A stretch of 64,000 nt of DNA, taken from an uncultured Candidatus Rokubacteria bacterium. GTDB taxonomy: Bacteria; Methylomirabilota; Methylomirabilia; Rokubacteriales; CSP1-6. Of this stretch, positions 1 to 64,000 are shown in pieces. Numbering within the stretch: position 1 is the stretch's first letter; every line of letters starts with the position of its first letter. The position numbers and the translations under genes were made by a program. The DNA lies in NCBI GenBank assembly GCA_963758635.1, contig CAVWWD010000005.1, positions 544,001-608,000 on the forward strand, written 5' to 3'. The notes beneath the pieces are model-generated. The model saw only the letters and a program-made list of their open reading frames with translations, ran no database searches and was not told the DNA's origin.

Positions 1-236
1 ACGAGCACCAGGAGCGGCTTGGACTCCGGCCGGCCCTTCACCTCGAAGACACGCGCCACCGCGTCGGGCGCCAGCGCCGCCGTCCCGAGGCCGTAGAAGC
101 TCTCGGTGGGAAAGGCCACGAGCCCGCCGCCGCGGAGCACGGATGCGGCCTCGGCGAGCGCGCCCGGGTCCGGCCGTGCCGCGTCCACCACGAGCGTGCG
201 CGTGGGGACGGCCGGGAACGCGCGCGCGCGGCTCAT
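1..236 (-). CDS. tsaC: L-threonylcarbamoyladenylate synthase (Sua5/YrdC/TsaC), 5' part; runs off the window start
   Basis: Manual translation from ATG 236 gives MSRARAF...LRGGGLVAFPTESFYGLG...VFEVKGRP...KPLLVLV, the N-terminal YrdC motif; ATGA overlap with the purD stop. Confidence 0.9.
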   Translation of the reverse strand, partial: MSRARAFPAVPTRTLVVDAARPDPGALAEAASVLRGGGLVAFPTESFYGLGTAALAPDAVARVFEVKGRPESKPLLVL

Positions 237-1510
237 CCCGTGCGGGCGAGGGCGCGGGCCCCGATGTCACGGCGGTAGTGGACGCCCTCGAAGCGGACGC
301 GGCGCGCCGCCGCATAGGCGCGCTCGACCGCGGTCGCGATGTCCGTCCCGAGCGCCTGGACGGCGAGGACGCGGCCGCCGGCGGTGACGAGGCGGCCGTC
401 CTTGATGGCCGTGCCCGCGTGGAAGACGTTGGCGTCGGGAAGGCTCCCCTGCCCGTCCAGGCCCTCGATGGGGATGCCGGTCCGATAGGGGCCGGGATAG
501 CCGCCCGAGGCGAGGACAACGCAAGCCGACGCGTCCGGGCTCCAGGCGAGCGTCGCGGGGAGCCGTTCCCCGTGCGCCACCGCGGCGAGCATGGGAAGGA
601 GATCCTGGTCCAGGCGCGGCATGATGGCCTGGCACTCGGGGTCGCCGAAGCGGCAGTTGAACTCCACGACGCGCGGCCCCTTCGCACCGAGCATGAGGCC
701 CACGAACAGGAAGCCCGCGTAGGGCGCGCCCTCCGCGGCCATCGCGGCCAGGACCGGCCGCACGATCTCCGCCATGATCCGCTCGGTGGTGTCGGGGTCG
801 ACCACCGGCGCCGGCGAGTACGCCCCCATCCCGCCGGTGTTCGGGCCCTGGTCTCCGTCGAAGACGGTCTTGTGGTCCTGGGCGGTGGCGAGCGGGAGGA
901 CCGATCGACCGTCGGCGATCACGAAGAAGGACGCCTCCTCCCCCTCCATGAACTCCTCGACGACGACCGCCGTTCCGGAGACCCCGAAGGCCCGCTCCTC
1001 GAGGCAGAGCGCGAGGGCCCGGTCGGCCTCCTCGATCGTCCGGCACACGATGGCGCCCTTCCCGGCCGCGAGACCGTCAGCCTTGACGACGAGGGGGGCG
1101 CCCAGCTCCCGACAGAACGCGCGAGCCGGCGCGGCCTCCGTGAACGTGCGGAAGCTCGCGGTCGGGATCCGGTGGCGGGCCATCAGGTCCTTGGCGAAGA
1201 CCTTGGAGGACTCGATGCGCGCGGCCGCCGCGCCGGGCCCGAACACCGCGCCGCCGGCGGCGCGGAGGCGATCGGCAAGCCCGAGGGCCAGCGGCACCTC
1301 CGGTCCCACCACGGTGAGGTCGATCCGCTCCTCGCGCGCGAGGCGGACGAGGTCGTCGAGCGCGTCGTCCCGCACGGGCACGCAGCGCGCGTGGCGCGCG
1401 ATGCCCGGATTGCCGGGGGCCGCGACGAGCTCGGTGAGCTCGGGACTCTGCGCGATCTTCCAGGCGAGCGCGTGCTCCCGGCCCCCGCCGCCCACCAGCA
1501 ACACCCTCAT
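233..1510 (-). CDS. purD: Phosphoribosylamine--glycine ligase
   Basis: MRVLLVGGGGREHAL, KADGLAAGKG, QDHK...GPNTGGMG, EFNCRFGDPE; true start ATG 1510 inside ORF 233..2047. Confidence 0.97.
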   Translation of the reverse strand: MRVLLVGGGGREHALAWKIAQSPELTELVAAPGNPGIARHARCVPVRDDALDDLVRLAREERIDLTVVGPEVPLALGLADRLRAAGGAVFGPGAAAARIESSKVFAKDLMARHRIPTASFRTFTEAAPARAFCRELGAPLVVKADGLAAGKGAIVCRTIEEADRALALCLEERAFGVSGTAVVVEEFMEGEEASFFVIADGRSVLPLATAQDHKTVFDGDQGPNTGGMGAYSPAPVVDPDTTERIMAEIVRPVLAAMAAEGAPYAGFLFVGLMLGAKGPRVVEFNCRFGDPECQAIMPRLDQDLLPMLAAVAHGERLPATLAWSPDASACVVLASGGYPGPYRTGIPIEGLDGQGSLPDANVFHAGTAIKDGRLVTAGGRVLAVQALGTDIATAVERAYAAARRVRFEGVHYRRDIGARALARTG

Positions 1511-2420
1511 CGCGGGCGTCTCCGCGGGGGTGGGGGCGGGCCCTCGCCTTCGGTCTCGGTGGCTTCCAGGTGCGAGCGGGCGATCTGGGCCCAGGGGCTC
1601 CCGAGGTCCAGCTCGAGGTACCGTCGCCAGTGGAGCGAGGCGCTGTCGTTGCGCCCGAGCTTGCCGAGGACGCCGGCCAGGTTGAAATGGGCGTCGGCGT
1701 AGTCGGGGTCGATCTCGAGGGCCCGGCGGTACCAGCCGACCGCGGCGGCAAGGTCGCCGAGGTCCTCGGAGAGCGATCCCAGGTTGAACGCGGCCTGCGG
1801 GCACGTCTGGTCGGCGTCGAGCCCGGCGCGGTAGCACGTTCGCGCCCGCTCGTAGTGGCCCATTCGGTGCTGGAGCAGGCCGAGGTTGTTCCACGCCGCC
1901 GCGTACCCGGGATCGATGGCCAGCACGCGCTCGTACGCCTCCACCGCCGACTCCCAGCGCTCGGGGTCGCCGTCCCACTCGGACGCGCGGGCAAACCACA
2001 CCTCGGCCGCGTCGCTGGGCGGGATCATCGGGCGCACGCGCCCCCACGCGAGGGACTCGCGGGCCTCGCGCTCGAGCTCGATGCCCGGGAAGTCCAGGAG
2101 GGCCTGGCCGGTGCGCACGTCGAAGCGCCGCCGGTCCTGCTCCACCACGATGCGCGCGCCGTCGACCGACAGGCGGAGCTCGGCGAGCGGGCTGTCCGAG
2201 CCGGGGGCGAGCCGGCGGGCGCCCTCGAGCGCCTCGCGGACGCGCCGCACGGTGGCGCCCTCGTGGAGGAGCTGCGCGGCCACCCGCGCGGCGACGAGGT
2301 CGCGGAAGCGATAGCCCGTCGCCTCGTCCCGGAGCAGGCCGATCCGCCGGAGCTGCGACGAGCGCTTCGGGGTCAGGCGGAGGAGCCGGGTCAGCTCCCT
2401 GAGCGAGAACACGCGCTCCA

Positions 2421-2421
<1 letters not shown>
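1507..2421 (-). CDS. MerR-like HTH N-terminus fused to TPR repeats
   Basis: C-terminal part of ORF 1507..3996 from MERVFSLRELTRLL...GYRFRDLVAAR; TPRs (AAWNNLG, AAFNLG, AHFNLAG); overlaps the purH stop (TGATG) and the purD start (ATGA). Confidence 0.75.
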
Positions 2422-3985
<1,564 letters not shown>

Positions 3986-3996
<11 letters not shown>

Positions 3997-4044
3997 GGCT
4001 GCTCCTCGCGCGGGACCCGCCGGATCTTCATGGCTGCTCCTCGC
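3986..4044. repeat. 24-bp exact direct repeat CGGATCTTCATGGCTGCTCCTCGC (3986-4009 and 4021-4044) duplicating the purN-stop/purH-start junction
   Basis: Read directly from the sequence; period 35 bp. Confidence 0.95.
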
Positions 4045-4660
4045 CGGCGACCACGCGGCCTCCCTCGACGCGGAGGCGTCCCTCGGCGAAGAGCCGCACC
4101 GCCTCCGGGTAGATCCGATGCTCCTCGGCCAGGATGCGCGCGGCGAGGCTCTCCTCGGTGTCGCCGGCGGCGACGGGGACCGCGGCCTGGAGCGCGATCG
4201 GCCCGGTGTCCACGCCCTCGTCGACGAAGTGCACGGTGGCTCCCGAGACCTTCACGCCGTGCTGGAGCGCCTGGCGCTGGGCGGAGAGGCCCGGGAACGC
4301 CGGCAGGAGCGACGGGTGCACGTTGAGGAGCCGCCCCGCGAAGTGCGCCACGAACGTCGCGCCCAGGATGCGCATGAAGCCGGCGAGGCAGACGAGCCCG
4401 ACCTCGCGGGCGTCCAGCGCGGCGATCAGCGCCTTGTCGTAGGCCTCGCGGGTCGGGTGCTCGGCCGGCTCCAGCACGACGGTCTCGATCCGGTGCGCGC
4501 GGGCGATGTCGAGGGCCGCCGCCCCCCGCCGGTCCGAGACCAGCAGGGCGACGACGGCGGGGATCCGGCCGGCCTCGACCGCCTCCACGATGGCGCGGAA
4601 GTTGGAGCCGCGGCCGGACGCGAGCACGCCGATGCGGAGCGCGACCGCGGACCTAGGCAC
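4028..4660 (-). CDS. purN: Phosphoribosylglycinamide formyltransferase
   Basis: LASGRGSNF, LAGFMRIL, NVHPSLLP, GATVHFVDEGVDTGP. Confidence 0.96.
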   Translation of the reverse strand: MPRSAVALRIGVLASGRGSNFRAIVEAVEAGRIPAVVALLVSDRRGAAALDIARAHRIETVVLEPAEHPTREAYDKALIAALDAREVGLVCLAGFMRILGATFVAHFAGRLLNVHPSLLPAFPGLSAQRQALQHGVKVSGATVHFVDEGVDTGPIALQAAVPVAAGDTEESLAARILAEEHRIYPEAVRLFAEGRLRVEGGRVVAGEEQP

Positions 4661-4732
4661 GCCAGGTCTCCCGGGTGGCGGGGTGGAGCGCCTCGAGGCG
4701 TCGATCGGGAGGCTTGGTGGTGGACGCCGTCC

Positions 4733-6166
4733 TCATGGATCGAACAGCCGGAGCTGCGACTGCTCCCCGGTGTCGAACCCCACCTTGTACTGGCCGCTGA
4801 AGCAGGCGTGGCAGAACTGGTTGGGATCGTTGCCTGTCGCCTTGAGCGTGCCCTCGAGCGAGAGGTATCCCAGCGTGTCCGCGCCCAGGTAGCGACGGAT
4901 CTCGCTCACGTCGTGGCTAGAGCCGATCAGCTCCTTGCGCGTGGGCGTGTCGATCCCGTAGTAGCAGGGCCACTGGATGGGCGGTGACGAGATGCGCACG
5001 TGCACCTCGGTGGCCCCGGAGGCGCGGATCATCTTGACGATCTTGCGGCTGGTCGTGCCCCGCACGATGGAGTCGTCGACCACGACCACCCGGCGCCCCG
5101 CGAGGACCTCGCGGTTCGGGTTGAGCTTCACCTTCACGCCGAAGTGCCGGATGCCGTGGCTGGGCTCGATGAAGGTGCGCCCGACGTAGTGGTTGCGCAC
5201 CAGCCCCGAGTCGTAGGGAATGCCCGACTCCTCGGAGTACCCGAGCGCGGCGCCGACCCCGGAGTCCGGCACGGCGATGACCAGGTCGGCCTCGACGGGG
5301 TGCTCGCGGGCGAGCTGATGGCCGAAGGCCTTGCGGACGGTGTGCACGTTCCGGCCCCACAGCACCGAGTCGGGCCGCGCGAAGTAGATGTACTCGAACA
5401 CGCACTGCAGGCGCTCCTGCGGGCGGAACGGCCGGTAGCTCGCGACCCCGGTGTCGTCGATGACGACCATCTCGCCCGGCTCCACGTCGCGGACGAACTC
5501 CGCCTCGAGGAGGTCCAGCGCGCACGTCTCGGAGGCGAGGATCCAGCCGTCGCCGAGCCGGCCGAGCGACAGCGGGCGGAAGCCCGACGGGTCGCGGAGG
5601 CCCACCATGCACGTGGGGGTGAGGAGCAGGAGGGTGTAGGCGCCCTTCACGTGGGCGAGCGCCCGCGGGAGCTGCTGGACGAGCGAGGGGCCCTCGGCCC
5701 GCGCGAGGAGGTGCAGGATCACCTCGGTGTCCGACGAGGACTGGAACACGGCGCCGTCGCGCTCGAGGTCCTGGCGGAGCTGCTCGGCGTTGATCAGGTT
5801 GCCGTTGTGCCCGATGGCCACGCTGCCATGACTGGTGTTGGCGCTGATCGGCTGGGCGTTGCGCAGGTTCGAGCTGCCCGCCGTGGAGTAGCGCACGTGG
5901 CCGATGGCGCGCGTGCCCGGCAGCCGCTTGAGCCGCTCGCGGCTGAACACGTCGGCCACCCAGCCCATGGCGCGCTCCACGTGGAAGGCCTGGCCGTCGG
6001 TGACCGCGATGCCCGCCGACTCCTGGCCGCGGTGCTGGAGCGCGTAGAGACCCAGGTACGTGACGTTGGCGGCCTCGGGATGGTTCCAGATCCCGAAGAT
6101 GCCGCACTCGTCATGGAACCTGTCGTCCCGCTCCGAGACGTCCTCGTCAGGCGACCAGTCGCTCAA
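4733..6166 (-). CDS. purF: Amidophosphoribosyltransferase
   Basis: Propeptide then [30 protein letters not shown]; Fe-S cysteines (PCYYG, CHAC). Confidence 0.97.
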
Positions 6167-8396
6167 ATCCCGTCCTCCACTCGTGGCCGATCCGCTCGAC
6201 CCGCACGCTCACCACGCGCTCGCCGCCCCGTCGGATCACCAGCTCCTCGCCCCCCACCCGACCGAGCCACCGCCACGGCACCGCGAACTCTCCCATGAGC
6301 CGCTCGAAGTGGCGCTCGCCTTCGGGCGGTACCGACACCACCACCCGCGAGGGGCCCTCGCCGTAGAGCGCCAGCGCGATCGCCGCCGCGTCCACCGGCA
6401 GGTCCACCTCCGCGCCCACCGGCGCGGGCCCGCTGACGCAGCACTCCGCGAGCGTCACCGCGAGGCCACCCTCCGCGCAGTCGTGCGCGGAGCGCACCAG
6501 CCGCGCGCCGATGGCCGCGCGGCACGCCCCCTGGACTGCGCGCTCCACGGCCAGATCGAGCGGGGCGAGGCGGCCCGCCAGGGTCCGGTGGAGCGTCCAG
6601 AGGTACTCGGAGCCTCCGAGGCTCACCGCGTCGGGGCCCACGAGGGCCACCCGATCGCCCGGCTCCTTGAACCACTGGGTGGCCCGGAGGTCGGCGTCCT
6701 CGATGAGCCCGGCCATCCCGATCACCGGGGTGGGCAGGATGGCGCGGCCGAGGGTCTCATTGTAAAAGGACACGTTGCCGCCGACCACCGGGATCGACAG
6801 GGCCTGGCACGCCTCCGCGATGCCGTCGATCGCCTCGCTGAACTGCCAGAGGATCTCCGGCCGCTCGGGCGACCCGAAGTTCAGGCAGTCGGTGAGGCCG
6901 AGGGGTCGCGCGCCGGTGACGGCCAGGTTGCGCGCGGCCTCCGCCACCGCCATCGCCGCCCCCGCCCGGGGGTCCAGGGAGACGAAGCGGGCGTTGCAGT
7001 CGGTGGTGAGCGCCACCGCCTTCGTGGTGCCCTTGATGCGGATCACGCCAGCGTCGGAGCCGGGCAGCACGAGGCTGTTGATGCCGACCTGCTGGTCGTA
7101 CTGCCGGTACACCCACTCCTTGGAGGCGATCCCCGGTGCGCCGACCAGGGCGAGGAGCGCGGCCTCGGGGTCGGGCCCCGGGGGCAGCGAGAGCGGGTCG
7201 AAGGCGAGCAGGTCGTCCTGGCCGGCCGGGCGCGCGCGGGGCTTGTCGTACACGGGCGCCTCGTCGGCGAGCGCGCGCACCGGCACCTCGGCGACGACCT
7301 CGCCGCGCATCCGCACCTTCAGGACTCCGTCGCCGGTGACCGTGCCGATCTCGACGGCGTCGAGGTCCCACTTCGCGAACACGGCGCGGATCTCGCCCTC
7401 CCGGCCCCGTGCCGCCACCAGGAGCATCCGCTCCTGGGACTCGGAGAGCATGATCTCGTACGGCGTCATGCCGGTCTCGCGCTGGGGCACGCGGGAGAGC
7501 TCGACCTCCATGCCCGTGCCCGCCCGGGCCGGCATCTCGGAGCACGCGCAGGCCAGGCCCGCGGCGCCCATGTCCTGGATGCCGACGACGGCGCCGCTGC
7601 CCATGGCCTCGAGGCACGCCTCGAGCAGGAGCTTCTCCGTGAAGGGGTCCCCCACCTGGACGGTGGGCCGCCGCGCCTCCGCGCCCTCGTCGAAGCCGGC
7701 CGAGGCCATGGCCGCGCCGTGGATGCCGTCACGGCCGGTCTTGGCCCCCACGTAGAACACCGGGTTGCCGACGCCGTCGGCGCGGGCCCGGTAGATGGCC
7801 GTGTGCGGAACGAGCCCGACGGCCATGGCGTTGACGAGGGGATTGCCCGCGTACTCAGGGGCGACGTTCACCTCGCCACCCAGGTTGGGCACGCCGAAGC
7901 AGTTGCCGTACCAGCTGATGCCCGACACGACCCCGTCGATGATCCGGCGCGTGGCCGGCTCGGCTCGATCGCCGAAGCGCAGGGAGTCGAGGATCGCCAC
8001 CGGGCGCGCGCCCATCGTGAAGATGTCGCGGAGGATCCCGCCGACCCCCGTCGCCGCGCCCTGGAACGGCTCGATGAAGCTCGGGTGGTTGTGGCTCTCG
8101 ATCTTGAACGTCAGAGCGAGACCGTCACCGAGGTCGACGATGCCCGCGTTCTCCCCGGGTCCCTGGAGGACGTGGGGGGCCTGGGTGGGGAGCCGCCGGA
8201 GGAAGATCCGGGAGTGCTTGTACGCGCAGTGCTCGGACCAGAGGGCCGAGAAGAGGCCCAACTCGGTGAAGGTCGGCTCGCGATCGAGCCGCCGGATGAT
8301 GCGATCGTATTCTTCGGCCGTAAGGCCGTGAGCGAGAGCCAGATCCTGCGTGACCTTCGGCTCGCCCCTGCCACTCCGCCCCCTAACGTGACCCAC
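6147..8396 (-). CDS. purL: FGAM synthase subunit PurL (small type)
   Basis: [47 protein letters not shown]. Confidence 0.97.
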
Positions 8397-8512
8397 GCAT
8401 GAACAGGCTCACCGGACCCATGGTCTGCTCAGGGTCCACCGTCGTCCTGCACGAATGCCCCCGCCGCCGACCGACACCCGGAGGGGCCCATGCCCCACCG
8501 CCCCCCGCCGCT

Positions 8513-9226
8513 TCACCGCTTGAGGAACGTACCGTCCTCGACCAGGCTTCCCAGGAAGGCCTGGAAGATCAGGAGGCCGTCGGTGCCGCCCATCGCCGCC
8601 TCCGCCGCGCGCTCCGGATGGGGCATGAGGCCCAGCACCGTCCCCGCCTCGTTGACGATACCGGCGATGTTGTCGAGGGAGCCGTTCGGGTTCGCCTCCT
8701 TCGTGGCGCGGCCGTCCTCCGCGCAGTAGCGGAAGACGATCTGGCGCCTGTCGCGAAGGCTCTGGAGGGTGGCGTGGTCGGCGAAGAACTTCCCCTCACC
8801 GTGCGAGATGGGCATCTTCAGCACCTGGCCCGGCCGCATCCCGCGCGTGAAGGGGGTCTCGACGTTCTCCACGCGGAGGAACGTGGACTGGCACCGGTAC
8901 TGGAGGCACTCGTTGCGCATGAGGGTGCCGGGCAGGAGCTTGGACTCGCAGAGGATCTGGAATCCGTTGCAGGAGCCGAGGACGAGGCCGCCGCGATCGA
9001 GGAATTCCGGCAGCGCCTCCACCACCGGCGAGCGGCCCGCGATGGCCCCCGCGCGCAGGTAGTCGCCGTAGGAGAAGCCGCCGGGAAGGACGATGCAGTC
9101 GATGTCCGACAGATCCGACTCGCGATGCCAGACATACTTGACGGGCTGCCGCAGCACTTCAGAGATGACGTGGTGGAAATCGCAATCGCTCCACGTGCCC
9201 GGGAACACCACGACACCGAATCTCAT
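8513..9226 (-). CDS. purQ: FGAM synthase glutaminase subunit
   Basis: VVFPG, PGGFSYGDYLR, CNGFQIL, NPNGS, GLMPHPER. Confidence 0.97.
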   Translation of the reverse strand: MRFGVVVFPGTWSDCDFHHVISEVLRQPVKYVWHRESDLSDIDCIVLPGGFSYGDYLRAGAIAGRSPVVEALPEFLDRGGLVLGSCNGFQILCESKLLPGTLMRNECLQYRCQSTFLRVENVETPFTRGMRPGQVLKMPISHGEGKFFADHATLQSLRDRRQIVFRYCAEDGRATKEANPNGSLDNIAGIVNEAGTVLGLMPHPERAAEAAMGGTDGLLIFQAFLGSLVEDGTFLKR

Positions 9227-9306
9227 GGAGTGGATCGAGCCCTCCTTTCGCTCACGGCTTCCTCACTCTACCTTCTCGCCCGATCCACCGCAAGAGCCGT
9301 GGCGCG

Positions 9307-9585
9307 TCAGGACGCTCGTCCTCGCGGAGTCGTCGCCGGCGAGAGGATCTCCACCGTGAAGTCCTCGGTCACCGGGTTGGCGAGGAGCCGGGCGCACATC
9401 TCCTCGACGCGGCGGCGCGCCGTCTCCGGGGTGTCGCCGTCCACCTCGACCTCCACCACCTTGCCGACGCGCACCTCGCGGATGCCGGGAAACCCGAGGC
9501 CGCCCAGCGCGCGCTGCACCGTCGCGCCCTGCACGTCGAGAATCCCCTCCTTGAGGCGCACGAGGACTCGCGCCTTGTGGGTCAT
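9307..9585 (-). CDS. purS: FGAM synthase subunit PurS
   Basis: LKEGILDVQG, VRVGK, LLANPV; lies next to purQ. Confidence 0.93.
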   Translation of the reverse strand: MTHKARVLVRLKEGILDVQGATVQRALGGLGFPGIREVRVGKVVEVEVDGDTPETARRRVEEMCARLLANPVTEDFTVEILSPATTPRGRAS

Positions 9586-9600
9586 CGCTCCCCCGGACCG

Positions 9601-10896
9601 TCAACCGAGTCCGACCCGCTTGTAGATGGCGTCGACGTTCCGCACGTACCAGGCGGCGTCGAAGCACTCGTCGAGCGCGGCGTCGCCCAGCCGGGCCCGC
9701 ACGTCGGGGTCGGCGGAGAGCAGGTCGCGAAAGGCCGTCCGCTCGCGCCACGCGCGCATGGCGTTCTTCTGGACCAGCTCGTACGCCTCCTGCCGCGGCA
9801 GGCCCGACTCCGTGAGCTTGAGGAGCACCCGCTGCGAGAACATGAGCCCGTAGCTCCGCTCCATGTTCTCGCGCATGCGCTCCGGGTACACGCGGAGGCC
9901 CTGCACGAGCCCGGTCATCCGGTGGAGCATGTAGTCGAGCAGGATGGTCGAGTCGGGCAGGATCACGCGCTCCACCGAGGAGTGGCTGATGTCGCGCTCG
10001 TGCCAGAGGGCCACGTTCTCCAGCGCGGCGAGCGCGTTGGTCCGCACCAGCCGGGCGAGGCCGCTCACGTTCTCCGCGCCGACCGGGTTGCGCTTGTGCG
10101 GCATCGCGCTCGAGCCCTTCTGGCCCTCCTCGAAGGGCTCCTCGGCCTCGAGGATCTCCGTGCGCTGGAGCGATCGGATCTCCACCGCCACCTTCTCGAG
10201 AGAGGCGGCGACGATGGCGAGGGTGGCGCACAGCTCGGCGTGGCGGTCCCGCTGCACGATCTGGCTCGAGACCGGCGCGGGCTCGAGGCCGAGGAGGTGG
10301 CACGCCTCCTCCTCCACGTCCGGATCGATGTGGGCGAAGGTGCCCACCGCGCCCGAGATCTTCCCCACCCGCACCGTCTCGCGCGCCCGGCGCAGCCGCT
10401 CCAGGTTCCGCCCCGCCTCCGCGTACCACAGCGCGGCCTTCAGGCCGAACGTCATGGGCTCGGCGTGGACGCCGTGGCTCCGCCCCACGCACAGGGTGTG
10501 CTTGTGGGCGACGGCGAGCGCGCGCAGCGCGTCGCGGAATCGCTCGAGGTCGCCGAGGAGGATCTCGCACGCCTTCTGGAGCGTGAGGGCGAGCGCGGTG
10601 TCCAGCACGTCCGAGGACGTCATGCCGATGTGCACGAAGCGCGAGTCGGCGCCGATGGACTCCTCGAGGTTCGTCAGGAACGCGATGACGTCGTGCCGGG
10701 TGGTACGCTCGATCTCGTCGATGCGGGCGGGATCCACGCGGGCCCGGGCCTTGATGCGGGCGAGGGCCTCGGCGGGGATGACGCCGCGGCGGGTGTAGAC
10801 CTCGCACACCGCGAGCTCGACGGCGAGCCATGCCTCGTACTTCGCCTCGGCGCCCCAGAGATGGGCCATCGCCGGCCGGCTGTACCGCTCGATCAT
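9601..10896 (-). CDS. purB: Adenylosuccinate lyase
   Basis: MIERYSRP start; RHDVIAF, GRSHGVHAEP, GSSAMPHKRNP; the ORF extension to 11118 is derived from the repeat. Confidence 0.96.
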   Translation of the reverse strand: MIERYSRPAMAHLWGAEAKYEAWLAVELAVCEVYTRRGVIPAEALARIKARARVDPARIDEIERTTRHDVIAFLTNLEESIGADSRFVHIGMTSSDVLDTALALTLQKACEILLGDLERFRDALRALAVAHKHTLCVGRSHGVHAEPMTFGLKAALWYAEAGRNLERLRRARETVRVGKISGAVGTFAHIDPDVEEEACHLLGLEPAPVSSQIVQRDRHAELCATLAIVAASLEKVAVEIRSLQRTEILEAEEPFEEGQKGSSAMPHKRNPVGAENVSGLARLVRTNALAALENVALWHERDISHSSVERVILPDSTILLDYMLHRMTGLVQGLRVYPERMRENMERSYGLMFSQRVLLKLTESGLPRQEAYELVQKNAMRAWRERTAFRDLLSADPDVRARLGDAALDECFDAAWYVRNVDAIYKRVGLG

Positions 10897-10958
10897 CGGA
10901 GACCTTCCGCGCGCGCGCCGGGCCGGCGCGCCGGGCCGCCGCGCGCCGGTTCGCACTA

Positions 10959-11118
10959 ACAAGCCCCGCGCATCAGACTGATGCCGAGCGGTGGGACTGT
11001 AAAGGCCCGTGGCGTTACCGTATTCTGCGAGGGACCCTCGTGAGCCCCGCGCATCCGACACGGCCGAGCGGTGGGACGGGAGAGGCCCGTGGCGGCTACC
11101 GCATGCTGCGAGGATCAT
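10959..11118 (+). repeat. Two tandem copies (10959-11037, 11040-11118) of the ~80-bp inverted-repeat element
   Basis: Both match AGCCCCGCGCATC..GCCGAGCGGTGGGAC..AGGCCCGTGGCG..TACCG..TGCGAGG seen at the other loci. Confidence 0.92.
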
Positions 11119-12392
11119 GAGCGCCGGGCCAGCTCGCGCGGCAGGCTACGCCGGTCCACCGGGCCCAGCGCGAGCAGCGAGAGCTGGTCCTCGTCGAGCA
11201 CCTGCTGGATCAGCGCCTGCACCTCGTCGAGCGGCACCGCGTCGATCACGGCGAGGAGGTCGTCCACCGACTGGAAGGACCCGAACCTGAGCTCCTGCTT
11301 GGCCAGCCGGTTCATGCGGCTCGAGGTGGACTCGAGCGACAGCATGAGGTTGCCCTTCAGGTGGTCCTTGGCCCGGCGGAGCTCCTCGGCGAGCACCCCG
11401 TCCTTCTTGACCGCGCGGATCTCCTTCATCAGGGCCTTCAGGACCTTCGTGAAGTTCCCGGGGTCGGTGCCCGCGTACACGTAGAGCTCGCCCACGTCCC
11501 GGAAGGCCTGGGTGCCCGAGTGCACGGAGTACACGAGCGCCTGGCGCTCGCGGATCTCCTGGAACAGCCGGGAGGACATGCTGCCCCCGAGCACGTCATT
11601 CAGGAGGTAGAGCGCGTAGCGCTGCGGTGACACGTCGGACACGCCGGGGAAGCCCACGACCAGGTGCACCTGCTCGAGCTTCTTCGGCACGAGATGCACG
11701 CCCGGATGCGGCACGGGTGGCACGACCTCGCCCGGGGCCACGCCGGGGCGGGCGAAGCCGTCGAAGCGCTCGCGGAAGAGGTCGACCACGCGCCGGTGCT
11801 CGGCGTGACCGGCCACCGCCACGACGATGCGCGAGGGCACGTACGCCTCCTCGAAGTGTCGGAGGATCGTGTCGCGCTCGAACGCCCGCACCACGTCCCA
11901 CGCGCCGAGGATGGGCCGCCCGAGGGGGTGCTGGCGCCACACCCGCTCGGCGTAGAGGTCGTGGATGAGGTCGTCGGGCGTGTCTTCCACCATCTTGATC
12001 TCCTGGAAGACGACCGACTTCTCCTTCTCCACGTCCTCGGCGGCGAACAGGGGGCGCATCAGGATGTCGGACAGGAGGTCCACGGCGAGCGGGAGGTGCT
12101 CGTCGAGCACCGTCACGTAGAAGCAGGTGTGCTCCTTGGCCGTGAAGGCGTCCATGTGCCCGCCCACCGAGTCGATGGCGCGGGCGATGTCCTCGGCGCT
12201 CCGCGAGGCGGTGCCCTTGAAGACCAGGTGCTCGATGAGGTGGGAGATGCCGCCGCGCTCGAGCGGCTCCATGCGGGAGCCGGTCTCCACCCAGATCCCC
12301 ACCGCCACGGACCGCACGTGATCCATGGCCTCGGTGACGATCCGGATGCCGCTCGGCAGCACCTCCCGGCGGTACTGGGCTTGCTCGCTCAC
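11115..12392 (-). CDS. M16 family zinc peptidase (pitrilysin-like)
   Basis: HLIEH (HxxEH) motif, GGSMSSRLFQEIRE; typical position downstream of pnp. Confidence 0.93.
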   Translation of the reverse strand: MSEQAQYRREVLPSGIRIVTEAMDHVRSVAVGIWVETGSRMEPLERGGISHLIEHLVFKGTASRSAEDIARAIDSVGGHMDAFTAKEHTCFYVTVLDEHLPLAVDLLSDILMRPLFAAEDVEKEKSVVFQEIKMVEDTPDDLIHDLYAERVWRQHPLGRPILGAWDVVRAFERDTILRHFEEAYVPSRIVVAVAGHAEHRRVVDLFRERFDGFARPGVAPGEVVPPVPHPGVHLVPKKLEQVHLVVGFPGVSDVSPQRYALYLLNDVLGGSMSSRLFQEIRERQALVYSVHSGTQAFRDVGELYVYAGTDPGNFTKVLKALMKEIRAVKKDGVLAEELRRAKDHLKGNLMLSLESTSSRMNRLAKQELRFGSFQSVDDLLAVIDAVPLDEVQALIQQVLDEDQLSLLALGPVDRRSLPRELARRS

Positions 12393-12408
12393 CGCGGAGC
12401 TCCGCCTC

Positions 12409-14565
<2,157 letters not shown>

Positions 14566-14659
14566 ACGATGAATCGTCCTCCAGCGTGATGCGATGCGGG
14601 AATGTGTGGTGCCCGGCGCCGCCGGGCCCGGTGGGCGAGGATCGGGAGCGGGGCCCCCG

Positions 14660-14929
14660 TCACCTGCGGATTCCGAGCTTCTCGGTCAATGAGCGGTAGC
14701 GCTCCGTGTCCTTCTTCCGGAGATATTCGAGCAACCCCCGGCGCTTGCCGATGAGCATGAGCAGGCCGCGGCGGGAGTGATGGTCCTTCTGGTGGGTCTT
14801 GAAGTGGTCGGTGAGGCCGTTGATCCGCTCCGAGAGGAGTGCGATCTGGACCTCGGGCGAGCCTGTGTCCCCTTCGTGGACCTTGAACTGCTCGATCAGG
14901 CTCTTCTTCTTCTCGACGGACAGACGCAT
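14660..14929 (-). CDS. rpsO: 30S ribosomal protein S15
   Basis: [22 protein letters not shown]. Confidence 0.98.
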
Positions 14930-15178
14930 GGGGCACTCCTTCCGGGGGATCCCCCCCCAATCGCCACGTCCCCAGGGCCTCGACCGCGGCCCCCCCGAGA
15001 CGGGTTCAGTGGAACTACCGGTGAAATCGAGCCGTCCGGAGGGAGCCTAACATGGCGTGCCAGGGCTGTAAAGTTCCCGTATCGCGCCATCTAAAATGTT
15101 ACCGAGCGAGGATCGTCGGGCCATTGGCGATGTTACCGTGCGCACTCTTCTCAAATGGCTTGACAGGGTTCCCCGGGC

Positions 15179-16132
15179 TCACGAGAGCGCCCCGGGGGCC
15201 GGAGACGAAGGCAGTCCTGCGATCCGGCGCGCGGTCTCGATGTCGGCCATGACCTGGGCCTTGAGGGCGTCGACCGATGAGAACTTCTGCTCGGGCCGGA
15301 TCCGCTCGATGAACTCCACGGTGAGGGTCCGGTCGTACAGGTCTCCCGAGAAGTCGAGCAGGAAGGCCTCGACCCAGTACTGGTGCTCGTCGAAGGTCGG
15401 GCGGTAGCCCACGTTGACGACGCCGGCCGCGTCCCCGCCGCGCCAGCGCGCGCGGCACGCGTACACGCCGGCGGCGAGGATGAGCGGCAGGTCGGGCCTC
15501 AGATTGGCGGTGGGAAAGCCGAGCGTGCGCCCCCGGCCGGCGCCGCGCAGCACGGGCCCATGAATGGCATAGGGGCGCCCGAGGAACCTCGCCGCCGCCG
15601 TCACGTCGCCCTCACGGAGCGCCTCGCGGATCGCCGTCGACGACACCGTCTGCCCCGCGACCTGCAGCGGCGGAAGGACGTGGGCGACGAACCCGTGCCC
15701 GCGGGCGAGCTCGCCGAGGAGCGCCGCCGTCCCGCGGGCGCTCCGGCCGAACGTGTGGTTGAAGCCCACCACGACCTCTTTCGCGCCCAGCGTCTTGACG
15801 AGCACGTCCGCGACGAACGTCTCCGCCTCGATCCGGGAGAACTCCGCCGTGAAGGGGATGACCAGCGTGGCGTCGATGCCGTGGGCCGCGATCTGCGCCA
15901 GGTTGTCCTCGAGGGTGGCGATCGGCGCGGGCGCGCGCTCCGGGGTCAGCACGATCGCCGGGGCCGGATCGAACGTGCAGACCAGCGCCGGCACCGCGAG
16001 CGCTCTCGCGCGCTCGACCGTGGTGGTGAGGATCTTGGCGTGCGCCAGGTGGACCCCGTCGAAGGAGCCCAGGGCGACCACCGAGGGCGCCAGCTCAGGC
16101 GGGAAGGACGGAAGTCCGCGCAGGATCCGCAT
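15179..16132 (-). CDS. ribF: Bifunctional riboflavin kinase/FAD synthetase
   Basis: GSFDGVHLAH, VSSTAIR, GRTLGFPTAN, GYRPTF; ATG 16132. Confidence 0.95.
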   Translation of the reverse strand: MRILRGLPSFPPELAPSVVALGSFDGVHLAHAKILTTTVERARALAVPALVCTFDPAPAIVLTPERAPAPIATLEDNLAQIAAHGIDATLVIPFTAEFSRIEAETFVADVLVKTLGAKEVVVGFNHTFGRSARGTAALLGELARGHGFVAHVLPPLQVAGQTVSSTAIREALREGDVTAAARFLGRPYAIHGPVLRGAGRGRTLGFPTANLRPDLPLILAAGVYACRARWRGGDAAGVVNVGYRPTFDEHQYWVEAFLLDFSGDLYDRTLTVEFIERIRPEQKFSSVDALKAQVMADIETARRIAGLPSSPAPGALS

Positions 16133-17040
16133 GAAGGAGCCGTTCGGGCCTGACCGTCCCCGCCGAGGCGATGCCGACGCCGAGGAAGACGCCGTCGGCG
16201 CCGTAGACACGGACGATGCCGTCGGCCGTAGGAGGTGCGCCGGCGGCCTGACCGTGGGTGAACGCGCGGGTGGCCGCCGGGACGAGCGTGAGGGCCGGAC
16301 GGCCCTGGAGGGCCGCGTCGGGCGGCAGGAGCCGAGACCACAGGGCGGCCGCGTCGCGGCAGGTCGAGAGCTCGGCCCACGGCACCGCGTCGGACAGCGC
16401 GAAGGGGCCGACGCGCGTGCGCGTCAGCCGGGACAGCGCGGCGCCGCATCCAATCGCCGCACCCGCGTCTGCGACGAGGGTGCGCACGTACGTGCCCTTG
16501 CCGCACCGGACGCGCATGGTGAAGTCCGGCAGCGACACACCCTCGAGCGCGATCCCGTGGACGACCACGCGGCGAGCCCGGCGGTCGACGCTCCCGCCTT
16601 CCCGCGCGATCTCGTAGAGGCGGCGGCCCTCGTGGTGGATGGCCGAGTACATCGGGGGCACCTGGTCGATCTCGCCGACGAAGCGGGCCAGGATGCCGGT
16701 GAGGCTCGCCTCGTCCAGCGCGGGCACCGGGTGCGTGGCCACGACCGCGCCCGAGAGGTCCTGGGTGTCGGTGGCGACGCCCAGCGTGGCCGTCGCCACG
16801 TATTCCTTGTCGGCATCCGCGAGGTACGGCATGAGCTTGGTCGCCTCGCCGATGAGAAGCGGGAGGACCCCCGTGGCGTCCGGGTCGAGGGTGCCGGCAT
16901 GTCCGACCTTCCCCGCGCGGAGGAGCCGCCGCACGAGCGCCACGACGTTCGAACGACGTGACCCCACGGCCCTTCTCGACCGGAAGGACGCCCGAGCGGA
17001 GACTCGCGGCGCGCCCGCGCGTGGACGGACCCGCCTTCAT
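16095..17040 (-). CDS. truB: tRNA pseudouridine(55) synthase; apparent frameshift near 16950
   Basis: KVGHAGTLDPDATGVL, QVPPMYSA, GTYVRTL; the N-terminus MKAG...SGVLPVEKGRGVTSF lies in another frame starting at ATG 17040. Confidence 0.93.
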
Positions 17041-18029
17041 TCGGGAGGGAGCGCCTCGCGGATGGCCGCCAGCATGGTCCGGGCGACGTCGTCGAGGCCG
17101 CCCGGCACGGTGCACCCCGCGGCGTTCTCGTGGCCGCCGCCGCCGAAGCGGCCCGCGATCCGGTTGACGGCCACGTCGCCCTTCGCTCTCAGGCTCACCT
17201 TCACCGCGCTCGGCCCCTCCTCGCGGAGGAGCATGGCGACCTTGACGCCCTCGAGCGAGCGCGGGTAGCTCACGAGGTCCTCCGACGACACCAGCGAGTC
17301 CGAGACCAGGCCCCGCGGCACGCCGAGCCAGGCGATCCGTCCATCGTCCGATACCGCCACCCGGCGGAGCACCTCGCCGAGCTCGTTGAGGGTGCCCGGC
17401 GGCCGCCGCTGGTAGAGCCAGTCCGTGACCAGCGCGGGCTCGGCCCCCGCCCGCGTGAGCTCCGCGGCGATGCGGAACGTCCGCGCGGTGGTGTTGGAGT
17501 AGCGGAACGAGCCCGTGTCGGTGTGGATGGCCGTGAACAGGTTGAGCGCGATGTCGCGGGTCACCGGCCGGCCGAGCGCGACCACGAGCTGGTAGACCAT
17601 CTCGCCGGTGGCCGCCGCCGCCGGGTCGATCCAGTCGACGGTGCCGTAGCGCCGGTTGTCGGGATGGTGGTCGATGTTCAGGACCTGGCTCTTCGGTCCC
17701 CGCGCCTGCTCGAGCAGCCCCTCGGTGCGCCGGTCGTTCGGGCAGTCGGTGAGCACGATCACCCCGAAGTGGCGGGGGGCGGCCGTCCAGACCTGGTAGC
17801 GGGCGGACGCGGGCAGGAAGCTCAGCACGCCGGGCACGGGGTGCGGGCCGGCGAAGGTCGGGGACCAGCCGGCGCCCTCGAGGGCCAGCCCCAGAGCGAA
17901 CAGCGTGCCCAGCACGTCCGCGTCGGGGTGCACGTGCCCGAGGAGCAGCACTTCGCGAGGCGCGCCCGAGAGCGTCTCCAGCACGGCGCGCGGCGGCGCC
18001 TCGAACCGCTCCGGTGCGCTCTCAGTCAT
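17037..18029 (-). CDS. nrnA: DHH/DHHA1 phosphoesterase (NrnA-like oligoribonuclease/pAp phosphatase)
   Basis: GHVHPDAD, IDHH, TDTGSF, FGGGGHENAAG; between rbfA and truB. Confidence 0.88.
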   Translation of the reverse strand: MTESAPERFEAPPRAVLETLSGAPREVLLLGHVHPDADVLGTLFALGLALEGAGWSPTFAGPHPVPGVLSFLPASARYQVWTAAPRHFGVIVLTDCPNDRRTEGLLEQARGPKSQVLNIDHHPDNRRYGTVDWIDPAAAATGEMVYQLVVALGRPVTRDIALNLFTAIHTDTGSFRYSNTTARTFRIAAELTRAGAEPALVTDWLYQRRPPGTLNELGEVLRRVAVSDDGRIAWLGVPRGLVSDSLVSSEDLVSYPRSLEGVKVAMLLREEGPSAVKVSLRAKGDVAVNRIAGRFGGGGHENAAGCTVPGGLDDVARTMLAAIREALPPE

Positions 18030-18402
18030 CGGTCCGCCCGCCCTGGCCGCGGTCACCTGGTTCCGGTCGGAGCCCGGCGAGGAGGGCCTGCATGCGGGCA
18101 CCGTGCTCCATCGAGCGGTCGGGCCGGAAGGAGATCTCCGGGGTCACGCGCAGATCCAGGTGACGCCTGAGCCACGCCCACACGAACCCGCGTGCGCTCT
18201 CGAGGGCCTTGAACGACTTGACCCATTGCTCGTCCGTGCCCAGCACCGAGACGTAGACCTTGGCCTGCTTCAGGTCCGCGTTGGTGTCCACCTCGGTCAC
18301 CGTGACGAAGCCGAGCCGCGGGTCCTTCAGCTCGCGATGGAGGACGGTGGAGATCTCCTCCTTGATCAGCTGGTTGACCCGCTCGAGGCGTTTGCCCTGC
18401 AT
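18022..18402 (-). CDS. rbfA: Ribosome-binding factor A
   Basis: MQGKRLERVNQLIKEEIS, KDPRLGFVTVTEV, LRVTPEISF. Confidence 0.95.
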   Translation of the reverse strand: MQGKRLERVNQLIKEEISTVLHRELKDPRLGFVTVTEVDTNADLKQAKVYVSVLGTDEQWVKSFKALESARGFVWAWLRRHLDLRVTPEISFRPDRSMEHGARMQALLAGLRPEPGDRGQGGRTDD

Positions 18403-18406
18403 GGCG

Positions 18407-18697
18407 CTACAGGACCTCCAGGTGCACGTCGCTGACGTAGCCGTCGACGTTGTCCTCGATGAAGTCCATCGCCTTGGAGACAACCTCGTTGGCGTGGCGC
18501 GCGTCGCCGGAGACGCAGGCCAGGGCCACGGTGGCGAGCTGCCACGCGTCCTGGTGATCCACCTCGGCCACGGAGATCTCGAAGCGCTGGCGGACGCGCT
18601 GGAGGAGACCTTTGAGGGCGTGGCGCTTTCCCTTGAGGGAGCCGACGTCCGGGAGATGGAGGTCCATCGTGCCGAGGACGACCCGCGCGCCTGCCAT
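18407..18697 (-). CDS. DUF503 (YlxP-like) protein
   Basis: SLKGKR, RFEISVAEVDHQDAWQ; conserved position between infB and rbfA. Confidence 0.88.
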   Translation of the reverse strand: MAGARVVLGTMDLHLPDVGSLKGKRHALKGLLQRVRQRFEISVAEVDHQDAWQLATVALACVSGDARHANEVVSKAMDFIEDNVDGYVSDVHLEVL

Positions 18698-18749
18698 GCC
18701 CTACCGCGGACCGGACCAGCGGGGAGACCCGTGCGGGTCTCCGCGCCGA

Positions 18750-21329
18750 TCACAGCGTCCGCGCCACCTCTTCGGTCGTGAAGGCCTCGATGAGGTCGCC
18801 GGCCAGGATGCCGCGCACGGCATCGACGCCGATGCCGCACTCGAGCCCCTGGAGCACCTCGCGCACGTCGTCCTTGAACCGCTTGAGCGAGGTCACCGTC
18901 CCCTCGCCTACGAGCGTCTCACCGCGCTTCACGCGCACGCGCGCGCTGCGGACCATCTTGCCCTCGGTGACCATCGACCCGCAGATCATCCCGAGCTTCG
19001 TGATCGGGAAGAGCTGCCGCACCTGGGCGCGGCCGAGCACCGTCTCGCGGATCTCGGGCGCGAGCATGCCGGACAGCGCCGCCCGCACGTCGTTGATCAC
19101 GTCGTAGATGACGTTGTAGCTGCGCACGTCCACGCCGTTGGCCTGCGCCTGGCTCTGGGCCTTGGGGTCGGCCTTCACGTTGAAGCCCAGCACGATGGCG
19201 TTGGAGGCGGAGGCGAGCATCACGTCGGACTCGTTCACCGCGCCCACCGACCCGTGGATGACCTTCAGCTTCACCTCGTCGGTCGACAGCCGCTCGAGCG
19301 ACTCGGTGAGGGCCTCGACCGATCCCTGCACGTCGGCCTTCAGGATGAGGCGCAGCTCCTTGACCTCGCCGGCCTCGATCTGCTTGTGGAGCTCTTCCAG
19401 GGTCACGCGCTGCGCGGACTTGCCGCGAAGCTTGTCCCGCTCGGCCCGCACGGTGGCGATCTGCCGCGCCTTGCGCTCGTCCGACACCACGAGGAGGGTG
19501 TCGCCGGCCTGCGGCACGCCGGACAGCCCGAGGATCTCCACCGGGTCCGCGGGGCCGGCCTTCTGCACCTTCTTGCCGCGGTCGCTGAACATGGCGCGGA
19601 CGCGGCCGGATTGCGAGCCCACCACGACGGCGTCGCCCTCCTTGAGCGTCCCCGACTGGATCAGCGCGGTCGCCACCGGGCCGCGGCCCCGGTCAAGGCG
19701 CCCTTCCACGATCACGCCGCGCGCCGACCGGTTCGCGTTGGCGCGCAGCTCGAGGATCTCGGTCTGGAGCGCGGTCATCTCGAGGAGCTGGGCGATGCCG
19801 TCGCCGCGCTTGGCCGACGTGTGGACGAAGATGGTCTGCCCGCCCCAGTCCTCGGGCACGAGCCCGTGGTTGGAGAGCTCGCGCTTGACCCGGTCCGGGT
19901 CGGAGCCCGGCTTGTCGATCTTGTTCACCGCCACCAGGATGGGCACCGACGCCGCCTTGGCGTGGTTCACCGCCTCCACGGTCTGGGGCATCACGCCGTC
20001 GTCCGCCGCCACCACCAGGATGACGATGTCGGTGGCCTGGGCGCCGCGCGCCCGCATCGCGGTGAACGCCTCGTGGCCGGGCGTGTCGAGGAAGGTCACC
20101 TTGCCGTGGCTGGTGTCGACCTGATAGGCCCCGATGTGCTGCGTGATGCCGCCGAACTCCTTCTCGGCGACCTTGGTGGTGCGGATCGCGTCGAGCAACG
20201 AGGTCTTCCCGTGGTCGACGTGCCCCATCACCGTGACCACCGGCGGCCGCGGGCTGAGCTGGGTCGGATCGGACTCCTCCTCCTCGAGGAGGTCTCCCTC
20301 GAGCGAGCGCACTTCCACGTCGAAGCTGAACTTGTCCGCGACCAGCTTGGCCGCGGTGGGATCCAGCACCTCGTTCAGCGTCGCCATGACGCCCAGGTCG
20401 AGCAGGGCCTTGATGACCTCACCCGACTTCCTGCGCATGGCCGCGGCGAGCTCGCCGACCGTGACCGACTCGGGGAGCTTGATCAGCTCGCGCTTGACCT
20501 CCGCGGGCGGCGCGGGCTCGACGGGCGGACGGACGGGGACGCGCGCGGGGGCCGAGGCCGCCGCCGGTGCGGGAGCGGGCCGGGCCGCCGCGGGCACGAC
20601 CGGCGACGGGCGCGCAGGCACGGGACCCGTGGGGCGCAGAGGCGGCGCCGGCGGCACGGGCCGCGGCGGCACGACCGGCGCCGCGGGCAGGATCACCCGC
20701 CGCGGCGGAACCGTGACCGGAGCCGGAGCGGCAGGCCTCACCTCGGGCGCGACGGGCACCCCGGGGGCGGCAGCGGGAGCCGCGGGGACGGGCACAGCCG
20801 GTGCCGCGGGCGGAGCCGCGGCGGCCGGCCTGATCGGCACCACCGCGGGGCGCGCCGGATCGAAACGCACGGGCTCGGGGGCGATCGGCTGCGCGGGCGC
20901 GGGAGGTACCGCCACCGGCGCCGGCTCGACGACCGGCGGAGCAGGAGGAGCAGGCGTCGGGCGGAAGATCGTCGCGGCGGGCTTGATCACCTCCGGCACC
21001 GGCGCGGGGAGGGGTTCGGGCCTGGTCACCTTCGCCGCCCCCTTGCGGGCCGACTTCGCCCCGATCTCTATCTGCGATCCGCCGTCGGTGGGCGCGACCT
21101 CTTCGGGCGTCGCCCCGGTCTTCGGCTTCGGGACGCGCTTGGGCTTGGCCTCGACCGGCAGCTCGCGACCGCGGCCCAGCTTGACCCGCAACTCGTTCGC
21201 CGTGGAGGCGTCGAGCGGAGTCATGGCACGGACGCTCTTCTGGCCCATGCCCTCGAGGGCAACGATCAGATCCTTGCTGGTGACCCCCAGCTCCTTCGCC
21301 AGCTCGATGACCTTCAGCCTTCCTGCCAC
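18750..21329 (-). CDS. infB: Translation initiation factor IF-2 with a Pro/Ala-rich linker
   Basis: GTG start VAGRLKVIELAKELGV with upstream [38 protein letters not shown]. Confidence 0.97.
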   Translation of the reverse strand: MAGRLKVIELAKELGVTSKDLIVALEGMGQKSVRAMTPLDASTANELRVKLGRGRELPVEAKPKRVPKPKTGATPEEVAPTDGGSQIEIGAKSARKGAAKVTRPEPLPAPVPEVIKPAATIFRPTPAPPAPPVVEPAPVAVPPAPAQPIAPEPVRFDPARPAVVPIRPAAAAPPAAPAVPVPAAPAAAPGVPVAPEVRPAAPAPVTVPPRRVILPAAPVVPPRPVPPAPPLRPTGPVPARPSPVVPAAARPAPAPAAASAPARVPVRPPVEPAPPAEVKRELIKLPESVTVGELAAAMRRKSGEVIKALLDLGVMATLNEVLDPTAAKLVADKFSFDVEVRSLEGDLLEEEESDPTQLSPRPPVVTVMGHVDHGKTSLLDAIRTTKVAEKEFGGITQHIGAYQVDTSHGKVTFLDTPGHEAFTAMRARGAQATDIVILVVAADDGVMPQTVEAVNHAKAASVPILVAVNKIDKPGSDPDRVKRELSNHGLVPEDWGGQTIFVHTSAKRGDGIAQLLEMTALQTEILELRANANRSARGVIVEGRLDRGRGPVATALIQSGTLKEGDAVVVGSQSGRVRAMFSDRGKKVQKAGPADPVEILGLSGVPQAGDTLLVVSDERKARQIATVRAERDKLRGKSAQRVTLEELHKQIEAGEVKELRLILKADVQGSVEALTESLERLSTDEVKLKVIHGSVGAVNESDVMLASASNAIVLGFNVKADPKAQSQAQANGVDVRSYNVIYDVINDVRAALSGMLAPEIRETVLGRAQVRQLFPITKLGMICGSMVTEGKMVRSARVRVKRGETLVGEGTVTSLKRFKDDVREVLQGLECGIGVDAVRGILAGDLIEAFTTEEVARTL

Positions 21330-21397
21330 AGCCTCGTCTCCTCGCTTTGGTCTGACGGGGGAGCGGTCGAGCCGCTCCGTCCCGCGTCTCCAACTGC

Positions 21398-21676
21398 TCA
21401 CTCGCCGCCCGTTGTGTCCCCCAGTCGCTCGAGGATGCCTGCCGCGCCGTCCGCGGGTGGCATGCTCGACCGCCGGAACGCGTGATCGAGCCGACCTCGC
21501 GCCAGCGCCTGCGTCAGGCACGACAGCGACCGGCACGCGTAGGCGCCCCGGCCCGGCCTGACTCCGTCCATGTCGACCTCGACCTGCCCGTCACGACCTC
21601 GTACCAGTCGAACCAGCGCCGCCTTCGCTCGCGCCTGCCGGCACCCGATGCAGGTCCGCTGGGGCGCCCCGGTCAC
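21398..21676 (-). CDS. YlxR/DUF448 family RNA-binding protein
   Basis: PQRTCIGCR...LVRLV...GRGAYAC; GTGA overlap with the nusA stop. Confidence 0.88.
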   Translation of the reverse strand: MTGAPQRTCIGCRQARAKAALVRLVRGRDGQVEVDMDGVRPGRGAYACRSLSCLTQALARGRLDHAFRRSSMPPADGAAGILERLGDTTGGE

Positions 21677-23064
21677 TCCGCCGTCGGACGCTCCGGATCC
21701 TCCGCGAGCGCCACCTCGGCCCCCGACTCCGCGGCCGCCGCGTCCCCCTCGCCGACCGCCTCGGTGACGGTCACGCGGCTCACGATGGGGTGATCGACCA
21801 GCCACTGCTCGGCGGCAGCGAGGATGCCGGGGGCGCGCTTCTCGCCGACACCGGGCACCGTCTCGAGGGCGGCGAGCCCCGCGCGGACGATGCGGGAGGG
21901 CGAGTAGAGGCCCGTCTCGATGAGCTGCTCGACGAGCTCCGGACCGAGGCCGGGCATCTCGCCCAGGGCTTCCCGTCCCTGGGCGCGCTCCTCCTCCTCG
22001 CGGCGGCGCTCGTCCTCCAGCTCGCCCTCGCTCTTGATGTCGACGCGCACGCCGGTGAGCTTCGCGGCGAGGCGGGCGTTCTGGCCGCGCTTGCCGATCG
22101 CGAGCGACAGCTGGTTGTCGGGCACGATGACCAGCACCGACCGCTGCTCCTCATCGCTCTCGGCCTCGCCCACCGTGACCGAGGCCACCTTCGCCGGCGA
22201 CAACGCGCGGGCCACGAACGTGGCAGTGTCCGGCGACCACTCCACGATGTCGATCTTCTCGCCGCGGAGCTCCCGGCTGATCACCTGGATCCGGGTGCCG
22301 CGGAGCCCCACGCAGGCGCCGATGGGATCGACGTCCCGCTTGGTCGACGCCACCGCCACCTTGGCGCGCTCGCCCGGCTCCCGGGCCGCGCCCTTCACCT
22401 GGACGATCCCCTCGGCGATCTCCGGGATCTCGCCCTCGAACAGCCGCGCGAGCAGGCCGGGGTGCGTGCGGGACAGCATGATCTGCGGGCCCTTGGCCGT
22501 CTTCTTGACCTCGAGCAGGTAGGCGCGGACACGGTCGCCGGGGTTGTACCGCTCCCCGGGGATCTGCTCCCGTTCCACGATCACGCCTTCCGCCTTGCCC
22601 AGCTCGACGATCACGTTCCGCTTCTCGATCCGGTGGACGACGCCGCGGACGATCTTGCCTTCCTTGTCGATGAACTCGGCGTGGATGGCGTCGCGCTCGG
22701 CGTCGCGCACGCGCTGCAGGATCACCTGCTTGGCCGTCTGCGCGGCGATGCGCCCGAACTCCTGGGGCGCCATCTCCAGCTCGAGCTCGTCGTCGAGCTG
22801 CGCCTCGTCGTTCAGCTCGCGGGCCTCGGCGAGCGAGATCTCGAGCTTCGGATCGGTGACGGCCTCGACCACCTTCTTGCGGCCGAAGACCTGGAGGGCG
22901 CCGGTCTGCCGGTTCAGGTGCATGCGCACGTTGTCGGCGACGCCCATGGTCTTCTTGGAAGCGGACAGGAGGGCGGACTCCAGCGCCTCGAAGAGGACCT
23001 CGGTGCCGATCCCCTTCTCGTTGCCGATCTGCTGGATGACGTAGATCAACTCTTTGTTGGTCAC
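21673..23064 (-). CDS. nusA: Transcription termination/antitermination factor NusA with C-terminal HhH repeats
   Basis: FGRIAAQTAKQVILQR, AREPGERAK, DPIGACVG, SLAIGKRGQNARLA. Confidence 0.97.
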   Translation of the reverse strand: MTNKELIYVIQQIGNEKGIGTEVLFEALESALLSASKKTMGVADNVRMHLNRQTGALQVFGRKKVVEAVTDPKLEISLAEARELNDEAQLDDELELEMAPQEFGRIAAQTAKQVILQRVRDAERDAIHAEFIDKEGKIVRGVVHRIEKRNVIVELGKAEGVIVEREQIPGERYNPGDRVRAYLLEVKKTAKGPQIMLSRTHPGLLARLFEGEIPEIAEGIVQVKGAAREPGERAKVAVASTKRDVDPIGACVGLRGTRIQVISRELRGEKIDIVEWSPDTATFVARALSPAKVASVTVGEAESDEEQRSVLVIVPDNQLSLAIGKRGQNARLAAKLTGVRVDIKSEGELEDERRREEEERAQGREALGEMPGLGPELVEQLIETGLYSPSRIVRAGLAALETVPGVGEKRAPGILAAAEQWLVDHPIVSRVTVTEAVGEGDAAAAESGAEVALAEDPERPTAE

Positions 23065-23076
23065 TGTCCGCCACCT

Positions 23077-23568
23077 CTACCTGCGCATCCTGAGGTCCGG
23101 AACGAGCCGAGCCCGCGCCACCAGCCGGCGCGCCAGCGTTCGCACCGCCCCGTCCGGGTCACGCAGGGTCAGGTCTTCCGGTCCGGCCTGCACGAGCACC
23201 CCTACCATCTCCGTGCGCCCGTCCACCGGCTCGCGGAGCCAGCAGCGCACGTCCTTCCCGATCGCCCACGCGAACTCGCGGTCCTTGCGGAGCTCCCGGT
23301 CGAGACCGGGCGACGACACCTCGAGGTCGTACGCGCCCTCGATCAACCCGGCAACGTCGAGCACGTCTCCAGCCTCGTGACTCACCCGCTGGCACTCGCC
23401 GACGCTCACCCCGTTCGCCTTGTCGACGAACAGCCGGAGCACCGGACGCCGGCCTTCCCGCAGAAACTCCAGATCCACCAGGGCCAGCCCGTGGGAGGCC
23501 AGTACGGGCTCCAGGACGGCTTCGAGGCGCGAGAGCCGGCCGCCTGGGTCTTTGAGCCCCTGGTCCAC
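23077..23568 (-). CDS. rimP: Ribosome maturation factor RimP
   Basis: LRLFVDK, YDLEVSSPGLDREL; first gene of the nusA-infB operon. Confidence 0.95.
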   Translation of the reverse strand: MDQGLKDPGGRLSRLEAVLEPVLASHGLALVDLEFLREGRRPVLRLFVDKANGVSVGECQRVSHEAGDVLDVAGLIEGAYDLEVSSPGLDRELRKDREFAWAIGKDVRCWLREPVDGRTEMVGVLVQAGPEDLTLRDPDGAVRTLARRLVARARLVPDLRMRR

Positions 23569-23583
23569 GCGTTCAACTCCTAG

Positions 23584-23610
23584 AAAAAAAAGTGGGCAGA
23601 GCCCACTTTT
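23584..23610 (-). terminator. rimP-leader type terminator/attenuator hairpin
   Basis: Minus strand AAAAGTGGGC-TCT-GCCCACTTTTTTTT, immediately before the AGGAG SD and the rimP GTG. Confidence 0.8.
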
Positions 23611-23616
23611 GGCGAC

Positions 23617-23646
23617 ACTTTAGCACACGGCTCAGGGACGCCGCAA
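23617..23646 (-). promoter_or_regulatory. Candidate sigma70 promoter for rimP-nusA
   Basis: TTGCGG-18bp-TAAAGT with a TGn extension, ending just upstream of the leader hairpin. Confidence 0.5.
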
Positions 23647-23664
23647 GGCGACCCCACCATTTCT

Positions 23665-25369
23665 TCACGAATTCCTGAGCGTTTCGGCGGCCTCCTGGAT
23701 GGTCTTGAGGACCCGGTCCCGGGGTACCTTGACCTCCCGGCGGGTCCCCCGCTCCCGGCACCTCGATCACTCCCTCTCTGCTATAGGCCTGACCGATCAC
23801 GACCCGGATCGGACAGCCGAGGAGGTCGGCGTCCTTGAACTTGACCCCGGCCCGCTCGTCCCGGTCGTCGAGCAGGACCTCGAAACCCGCCGCCCCGAGC
23901 TCCTCGTAGAGCGACTCCGCGACCTCGACGTTGCCCCGATCCTTGACCGCGATGGGAACGATCTCGACGTGGAAGGGCGCAATCGACCAGGGCCAGACGA
24001 TGCCGTCGGTGTCGTGGCGCTGCTCGATCGCTGCCGCCACGATCCGGGCCGGCCCGATCCCATATGAGCCCATGACCACGGGCTGCTGCTGGCCCTGCTC
24101 ATCCAGGTAGGTCGCCCCGAGGGGCACGGAGTACGTCGTCCCGAGCTTGAAGATGTTCCCGACCTCGATCACGCGCTCGACGGCGAGCGGCGCGCCGCAG
24201 CGCGGACACCCTTCCCCGGCCAGGGCGGTCTGCAGGTCCGCGAACTCGCACGCGAAGTCGCGGCCGGCCGTGACGCCGCGCAGGTGGAACCCGTCCCGAT
24301 TGGCTCCGGCCGTGTAGCGGCCCTGGCGCAGCGACTCGTCGGCGAGGATCCGGCTGACCCCGCGGACCCCACCGGGCCGATGGAGCCCGGCGCGACGCCG
24401 AGCGCGGCCGCGATCTCCTCCGCGTGGGCCGGGCGGGCCTCGGCCTTCAACGCTCGAGCGAGCTTGCGCTCGTGGAGCGCGTGGTCGCCGCGGACCAGCG
24501 CCAGCACCGGCCCTTCGGGTGCGATGAACACCAGCGACTTCATCGTGGCCGCGGCGTCGATGCTCAGTCGGGCGGCCACCTCGGCGATGGTCCGGACACC
24601 GGGCGTCGGCACCTCCTCGGTCGTGGACGGCCCGCCCTCGGGACGCCGCCGACGGGACACCCCGCGCGAGCTCGACGTTGGCGGCGTATCCGCACGCCGC
24701 GCACATCGCCACGTCGTCCTCCCCGGCGGCGGAAGGCGCCATGAACTCGTGGGAGCCCAGGCCGCCCATCATGCCGGTGTCCGACTCCACGACGTGCACG
24801 AGGACGCCGGCGCGGGAGAAGATCTTGCGGTACGCGGAGTCGTGCGCGGCGTAGGAGCGGTCGAGCGCGGGGAGATCGGGGTCGAGCGTGTAGGAGTCCT
24901 TCATCAGGAACTCCCGCGTGCGGAGCACCCCGGAGCGCGGCCGCGCCTCGTCGCGCTCCTTGGTCTGGATCTGGTACCAGATCTGCGGGAGGTCGCGGTA
25001 GGAGCGGATCTCGCGCGCGGCCAGCCAGGCGATGACCTCCTCGTGGGTCATGCCCAGGCACATGTCGCGGCCGTGGCGGTCGCGGAGCCGGAACATCTCC
25101 GGGATGCCCTCCCACCGCCCGGATTGCTGCCAGATCTCGGCGGGGTGGAGCACGGGCATCGTGATCTCCTGCCCGCCGATCGCGTTCATCTCCTCGCGGA
25201 TGATGGCGTTGACCTTGTCCAGGGTGCGCTGGCCCACGGGCAGGTACACGTAGATCCCGGCCGCGAGCTGGCGGACGAGGCCCGCGCGCACCATCAGCTT
25301 GTGGCTGATCGCCTCCGCGTCGGCGGGATCGTCCCGCAGCGTGGGGATGAGACTGCGTGACCAGCGCAT
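23665..25369 (-). CDS. proS: Proline--tRNA ligase with INS editing domain; three apparent indels (~24655, ~24365, ~23760)
   Basis: MRWSRSLIPTLR, THEEVI, RDEARPRSG, EVGNIFKLG, MGSYGIG; INS domain in alternative frame 24169..24660. Confidence 0.95.
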
Positions 25370-25372
25370 CGA

Positions 25373-25435
25373 GAGCGCAGGCGCGATCAGACTAATGCCG
25401 GGGGGTAGACCCGTGTTACCGTACTGCTAGATCAT
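25373..25435 (+). repeat. Degenerate copy of the ~80-bp element, overlapping the 3' end of the ferredoxin gene
   Basis: Blocks ATCAGACTAATGCCG, GTAGA, CCCGTG, GTTACCGTA, CTGC, GATCAT occur in the consensus order. Confidence 0.65.
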
Positions 25436-25766
25436 CGTGGGCGTCCTTGACCTTGTTGGCCCCGCGCACGCCCGGATCGTAGACGAGACGCTCCACCGGC
25501 TTCCCGCCGACGATGTGCGACTCGAGAATCTCCGGCAGGTCGGACTCCTGAACGCCGTGGTACCAGACGTTGTCCGGATACATCACGATCATGGGCCCGT
25601 GGCCGCACTGCGAGAAGCAGCCGGCCTTGTTGATGCGCACCTCCGCCTGCTTGCCCGCGGTCAGGACGCCGGCGCGCAGCACCTTCACGAACTTCTCAAC
25701 GTCGGCCTGCCCCGGGCAGGTGTCCCCCGAGGTGCACACGAAGACGTGACAGTCGTACTGGCCCAT
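25416..25766 (-). CDS. Thioredoxin-like [2Fe-2S] ferredoxin
   Basis: HVFVC...C...GCFSQCGHGP...VWY...SHIVGGKPV. Confidence 0.88.
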   Translation of the reverse strand: MGQYDCHVFVCTSGDTCPGQADVEKFVKVLRAGVLTAGKQAEVRINKAGCFSQCGHGPMIVMYPDNVWYHGVQESDLPEILESHIVGGKPVERLVYDPGVRGANKVKDAHDDLAVR

Positions 25767-25783
25767 GCGGTCTCCTCTCGTGG

Positions 25784-27147
25784 CTATCTGAAGAACCCGA
25801 AGACGTTGTTGCGCGCCAGGTCGTTGTACACGGCGTACACCATGAGCGCCATCAGCAGCACGAAGCCGACCTGCTGGGCGACCTCGCGCTTGCGCGTGGA
25901 CAAGGGGCGCCCGAGCACGGCCTCGCAGCGAAGAACAGCAGATGCCCGCCGTCCAGCATGGGAACGGGCAGGAGGTTGAGCAGCGCCAGGTTGACGCTGA
26001 TCACCGCGGTGAAGAAGGCGAGGGCGGCCATGCCTTGCCGCGCCTGCTCGCCCGCCGCCACCGCGATCTGGATGGGCCCGCCGATGTTCGAGCGATCGAG
26101 CTGCCCGACGACGATCTTGTACAGTCCGACCGCGGTGAGCGCGGTGACCTCGCGCCGTGTACGTCGCGCCTTCCCACAGCGCGGTCAGCGGGTCGGAGCG
26201 CGCGTACGTCGTCGCCACGTTGCGGCTGATGCCGATACGGCCGACCTCGACCTCCTTGCCGTCGGGGCCGCGGTCCTTCACGGCGACGGGCGTCACCGTC
26301 ACCGCGAGCGTCTCGCTCCCGCGGCGCACGGACAGACGCGTGGGCTGGCCCGCCCGCTTGTTGATGGCCTCGGCGAGATCCTCCCACGAGGTCACCGGGC
26401 GGCCCTCGACGCTCTCCACGAGATCGCCCCCGCGCAGCCCGGCGCTCGCCGCGGGATAGCCCGGCGACCACGTCGCCGATGGCCGGCGGCTCGTAGGGGC
26501 GAGCGCCGAGGTCCCAGACCTCCTTGTCCTCGCCGAAGAGGTCGCGCCCCTTCGTGCGGACGGGCGTGACCGTGACCTCGCGCTCGGCGTCGCGCCCGGC
26601 CACGGTCAGCCGGAGCGGGGCGCCGCCGCCGTCCTGCACCACCCGGAGCACGTCGTCCCAGTACTGGCACGGCGCGGCCATTCACCCTCACGATCCGCTC
26701 GCCCAGCACGAGCCCGGCCGCGGCGGCCGGGCCGCCCTCGGTAAGGCGCCCGACGGTGGCGGGGATGACCGGCCGCCCCACGGTCATGAAGACCACGGCG
26801 AAGATCACCGCGGCGAGCACGAAGTTCATTCCCGGCCCGGCGAACACGATGAGGAAGCGCACCCAGAGCGGCTTGGCGTGGAACGCCTTGGCCGGATCGA
26901 CGTGTCCAGTGCCGCCCGCCTCTATCGGGTTCTCGTCGTCGCCCATCATCTTCACGTAGCCGCCCATCGGGATCGCGGACAGGCAGTACTCCGTCTCCGG
27001 CCCCTTGTAGCGCCAGAGGACGGGGCCGAAGCCGATGGAGAACCGCTCCACCCCGACGCCGGACAGGCGGGCGACCACGAAGTGTCCGAGCTCGTGGATC
27101 AGGATCAGGAGACCGATGACGATGATGAAGGAGACGACGGTGGTCAC
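25784..27147 (-). CDS. rseP: RIP metalloprotease RseP (M50, two PDZ domains); several apparent indels
   Basis: [31 protein letters not shown] split over four ORFs; position after dxr. Confidence 0.92.
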
Positions 27148-28344
27148 GTGGCTATCCTCGCCCGGGCGTCACGACGACGCGATCCGCGGCCGCCACGCGC
27201 TCGCGGACCCGGCGGCGGGTCTCGGCGTCGGCGTCCACGCAGGCCTCGATCGTGGTCGAGGGGCGCGCCGGGCGCCCGCTCCAGGGCGTCTTCGATCAGC
27301 GCGGGGATGCGCATGAACCCGATGCGGCCCTCGAGGAACGCGGCCACCGCCACCTCGTTGGCGGCGTTGAGGATGGCCGGCGCCAGGCCGCCCGGCGAGC
27401 AGCGCGCGCCGCGCGAGGGCCAGGCACGGGAAGCGGTCGACGTCGGGATCCTCGAAGGTGAGCGATCCGACCCTGGTGAAGTCCAGCCGCGTCGCCCGGA
27501 CACGGGAAGCCGCTAGGGATACGTGAACGCGTAGAGGATCGGGATGCCCATGTCGGCCACGCCGAGCTGGGCGATCACCGATCCGTCCAGGTACTCGACC
27601 ATCGAGTGGATGATCGACTGCGGGTGGACGACCACCTGCATCTGCTCGGGCGTGACGTCGAAGAGCCAGCGCGCCTCGATCACCTCGAGGCCCTTGTTCA
27701 TCAGGGTCGCGGAGTCGACGGTGATCTTCGCGCCCATCTTCCACGTCGGATGCTGGAGGGCGGCCTCGACCGTGACGCCGTCGAGCTCGGCCCGGGGCGT
27801 GCGGCGGAACGGCCCGCCCGAGGCGGTGAGCAGGATGCGATGGACCTCGTCGGCGTTGTGGCCGACCAGGCACTGGAAGATCGCGCTGTGCTCGGAGTCG
27901 ACGGGCAGGAGCGGGACCTCCGCGCGCGCGCGCCGCCGCCGTCATGAGGCTGCCCGCCATCACCAGCGTCTCCTTGTTGGCGAGCGCGATGGCCTTGCCG
28001 GCCTGGATCGCCGCCATCGTGGGCAGGAGCCCGGCGCCGCCGACGATGGCGGACAGCACCACGTCGGCGTCCACCTGGGCGGCCAGCGCCACCAGCCCCG
28101 CCTCGCCGGCGAGGATCTCGGGACGCGGCGCGGAGAGCGCCCGGGCCACGGCGTCGACGGCGGCAGGATCAGTGAGGGCGATGGCTCGCGGCCGGTGGTG
28201 GCGGCAGATCTCGGCCAGGCGCTCGGGATCCGAGCCGCGCGCGGCGAGCCCCTCGATGCGGAAGTCCTCGGGGAAACGGTCCACCAGCTCGAGGGTGCGG
28301 CGGCCGATGGACCCGGTGGCGCCGAGGAGGATGAGACGCTTCAC
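27144..28344 (-). CDS. dxr: 1-deoxy-D-xylulose-5-phosphate reductoisomerase; several apparent indels
   Basis: [60 protein letters not shown] across frames. Confidence 0.94.
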
Positions 28345-29198
28345 GCGGGGCCTCCACGGGTGCAGGCCACGTAATAGAAGAGCACCGGCGTGTTGAAGAG
28401 GAGCCCGTCGATGCGGTCCAGCACCCCGCCGTGCCCGGGAATGACGCGGCCCGTGTCCTTCGTGCCGAGGCTTCGCTTGAGCGCGGACTCCACGAGATCG
28501 CCCACCTGCCCGACGATGCCGAGCACGAGCCCGATCCCGATCGCCTCCAGGGTCCCGAGCGCCGGGCCGAACCACGGCTGCGCGACGAGGGCGGCGATGG
28601 GCGAGATCACGAGCTGCCCGACGGCCCCTTCGATGGTCTTCCCCGGGCTGATCGTCGGCGCGAGCTTGTGCCGTCCCAGGATGGACCCGACCGCGTACGC
28701 GGTGGTCTCCCCCACCCACGTCACCCACACGAGCAGGAGGACCCAGTCGAGCCCGGCGGGAAGGTGCCGCAGCGAGAGCGCGTGGCCGATGAGCCAGTTC
28801 ACGTAGACGACGCCGGCGACGCCGATGGCGGCCGGCTGCCACGCCGGGGGCGCGCCTCCGCGGACGGACAGGCCGGAGGCGAGGACGCCCAGGACCACGA
28901 GCGTGAGGGCGATCGGCGCCAGCCCCGGCATCGCGAAGCTCGCCGTGACGGCCACGCCCCCGACGATCGCCACCGCGGAGCCGGAGGGAACGCCGCTGCG
29001 CCGGAACATGTCGGAGAACTCCCACTGCCCGAGGCCGGCGATGGCGCACACCATGACGATGAACACCCACGCGGGGGCGTAGCCCACGGCCCAGACGAAC
29101 ACGGGCAGGAGGACGACCGTGCTGAGCGCGCGCTTGGCGAGCGCGGCGGTCCGCAACGTCACCGTCTCCATCGGAGGCGAGAGCGAGACACCGACCAC
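28341..29198 (-). CDS. cdsA: Phosphatidate cytidylyltransferase
   Basis: Hydrophobic; ISPGKTIEG, GDLVESALKR, KDTG..IPGHGGVLDRID (start could be 29171). Confidence 0.94.
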   Translation of the reverse strand: MVGVSLSPPMETVTLRTAALAKRALSTVVLLPVFVWAVGYAPAWVFIVMVCAIAGLGQWEFSDMFRRSGVPSGSAVAIVGGVAVTASFAMPGLAPIALTLVVLGVLASGLSVRGGAPPAWQPAAIGVAGVVYVNWLIGHALSLRHLPAGLDWVLLLVWVTWVGETTAYAVGSILGRHKLAPTISPGKTIEGAVGQLVISPIAALVAQPWFGPALGTLEAIGIGLVLGIVGQVGDLVESALKRSLGTKDTGRVIPGHGGVLDRIDGLLFNTPVLFYYVACTRGGPA

Positions 29199-29204
29199 GC
29201 GGCG

Positions 29205-29987
29205 CTACACCTTCCCGAACCGGCGATGTCGCCGCTGGTACTCGGCGATGGCCAGGAAGAGATCACGGGCGCCGAAGTCGGGCCAGAGGGTCGGCGTCAC
29301 GAGCAGCTCAGTATAGGCGATCTGCCAGAGCAGGAAGTTCGACACCCGCATCTCGCCGCTGGTCCTGATCAGGAGGTCGGGGTCCGGGATGCCGTCGGTG
29401 TAGAGGGCGGAGGCCACACGCTTCTCGTCGATCTCCTCGGGGGCGAGGGTTCCCGCGCGCACCTCCTGGGCGAGGCGTCGGAAGGCGTCGACGAGCTCGT
29501 CGCGCGCGCCGTAGTTGAACGCCATCACGAGGATGAGCCCGGTGTTGCCGGCGGTGGCCTCGGCCACGCGCTGGATGCGGCCCTGGACCGCGCCGGGCAC
29601 GCCGTCGGCGCGACCGACGACCCGGAACTGCACGTTGTTCTCCATCAGCTCGGGCAGCTCGCGATCGATGGACCGTTCGAGGATGTTCATGAGCGTGGAC
29701 ACCTCGTCGGAGGGGCGCTGCCAGTTCTCCGACGAAAACGCGTAGAGCGTGAGGTACTCGAGGCCGATCTGGCCGGCCGCGCGGACGCTCTCGCGCACCG
29801 CGTTGACGCCGTTCGCGTGGCCGGCCACCCGGGGGAGGCCCCGGCGCGTGGCCCACCGGCCGTTTCCGTCCATGATGATCGCGACATGCCGGGGGAGGGC
29901 GCGAGCGCGGATGCGCTCTCGAAGCTCGTGGTCCGGCAAGCGGGAGAGCTCGGCCCCGGTGACGCCCCCGCCTTCGTGAAGGGCCAT
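29205..29987 (-). CDS. uppS: Undecaprenyl diphosphate synthase (isoprenyl transferase)
   Basis: HVAIIMDGNGRWA, YAFSSENW, PDLLIRTSGEMRVSNFLLWQ. Confidence 0.96.
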   Translation of the reverse strand: MALHEGGGVTGAELSRLPDHELRERIRARALPRHVAIIMDGNGRWATRRGLPRVAGHANGVNAVRESVRAAGQIGLEYLTLYAFSSENWQRPSDEVSTLMNILERSIDRELPELMENNVQFRVVGRADGVPGAVQGRIQRVAEATAGNTGLILVMAFNYGARDELVDAFRRLAQEVRAGTLAPEEIDEKRVASALYTDGIPDPDLLIRTSGEMRVSNFLLWQIAYTELLVTPTLWPDFGARDLFLAIAEYQRRHRRFGKV

Positions 29988-30003
29988 AGGGTGCGAGTGT
30001 ACC

Positions 30004-30045
30004 CTACAGTCCGACCGCTCGGCATCAGTCTGATGCGCGGGGCTC

Positions 30046-30046
<1 letters not shown>
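30004..30046 (-). repeat. 5' half of the ~80-bp element, fused to the frr TAG
   Basis: Minus strand TA|GGAGCCCCGCGCATCAGACTGATGCCGAGCGGTCGGACTGTAG, then diverges. Confidence 0.85.
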
Positions 30047-31960
<1,914 letters not shown>

Positions 31961-32086
31961 CGTCCGCTGTCTCCTTCAGATCGTGAATGAGTGACGAGAC
32001 GGCACGCCCGCGAGTCCGCAGAATCACGGTATGAGCCCGCTCGCTGACTCCGACATCCGCATTCCCTCACAACTCCTTCGTGGGAA

Positions 32087-32863
32087 TCAGGCGCCGGCCT
32101 CGGCCGGCTGCGCCATCTCGTCCTCGGTCACCACGGGCAGGTCGGACGCGGCCGCGGCCTCCTCGGCCTCTTCCTTCGCGAGCGTCCCGCGTCCCTCGTT
32201 CACCGCGTCGGCCATGCGCGAGGTGATCAGCCGCACGGCGCGGATGGCGTCGTCGTTGCCGGGGACCGGGTAGTCGATGCCGGTGGGATCGCAGTTGGTG
32301 TCGACGATGGCGACGATGGGGATGGCGAGGCGCCGGGCCTCTTCGACCGCGATGCTCTCCTTCTTCGGATCGATGATGAAGACGGCCGACGGCAGCCGCT
32401 CCAGCTGCTTGATGCCGACGAGCGCGCGCTCGAGCTTCTCGCGCTCGCGCTCGAGGCCGAGCACCTCTTTCTTGGGCAGGCGCTCGTACTCGCCCGATTC
32501 CTTCATCTCGTCGAGCTTCTTGAGCCGGGTGATCGACCGCCGGATCGTCGCGAAGTTCGTCAGGGTGCCGCCGAGCCAGCGGTGGTTCACGTAGAACATG
32601 CCGCACCGCATGGCTTCCTCAAAGACCGCCTCCTGCGCCTGCTTCTTCGTGCCCACGAAGAGGACGGTGCCGCCCTGGGCGGCGAGGTCGCGCATGAAGC
32701 CGTACGCTTCGCGGAACTTCTTGAGGGTCTTCTGGAGGTCGATGATGTAGATGCCGTTGCGCTCGCCGAAGATGTACTTCTGCATCTTCGGGTTCCACCG
32801 CTTGGTCTGGTGGCCGAAATGGACCCCGGCCTCCAGGAGCTCCTTCATCGTCAACGTGGCCAT
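32087..32863 (-). CDS. rpsB: 30S ribosomal protein S2
   Basis: [34 protein letters not shown]. Confidence 0.98.
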
Positions 32864-33001
32864 GCCGTCTCCTGTTCGGTTCGCCTCCGATCCCGCGCGG
32901 CGGCGCCCCGAGACAGGGGCCGCGCTTCCCCGGCGCGAGCGCTGCCTCGCGCGAGCGGGGACCGAAGCGCGGGATCGTGCGTGGTTGGACTGCGCTTCGC
33001 C

Positions 33002-34216
33002 TCAGGTCGTGTACTTCGAGTTCAGTCGAACGTACTCCTCGGTCAGGTCCGATGTCCACACGCGGTCCTCGCCGCGCCCCTGTCCGAGGTCGATCACGAT
33101 CGTGTACTCGGCGCCCCCCATGATCTCCCGGATGCGGTCCACCCGCATCCCGGGCACGCCGGTGCCGTGCTGGACGACGGGCTCGCCGCCGATGGCGATG
33201 GCAACCCGGTCCTGCACCACCCGCGCCGCAGACTTGCCCAGCGCCATCATGAGACGCCCCCAGTTGGGATCGACCCCGTAGATGGCCGTCTTCACCAGCG
33301 GCGAGTTCGCGATGCTCCGCGCGGCGACGAGCGCCTCCTTGCCACTGCGCGCGCCGCGCACGTGGATCTCCACCACCTTGCTCACGCCCTCGCCGTCCTT
33401 GACGAGCATGTGGGCGAGCTTCTCCGCGACCGCGAAGAGCCCCTGCTCGAACTGGCGGAGGCCCCGGCCGCCCCGCTCGATGGGGGCGTTCTCGGCGAGG
33501 CCGTTGGCGAGTACGGCCACGGTGTCGCTCGTCGATTGATCCCCGTCGACGGTGACGCGGTTGAAGCTCCGGTCCACCGCGCGGCGGAGGACGGCGTGCA
33601 GCGCGTCGGCGGTGATCGCGGCGTCGGTGGCGAGGAAGCAGAACATGGTCGCCAGGTGCGGCTCGAGCATGGCCACGCCCTTGGCGATGCCGCCGATCGT
33701 GACCGGGCGCCCCCCCACCTCGACCCGGAGCGCCGCCTCCTTGGCCACCGTGTCCGTGGTCATGATGGCCTCGGCCGCGTTCCGGCTGCCCTGCGGGGAC
33801 AGCGCCTTCACGAGCTTCGGCAGCGCGGAGCGGATCTTGTCCATGGGCAGCGGCTGGCCGATGACGCCGGTGGCCGCGACCAGCACGTGCTGCGCGGGCA
33901 CGCGCAGCAGCTCGCCGACGATGCGCGTCATCTCGCGGGCATCCTTCACGCCCTGATCCCCCGTGCACACGTTCGCGCAGCCGCTCGAGGCCACGATGGC
34001 CTGGGCCTTCCGCGCGCGCATGTGCTCCTGGGAGACGAGGACGGGCGCGCCCTTCACCTGGTTCGAGGTGAAAACGGCGGCGGCGCGCGCGGGCGCCGAC
34101 GAGTACACCAGCGCGAGGTCCTTGCGGCCGCTCGCCTTGATGCCGGCGGCGAGGCCAGCGGCGAGGACGCCGGGAACGGCGGTGATGCCCCCCTCGAGCC
34201 ACTGCATCTCCGGCAT
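33002..34216 (-). CDS. argJ: Bifunctional glutamate N-acetyltransferase/amino-acid acetyltransferase
   Basis: AAVFTSN, IMTTDT, GIAKG.AMLEPHLAT, VDGDQSTSDT, SPLVKTA, DPNWGR. Confidence 0.95.
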   Translation of the reverse strand: MPEMQWLEGGITAVPGVLAAGLAAGIKASGRKDLALVYSSAPARAAAVFTSNQVKGAPVLVSQEHMRARKAQAIVASSGCANVCTGDQGVKDAREMTRIVGELLRVPAQHVLVAATGVIGQPLPMDKIRSALPKLVKALSPQGSRNAAEAIMTTDTVAKEAALRVEVGGRPVTIGGIAKGVAMLEPHLATMFCFLATDAAITADALHAVLRRAVDRSFNRVTVDGDQSTSDTVAVLANGLAENAPIERGGRGLRQFEQGLFAVAEKLAHMLVKDGEGVSKVVEIHVRGARSGKEALVAARSIANSPLVKTAIYGVDPNWGRLMMALGKSAARVVQDRVAIAIGGEPVVQHGTGVPGMRVDRIREIMGGAEYTIVIDLGQGRGEDRVWTSDLTEEYVRLNSKYTT

Positions 34217-34221
34217 GGAGG

Positions 34222-35271
34222 CTACGGGTAGACGGGGGGCGCTTCGAGGCCAGTCCGCTCGTCCCACCCCATCATGATGTTCAGGCTCTGCACGCCGTTG
34301 CCCGACCCGCCCTTGCCGAGGTTGTCGATCGCCGATACGCACACCGCGCGCGAGGTCCGCGGATCCGCCACCACGGCCACGTCGCAGAAGTTCGACCCCA
34401 CGATGTGGCGGGTGGTCGGGCGCTCGCCGTCCGGCATCACGCGGACGAACGGCTCACCGGCGTAGAACTCCTGGTAGAGCGCGACGAGATCGGCGGTGCC
34501 CACCTTCTTCGTCAGCGGCACCGAGGCCGTCGTGAAGAGACCGCGGTTGAGGGGCAGGAGGTGCGGCGTGAAGCCGACCACCACCGTCCGACCGGCCAGC
34601 GCGGAGAGCTCCTGCTCGATCTCCGGCGTGTGCCGGTGGGTGGCGATCCCGTAGGCGAGCACGTTCTCGTTCTGCTCGGTGTAGAGGTACATCGGGTCGA
34701 CCTTCCGGCCCTGGGCGCCGGCGCCCGTGACGCCGGACTTCCCGTCGATCACGATGCCGTCCGCCGCCCCCAGCCCGCTCTTGAGGAGCGGCGCGGTGGC
34801 GAGGATCGAGCCCATCGGGTAGCAGCCGGGCGAGGCGACGAGCGAGGCGGACGCGATCGCCTTCCGGTGGAGCTCGGGCAGCCCATAGACCGCCTCCGCG
34901 AGCCCGGCGGCGTCGATGTGGGGCGCCTTGTACCACGTGGTGTAGAGCGAGGCGTCGCGCAGCCGGTAGTCGGCCGACAGGTCGACGACCTTGCGCCCGC
35001 GCCCGCGCAGCACCGGCACCGCGCGCTGCGACTCCATGTGGGGCAGCGCGAGGAAGACGACGTCCGCGTCGGCGGCGAGGCGCTCGGCGTCCACGTCCTG
35101 GAAGACGAGCGACGAGAGCCCGCGCAGGTGCGGGAACGCGCTCGCGAGCTTCTCGCCCGCGAGACGCTCCGACGTCACGGCGGTGAGCTGCACCTTGGGA
35201 TGGACGGAGAGCAATCGCAGCAACTCCGCCCCCATGTACCCGCTCGCTCCGGCAACGGCGACGCGCAACAT
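34222..35271 (-). CDS. argC: N-acetyl-gamma-glutamyl-phosphate reductase
   Basis: GASGYMGAELLRLL, DLSADYRL, YGLPE, PGCYP, HRHTPEI, DNLGKG. Confidence 0.96.
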   Translation of the reverse strand: MLRVAVAGASGYMGAELLRLLSVHPKVQLTAVTSERLAGEKLASAFPHLRGLSSLVFQDVDAERLAADADVVFLALPHMESQRAVPVLRGRGRKVVDLSADYRLRDASLYTTWYKAPHIDAAGLAEAVYGLPELHRKAIASASLVASPGCYPMGSILATAPLLKSGLGAADGIVIDGKSGVTGAGAQGRKVDPMYLYTEQNENVLAYGIATHRHTPEIEQELSALAGRTVVVGFTPHLLPLNRGLFTTASVPLTKKVGTADLVALYQEFYAGEPFVRVMPDGERPTTRHIVGSNFCDVAVVADPRTSRAVCVSAIDNLGKGGSGNGVQSLNIMMGWDERTGLEAPPVYP

Positions 35272-35287
35272 CGGCCTCTCCTTCGCG

Positions 35288-35683
35288 CTACCGCTTGGAG
35301 TACTGGAACTTGGACCGGGCGCCCGGCTGACCGTACTTCTTGCGCTCCTTCATCCGCGGGTCGCGCGTGAGGCATCCTGCGCGCTTGAGCGTCTGCCGGA
35401 GCTTGTCGTCGAACTCGAGGAGGGCGCGCGCGATCCCGTGCCGGACCGCGCCGGCCTGGCCGGTCGGCCCGCCGCCGCCCACGTTGATGCTGGCGTCGAA
35501 CTGCCCGAGCGTGTTCGTGAGCTGCAGCGGCTGGCAGATGATCATGCGCAGCGTCTCGCGCGGGAAGTAGTCCTCGAAGTGCCGCCGGTTCACCATGATC
35601 GTGCCGGGGCCGGGCCTGAGCCACACCCGCGCCACCAACGTCTTGCGCCGCCCCGTGCCGTAGAACATCGTCGCCGAAGCCAT
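35288..35683 (-). CDS. rpsI: 30S ribosomal protein S9
   Basis: [32 protein letters not shown]. Confidence 0.98.
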
Positions 35684-35698
35684 AGTGGATGCCGTCCT

Positions 35699-36145
35699 CT
35701 ACGATGCCGACCGTCCGCTCGCCGGGAGCGGCTCGGGCTTCTGCGCGGCATGGGGATGCTCGCCGCCGCGGTAGACCTTGAGCTTCTTGGCCATGGCCCG
35801 GCCCAGGCGCCCCTTCGGGAGCATGCCCTGGACCGCCCACTCGATCACGCGCTCAGGATGGGTGCGGAGCATCCGATCGGCCGTCACCTCGCGCAGGCCC
35901 CCGATGTAGCCCGAGTGCCAGCGGTAGGTCTTCGCCGTGAGCTTCCGTCCCGTGAGGTGGACCTTCTCCGCGTTGATCACCACCACGTGATCGCCCACGT
36001 CCATGTGGGGCGCGAAGGTCGTCTTGTGCTTGCCCCGGAGGATGGTGGCGACCTGCGTCGCCAGCCGGCCGAGCACCCGCCCCTCGGCATCCACCAGGAA
36101 CCACTTGCGATCGATCTCGTGTTCCTTCGCCATCACCGTCGACAT
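35699..36145 (-). CDS. rplM: 50S ribosomal protein L13
   Basis: [34 protein letters not shown] 36145. Confidence 0.97.
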
Positions 36146-36206
36146 GTTTCCCGCCCTCTCGGCCTCTCCAACGTGTGGATTGTCAATCCGAAATCGGCAA
36201 CACGTC

Positions 36207-36235
36207 ATCATAGAGATGACGCCTGCCGGTGTCAA
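36207..36235 (-). promoter_or_regulatory. sigma70 promoter of rplM-rpsI
   Basis: TTGACA (36235-36230)-17bp-TATGAT (36212-36207). Confidence 0.8.
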
Positions 36236-37005
36236 CCCCGAGAGCCCCGGACGGGGCGGGGCGGTCGCCTCGGAGCGGCGGCCTTGACGGCCGCCCCGCC
36301 CTGGGCGCGGCCCGGACGGGCGGCCCCCGCCGCCGGGCGGGCCGCCTTGGCGCCGGCGATCGTCTTGCCGGGCCACGGGCAGAGGGCGCGGACCGCGCAC
36401 GCCGGGCAGTTCGGCGTGCGGGCGAAGCACGTCCGCCGGCCATGGATGATGAGCAGGTGCGTGGCGCTCGTCCACTTCGGCCGGGGAAAGATCTTGCAGA
36501 GCGCGTCGTGGATCTCCTCGGCCTCGGCGGCCTTGGTCAGGCCGAGGCGCTGCGAGAGCCGGGTGACGTGGGTGTCCACGGCAATCGCTGGAATGCCGAA
36601 CGCATTGCCGAGGACCACGTTGGCCGTCTTCCGTCCCACGCCGGGGAGCGCGGTCAGCTCCTCGACCGTGCGTGGCACCTCGCCGCCGTGTCCCTCCACC
36701 AGCGCCGTCGCCATCCCGAGGATGGACCTGGCCTTCGCCCGGTAGAACCCGGTGGAGAAGATCTCCCGCTCGAGCGTTTCCACGGGGATCCGCGCCCAGT
36801 CCCGGGCGGAGCGGTAGCGCGGGAAGAGGCCGGCGGTGACCATGTTCACGCGCTCGTCGGTGCACTGCGCGGACAGGATCGTGGCGATCAGGAGCTCGAG
36901 CGGCGTGCTGAACGCGAGCTCGATGCCCGCGTGGGGGTACGCGCGGTCGAGGAGGGTCAGGATCCGGGCCGCCCGCGCCTTCCGTGCCGCTTCCGACTCC
37001 GCCAT
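36232..37005 (-). CDS. nth: Endonuclease III
   Basis: [37 protein letters not shown] Fe-S motif. Confidence 0.96.
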
Positions 37006-37025
37006 CTCCCCTGCCCGTCCAGCTA

Positions 37026-37105
37026 ATGAGCCCCGCGCATCAGACTCATGCGGAGCGGTGGGATTGTAAAGGCCCGTGGCGGTTACCGTATTCTGCGCGG
37101 ATCAT
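37026..37105 (+). repeat. Full 80-bp copy of the inverted-repeat element (ATGAGCCCC...GGATCAT)
   Basis: Terminal base is shared with the HIT gene TGA; TA on the left flank. Confidence 0.93.
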
Positions 37106-37533
37106 CAGCCGCGGGCCGCGAGGGCCCGGCGGATGGCGGCGATGCGCTCGCGCTGCGCCTCCGCGGGCAACGTCGTCGGGTCGTGCGGTGTCCGCCAGAC
37201 GGGCCACTGCGGATCCGGGTCGGCGGCGAGGCGCGGGATGAGATGCCAGTGGATGTGCGCGACCTGGTTGCCCAGGAGCTCGTAGTTCATCTTCACCGGC
37301 GCGTACACCGCCGCGAGCGCGGCGGCGACGCGGCTCACGTCCTCGATGTGGGCGGAGCGCTCCCCGGCGTCGAGATCGTAGAGCTCGGTGACGTGTCGGC
37401 GCAGCACCACGAAGACCCAGCCCGGGAAGAACTGGTCCTCGTTGAAGTACACGCGCGACGTCGGCAGGTCCGCGATGTGGAGCTCCCCCTCCCCGGCCAG
37501 GCGCTCGCACATGTGACAGGAGGCCGCGCTCAT
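37105..37533 (-). CDS. HIT family protein
   Basis: CxxC near the N-terminus; GNQVAHIHWHLIPR histidine triad. Confidence 0.92.
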   Translation of the reverse strand: MSAASCHMCERLAGEGELHIADLPTSRVYFNEDQFFPGWVFVVLRRHVTELYDLDAGERSAHIEDVSRVAAALAAVYAPVKMNYELLGNQVAHIHWHLIPRLAADPDPQWPVWRTPHDPTTLPAEAQRERIAAIRRALAARG

Positions 37534-38687
37534 GGGGCGCCCAGGGGCGGCCGCGTCTCGAGGAAGCGCCCGATGCGCGACAGGGCCTCCTCGATGCGCT
37601 CGGTGGACTTGGTGTAGCAGAAGCGCACGTAGCCCTCCGCGTTGGCCCCGAAGTCGATGCCCGGGGTGACGGCGACGTGGGTCCGGTCCAGGAGCTCGAA
37701 GGCGAAGGCCAGGGAGTCACGGGTGAAGCGGCGCGCGTTGGCGAGCACGTAGAAGGCCCCCGTGGGCGGCGCGCCGACGCCCAACCCGATCCGCCGGAGG
37801 CCCGCCACCATCACGCGCCGCCGCTGGTCGAACACGCGGCGGAAGCGCGCCGCGTCCTCTCCCGCCTCTCGCAGCGCGGCCAGGGCCGCCCACTGCACGA
37901 ACTCGTTGGTCGAGATGAAGAAGTTGCCGTGGGCGGCGCGCAGAGCGCGCATGAACGCGAGGGGCGCGATCACGTACCCGATCCGCCAGCCCGTCATCGC
38001 GTAGAGCTTGGAGAAGCCGTTGAGCACGAACGCGCGGTCCGTGAACTCGAGGATCGAGTGCTCGGGACCTTCGTACGTGAGGCCGTGGTAGATCTCGTCG
38101 GAGACGATCCACGGGCCAAGCCGCGCGAGAGCATCCATGCGTTCGGGACCCAGCACCGTTCCCGTCGGATTGGCCGGCGAGTTGATCAGGATGGCCCGCG
38201 TCCGCTCCGTGAGCGCTTCGGCCACCGCGGCGGGCCGGAACTGGAACGCGTCGTCCTCGGCCACCGGCACGTAGCGCGGGACGGCCTCCGCATACTTCAC
38301 GAACTTCGGGTAGCACGCGTAGTGGGGATCGGAGAGGACGACCTCGTCCCCGCGTTCGAGGAGCGTCATGAACAGCATCAGCATCGCCGGCGACGTGCCC
38401 GCCGTGACCACGATCTGCTCGGGCGAGACGGTCACCCCGTAGCGCGCCAGGTAGTGCTCGGCGATGGCCTCGCGGAGCGGCAGGAGCCCCTGCGTGTTCA
38501 CGTAGCGCGCGCGCCCGTCCTTCAGGGCCTTCTCGGCGGCCTCGCGGATCACCGGGGGCGTGTCGAAGTCCGGCTCGCCGTACTCGAGGTGGATCACGTC
38601 CGCGCCCTGGGCCTCCAGCTGCTCGGCGCGCTGGAACACCTCCACGGCGAGGAAGGGCTCGATCTCCTGGGCGCGTCTGGCGATCAC
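37530..38687 (-). CDS. Class I/II PLP-dependent aminotransferase (aspartate aminotransferase-like)
   Basis: GEPDF, NSPANPTG, SDEIY, GFSKLYAMTGWRIG. Confidence 0.93.
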   Translation of the reverse strand: MIARRAQEIEPFLAVEVFQRAEQLEAQGADVIHLEYGEPDFDTPPVIREAAEKALKDGRARYVNTQGLLPLREAIAEHYLARYGVTVSPEQIVVTAGTSPAMLMLFMTLLERGDEVVLSDPHYACYPKFVKYAEAVPRYVPVAEDDAFQFRPAAVAEALTERTRAILINSPANPTGTVLGPERMDALARLGPWIVSDEIYHGLTYEGPEHSILEFTDRAFVLNGFSKLYAMTGWRIGYVIAPLAFMRALRAAHGNFFISTNEFVQWAALAALREAGEDAARFRRVFDQRRRVMVAGLRRIGLGVGAPPTGAFYVLANARRFTRDSLAFAFELLDRTHVAVTPGIDFGANAEGYVRFCYTKSTERIEEALSRIGRFLETRPPLGAP

Positions 38688-38717
38688 ATGAGCCTCCCGT
38701 GGGCGGCCGGTGAGCGC

Positions 38718-40157
<1,440 letters not shown>

Positions 40158-40264
40158 GCTGCCTGTGGCGGGGTCTGCCCCGCGCCGCCGTTCCTCGAGA
40201 CGACGGCCGGCCGGGCCACGATCGCTGCATAGATGGTAAGTATCTGTGACATTTGGCGTTTCAG

Positions 40265-40293
40265 ACCATAGAACGCCGAGGTGGCCCTGTCAA
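40265..40293 (-). promoter_or_regulatory. sigma70 promoter for the malic enzyme operon
   Basis: TTGACA (40293-40288)-17bp-TATGGT (40270-40265). Confidence 0.65.
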
Positions 40294-40311
40294 TCGATTT
40301 CCGACCCGAGG

Positions 40312-40340
40312 TTGACGGTACCGGAACCCCGTGGTATGCC
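40312..40340 (+). promoter_or_regulatory. Divergent promoter for the YceI gene, probably leaderless
   Basis: TTGACG-17bp-TATGCC with TGn; ATG 8 nt downstream and no SD. Confidence 0.55.
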
Positions 40341-40347
40341 CGGCTGC

Positions 40348-40959
40348 ATGTCGACGGTGGCCAGATGGGCGCTGGTGCTGGGCGTCACGGGCTCACTCCT
40401 CCTTGGGAGCGAGCCAGCCTCCGCCCAGTCGAAGACGTGGAGGCCCCTGGCGGGCAAGAGCGAGGTCATGTTCACCGTCAAGTTCCGGATGGGCGACTTC
40501 TCGGGGCGCTCCGAGGCGGTCAGCGGCGAGTTCAAGTTCGACCCGGCGGACCTCCGCCAGCCTGTCGCCGGGTCCCTCACCGTCGAGGCATCGACCCTGC
40601 GCACCGGCGTGGACGGCCGGGACCGGGACCTCCGCAAGACGATCGAGACGGACCGGTTCCCCCGGATCCGCTTCCAGGTGGAGAGCGCCGAGTCCTCCTT
40701 CCCGAACATCACGGACAAGGCCGACGTGCTCCTGACGATCCACGGGCAGATGTTCATCCGGGACGTCCAGCGCCCGATGACCTTCCTGGGCCGGGTCCGC
40801 AGCCGTGAGGGAGGCCGGGATGGGACCGGCCTCTGGGTGCGCGGCGACGCGTTTCTCAAGATGACGGACTTCGGGATCACCCCGCCCCGGCGCCTCTTCA
40901 TGGCGGTAGAGGACCAAGTGGTGATTACTTTTGACCTGACTCTCGTCCCGGCGGAGTAA
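40348..40959 (+). CDS. YceI family periplasmic lipid/polyisoprenoid-binding protein
   Basis: Signal peptide (..PASAQ); TGVDGRDRDLR..FPRIRF, DFGITPP. Confidence 0.85.
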   Translation: MSTVARWALVLGVTGSLLLGSEPASAQSKTWRPLAGKSEVMFTVKFRMGDFSGRSEAVSGEFKFDPADLRQPVAGSLTVEASTLRTGVDGRDRDLRKTIETDRFPRIRFQVESAESSFPNITDKADVLLTIHGQMFIRDVQRPMTFLGRVRSREGGRDGTGLWVRGDAFLKMTDFGITPPRRLFMAVEDQVVITFDLTLVPAE

Positions 40960-41198
40960 GCCCTTCGTCCAACTCCCGATTTCCTTCCTCTCGGAACCGA
41001 ATAGGCGTTCCCACTCTCTCGTCCTTCTAGCACGCGCACGTACGGGTCGCTCCGGGAACAGCGCAACCCGCTCGGTGGTTCCATCGGTCGACGGGCTGCT
41101 TCTTGCATCCATGGAGGGCAAATCGCCGTCTAACCGCTTGTTAGGACGTGCACAAGCTCTGGGCCAGGTGGCCAGAGCGTAGATCCGGGGAACCGCCA

Positions 41199-42712
<1,514 letters not shown>

Positions 42713-42713
<1 letters not shown>

Positions 42714-42791
42714 TGAGCCTCGCGCAATAGACTAATGCCGAGCGGTAGGACTGTAGAGGCCCGTGGCGGTTACTGTATTTTGCGAGGTCAC
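42713..42791 (+). repeat. 79-bp copy of the inverted-repeat element, fused to the sigma factor TAG
   Basis: TA|GTGAGCCTCGCGCAATAGACTAATGCCGAGCGGTAGGACTGTAGAGGCCCGTGGCGGTTAC...TGCGAGGTCAC. Confidence 0.92.
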
Positions 42792-42801
42792 TCGCCCGCG
42801 C

Positions 42802-43305
42802 TCAGATCCGCGCCACCGTCGTCCGGTAGGTAGCGATGCCGGTGTCGGGCGGCGACCCGCTGATCAGCGTGATCATGGTCGCGGCCTCGCTCCGGTGGTG
42901 GGTGGCGTGGTTGACCACGTGGTGCAGCAGCGGTCCCAGCGGCGCCTTGAGCGCTGCCCCTCGGCGTTCCGATACTCCACCACACGCGCGAGGTCGCCCT
43001 CGGTGAGCCCCTCCACGAACGCCCGCTGCTGTCCCTCCAGCAGGTCCCACGCCGGCCGGAGCGCGTCCAGCGCCGGAAAGTCGGCGTCGCCGCGGATGCG
43101 ACCCGGCGATGCCGCCGTCCACCGCGCGAGCCAGATGGCGTCGGCCCCATAGAGGTGGACGAACATTGCCTTGACCGTGGGAACGCTCCACTGCTTCCCC
43201 ATGTCGCGGGTCGCCGCCTCGCCCAGCCCGCTGGCGACGTTCGAAGAGCCGGCGGTTGGCCCAGCGGTGGTAGTCGTAGAGTCCGCGGATCAGCTCCACG
43301 CTCAT
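42802..43305 (-). CDS. DinB/YfiT superfamily protein; two compensating indels
   Basis: YHRWANRRL, H-LYGAD-W in an alternative frame, HVVNHATHHR metal histidines. Confidence 0.85.
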   Translation of the reverse strand: MSVELIRGLYDYHRWANRRLFERRQRAGRGGDPRHGEAVERSHGQGNVRPPLWGRRHLARAVDGGIAGSHPRRRRLSGAGRAPAGVGPAGGTAAGVRGGAHRGRPRACGGVSERRGAALKAPLGPLLHHVVNHATHHRSEAATMITLISGSPPDTGIATYRTTVARI

Positions 43306-43339
43306 GACGCGCCCTCCCGCCCATCGGGCCCGATCGGCC

Positions 43340-43555
43340 TCACTCGAGCACCGCGATGGTGTCGCCCTCCTGGACCGTCTGGCCCTCTGTCACCAGGATC
43401 TCCTTCACCACGCCGGCCCGGGGCGCTTCGACGGGGATCTCCATCTTCATGGACTCCAGGACGATCACGGGATCGCCGGCGCTGACGGCGTCCCCCGCCT
43501 TGCTCGTGACCTGGAAGACCACCCCGGTGATGTGAGCCTTCACCTCTTCAGGCAT
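43340..43555 (-). CDS. Stand-alone biotin carboxyl carrier protein (71 aa)
   Basis: LESMKMEIPV biotinylation motif. Confidence 0.9.
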   Translation of the reverse strand: MPEEVKAHITGVVFQVTSKAGDAVSAGDPVIVLESMKMEIPVEAPRAGVVKEILVTEGQTVQEGDTIAVLE

Positions 43556-44891
43556 TGAACGCTCCTTGTTCGACCATCTGGGTGTGCACCCGCCCGGATC
43601 GGAAGGCATCGCTCCGCATCACGCGCTGGTGAAACGGGATCACCGTCTTGACGCCGTCGACCTCGAACCGGTCCAGCGCCTCCTGCATGCGCACGATCGC
43701 CTCGTCGCGGGTCGCCCCGGACGCCACGAGCTTGGCGAGGAGCGAGTCGTAGTGGACGGAAACCGTCACGCCCTCGGCGATGCCGCCGTCGACGCGGATG
43801 CCCGGTCCCTCGGGCACGCGCAGCCGCGCCACCGTCCCGGGCGACGGCAGGAAGCCCCGCGCCGGGTCCTCCGCATAGATGCGGCACTCGATGGCCGAGC
43901 CGCGCTGGACGATGTCCTCCTGGCGCCACGGCAGCGCCTCTCCGGCCGCCACGCGTAGCTGGGCTTCGACCAGGTCCAGGCCCGTCACCGCCTCCGTGAC
44001 CGGATGCTCCACCTGGAGGCGGGTGTTCATCTCCAGGAAGTAGAACTCCTCGCCCTTCACCATGAACTCGAGCGTCCCCGCGTTGACGTAGCCAACCGCG
44101 CGCGCGCCCGCCACCGCGGCCGCGGTGAGCCGCGCCTTCAGGCCGGCGCGAGCGCCGGCGCGGGGCTCTCCTCGACGAGCTTCTGGTGCCGCCGCTGGAT
44201 CGAGCACTCCCGCTCGTGCACGTGCACGACGCCGCCCCCGCGGTCGCCAAAGACCTGGACCTCGACGTGCCGCGCCGCCTCCAGGTAACGCTCCACGAAG
44301 AGCGCTCCCGAGCCGAAGGCGGCCTGCGCTCGGCGCTGCGCGGTCGCGAAGGCCGACGGCAGCGCGGCGGCGTCGGCCACTCGCGCCATGCCGATACCGC
44401 CCCCGCCCGCCGCCGCCTTGAGCATGACGGGGTAGCCGACGCGAGCCGCCACCTCGGCCGCCGCCTCGACGCCATCCAGGGCGCCGTCGCTGCCCGGCAC
44501 CACCGGCAACGCCGGCCCGGGCCATCACGGTCCGGGCACCGATCTTGTCGCCCATCTGCTGGATGACCGTCCAGGACGGCCCGATGAACACGAACCCGGC
44601 CTCCTCGCACGCCTTGGCGAACCGCCAGTTCTCGGAAAGGAACCCGTAGCCGGGATGGATCGCCTCGACCCCCCGCTCGCGCGCGGCGGCGAGGACGCGG
44701 TCGATGCTGAGGTAGCTGTCACGCGCGGCCGGCGGACCGATGAGGACCGCTTCGTCGGCATCGGTCACGTGCGGCCACGCGGCATCCGCCTCGGAGTACA
44801 CCGCGACCGATCGGACGCCCTGGGCGCGGCAGGCGCGAATGATCCGGCGCGCGATCTCTCCCCGGTTGGCGACGAGGACGCTGCGCAGCAC
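43548..44891 (-). CDS. Biotin carboxylase; two compensating indels (~44515, ~44140)
   Basis: ANRGEIA, HPGYGFLSEN, KAAAGGGGIGM, ERECSIQRRHQK, EMNTRLQVEHPVTE. Confidence 0.93.
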   Translation of the reverse strand: MLRSVLVANRGEIARRIIRACRAQGVRSVAVYSEADAAWPHVTDADEAVLIGPPAARDSYLSIDRVLAAARERGVEAIHPGYGFLSENWRFAKACEEAGFVFIGPSWTVIQQMGDKIGARTVMARAGVAGGAGQRRRPGWRRGGGRGGGSRRLPRHAQGGGGRGRYRHGASGRRRRAAVGLRDRAAPSAGRLRLGSALRGALPGGGAARRGPGLWRPRGRRRARARAGVLDPAAAPEARRGEPRAGARAGLKARLTAAAVAGARAVGYVNAGTLEFMVKGEEFYFLEMNTRLQVEHPVTEAVTGLDLVEAQLRVAAGEALPWRQEDIVQRGSAIECRIYAEDPARGFLPSPGTVARLRVPEGPGIRVDGGIAEGVTVSVHYDSLLAKLVASGATRDEAIVRMQEALDRFEVDGVKTVIPFHQRVMRSDAFRSGRVHTQMVEQGAFNA

Positions 44892-44895
44892 GGAC

Positions 44896-45881
44896 TCAGG
44901 CGGGGCGGACGGCGTCCGGACGGGGAGACGTTCGATGGCGACGAACGCGCCATCCCTCGACGCCGAGACCCCATCGCAGCGCCAACGCCACCGAGCCGTC
45001 AGGGGCGTCGAGCCGGAGCTTCACCACCCAGTGGGCGCCGAGGCGCGCGCAGGCCACCATGCGCGGCGCCGACAGGCGCTCGCCCCCGATCGTGTCGATC
45101 GCGTCGGGTCCCCACGCGGTCCCGCGCGGCGAGCCACGGCGCGGCCCCATCCAGCCCATCGGCGACGAGGGCGGCGACCATGGCGTCGACGGTAACGGTG
45201 AGCTCCTCCGGGATCGGCCAGCGCTCCCTGGGCGCTTCGAGCCGGACGAACTCCGCCGCGTCCCCGGCATCGCTCAGGCTCTCGGCGAACACGGGCGCCC
45301 CACCCGGCGCGGCGAGCTCGTCCCCGGTGACGCCGCGGGCCGTGGCGAGCAGACCGGCAAGGCGCGCGTGCCACGCCCGCGCCCGATCCTCGCGGGCGCC
45401 GTCCCGCGAGGAGGTGCCGGAGGACCAGCTCACCTGCCGCCACGTGGCGCCGCTCGTCATCGATGACCCGAGCGAGCACCCGTCGGGTCGGCGGCTCGTA
45501 CACCTCGTTGGCGAGGTCGAGGTGGCGCTGGTAGGTACCGAGCAGGTGCGGCTTCAGCACCCGGTACACGCCGACCAGCCGCTCCACCGTCTGGCCTGGT
45601 GCCTCCGGCTCCTCCACGACGTCCATGAACGCCACGAAGGCGGGATTCGAGGGCTCCGAGACCTGGGCCTGCGCGCGCAGCTCCGGCAACCGCTTGCCGA
45701 ATGCGTCGGCGTGCTGGGCGTTGTCCCACACGTGACGCCCCATGAGGAGCTTCGCGGACAGCTCGGGCGTGAGGGCAAGCCAGCCGCCGAGGATCCGCAT
45801 CATGCGCTCGGCGGCGTAGCGATAGTTGCGGATCACCCGCGCCGACTGGTCGACCGGGAAATGTCCGTCGAGAGGATACAT
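44896..45881 (-). CDS. Hypothetical protein with ferritin-like N-terminal half; apparent indels (~45400, ~45110)
   Basis: GRHVWDNAQHADA and DDERRH helices parallel those of the adjacent DUF455-like protein. Confidence 0.55.
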
Positions 45882-45934
45882 TCAGTCGTGGCCGAGGCGT
45901 GGGTGGCGAAGGGCTTCCGAGGCCATCGCGTGGG

Positions 45935-46690
45935 TCAGTACACCTGCGATCGCTGGGTGGTCTTGATCAGGCGCTGGATCTCCTCGTCGGTGAAGCCGCC
46001 GAGCTGACGGGCCTCGGTCGCGATCGAGATCAGCACCTGCTCGTGGTCGCCATCCTGGCGGACGCCGCCCAGGTTGAATCGCTCGTCGATGCTCTCCTGG
46101 AACTCGATGGCGCGGCGACGTCGCTCGGGATCACCCTCGGTCAGCTTGGTGAGCCACTTCGATCCCATCCGGACGTGCGTGATCTCGTCGGCGAGCACGA
46201 AGTCGACGGCGCGCTCGATGATCGGGTCGCCCATCTTGCGCGCGATGTGAACGAGCTGGTTGAAGACATCGCAGGCGAGCCCCTCGAGCCCGCGGTTCAC
46301 CCCCGCGACACGCGCGGCGGCGTCCTCGGCGCACGCGCATCGCCACAGGATCGTCGTCTCCGGGAACTCGCCCGGATAGCCGTCGAGGTGCTCGAGGAGC
46401 CGCAGGTAGATCTCGAGGTGGCGCGACTCGTCCCACACCTGCCGCGCCATGTCCATGGTGAACTCCCATGGCGCATCGGGGAAATCGCAGACTGTGCGCC
46501 CCGCGCCCTCCATGGCCTGCATCTCGCCGACCATGATTCCGTGCGCCCGCTCCTTGATGGACTCACGGCTCGAGAGGTCAGGGAACGGCGGCAGTCCCTG
46601 GTCGACCTTGACCTGGGCAACGTCGCGGGCCCGCATCCGGACGAAGCGGTCCTCGCGAGCCAGCTTGTCGTAGGCGATGGGACGTTCCAT
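45935..46690 (-). CDS. Ferritin-like (DUF455-like) diiron protein
   Basis: GEMQAME, QVWDESRH, EGLACD, ADEITHV: two ExxH pairs. Confidence 0.75.
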   Translation of the reverse strand: MERPIAYDKLAREDRFVRMRARDVAQVKVDQGLPPFPDLSSRESIKERAHGIMVGEMQAMEGAGRTVCDFPDAPWEFTMDMARQVWDESRHLEIYLRLLEHLDGYPGEFPETTILWRCACAEDAAARVAGVNRGLEGLACDVFNQLVHIARKMGDPIIERAVDFVLADEITHVRMGSKWLTKLTEGDPERRRRAIEFQESIDERFNLGGVRQDGDHEQVLISIATEARQLGGFTDEEIQRLIKTTQRSQVY

Positions 46691-46808
46691 GGCTCCCTCC
46701 AGTGGCTCGGGACCGGCGCGGGCCCGACAGATCGCAAAACTGAACCGCGGTTCAGTCAGTCTAGCCGAAGGTCAGGGACAAGGCAACGGGCCCGGCGCCG
46801 GCGCCGCC

Positions 46809-47996
46809 TCAGCGGCGGCGATGCTTCCTGTCGGCGAGGCTCGCGGGGCGCACCGTCCCCGCCCCGAACCGTTCCGCGATCCGGTCCACCGCCCGGGCGA
46901 CCTGCTCCCGGCGCACCGCGCCGGCGTCGAGGAGCGACAGCTGCCCCTGCCCCGCCGGGCCGAGCCCGGACACCGACAGGCCAATCAGCCGGACCGGCAT
47001 CACCAGCTCGACGCGATCGAGGAGCGCGCGGGCCTCCGCGTAGATGCGAAGTCCGTCCTGGGTGGGCTCGATGGAGTGGCGCCGGGTGATCGTGGAGAAG
47101 TCGCTGAAGCGAAGCTTCAGGGTCACGGAGCGCCCGGCATAGCCCTCGCCGCGGAGCTCGCGGGCGACACGCTCGGCCTGCTCGCGGAGGGTCGCCTGCA
47201 GGCGCGCGAGGTCCCGATGATCTGTGCCGAAGGTCTCCTCGGCGCCCATCGACTTGGGCGGCGCGAAGGGCTCCACCGGACGGTCGTCGCGCCCCTCGGC
47301 GAGGGCGATCAGCCCCGCGGCGCCCGGGCCGAAGCGGGCCGTCAGGGCCGGGACGGGTGTCCTTGCAAGCTGGCCGATCGTTCGGATGCCCATCCCCTCG
47401 AGCTGGGTCCCGGTGACGCGGCCGACACCCCAGAGGCGGCCGATGGGCAGCGGCGAGAGGAAACCGGCCTCGTCCCCGGGCCGGACGACCACGAGCCCGT
47501 CGGGCTTCTCCAGGTCGGATGCGACCTTCGCGACGAACTTGTTCGACGCGACCCCGACCGACGCCGGCAGGCTCATCTCGTCGCGGATCCGGGCTTTGAC
47601 GCGCACGGCGATCGCACGCCCGGATCCGAACAGCCGGCGGCTCCCCGTCACGTCCAGGAAGGCCTCGTCGATCGACACGGGCTCGACCAGCGGCGTGAAC
47701 TCCGCAAGGATCGCCATGATCTGGCGGGACACGGCGGCGTACAGGTCGTGATCGACGGGACGGAACGCCGCGTGGGGGCACAGGCGCGCGGCACGGCCGA
47801 TCGGCATCGCCGAGTGCACGCCGAAGCGTCGCGCCTCGTACGAGGCGGCGGACACGACGCCCCGCCCCCCTGGATCGGCGCCGACGATGACGGGCCGGCC
47901 GCGGAGCTCGGGATGGTCGCGCTGCTCCACGGACGCGTAGAACGCGTCCATGTCGACGTGGATGACGGTCCGGATCTGCGTCGCGGATCCGGGCAT
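46809..47996 (-). CDS. dinB: DNA polymerase IV
   Basis: HVDMDAFYASVEQ, SYEARRFGV, SIDEAFLD, AKVASDLEKPDG. Confidence 0.96.
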   Translation of the reverse strand: MPGSATQIRTVIHVDMDAFYASVEQRDHPELRGRPVIVGADPGGRGVVSAASYEARRFGVHSAMPIGRAARLCPHAAFRPVDHDLYAAVSRQIMAILAEFTPLVEPVSIDEAFLDVTGSRRLFGSGRAIAVRVKARIRDEMSLPASVGVASNKFVAKVASDLEKPDGLVVVRPGDEAGFLSPLPIGRLWGVGRVTGTQLEGMGIRTIGQLARTPVPALTARFGPGAAGLIALAEGRDDRPVEPFAPPKSMGAEETFGTDHRDLARLQATLREQAERVARELRGEGYAGRSVTLKLRFSDFSTITRRHSIEPTQDGLRIYAEARALLDRVELVMPVRLIGLSVSGLGPAGQGQLSLLDAGAVRREQVARAVDRIAERFGAGTVRPASLADRKHRRR

Positions 47997-48004
47997 GGAG
48001 AGGG

Positions 48005-48574
48005 CTACGCGGCCGGGCCCCCGAGGCCGATCTGCGGGGCGACGCCGGTGAGGGCGCCGATGACGAAGGCGAGGTGCGCCTCGAGCGGCACCCCCAGCTC
48101 TTCGGCGCCGCGGTACACGTCGGCCCGGTTCACCGTGCGCGCGAAGCCCTTGTCCTTGAGCTTCTTCACGACCGAGGCTGGCTCGAGGCCGGCGATGGCG
48201 CGGCCGGGCCGGACGAGCGCGCAGGCGGTCACGAACCCGGCCGGCTCATCGCAGGCGTACAGCGCCCGGTCGAGGAGAGACGCGCGCGGGCACCCTGAGT
48301 AGTCGGCGTGCGCGAGGATCGCGTACACGATCTCGCGGGAGACGCCGCGGCTCAGGAGGATCTCCGCGCCCTTCAGCGGGTGACGGGGCGCCGTGGGATG
48401 CATCTCGTAGTCGAAGTCGTGCAGGATTCCCGCGACGCCCCACGCCTCGGGGTCGGCGCCCGAGCGCTCGGCGTAGGCGCGCATCGCCGCCTCCACGGCC
48501 AGGGCGTGCTTGCGGAGGCTGTCGGACAGCGTGAACTCGGTGAGGATCCGCCACGCGCGCTCCCTGTCGATCAT
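48005..48574 (-). CDS. HD/HDIG-domain phosphohydrolase
   Basis: RKHALAV, LHDFDYE, AILAH, KDKGFAR. Confidence 0.85.
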   Translation of the reverse strand: MIDRERAWRILTEFTLSDSLRKHALAVEAAMRAYAERSGADPEAWGVAGILHDFDYEMHPTAPRHPLKGAEILLSRGVSREIVYAILAHADYSGCPRASLLDRALYACDEPAGFVTACALVRPGRAIAGLEPASVVKKLKDKGFARTVNRADVYRGAEELGVPLEAHLAFVIGALTGVAPQIGLGGPAA

Positions 48575-48587
48575 GGACCCCGTCGTC

Positions 48588-49241
48588 CTACGAGCGTACG
48601 GACTGGCGCAGGGCCTCGAGCTCCTGCTCGAGCGACTGGATGCGATCCATCAGGTGCTCGACGGCGCGGGCGAGCGGATCTGGCAAGTCCACCTGGTTCA
48701 GGTCGATCTCCCCCGTCACGCGTTGGCCGTCACGGAAGGTCACCCGGCCCGGCACGCCGACCACGACCGAGTTGGCGGGCACCTCCCGCACCACCACCGA
48801 GCCTGCGCCGATCCGGCTGCCCTCGCCGATCGTGAAGGACCCGAGGACCTTGGCGCCCGCCCCGACCACGACGTTGTCGCCCAGGGTCGGGTGCCGCTTC
48901 TCGCGGCGAAGGCTCGTGCCACCGAGCGTCACGCCCTGAAGGAGGGTCACGTTCTCCCCGATCTCGGCGGTCTCGCCGATGACCACGCCCATCCCGTGAT
49001 CGATGAAGAGACCGTCGCCGAGCTTGGCCGCGGGGTGGATCTCGACGCCAGTGATGAACCGGTTCAGATGGGAGAGGAGCCGCGCCGGCGTCGCCCACCC
49101 TGACTGCCAGAGCCGGTGGGCCACTCGGTGGAACCAGATCGCGTGGACACCCGGGTAGCACATGACCACCTCGAGCGCCGACCGTGCCGCGGGGTCACGC
49201 TCGAGGACGGTTCGCACGTCCCGCTTCATGCGTTCAAACAC
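48588..49241 (-). CDS. cysE: Serine O-acetyltransferase
   Basis: [35 protein letters not shown]. Confidence 0.96.
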
Positions 49242-49647
49242 GGCTTGCTCCTCCCTCGTCGTTGGTGGCGCGCCCGGCTTCCGCCCGTACGCGCCCGTCC
49301 CGAGCCGCAGCCCGGATGGCCGCGCTCACCACCTCGGCGGCGTGTCGACGGTCGTCGGGCAGGCCGCCCACCGCGGCCTCGACGCGGCCCGCGGGCAACT
49401 CCTCGACCTCGGACAGCGGTAGGCCCGCGATCAGCTCCGTACCCGCGCTCGACGTCGCGATGGTGGGGCCGCACCCGTAGGTCTGGAATCGCGCCTCCTC
49501 CACTCGCCCTCCGCGGATGCGGAGGTACACACGGGCCAGATCCATGCAGTCCCGATCCTCGGCCTCGCCGACGCCATCCGGGTTCCGCATCATCCCCGCG
49601 TTGCGGGGATTGCGAAAGTGATCGATGAGCGTCTGGCTGTAGCGCAC
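49234..49647 (-). CDS. IscU/NifU-N-like scaffold protein, atypical (only two Cys)
   Basis: [30 protein letters not shown] in place of LPPVKIHC. Confidence 0.85.
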
Positions 49648-49649
49648 TA

Positions 49650-49729
49650 GTGAGCCCCGCGCATCAGACGAATGCCGAGCGGTGGGACTGTAGAGGCCCG
49701 TGGCGGTTACCGTACCCTGCGAGGGTCAC
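49650..49729 (+). repeat. Full 80-bp element flanked by TA on both sides
   Basis: TA|GTGAGCCCCGCGCA...TGCGAGGGTCAC|TA between the desulfurase stop and the IscU-like start. Confidence 0.95.
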
Positions 49730-50883
49730 TAGGCCCGCACGGGCGACGCGCTCCGGAGCTTGGCCACGAGCGTCTCCACGGCGTCGACCACGTAGTCGAT
49801 GTCCTCGACGCTGGTGCCCCGGCCGAGGGAGCACCGGACCGCCCCCATCGCCCACGGGATGGGGATGCCCATCGCCACCAGCACGTACGAGGGCTCCACG
49901 TTCCCCGAGGTGCAGGCCGACCCGGCCGACACTCCGATTCCCTTCAGATCCAGCCCGAGAACGACCGATTCGGACTCCACCCGGTGGAAGGACATGTTGC
50001 ACGTGCCGGGCAGGCGATGCGTGGGGTGCCCGTTCACCCGCACCTCGGGCACGTGGGCGCTGACGCCCTCCCAGAGGCGGTCACGGAGGCCGGTGAGCCG
50101 CACCGCCTCGGCGGCCATGTCGCGGGCGCGGACCTCGACCGCCTTGCCGAAGCCCACGACCCCCGCCACGTTCTCGGTGCCGGCGCGGCGCCGGCGCTCG
50201 TGCTCCCCGCCGTGCTGGACCGACACCATCTTCGTGCCCCGGCGCACGTAGAGACCCGCCACGCCTTTGGGCCCGTAGATCTTGTGGCTGGAGAACGACA
50301 GGAGGTCGATGCCGAGCGCGTCCAGGTCCAGCGGGAGCTTGCCGAACGTCTGAACGGCATCCACGTGGAAGGGAATCCCGTGCTCGCGCGCGACGCGCCC
50401 GATCTCCGCGACGGGCTGGACCGTGCCGACCTCGGAGTTCGCGTGCATGACCGTCACGAGGATCGTCTCCGGCCGGACCGCGCGCCGGACGTCGTCGGGA
50501 TCGACGAGGCCGTGGCCATCCACGGGTAGGTACGTCACCGTGAAGCCCTGTTGTTCGAGCGCCTGGCAGGCGCGGAGCACCGCATGGTGCTCGATGGCGG
50601 AGGTCACGATGTGCCCTCCACGTCGGGCGGTGGCCACGCCCTTGACGGCGAGGTTGTCCGACTCGGTGCCGCCGGACGTGAAGACGATCTCCTCCTTGCT
50701 CACGCGCAGGAACGACGCGATCTGCTCGCGCGCCGCGTCCAGGCCCTCACGCGCCTCGCGGCCGAAGCCGTGGACGCTCGAGGGGTTGCCGAAGCGTTCG
50801 GTGAGATACGGAAGCATCGCGTCCAGCGCCTCGGGGTGCAGGGGCGTCGATGCGTTGTGATCGAGATAGACTCGTCGGCTCAT
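49729..50883 (-). CDS. Cysteine desulfurase (IscS/NifS group I), catalytic motifs intact
   Basis: LDHNASTP, EHHAV, DAVQ, SSHKIYGPKG, RAGTEN, SAGSAC. Confidence 0.95.
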   Translation of the reverse strand: MSRRVYLDHNASTPLHPEALDAMLPYLTERFGNPSSVHGFGREAREGLDAAREQIASFLRVSKEEIVFTSGGTESDNLAVKGVATARRGGHIVTSAIEHHAVLRACQALEQQGFTVTYLPVDGHGLVDPDDVRRAVRPETILVTVMHANSEVGTVQPVAEIGRVAREHGIPFHVDAVQTFGKLPLDLDALGIDLLSFSSHKIYGPKGVAGLYVRRGTKMVSVQHGGEHERRRRAGTENVAGVVGFGKAVEVRARDMAAEAVRLTGLRDRLWEGVSAHVPEVRVNGHPTHRLPGTCNMSFHRVESESVVLGLDLKGIGVSAGSACTSGNVEPSYVLVAMGIPIPWAMGAVRCSLGRGTSVEDIDYVVDAVETLVAKLRSASPVRA

Positions 50884-50912
50884 TGACCTCGTCCTCCTCG
50901 CGATGCTACGCT
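50883..50912 (+). promoter_or_regulatory. Candidate promoter of the dsrEFH-like genes
   Basis: TTGACC-18bp-TACGCT with TGn; ATG at 50922 without an SD. Confidence 0.5.
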
Positions 50913-50921
50913 GACGCCGGC

Positions 50922-51239
50922 ATGACGCTCGCCGGACGCAAGCTCGGACTGATGCTCTCCACCGCGCCCGAGCACGCCAACCTCGCCACCGCCGTCGGCC
51001 TCTCCTCCGCGGCCCTCGATCGCGGCCTCTCCGTGTACCTGTACCTGATCGACGATGCGGTCGCCGCCGTCGAGCACCCCCTCGTGCAGGGGCTGGCCGA
51101 CCGCGGCGCCAGGCTCTTCGTGTGCGCCTACGGCTGCCAGAAGCGCCGGCGGCCGCTGTCCGACCGGGCCACGAACTGCGGCCTCGTCGTGCTCGGCGAC
51201 GTGATCAGCGGAACGGACCGCTTCCTCTCCCTCAACTGA
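50922..51239 (+). CDS. DsrE/TusD-like sulfur relay protein
   Basis: YLYLIDDAV, LFVCAYGC (conserved Cys), GL..LGDVISGTDRFLS. Confidence 0.8.
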   Translation: MTLAGRKLGLMLSTAPEHANLATAVGLSSAALDRGLSVYLYLIDDAVAAVEHPLVQGLADRGARLFVCAYGCQKRRRPLSDRATNCGLVVLGDVISGTDRFLSLN

Positions 51240-51249
51240 CGGCCGCCGC

Positions 51250-51606
51250 GTGGCCGCCAGCCCCTCGGTGCTCGTGATCGTCTCGGAGGATCCGCGCGTG
51301 TCCCACCGCGCGAGCGAGGCGCTCAGGATCGCGCTCGGCGTCGCGGCCAGCGACATCGACGTCGTCGTGGTGCTGAGCGGGCCCGCCGCGCACCTGCTCG
51401 ATGCCGACACCGACGATCTGGTGGACGGCGACGACATCGCGAAGGTCCGCGGCTCCCTCCGCACGATGGGGGTCCGCATCCACGTCGCCGCGGACGCCAT
51501 CCCGGCCGACCCCGACTGGAATGCCGAAGGGCATCCCGTCACTCCGGTGGGCCCCGCGGACGTGGCCGCGCTCCTCGAGCGAACCACGCGCTCGATCGTG
51601 TTCTGA
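51250..51606 (+). CDS. DsrF/TusC-like protein
   Basis: VIVSEDP..SHRASEALRIALG; C-terminal SIVF; second gene of the trio. Confidence 0.65.
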   Translation: MAASPSVLVIVSEDPRVSHRASEALRIALGVAASDIDVVVVLSGPAAHLLDADTDDLVDGDDIAKVRGSLRTMGVRIHVAADAIPADPDWNAEGHPVTPVGPADVAALLERTTRSIVF

Positions 51607-51836
51607 TGCCCCGCCACCTGCACCTCCTCCGGTCCGACTCGGCCGGCGTCGCCGGCCCGGCGATCGAGGCCGGCGCGGCACGGCCGGACACCGAGATCAC
51701 CGTGGTGCTGCTCGACGACGCCCCGCCGCCCCGCCTCCCCGCGGCCGCCCGCGTGCTCACCCTCGGGGCGGGCGGCCTCGACTACGCGGCGCTCCTCGAC
51801 CTCATCTTCCAGAGCGACCACGTCGTCAGCTGGTGA
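51606..51836 (+). CDS. DsrH/TusB-like small protein
   Basis: VVLLDDA; C-terminal LDYAALLDLIFQSDHVVSW; TGATG coupling. Confidence 0.6.
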   Translation: MPRHLHLLRSDSAGVAGPAIEAGAARPDTEITVVLLDDAPPPRLPAAARVLTLGAGGLDYAALLDLIFQSDHVVSW

Positions 51837-51847
51837 GGCCGAGCCTC

Positions 51848-52048
51848 TCACCGGTCCCGGTGCTCCTCGACCCACCGCATCTGGATCGCCTCGAGGATCC
51901 CCTCGTTCGAGGCCTTGGGATCGTCGTTGAAGCCGGGGAGCTCGGTCACCCACCGGTGCAGGTCCGTGAAGCGCACGCCGAGGGGATCCGTGTCCGGGAA
52001 CGTCTCCATCAGGGCGATCGCGATGTCCTCGGCGTCCGACCATCTCAT
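51848..52048 (-). CDS. iscX: Fe-S assembly protein IscX
   Basis: MRWSDAEDIA, DPLGVRFTDLHRWV, ILEAIQ..W. Confidence 0.95.
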   Translation of the reverse strand: MRWSDAEDIAIALMETFPDTDPLGVRFTDLHRWVTELPGFNDDPKASNEGILEAIQMRWVEEHRDR

Positions 52049-52061
52049 GGCGCGGGCTCCC

Positions 52062-52384
52062 TCACTTCGGAATCTCGACCACGACGTCGCCCTTGACCAC
52101 GGCCTGGCAGCCGAGCCGCGAGTGCAGCGTCAGGCCTTCCGCGGTGTCGAGGCGATCCTCCTCGTCCGGCTCCATCGGCGACAGGTTCGCCTCCCCTTCC
52201 CGGACGATCACGTGGCACGTCGTGCACGCGCAGCTGCCGCCGCAGTTGTGCTCGAGGTGGATGTCGTTGGCCAGGGCGATGTCGAGCAGCGAGCCCGGAC
52301 GCCCGTGGTCGGCGAGGGGGTAGGCGTCCTCGTCCACCTCGACGGTCACGTTGAGCGGCAGGAAGGTCACCCGATGCCTGGCCA

Positions 52385-52388
<4 letters not shown>
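52062..52388 (-). CDS. fdx: ISC [2Fe-2S] ferredoxin
   Basis: HNCGGSCACTTCHV, SRLGCQ. Confidence 0.95.
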
Positions 52389-54188
<1,800 letters not shown>

Positions 54189-54211
<23 letters not shown>

Positions 54212-54779
54212 GCGTGTCCGTGTCCTCTCCCAGGGCTTCACCCAGGTCGTCGATCACCGTGCGCAGATAGGCGCGCGCGGCGAGCCGGGCCGTGAACCAC
54301 TCGAGGAGCGCGGATCGGTCGCCGGGCGCCGCCCGGTCCCACTCCGCGAAGCGCCCCACGATCGACCGATCCTCCCGTTCCCGCCACTCCACGAGGCGCC
54401 GGCGTTCGGCCTCGAGCCGCGCCCGCGTCTCGCCGTCGAGCCCGCCGGCCTTCGCCTCGAGCAGCGCTTCCTGGATCTCCATCATCTCCTCCAGGAGCTC
54501 CCGCGGCGCTCGCGGCTTCGCCTCCGCGCCCTCGCGCGTGTCCCGGCCCTCCTCGAGGCGGATCAGGTAGTCCACCCGGGCGAGCGGGTCACGCAGGGCG
54601 CGATAGGCCCGGTTCACCGCCGCGGACGCGTTCAAGGCCTGGGCCTGCGCGTCGGCCGGGGCCGCCTGATGGAAGTCCGGGTGGTGCGCGCGCGACAGCT
54701 CGTAGAAGCGCCGCTGCAGCGCGGCAGCGTCCACCTCGAGCTTCCGCGGAAGGCCGAACACCGAGAAGTAGTCGTCCAT
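54189..54779 (-). CDS. hscB: Co-chaperone HscB
   Basis: DYFSVFGL, HPD J-domain motif, NRAYRALRDPLAR. Confidence 0.94.
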
Positions 54780-54813
54780 ATCGTCACTGTCGGTCGGGCA
54801 GCCGCGCCCGAAA

Positions 54814-54842
54814 TGAGAACGGGCCCGCCGGGGCCCGTCTCA
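54814..54842 (-). terminator. Stem-loop between iscA and hscB (terminator or mRNA stabiliser)
   Basis: TGAGA-ACGGGCCC-GCCG-GGGCCCGT-CTCA, followed by TTT on the minus strand. Confidence 0.55.
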
Positions 54843-54889
54843 CAACTCTGGGGTCTGGCTCTCGCCCGACGCGCTACGCCACCCCCGTC

Positions 54890-55216
54890 CTACGCCGTGA
54901 ACGAGGTTCCACAGCCGCACGTCGATTTCGCCTGGGGGTTGACGAAGGTGAAGCCCCCCGTCAGCCCCTCCGTCACGTAGTCGAGCGTGATGCCGTTCAG
55001 GTAGAGGTAGCTCTTGGCGTCGCAGACCACAGGGACGCCATCGATCTCGAACTTCTTGTCGTGCTTGCCGACCTCGCTATCGAACTCCAGCGAGTACGAC
55101 AGGCCGGAGCAGCCTCCGCCCTTCACACCCATTCGAAGATAAACGTTCTCCAGGTTCTGCTCCTTGAGGAGCTTTCTCACCTGGGTCGCCGCCTTCTCCG
55201 TCAACGCCAGCGCCAT
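54890..55216 (-). CDS. iscA: A-type Fe-S carrier IscA/HesB
   Basis: GGGCSGLSY, FVNP, CGCGTSF. Confidence 0.95.
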   Translation of the reverse strand: MALALTEKAATQVRKLLKEQNLENVYLRMGVKGGGCSGLSYSLEFDSEVGKHDKKFEIDGVPVVCDAKSYLYLNGITLDYVTEGLTGGFTFVNPQAKSTCGCGTSFTA

Positions 55217-55244
55217 GTCGTTTTACCTCCCCGTTCGCTGCGTC

Positions 55245-55667
55245 CTAGGCTTGGGATGGCGCCGCGCCCGAGGGCGCTTCCGACGCCGTCCACTTGTCCT
55301 TGTAGTCGGCGAGGGCAGCCTTGATCGCGTCCTCGGCGAGCACGGAGCAGTGGATCTTCACCGGCGGAAGCTTCAGCTCGCTGACGATGTCGGTGTTCTT
55401 GATCTTCGCCGCCTCGTCCACCGTGCGGCCCTTCAGCCACTCCGTGGCGAGGCTCGATGAGGCGATGGCGCTGCCGCAGCCGAACGTCTTGAACTTCGCG
55501 TCCTCGATGACCCCCGTCTCGATGTTCACCTTGATCTGGAGCTTCATGACGTTGCCGCACTCCGGCGCACCCACCAGCCCCGTCCCCACGCCCGGGGTGC
55601 TCTTGTCGAACGACCCGACGTTGCGGGGGTTGCTGTAGTGATCGACCACCTTCTCGCTGTAGGACAT
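55245..55667 (-). CDS. iscU: Fe-S scaffold IscU (CGN in place of CGD)
   Basis: YSEKVVDHY.NPRNVG, APECGNVMKLQI, FGCGSAIASSS, LPPVKIHC. Confidence 0.96.
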   Translation of the reverse strand: MSYSEKVVDHYSNPRNVGSFDKSTPGVGTGLVGAPECGNVMKLQIKVNIETGVIEDAKFKTFGCGSAIASSSLATEWLKGRTVDEAAKIKNTDIVSELKLPPVKIHCSVLAEDAIKAALADYKDKWTASEAPSGAAPSQA

Positions 55668-55690
55668 GTTGGCTCGCCTCCCCGTCGCCG

Positions 55691-56917
55691 CTATTCGGCC
55701 TTCCAGTGGATGGACTTCAGATCCACGCCCTCTTTCGCCAGCTCGTAGAGCGGCGACATCTCACGCAGCCGGTGCACCACCTCCACCGTCCGTCCCGCCA
55801 CGTGGTCCACCTCGTCCTCCGTGGTGAACCGATGCACCCCGAAGCGGATCGACGAGTGGGCGAGCTCGGAGTCCACGCCCAGCGCCGAGATCACGTACGA
55901 CGGCTCGAGGGTCGCCGACGTGCAGGCGGAGCCGGAGGACAGGGCGACTTCCTTGTTCAGCCCCATGAGCACGGACTCGCCCTCGACGTAGGCGAACGAC
56001 ACGTTCAGATTGTGGGGGAGACGGCGCTCGGGATGTCCGTTGAGGAACGCCTCATCGACCTTGGACAGGATGGCCTCCTGCAGGCGGTCCCGGAGAACGG
56101 CCATGCGCTTGCTCTCCTCCGGCATGACCTCGCGGCAGATCTCCGCCGCGCGCCCGAAGCCCACGGCGAGAGGCACGGGGATCGTGCCGGAGCGCATGCC
56201 GCGCTCGTGTCCACCACCGTCCATCATGGCGGACAGGCGCACCCGCGGCCCCTTGCGGCGGACGTACAGCGCGCCCACGCCCTTCGGCCCGTACAGCAGG
56301 TGGGCGGTGCACGAGAGCAGATCGATGCCCATGCCCTCCACGTCGACCGGGACTTTGCCGACCGCCTGGGTGGCATCGGTATGGAAGATGATGCCCTTCT
56401 CCTTGGCGAGCTTGCCGATGTCCGCCACCTGCTGGACGGTCCCGATCTCGTTGTTCGCGAACATCACGGAGAGCAGGATGGTCTTCGGCGTGATGGCGGC
56501 CCGGAGCGCCTCCACGTCGACGAGGCCGTCCCGTCCGACGCCCACGTAGCTCACCTCGAACCCCTGGCGTTCGAGGCGCTTGCAGACGTCGAGGCCCGCG
56601 CGCTGCTCGATGCGGGTCGTGACGATGTGGTTGCCCTTCTCCCGGTACATCTCGGATACGCCCTTGAGAGCCAGGTTGATGGCCTCGGTGCCACCCGACG
56701 TGAAGATGATCTCCTTCGCGTCGCGGGCCCCGATCAGGCCGGCCAGCTGCTCACGGGCGCGGTCCACGCCGGATTCCGCCTCCCAGCCGAAGGAGTGGTT
56801 GCGGCTCGCCGGGTGACCGAACCGCTCGGTGAAGTACGGCAGCATGGCCTCGACCACGCGGGGATCCGCGGGGGTCGTGGACTGACTGTCCATGAAGATC
56901 GGGAACCTGACGGCCAT
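55691..56917 (-). CDS. iscS: IscS-like protein lacking the PLP-binding Lys and His
   Basis: IscS throughout (NNEIG, DATQ, YGPKG, SSGSACTS, REMSPLYE) but AHLLYGPKG and EQRAG. Confidence 0.9.
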   Translation of the reverse strand: MAVRFPIFMDSQSTTPADPRVVEAMLPYFTERFGHPASRNHSFGWEAESGVDRAREQLAGLIGARDAKEIIFTSGGTEAINLALKGVSEMYREKGNHIVTTRIEQRAGLDVCKRLERQGFEVSYVGVGRDGLVDVEALRAAITPKTILLSVMFANNEIGTVQQVADIGKLAKEKGIIFHTDATQAVGKVPVDVEGMGIDLLSCTAHLLYGPKGVGALYVRRKGPRVRLSAMMDGGGHERGMRSGTIPVPLAVGFGRAAEICREVMPEESKRMAVLRDRLQEAILSKVDEAFLNGHPERRLPHNLNVSFAYVEGESVLMGLNKEVALSSGSACTSATLEPSYVISALGVDSELAHSSIRFGVHRFTTEDEVDHVAGRTVEVVHRLREMSPLYELAKEGVDLKSIHWKAE

Positions 56918-56931
56918 GGTTCTGCCTCTCC

Positions 56932-57375
56932 TTATCTAATGTGGCTCAGCCGGGTCACGGGCGCCGGAACGAGGGGCTCCGCGACCAGCTCGGCCAGGCT
57001 CATCGTGTCCAGCAGGCTGCTGATGCTCTTCTGGATCTTCTGGACGGGCCCCCGCAGGTTGCATCGCTCGTACTGCGGGCAGTCGTCCGTGGTCAAGCAA
57101 CTGACGATGCGCACCGGACCCTCGAGCGCCCTGACGACCTCCCCGACGGTGATCGCCTCCTGCGGCCGGGCCAGCACGTAGCCGCCCTTGGGACCGTTGT
57201 GGCTGACGATCAGGCTCTTTTTCGCCAGCTTCTGGAGGATCTTGGCGAGGAGCTCGCCGGGGATCTTGAATTCCTCGGCGATACGCTTGGCGCTGACCGC
57301 GCCGTCCGGCGATTGAGCCGCGATGTAGTGCACGGCCATCAGTCCGTAGTCGGCGCGCTTGGTGAATCTCAGCAT
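56932..57375 (-). CDS. Rrf2 family (IscR-like) regulator with three Cys
   Basis: DYGL, LAKILQKL, GPKGGYVL, CX5CX5C; heads the isc operon. Confidence 0.93.
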   Translation of the reverse strand: MLRFTKRADYGLMAVHYIAAQSPDGAVSAKRIAEEFKIPGELLAKILQKLAKKSLIVSHNGPKGGYVLARPQEAITVGEVVRALEGPVRIVSCLTTDDCPQYERCNLRGPVQKIQKSISSLLDTMSLAELVAEPLVPAPVTRLSHIR

Positions 57376-57407
57376 CCCTGATCTCTTCTCCCTGCCGGCC
57401 ATTGTAT

Positions 57408-57469
57408 CCGACCATTTCGGTCGGCGACCATCAGAGTCGGAGTTTGCCAGGGCGATCGGCGCGTGTCAA
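57408..57469 (-). promoter_or_regulatory. isc promoter with two adjacent GAC-N7-GTC Rrf2-type operator boxes
   Basis: TTGACA (57469-64)-17bp-CAAACT (57446-41); boxes CCGACCATTTCGGTCGG (57408-24) and CGACCATCAGAGTCGG (57425-40). Confidence 0.7.
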
Positions 57470-57511
57470 GCCGGAGCCGTTGATCGAGGCGGCCCAAAAC
57501 CGCCTGTGCGG

Positions 57512-58507
57512 TCAGGTACTTGAAACCCAGGCGTCCCGGAGCGTCCGCGCCGCGTCCTCGGGCGGGGTGTCGTTGACGTAGATCCCGCCAATCCTGGTCA
57601 ACCGGTCGGGGGACGGGGTGATCTCGACGTGCCAGTGGTAGTCCTCGGCGATGGTCGCCCACTCGCCGGGGAGCACCTTGGCTCCCTGGTTCGGCGCGGT
57701 GTAGAGCATCATCTCGAAGGGGGGATCGGCCATCCGCTCGGACAACGTCCTGAAGTAGCCGGTGAGGACGGCGGCGAGGTCGGAGAGGGCTTCACCACCG
57801 ATCGCCCCCTCGTAGGCGCACGCATGCTGCCGGGGGAGGATCCACACCTCGAACGGCGAGCGGGAGGCGTAGGGCACGAGGAGCACGAAGTGGCTGGTGA
57901 CGCGGACGATGCGCTCCTCCGCGGCCACCTCCTGCCGGATGATGTCGCAATACACGCACCGCCGCTTGTACTGGAAGTACTCGCGGCACACGTCGAGCTT
58001 GCGCCGCGTCTCATCGAAAATGATCGGGATCGCGGTCAGACGCGAGTACGGGTGGCTGATCCGCGAGCCGCGATGACGGTAGCGGCGCGTCACGAGGATG
58101 TCGCGGATCGCCACGTCGCGCTTGAGGTCGCCGATGCGCTCGCCGTACATCCAGAGCACCTGCTCCCACTGGGCGTGGCCCATGGTGGCGGGTGACGCGT
58201 CGTGCTGCGGGCTCTCCACGATCAGCTCCGTCGCGCCGCGTGGCGGGATCGTATCGTAGAGCCCGACGCCCTCGCGCCGGAGCGGCAGTTCGATGCGGAA
58301 GTACGGATCCGCCTCGGGGATGACGCGGACGGACCAGCCGGGGCCGTCGGGCGCGGAGCCTTCCTTTCGGTACGCGGCGATCTCCGACGGCGTCGCGCTC
58401 TCGTTGCCGGGACAGAATGGACACGCGCTCGCGGGGGGCGGGCCCGTTCGCGGCGGTCGGACGAGGACCCATTGACCGCGGGTCGGGTCCTTCCGGAGGC
58501 CGCTCAT
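57512..58507 (-). CDS. GalT-like (galactose-1-phosphate uridylyltransferase family) protein with an altered active-site motif
   Basis: LRKDP...WV, CPFCPGNE, ELIVESPQH, CVYCDI, YHWHVEI; HPYSR in place of HPHxQ. Confidence 0.85.
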   Translation of the reverse strand: MSGLRKDPTRGQWVLVRPPRTGPPPASACPFCPGNESATPSEIAAYRKEGSAPDGPGWSVRVIPEADPYFRIELPLRREGVGLYDTIPPRGATELIVESPQHDASPATMGHAQWEQVLWMYGERIGDLKRDVAIRDILVTRRYRHRGSRISHPYSRLTAIPIIFDETRRKLDVCREYFQYKRRCVYCDIIRQEVAAEERIVRVTSHFVLLVPYASRSPFEVWILPRQHACAYEGAIGGEALSDLAAVLTGYFRTLSERMADPPFEMMLYTAPNQGAKVLPGEWATIAEDYHWHVEITPSPDRLTRIGGIYVNDTPPEDAARTLRDAWVSST

Positions 58508-58516
58508 GACCCGGCA

Positions 58517-58545
58517 ACCTTAGAGAAGCACGGAGGGCAAGTCAA
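58517..58545 (-). promoter_or_regulatory. Promoter of the GalT-like gene, near-leaderless
   Basis: TTGACT-17bp-TAAGGT, ending 10 nt before ATG 58507. Confidence 0.55.
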
Positions 58546-58602
58546 GGACGGCGGTCGCGCCGGCGCCGTGGACGCGATCGCGTCCGCCCCGAGCGGAGGC
58601 TA

Positions 58603-58681
58603 ATGACCCTCGCAGAATGCGCTAACCGCCACGGGCCTCTACAGTCCAACCGCTCGGCATAGTCTGATGCGCGGGGCTCAC
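58603..58681 (-). repeat. 79-bp copy of the element, TA-flanked, fused to the TPR gene TAG
   Basis: Minus strand TA|GTGAGCCCCGCGCATCAGACTATGCCGAGCGG...TGCGAGGGTCAT|TA. Confidence 0.93.
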
Positions 58682-60033
58682 TAGTTGCCCTTCTCCTGCT
58701 GCGACTTCAACTTGCGCAGGTGCAGGCGCGCCACGTCCACCCAGTCCTTCTCCGAGGGGAGAGCGCTGGCGAGCTGGATGTACCGCTCCCAGAGGGCAAT
58801 GGCCTCCTTGGCGTCGACCTTCTCGTACACGAGGGCGAGGTTGTAGAGGCCGCCGGTGTTCTTGGCGTCCAGCTCGACCACCTTCTTGTACTCGACGATC
58901 GCCTCGGGGTAGAGGCCCTTGTCCTCGTACACCTCGGCCAGGCCCATCCGCGCGTCGAGGAACATCGGATCGAGCTCGATGGCCTTCTTGTACGCGGTCA
59001 CCGACTCGTAGTAGAGCCCCTTCTCCGCGTAGTAGATCTTGCCCAGGCTCACGTGGACGCGTGGGTTCATGGGGTTGAAGTCCAGGGCCTTGCGGTACGC
59101 GGTGATCGCTCCGTCCACGTTGCCCTTGGAGGCCTGTGCCTCGCCGAGACCGACGTAGGCGTCGGCGTAGAAGGGCCGGAGCTCGAGAGCCTTGGTGTAG
59201 GCTTCGACGGCTTGCTCGAACAGGCGACGGGGCACGATCAGCAGCAGATCGCCGAGCGCCTTGTAGGGCTCGGGGTAGCTCGGGTCGAGCTGGGTGGAGG
59301 CCCGGAACTGCGCCGCGGCCTTCCAGCGATTGCCGAGCGCCTGGTGGACGCTGCCCAGCGAAAACTGGGCCACGACGAACTGCGGATCGATCTCCACGGC
59401 GCGGCTCAGGAGCTCGACCGCCGCCTCGTTGGACTCCTGGTTGCCGCGCAGCGCGGCGGCCTGGCCGCGCACGAAGCTCTCGAAGGCCCGGAGGGAACGG
59501 GTGGGGCTCGCCGACTTCTGGACCCGGGCGAGCTCGGCCTCCGTCGCCGGAACCTTGAGCGCGCGGAGGTAGGCGACGGACACGCCCGGCAAGCTCGCCA
59601 GGAGCTGCCCCTCGGGCACGGTCACGGCGTCGAGCGTGCCGCGGTCCGCGCGCTCGCCCTTGATCTCGACGAAACGCGGCTGCAACGCGAGCTCGCCGCC
59701 GGCGCGCCGGACCTCGCCGTAGACCGCCACGTCGGCGCGGACGCTCCGGGCGGTCTGCGCGACGTTCTGCTCGTCCCAGGCGTCCGGCAGCGACATCTGC
59801 CGGAGGCGCCCACGGTCGATCTGCACGAGCGACGGCACGTGGACGAGGGCGAGCTCGAGCGACTGGGCGATCCCCTCGCCCACCCATTGCTCCTCCCGTC
59901 CGAGGCCCGCCGTGTTGAACGGAAGGACCAGGACGGTGCGCGCCTTGACGGCGGCGAGCGCCGGGCCCGCGCTGAGGACGAGGAACAGCGTCCCGAGGAT
60001 TGCGAGGCTAGACCGTCTGTCGCGGAGTCCCAT
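58681..60033 (-). CDS. Exported protein with a TolB-N/CsgG-like N-domain and multiple TPRs
   Basis: Signal peptide (PALAA); VLVLPF; repeated TPR units (YKKAIELDP). Confidence 0.8.
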   Translation of the reverse strand: MGLRDRRSSLAILGTLFLVLSAGPALAAVKARTVLVLPFNTAGLGREEQWVGEGIAQSLELALVHVPSLVQIDRGRLRQMSLPDAWDEQNVAQTARSVRADVAVYGEVRRAGGELALQPRFVEIKGERADRGTLDAVTVPEGQLLASLPGVSVAYLRALKVPATEAELARVQKSASPTRSLRAFESFVRGQAAALRGNQESNEAAVELLSRAVEIDPQFVVAQFSLGSVHQALGNRWKAAAQFRASTQLDPSYPEPYKALGDLLLIVPRRLFEQAVEAYTKALELRPFYADAYVGLGEAQASKGNVDGAITAYRKALDFNPMNPRVHVSLGKIYYAEKGLYYESVTAYKKAIELDPMFLDARMGLAEVYEDKGLYPEAIVEYKKVVELDAKNTGGLYNLALVYEKVDAKEAIALWERYIQLASALPSEKDWVDVARLHLRKLKSQQEKGN

Positions 60034-63000
60034 TGTCCCGGCCCTCCTTCGGCGTCCTGGTCACGAGCCGTGTCCACAGCGCGGTCACGAGACCGGGGCC
60101 GACCCTTCGGAGCGCGATCTCGGGGATCAGCAGCACGGCAACCAACCCGACGAGCCACGGCCAGATGTCCAGCGTGAGCCGCGACTTCCGCCGCGCCGAC
60201 AGGAACGCATCCCGGGGCTGTCCCGCGACGCCGCCGCCCGTCAGCTCGGACAGCTCGCGGAGGAGCGACTCGTCTACCCCGAGGTCCCGGAGTTCCTTGG
60301 AATACGGTACCACCAGTCCGGCGAGCTGTGACCCCACCATCTGGTCCCCGCGGCGCTGCGCCATCCCGACGAGGTACGCGCCCTCCTGGGAAGCGGGGAA
60401 CCGGCCCCGGTAGCGGCCCGGACCCACCTGCTCGAGCTCGACCACCGTGCGCTGCTTGTCGGGCGAGACGACACCCACCTGGGAGTCGAGGAAGTTGATG
60501 AACTCGCCCTTCGGGTCGATGGCGTCGACCACGACCTCGCCCCGGTCGTCGGCCTGGCTGACGGTGGCGACGGTGTCGGTGCGGGTGCCGCTCCGGAGCG
60601 TCCACCGCGTGAGCTGCGACCAGAACTTGTTGAAGCCGCCCCATCGGAGCCACAGCACCGCCCACTTCGCCTTGGCGTCGGACGTGAACGCCACCGAACG
60701 GCCGAGCCCGTAGCGCCACGTCGCGAGGAGCGGGTCCTCCTGGTGCGTCATCAGCACCATCTCCGCCGTGCCCTTGAGCGAGGTGGCGACGTACCCGCCC
60801 AGGGGCGGCGCCTCCTTCCACTCGATGTCCTGGATGGCCTCGTGGCCCGGCGCGCCCACGCTGGGCTTGAAGGGCTGCTCGACCAGCGAGGACTTCGACG
60901 CGAGCTGGGTCTCGAGCGTGAAGATGCGCGGGATCGTGCTGTCGTCTTCCGTGTAGTAGAAGCGCCCGCGGCCCCACTTGGCGACGTCGAACATGAGCTG
61001 GGCATCGGCGTCCTTGCCGATGGCCACCGTCGAGACCGTGATCTTGTCCTTCGCCATCCGCCGGAGGAGGCCGGAGAAGTCCCCACGCGTCATCTGACCG
61101 TCGGACAGGAAGATGACGTGCTTCAGGAGCGCGGGCCGATCGAACAGGACCTGGTAGGACTCCTTGAGCGCGGGATAGCCGTCCGTGCCCCCGCCCGCCT
61201 TGATCGTGGAGATGGCGGTGTGGATGGCCTGCTTGTCCTTGGCCGGGCGCACCGGGGAGTCCCAGATGAACTCGGTGTCCCAGCTCATCACACCCACCTC
61301 GTTCCGGTCGTCGAGCAGGTCGACGACGAGGTGCGACGCCTCCTTGGCGATGTCGAGCTTGGTGACCTTGCTGTCGGTGGTCATCGCCATGGAGCCGGAG
61401 CGGTCGATGGACAGGACGACGGCGAGGCTCGGGATCTCGAGCTTCTGCTTGACCTCCATCGTCACGGGCAGCGCTTCCTCGAGCGGCGTCCGGTAGTAGC
61501 CCCCGAGGCCGAAGCTCTCCTCGCCGCCTAGCATCATGAGCCCGCCGCCGTGATCGCGGACGTAGTCCCGGATGCTCTCCATCTGCTTCTTGTTCAGCTT
61601 GAGCGAGGAGACGTTGGACAGGATGACGCCGTCGTACTTCTGGAGCCCGGCGACGTCCTTCGGAATGCGGTCGGCCTCGACGAGGTCCACGTCGATGTGC
61701 TGCGAGCGGAGGGCCGAGGCCAGGCTCTGACCCTGGGCGCGCTCCTTCTCGGCGAGCAGCACGGTCGGCCGGCCGCGTACCACGATCGTGCCGAGCGCGC
61801 GGTTGTTCTCGTCGATCGTGTCGCCCTCGACCTCGATGTGCGCCTGGTAGACGTGGATCCCGCTGTGCTCGAGCGACTGCCGGTACGTGTACACGTTCTT
61901 GCCCGGCGTGAGACGCACGACCTGGGAGCCCAGGAACTCTCCGTTCCGGAAGAGCGCCAGGCGCCCCTGCGTCTCCGCCTGGCTCCACGCCACCACCTTG
62001 GCCTGGAACGGCTCGCCGTACTTCACCTCCGACGGCAGCACCATGGACTCCACGACCACTTCCTGCTTGAACGTGAGCGGGGCGGGCACGTAGAAGATGT
62101 CGGCGCCGGCGTCCTTGGCCGCCTGGGCCACGGCGAGGGCGTTGCCCGCGTTCTGGCGGCCGTCGGTGAGCAGGACGAAGCGGTTCGCGTGGCCGGGCGG
62201 CGCGGTGGCGAGCGCGAGCTGGAGGGCCTGGGCCAGGTTCGTGCCCCGCCCGCCCACCTTCGCCTGCGGGACGCTCGATCTTCGCGCCCGAGCGGAGCGG
62301 CTGGTCCACCACCGCCTCCTCGCCGAACACGATGAGGCCAGCCTGGTCGCGCGGCTGCATGGCCCCCGCGGCCTGCGCGACGAACCGATAGGCGTTCTCC
62401 CGCGCGGCCAGGCTCACGCTGTCCGACACGTCGAGCAGGAAGAGCACGTTGAGCTGATCGACCCACCGCGGGATCACCGGCCTGACGAGCGCGACGATGA
62501 GAATGGCGACGAGGACGCCCCGCATGCCCAGGGCCCAGCGGTCGGCGCGGGTCGGCGGAACGGAGAGCCGACCCGCGGTCTGGCGCCGCCAGTAGAGCAG
62601 GGCCTCGACGATGAACACCGCGATGGCGAACATCACGAAGAACGGCCAGAGCTCTCGCGGCACGGGCACCGGCGCCGCCTCGGGGCGCGCCCCCTCCACG
62701 AACGCGGGGACGGGCCGCGGCGTCAGCTCGGATTCCTCGGCGTTCATGAGGTTGACGGCGACCTTCGTCTCGCCGCGCGAGGTGACCACGCGGTACACGC
62801 CGACCTCGTCGGTGTCGGTGAAGCTCGCGAGCCCGCGCGTGACCTGCGCCTGCACGGTGTGCCCCGACGGCGTCGTCACCGTGGCGGTGGACACCCCGTG
62901 CTCGACGGGGAGCAGGATCGGCTGCCCCGCCTGCAGCTGGAGACTCTCCTGATCGAGGCCCGCCGGGTGCAACCAGCGGAGGCTCTTCGAGAGCATCAGC

Positions 63001-64000
63001 GGGAAGGCCACGCGCAGCGGGAAGTCGCTCTTGAAGAGATCGAAGCCGAAGAAGACGGCCTTGCGCTGCTGCTCCTCCAGAAGGTAGATGAGCGGGCCGC
63101 CGGCGGCCTCGACGAGCGTCTTTCCCGCGGCGAGCGGGCGCACGCGCAGCGCGTCCTCGATCGTCACCTTGGCGAAGTCGATCTGGCGCATGATCGGATG
63201 CGCCCGATCCCAGTCCATGATCACGGGCGAGTCGAAGCGTCCGAGCACCTCGAGCGGGACGTCCCCCGGGACCGCGTTCACGAGCACGAAGCGCCCGTTG
63301 CCGACCTTCGTGGGGTTGACGCTGTCGATCACGACGGCATCGAAGCCATCCATGCCCCCCTGGTAGGCGTCCGGCGTCCGGACCTCGAGCTTGACCTGCG
63401 GATCGCTCTTGAGCGCCTTCTCCAGGAACATGTTCCCCGCGCTCACGAGGAGCACCGCGATGGCCCGCGGCGGCGGGATGACGGCGAAGGCCATGTTGTC
63501 GGCGGTCAGGTCGTCGGTCACGTCGATCCGCGCCCGCACCACCCCGCCGCCCGGATGGCTGAACGGGAGGACGAGGGCCCGCCGCACCTGCGGCTCGAGC
63601 ATCAGCTCCTTCTCGGCGATGAGGGTGTCGTCCAGCCGCAGCGTGAGCGTGAAGCGCTGGGGCTCGGTCGAGAAGTTCGCCATCGACAGGAAGGCCTGCG
63701 AGTCGAACGACCCGAAGTAGTTCCGGCGCACCGCCATGCTCGTGATCGCCACGTTGCGCCCGCGGGTGCCCACGCCCGACCAGCGCACGCGGGCGTCCTC
63801 GGCCTGGCCCCGCAGCGCGTCGGGATGCGCGCCGTCGGTGAACACGTGCACCTCGGCGCGCGGGTCGGCGCCCACCAGAGAGCGCGCGGTCCGCACGGCG
63901 TCCTCGAGCCGGCTCGGGATGTCACGGGGGTGCGCGGAGCGGATCGCGGAGACGACCCGGTCGCGGTCCCGCGTGAACGGCGCGAGCACCTTGGGCTGGA
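60008..64000 (-). CDS. Large membrane-anchored VWA-domain protein, 5' truncated, apparent frameshift near 62270
   Basis: VWA motifs FTDG, LLDVSDSV, LLTDG, IDRSGSM, FLSDG; GATase-like GGGLMMLGG segment; TM helices; joins ORFs 59622..63989 and 60008..62257. Confidence 0.75.

Follow-up and report, generated by a model that had tools for sequence, protein, structure and literature searches.

A predicted catalytically dead IscS is conserved in the isc operon of Rokubacteriales alongside an intact second desulfurase

The isc locus

The window (the whole stretch of DNA that was analyzed) comprises 64,000 nt of contig CAVWWD010000005.1 (assembly GCA_963758635.1), positions 544,001–608,000 of the forward strand. 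It contains an isc operon and, behind this, across three small genes on the opposite strand, a second desulfurase gene some 5 kb from iscS1:

56932..57375, minus strand: Rrf2-family regulator with three Cys, directly before iscS1
55691..56917, minus strand: iscS1, IscS-subfamily, 408 aa, whole ORF, predicted catalytically dead
56813..56815, minus strand: His35 codon of iscS1, replacing throughout the order an Asn that is invariant elsewhere
56603..56605, minus strand: Gln105 codon CAG, replacing the PLP-stacking acid-base His104 of E. coli IscS
56297..56299, minus strand: Leu207 codon CTG, replacing the PLP Schiff-base Lys206 of E. coli IscS
56237..56257, minus strand: arginine patch, residues 221–227, equivalent to the ferredoxin/IscX docking site reported for E. 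coli (PMC3750173, PMC2854127)
55922..55924, minus strand: Cys332 codon TGC, equivalent to E. coli Cys328, the persulfide/iron-ligand cysteine
55694..55771, minus strand: C-terminal IscU-binding helix and tail, residues 383–408 (function as reported in PMC2854127)
55245..55667, minus strand: iscU1, scaffold, above the TIGR01999 cut-off and canonical across the order
55551..55553, minus strand: Asn39 codon of iscU1, Asn for Asp, in this genome only
54890..55216, minus strand: iscA, by profile match
54189..54779, minus strand: hscB, by profile match
52385..54205, minus strand: hscA, by profile match
52062..52388, minus strand: fdx, ISC-type ferredoxin with conserved acidic helix
51848..52048, minus strand: iscX, by profile match
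50922–51239, 51250–51606 and 51606–51836, plus strand: DsrE/F/H-like trio, candidate sulfur carrier
49729..50883, minus strand: iscS2, intact NifS/MisS-type desulfurase (NF002806, 339 bits; cut-off 304), predicted sulfur donor
49234..49647, minus strand: iscU2, IscU-like with Cys-Asp-Cys-His, lacking the persulfide-acceptor Cys and the HscA motif; candidate SufU-like carrier
48588..49241, minus strand: cysE, serine acetyltransferase (cysteine supply), by profile match; downstream of iscS2 where covered

IscS1 scores 600.6 bits against the family model NF010611 (cut-off 548) and 578.7 bits against TIGR02006, below the cut-off of 643.2 for that family. E. coli residue numbers are taken from an alignment with E. 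coli IscS. The initial annotation had described a full-length IscS in which the PLP lysine is replaced by Leu and the active site histidine by Gln while the persulfide Cys is kept, and each of these points was recovered on rereading the sequence. Set against what is expected of an active enzyme, the protein departs at both the Lys206 (Leu207) and His104 (Gln105) sites and conforms in its loop Cys, its other pocket residues, its position in the operon and its docking surfaces. The predicted fold is that of a fold-type I desulfurase: the AlphaFold2 monomer (mean pLDDT 73, loops 32–42 and 312–339 unresolved) returned NFS1 and IscS as top Foldseek matches with a TM of about 0.8. A scan for promoters and terminators gave nothing beyond shuffled controls.

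The Asn at position 39 of IscU1 is peculiar to this genome: Asp39 is present in 101 of 102 genomes, and co-evolution of this change with loss of the lysine is ruled out. The DsrEFH-like trio had been noted before; its description is corrected here, in that it lies on the plus strand, opposite both the isc genes and iscS2. Its first protein has Cys68 and Cys72 in 90/90 cases, and a profile search with this protein against the PDB gave chance matches only.

IscS2 (48% identical to IscS1) lies above the cut-off of the PRK02948 subfamily and has Ser at the Asn155 site. Its active site His, Lys, Asp and Gln are present in 87/87 sequences and its Cys in 86/87, the exception being a frameshifted copy. 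Absent are Arg39, Trp45, Arg112, Arg223 and the tail from residue 389, and Arg116 is mostly gone; Glu309, Glu311 and a basic residue at 220 and 225 are retained. The gene occurs in 102 of 110 other Rokubacteriales genomes and in 3 of 50 genomes from other orders. Wherever a locus was of sufficient length to show both genes (85 cases) it is found behind the operon, across the opposite-strand trio, and at 82 of these loci the full gene order holds; the paralogue earlier pointed to at this position is thus both intact and consistently linked. IscS2, IscU2 and the trio are, however, equally linked where IscS1 is intact, so linkage alone is no proof of sulfur donation.

In Rokubacteriales, position 103 of IscU2 is Ala (60 sequences) or Ser (1) and never Cys (16 did not cover the site), while among the 150 nearest representatives His-Cys is retained at this site in 100. 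In family f6, which has no IscS1, the IscS2 orthologue is followed by a three-Cys IscU and an mnmA-like gene (the latter named by eye); from this gene neighborhood IscS2 and IscU2 look like a MIS pair in origin.

Active site substitutions are fixed in most of the order

Both codons were checked against assembled contigs, rather than raw reads, from three independent runs. Contig X1 spans both codons and shows three differences, including one at 56519, which is too few to restore both residues; X2 spans the Gln105 codon with a single difference, at 56519; and X5, from an RNA library, spans the Leu207 codon with none. The agreement among these contigs excludes an assembly error. Contigs from RNA libraries cover iscS1, although presence in such a library is not proof of transcription.

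iscS1 was found in 111 Rokubacteriales genomes, 105 of which were counted (G058, G067, G072, G126, G134 and G154 were left out). Gln105 together with Leu (70) or Met (21) at position 207 is present in 91 genomes, belonging to families f1 and f5. Seven genomes, all from genus g30 of family f4, combine Gln105 with Gln183→Glu and keep the lysine; in the remaining seven (f2, f3 and the rest of f4) both sites are intact. Gln therefore occupies position 105 in 98 of the 105. When 7,995 protein matches are ranked by likeness to the query, the best 120 all carry Gln105, with Met (105) or Leu (15) at 207; outgroup IscS has His and Lys in 70/70 sequences. With the substitutions fixed in 91/105 genomes and in these best 120 homologues, strain-specific decay is excluded. 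The closest named relatives belong to Rokubacteria (phylum Methylomirabilota; 78–85% identity), followed by Nitrospirae, Acidobacteria and Binatia at ≤69% identity. The best-matching sequencing runs are mostly from soil, bog and rhizosphere samples.

The CTG codon at 207 stands as first read; the accompanying description of it as two substitutions from AAG needs revision, the probable path being stepwise from AAG through ATG (Met) to Leu codons. ATG is still present in 12 of 45 Lys-less iscS1 genes, mostly early-branching, and the sequences suggest a change from AAG to ATG followed by several separate moves to Leu codons.

The remainder of the pocket is conserved. In the 91 Lys-less genomes the equivalents of Thr76, Asn155, Asp180, His205, Thr243 and Arg354 are each present in 91/91 and that of Gln183 in 90/91. 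Cys332 is kept in 91/91 and also in 120/120 of the best homologues (of 7,995). Two changes near the pocket, Asn35→His and Ala11→Ser, are order-wide and early. Position 35 is His in 58/58 Rokubacteriales and Asn in 70/70 outgroups and 38/38 IscS2 sequences; the change to His dates to the stem, earlier than either inactivation, including the loss of Lys. Given these early pocket changes, even the intact-looking IscS1 copies may be less than fully active.

Two independent losses of active site residues

A rooted tree was built from HscA, IscU, IscA and IscX of 29 genomes, leaving IscS1 out. Genus g30 is nested within f4 among intact genera (100/100), and an AU test, picked after the IscS1 tree had been seen, rejected a single clade of all Gln105 carriers (p = 1.3e-5), which rules out a single origin of H104Q. 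The IscS1 tree agrees with two origins; a further, unrooted tree could not decide between one and two. Because of the AU rejection and the position of g30 inside f4, the phylogenies indicate that, barring reversion in the intact lineages, H104Q has two origins, one accompanied by Q183E and the other by loss of Lys206. Both inactivated lineages carry IscS2 at the same locus. Mere loss of constraint is no explanation for the invariance and convergence of Gln105.

The consequences of such substitutions are known from E. coli IscS, in which H104Q, Q183E and K206A are each reported to be without activity (PMC9978102). The same source describes K206A as still holding some PLP and forming cysteine adducts, and its authors speculate that His104 acts as a fallback base once Lys206 is lost. 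The two residues noted as lost at the outset are thus essential in E. coli, and since the same substitutions abolish activity there, we strongly infer by analogy that IscS1 is catalytically dead.

The predicted loss of catalysis has not been followed by decay. We compared dN/dS by a Nei–Gojobori script across 68 Lys-less genomes, three truncated genomes excluded. The median was 0.129 for IscS1 and 0.203 for intact IscS2 (109 non-independent pairs, with dS biased by high GC3), and dN was lower in IscS1 than in IscS2 in 107 of the 109 pairs. Judged by these substitution rates, the putatively dead protein is under strong purifying selection, a point that the initial annotation had proposed to check.

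Docking surfaces and natural deletions

Also preserved are the surfaces by which IscS meets its partners. The arginine patch is retained in the Lys-less genomes (Arg221 in 90/91, Arg225 and Arg227 in 91/91), and little or no variation is seen in the Cys loop, Arg39, Trp45, Arg55, Glu309, Glu311 and the C-terminal helix. Such surfaces of E. coli IscS are reported to bind IscU, ferredoxin, IscX/CyaY and TusA (PMC2854127, PMC3750173); Glu49 of the TusA site is lost in IscS1. IscU is described as sitting on the C-terminal helix of one subunit and ferredoxin on the arginine patch of the other (PMC2854127, PMC3750173, PMC11618653).

Three genomes from three genera (G001, G089 and G156) provide natural deletions. 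Their loci lack iscU1, hscB, hscA and iscX and keep fdx and the arginine patch; the G156 locus has an assembly gap and is the less certain case. A search for a canonical IscU elsewhere in these genomes found none, and SufBD is present in two of the three. Here IscS1 stops right after the folded core: the IscU-binding tail is gone, while Cys332, Arg225 and Arg227 are kept. Between G156 and G129, dN is 0.149 (dS 0.67) for IscS1 and 0.077 for IscS2. Clipping of the tail and an approximately doubled dN occur only in the three genomes where iscU1 is missing, and the exact coincidence of tail loss with absence of iscU1 ties the tail to IscU1. A purely IscU1-directed role is no explanation for the retention of IscS1 in these genomes: the truncated copies hint at a residual, IscU1-independent role, with slow decay as a possible alternative.

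A second dead paralogue

A further paralogue, IscS3, is present in 54 of 61 genomes, and the PDB entry that it matches best is A. fulgidus IscS. It lacks Trp45, and at the His-Lys site it has Asn-Asp at 36/36 loci; the loop Cys is kept at 35 of 36. At every one of the 36 loci its gene follows a tusA that has both Cys. In the genome studied here it lies at G000:C8:1089694, directly after tusA, and is frameshifted in the assembly; apparent frameshifts are seen elsewhere in the same assembly. Selenocysteine, prompted by '1 TGA' flags, is ruled out: in G005, the one flagged locus that was translated, the catalytic Cys is ordinary and the TGA, which is off-site, is taken to be the terminal stop.

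The established function of TusA is to carry persulfide. That a dead IscS3 keeping its Cys stands beside TusA favors, on the strength of gene order, a relay role over an iron-ligand role; it suggests that an iron-ligand role for this Cys makes little sense. The combination of paralogues suggests that Rokubacteriales employ one catalyst together with client-specific dead adaptors.

Other sulfur routes

SufBD was detected in 10 of 41 genomes, spread across all three IscS1 states, which rules out takeover by SUF as the cause of Lys loss; a search of the present genome (87% complete) did not find it. That SUF is missing from most genomes is in line with the initial interpretation. An orphan SufS-family gene is present in 35/41 genomes, and the genome studied here holds one further intact NifS: other intact donors exist, although the orphan SufS is less likely to supply IscS1. 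A search for dsrA matched 1 of 41 genomes, below cut-off, and control genomes gave no match. This lone match speaks against sulfate reduction as a driver, and free sulfide, one of the sources first proposed, is unlikely to come generally from that process.

A proposed platform that receives its sulfur

On balance we lean toward a model in which IscS1 is a non-catalytic homodimeric platform, whose Cys332 receives persulfide from IscS2 and relays it to IscU1. IscS2 would make persulfide from cysteine; this would travel to Cys332, directly or by way of IscU2 or a DsrE-like protein, and Cys332 would hand it to IscU1. The IscS1 homodimer would dock IscU1, ferredoxin and IscX, and its conserved pocket may hold loose PLP or PMP. 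We propose a homodimer because a docked IscU1 needs the arginine patch of the partner subunit, which IscS2 could not supply. IscS2 is the donor we favor because iscS2 and cysE are invariably linked to the operon and because IscS2 was already in place in both lineages before catalysis was lost. Cys332 could be kept solely as an iron ligand, a function for which PMC11618653 and PMC8918507 offer models.

A different arrangement, which we regard as unlikely though worth keeping in view, is a half-active IscS1/IscS2 heterodimer: IscS2 would pass persulfide to the scaffold on its own side, the patch of IscS1 would dock ferredoxin or IscX across the dimer, and the IscS3 linked to tusA would likewise serve as an adaptor subunit. 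The losses are complementary, IscS2 being catalytic without Arg223 and IscS1 the reverse. Also in keeping with it, IscS1, its patch and ferredoxin survive in the three genomes without iscU1, hscBA and iscX, with truncations that end after the core, and Thr245 of IscS1, which we take to complete the PLP site of the partner subunit (E. coli Thr243), is invariant. In E. coli and related systems the patch is reported to act from the other subunit (PMC11618653, PMC3750173) and TusA to take sulfur off the other subunit's loop (PMC2854127). A heterodimer nevertheless explains the patch only, whereas the homodimeric platform explains tail, patch and Cys loop together; the invariant Cys loop, the IscU-binding tail and the loss of that tail exactly with iscU1 are left without a reason. 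The low identity of the two proteins (48%), the absence of Trp45 from IscS3 and the f6 orthologues of IscS2, which work without IscS1 beside a three-Cys IscU and mnmA-like gene, all weigh against it.

Rather improbable is the idea that IscS1 does no more than dock IscU1 and ferredoxin in the manner proposed for A. fulgidus IscS (PMC8918507), with Cys332 transiently ligating iron or a cluster and free sulfide, from the environment or other desulfurases, as the source of sulfur. Its appeal is that Cys, tail and patch are accounted for without a new transfer step; moreover, the loop Cys of NFS1 is reported to ligate iron on ISCU2 (PMC11618653), and H2S to rescue an E. coli iscS deletion via IscU under anaerobic conditions (PMC13015791). 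The sub-cut-off dsrA match in one of 41 genomes and the mainly soil, bog and rhizosphere origin of the best-matching runs fit it poorly, as does the linkage of cysE. Ferredoxin reduces persulfide; sulfide needs no such step, yet conservation of fdx and the patch is strict.

We consider it very unlikely that IscS1 is a rewired desulfurase, for example with the order-specific His35 as base and non-covalent PLP. The invariance of the Thr76, Asn155, Asp180, His205, Thr243 and Arg354 equivalents (with Gln183 at 90/91), the appearance of His35 on the stem before either loss, the fixed and convergent Gln105 and the PLP binding and cysteine adducts of E. coli K206A (PMC9978102) would all suit such an enzyme. 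Any one of the substitutions suffices to inactivate the E. coli enzyme, however, and here Lys and the fallback His are both gone; there is no new Lys among the fixed differences of IscS1, and the structural model is of low confidence at residues 32–42, around His35. It is more doubtful still that the pocket serves mainly as a cysteine/B6 sensor, trapping a PLP–cysteine adduct and gating partners: the substrate-binding and PLP-anchoring residues are kept and equivalent E. coli variants accumulate such adducts (PMC9978102), but this would still require a separate sulfur source. A sequencing artefact or decaying relic, to which the apparent frameshifts elsewhere in the assembly might point, is refuted by the agreement of independent contigs, the state shared by 91 genomes and a dN/dS of 0.13, save possibly for the three truncated copies.

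Implications

The platform model invites a broader picture, which we offer tentatively and hold to be possible rather than probable: the IscS hub would be split between catalytic IscS2 and the dead adaptors IscS1 (for IscU, ferredoxin and IscX) and IscS3 (for TusA), with persulfide moving between dimers or inside heterodimers. If true, the supply of sulfur would be outsourced in this ISC system, a state arrived at twice by convergence, and the inactive archaeal IscS proteins would be suggested as sulfur relays too. A single protein makes persulfide and also organizes scaffold, ferredoxin and regulators in ISC and in the mitochondrial system descended from it; these jobs have seemingly been separated twice in an abundant, uncultured soil lineage. 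IscS1 proteins thus offer natural variants for probing the non-catalytic roles of IscS, and E. coli can serve as a host for expressing the full set. The model bears on the sulfur supply of Lys-less IscS in general, including that of A. fulgidus, which PMC8918507 leaves open. iscS1 genes annotated as 'cysteine desulfurase' in the sources are probably mis-annotated.

Comparison with known systems

E. coli IscS and its operon iscRSUA-hscBA-fdx-iscX, together with human NFS1 (PDB 3LVL, 8RMD), share with the present locus gene order, fold, Cys loop and docking residues. Unlike E. coli IscS, IscS1 lacks the Schiff-base Lys and His104 and carries Asn35→His and Asp79→Ile; unlike the E. coli operon, that of Rokubacteriales has a second desulfurase, a Cys-deficient IscU, a DsrE-like trio and cysE fixed alongside. 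Our literature search, which covered main texts and few subscription journals, found no dead IscS in a full bacterial ISC operon and no precedent for persulfide passing between two type I desulfurases, and the papers that part of it listed make no mention of Rokubacteria.

The nearest functional parallels are archaeal. A. fulgidus IscS (PDB 4EB5, 4HVK, 4R5F) is described as Lys-less, inactive and holding PMP, its sulfur source being left open in PMC8918507, and M. acetivorans IscS1 is noted as Lys-less in PMC7585200; like IscS1, both keep the loop Cys and partner an IscU. The likeness to Archaeoglobus drawn by the initial annotation does not extend to sequence. A. fulgidus IscS has Asn-Asp at 205–206, keeps His104 and has lost Gln183 and Arg354; IscS1 is the opposite, with His206-Leu207, loss of His104 and retention of the His205, Gln183 and Arg354 equivalents. 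It arose independently, from a Nitrospirae-like bacterial IscS, and its setting is a complete operon that depends on chaperones and ferredoxin, in bacteria most of which do not reduce sulfate. In Rokubacteriales genomes it is the separate, tusA-linked IscS3 that represents the true A. fulgidus type.

IscS2–IscU2 resemble the pair MisS–MisU of the MIS system, and SufS–SufU provides a further parallel: SufU is presented in PMC13066941 as a MisU descendant turned sulfurtransferase. Unlike MisU, IscU2 lacks the third Cys in all Rokubacteriales examined, and is a putative carrier. The trio is likewise comparable to TusBCD/DsrEFH in comprising three small genes with DsrE-fold-like products, of which the first has conserved Cys; its proteins are shorter and have no profile match to solved structures.

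In trypanosomatid AdoMetDC prozyme and deoxyhypusine synthase, an inactive paralogue in a heteromer reportedly activates catalysis. Rokubacteriales resemble these systems in keeping a dead paralogue beside an active one. They differ in that a heteromer is here only a rival model, and in that it is the dead copy that bears the client-binding surfaces.

A third fixed substitution in Lys-less IscS1 and further desulfurase-family genes of the source genome

The predicted catalytically dead IscS of the isc operon (IscS1) differs from E. coli IscS at a further position:

window 56678-56680 (-): codon for IscS1 residue 80 (Ile; E. coli Asp79)

Isoleucine occupies this position in all Lys-less IscS1 (those with Leu or Met for Lys206), and aspartate is found in both the intact group (His and Lys) and the QK group (Gln105 with Lys retained). 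Asp79 to Ile is a third fixed change of Lys-less IscS1.

Three further IscS-related genes are present elsewhere in the source genome, G000:

G000:C8:1089441-1090834: tusA, then an A. fulgidus-type Lys-less IscS (Asn-Asp); loci L209 and L222, also L289-L318
G000:C5:145494-146687: orphan SufS-family desulfurase, without sufBD
G000:C2:62125-63261: additional intact NifS

The tusA-linked paralogue is present in 54 of 61 Rokubacteriales genomes; the G034 copy has lost the Cys, and the G000 copy is frameshifted in the assembly. Genes similar to the orphan SufS-family desulfurase occur in 35/41 genomes. By eye, its neighbours in G000 resemble a MoxR ATPase and vWA pair, and the additional NifS lies downstream of genes resembling a NUDIX regulator and NAD synthesis.

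Organization of the window

window 50883-51848: DsrE/F/H-like trio, antisense between iscX and iscS2
window 45935-46690: DUF455 gene

The trio is separated by 11 bp from iscX and by 38 bp from iscS2, the linked intact desulfurase; the latter gap is ∼38-43 bp in several f1 relatives. No promoter or terminator match is present here. The arrangement may represent a non-contiguous operon in which transcription of the trio is antisense.

Two ORFs of window 43548-45881, one biotin-carboxylase-like and the other at 45021-45881, appear to switch frame midway, which suggests indel errors in the G000 assembly.

IscU proteins of the locus

window 55551-55553: IscU1 Asn39 codon, at the iron-ligand Asp site
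window 49234-49647 (-): IscU2, Cys-Asp-Cys-His kept

The iron-ligand Asp is found in 101/102 relatives; Asn39 in G000, whose codon is a single base away from GAC, reflects either strain variation or an error in the assembly.

In the sister family f11, IscU adjoins an intact IscS at L176 (G081:C178) and L183 (G112:C135), and its first conserved Cys is Ser at both; in several related genomes, no IscU match accompanies iscS and iscA within the locus.

Order-wide, IscU2 retains Cys-Asp-Cys-His but has neither the persulfide-acceptor Cys nor the HscA motif. IscU2 could be an independent SufU-like carrier.
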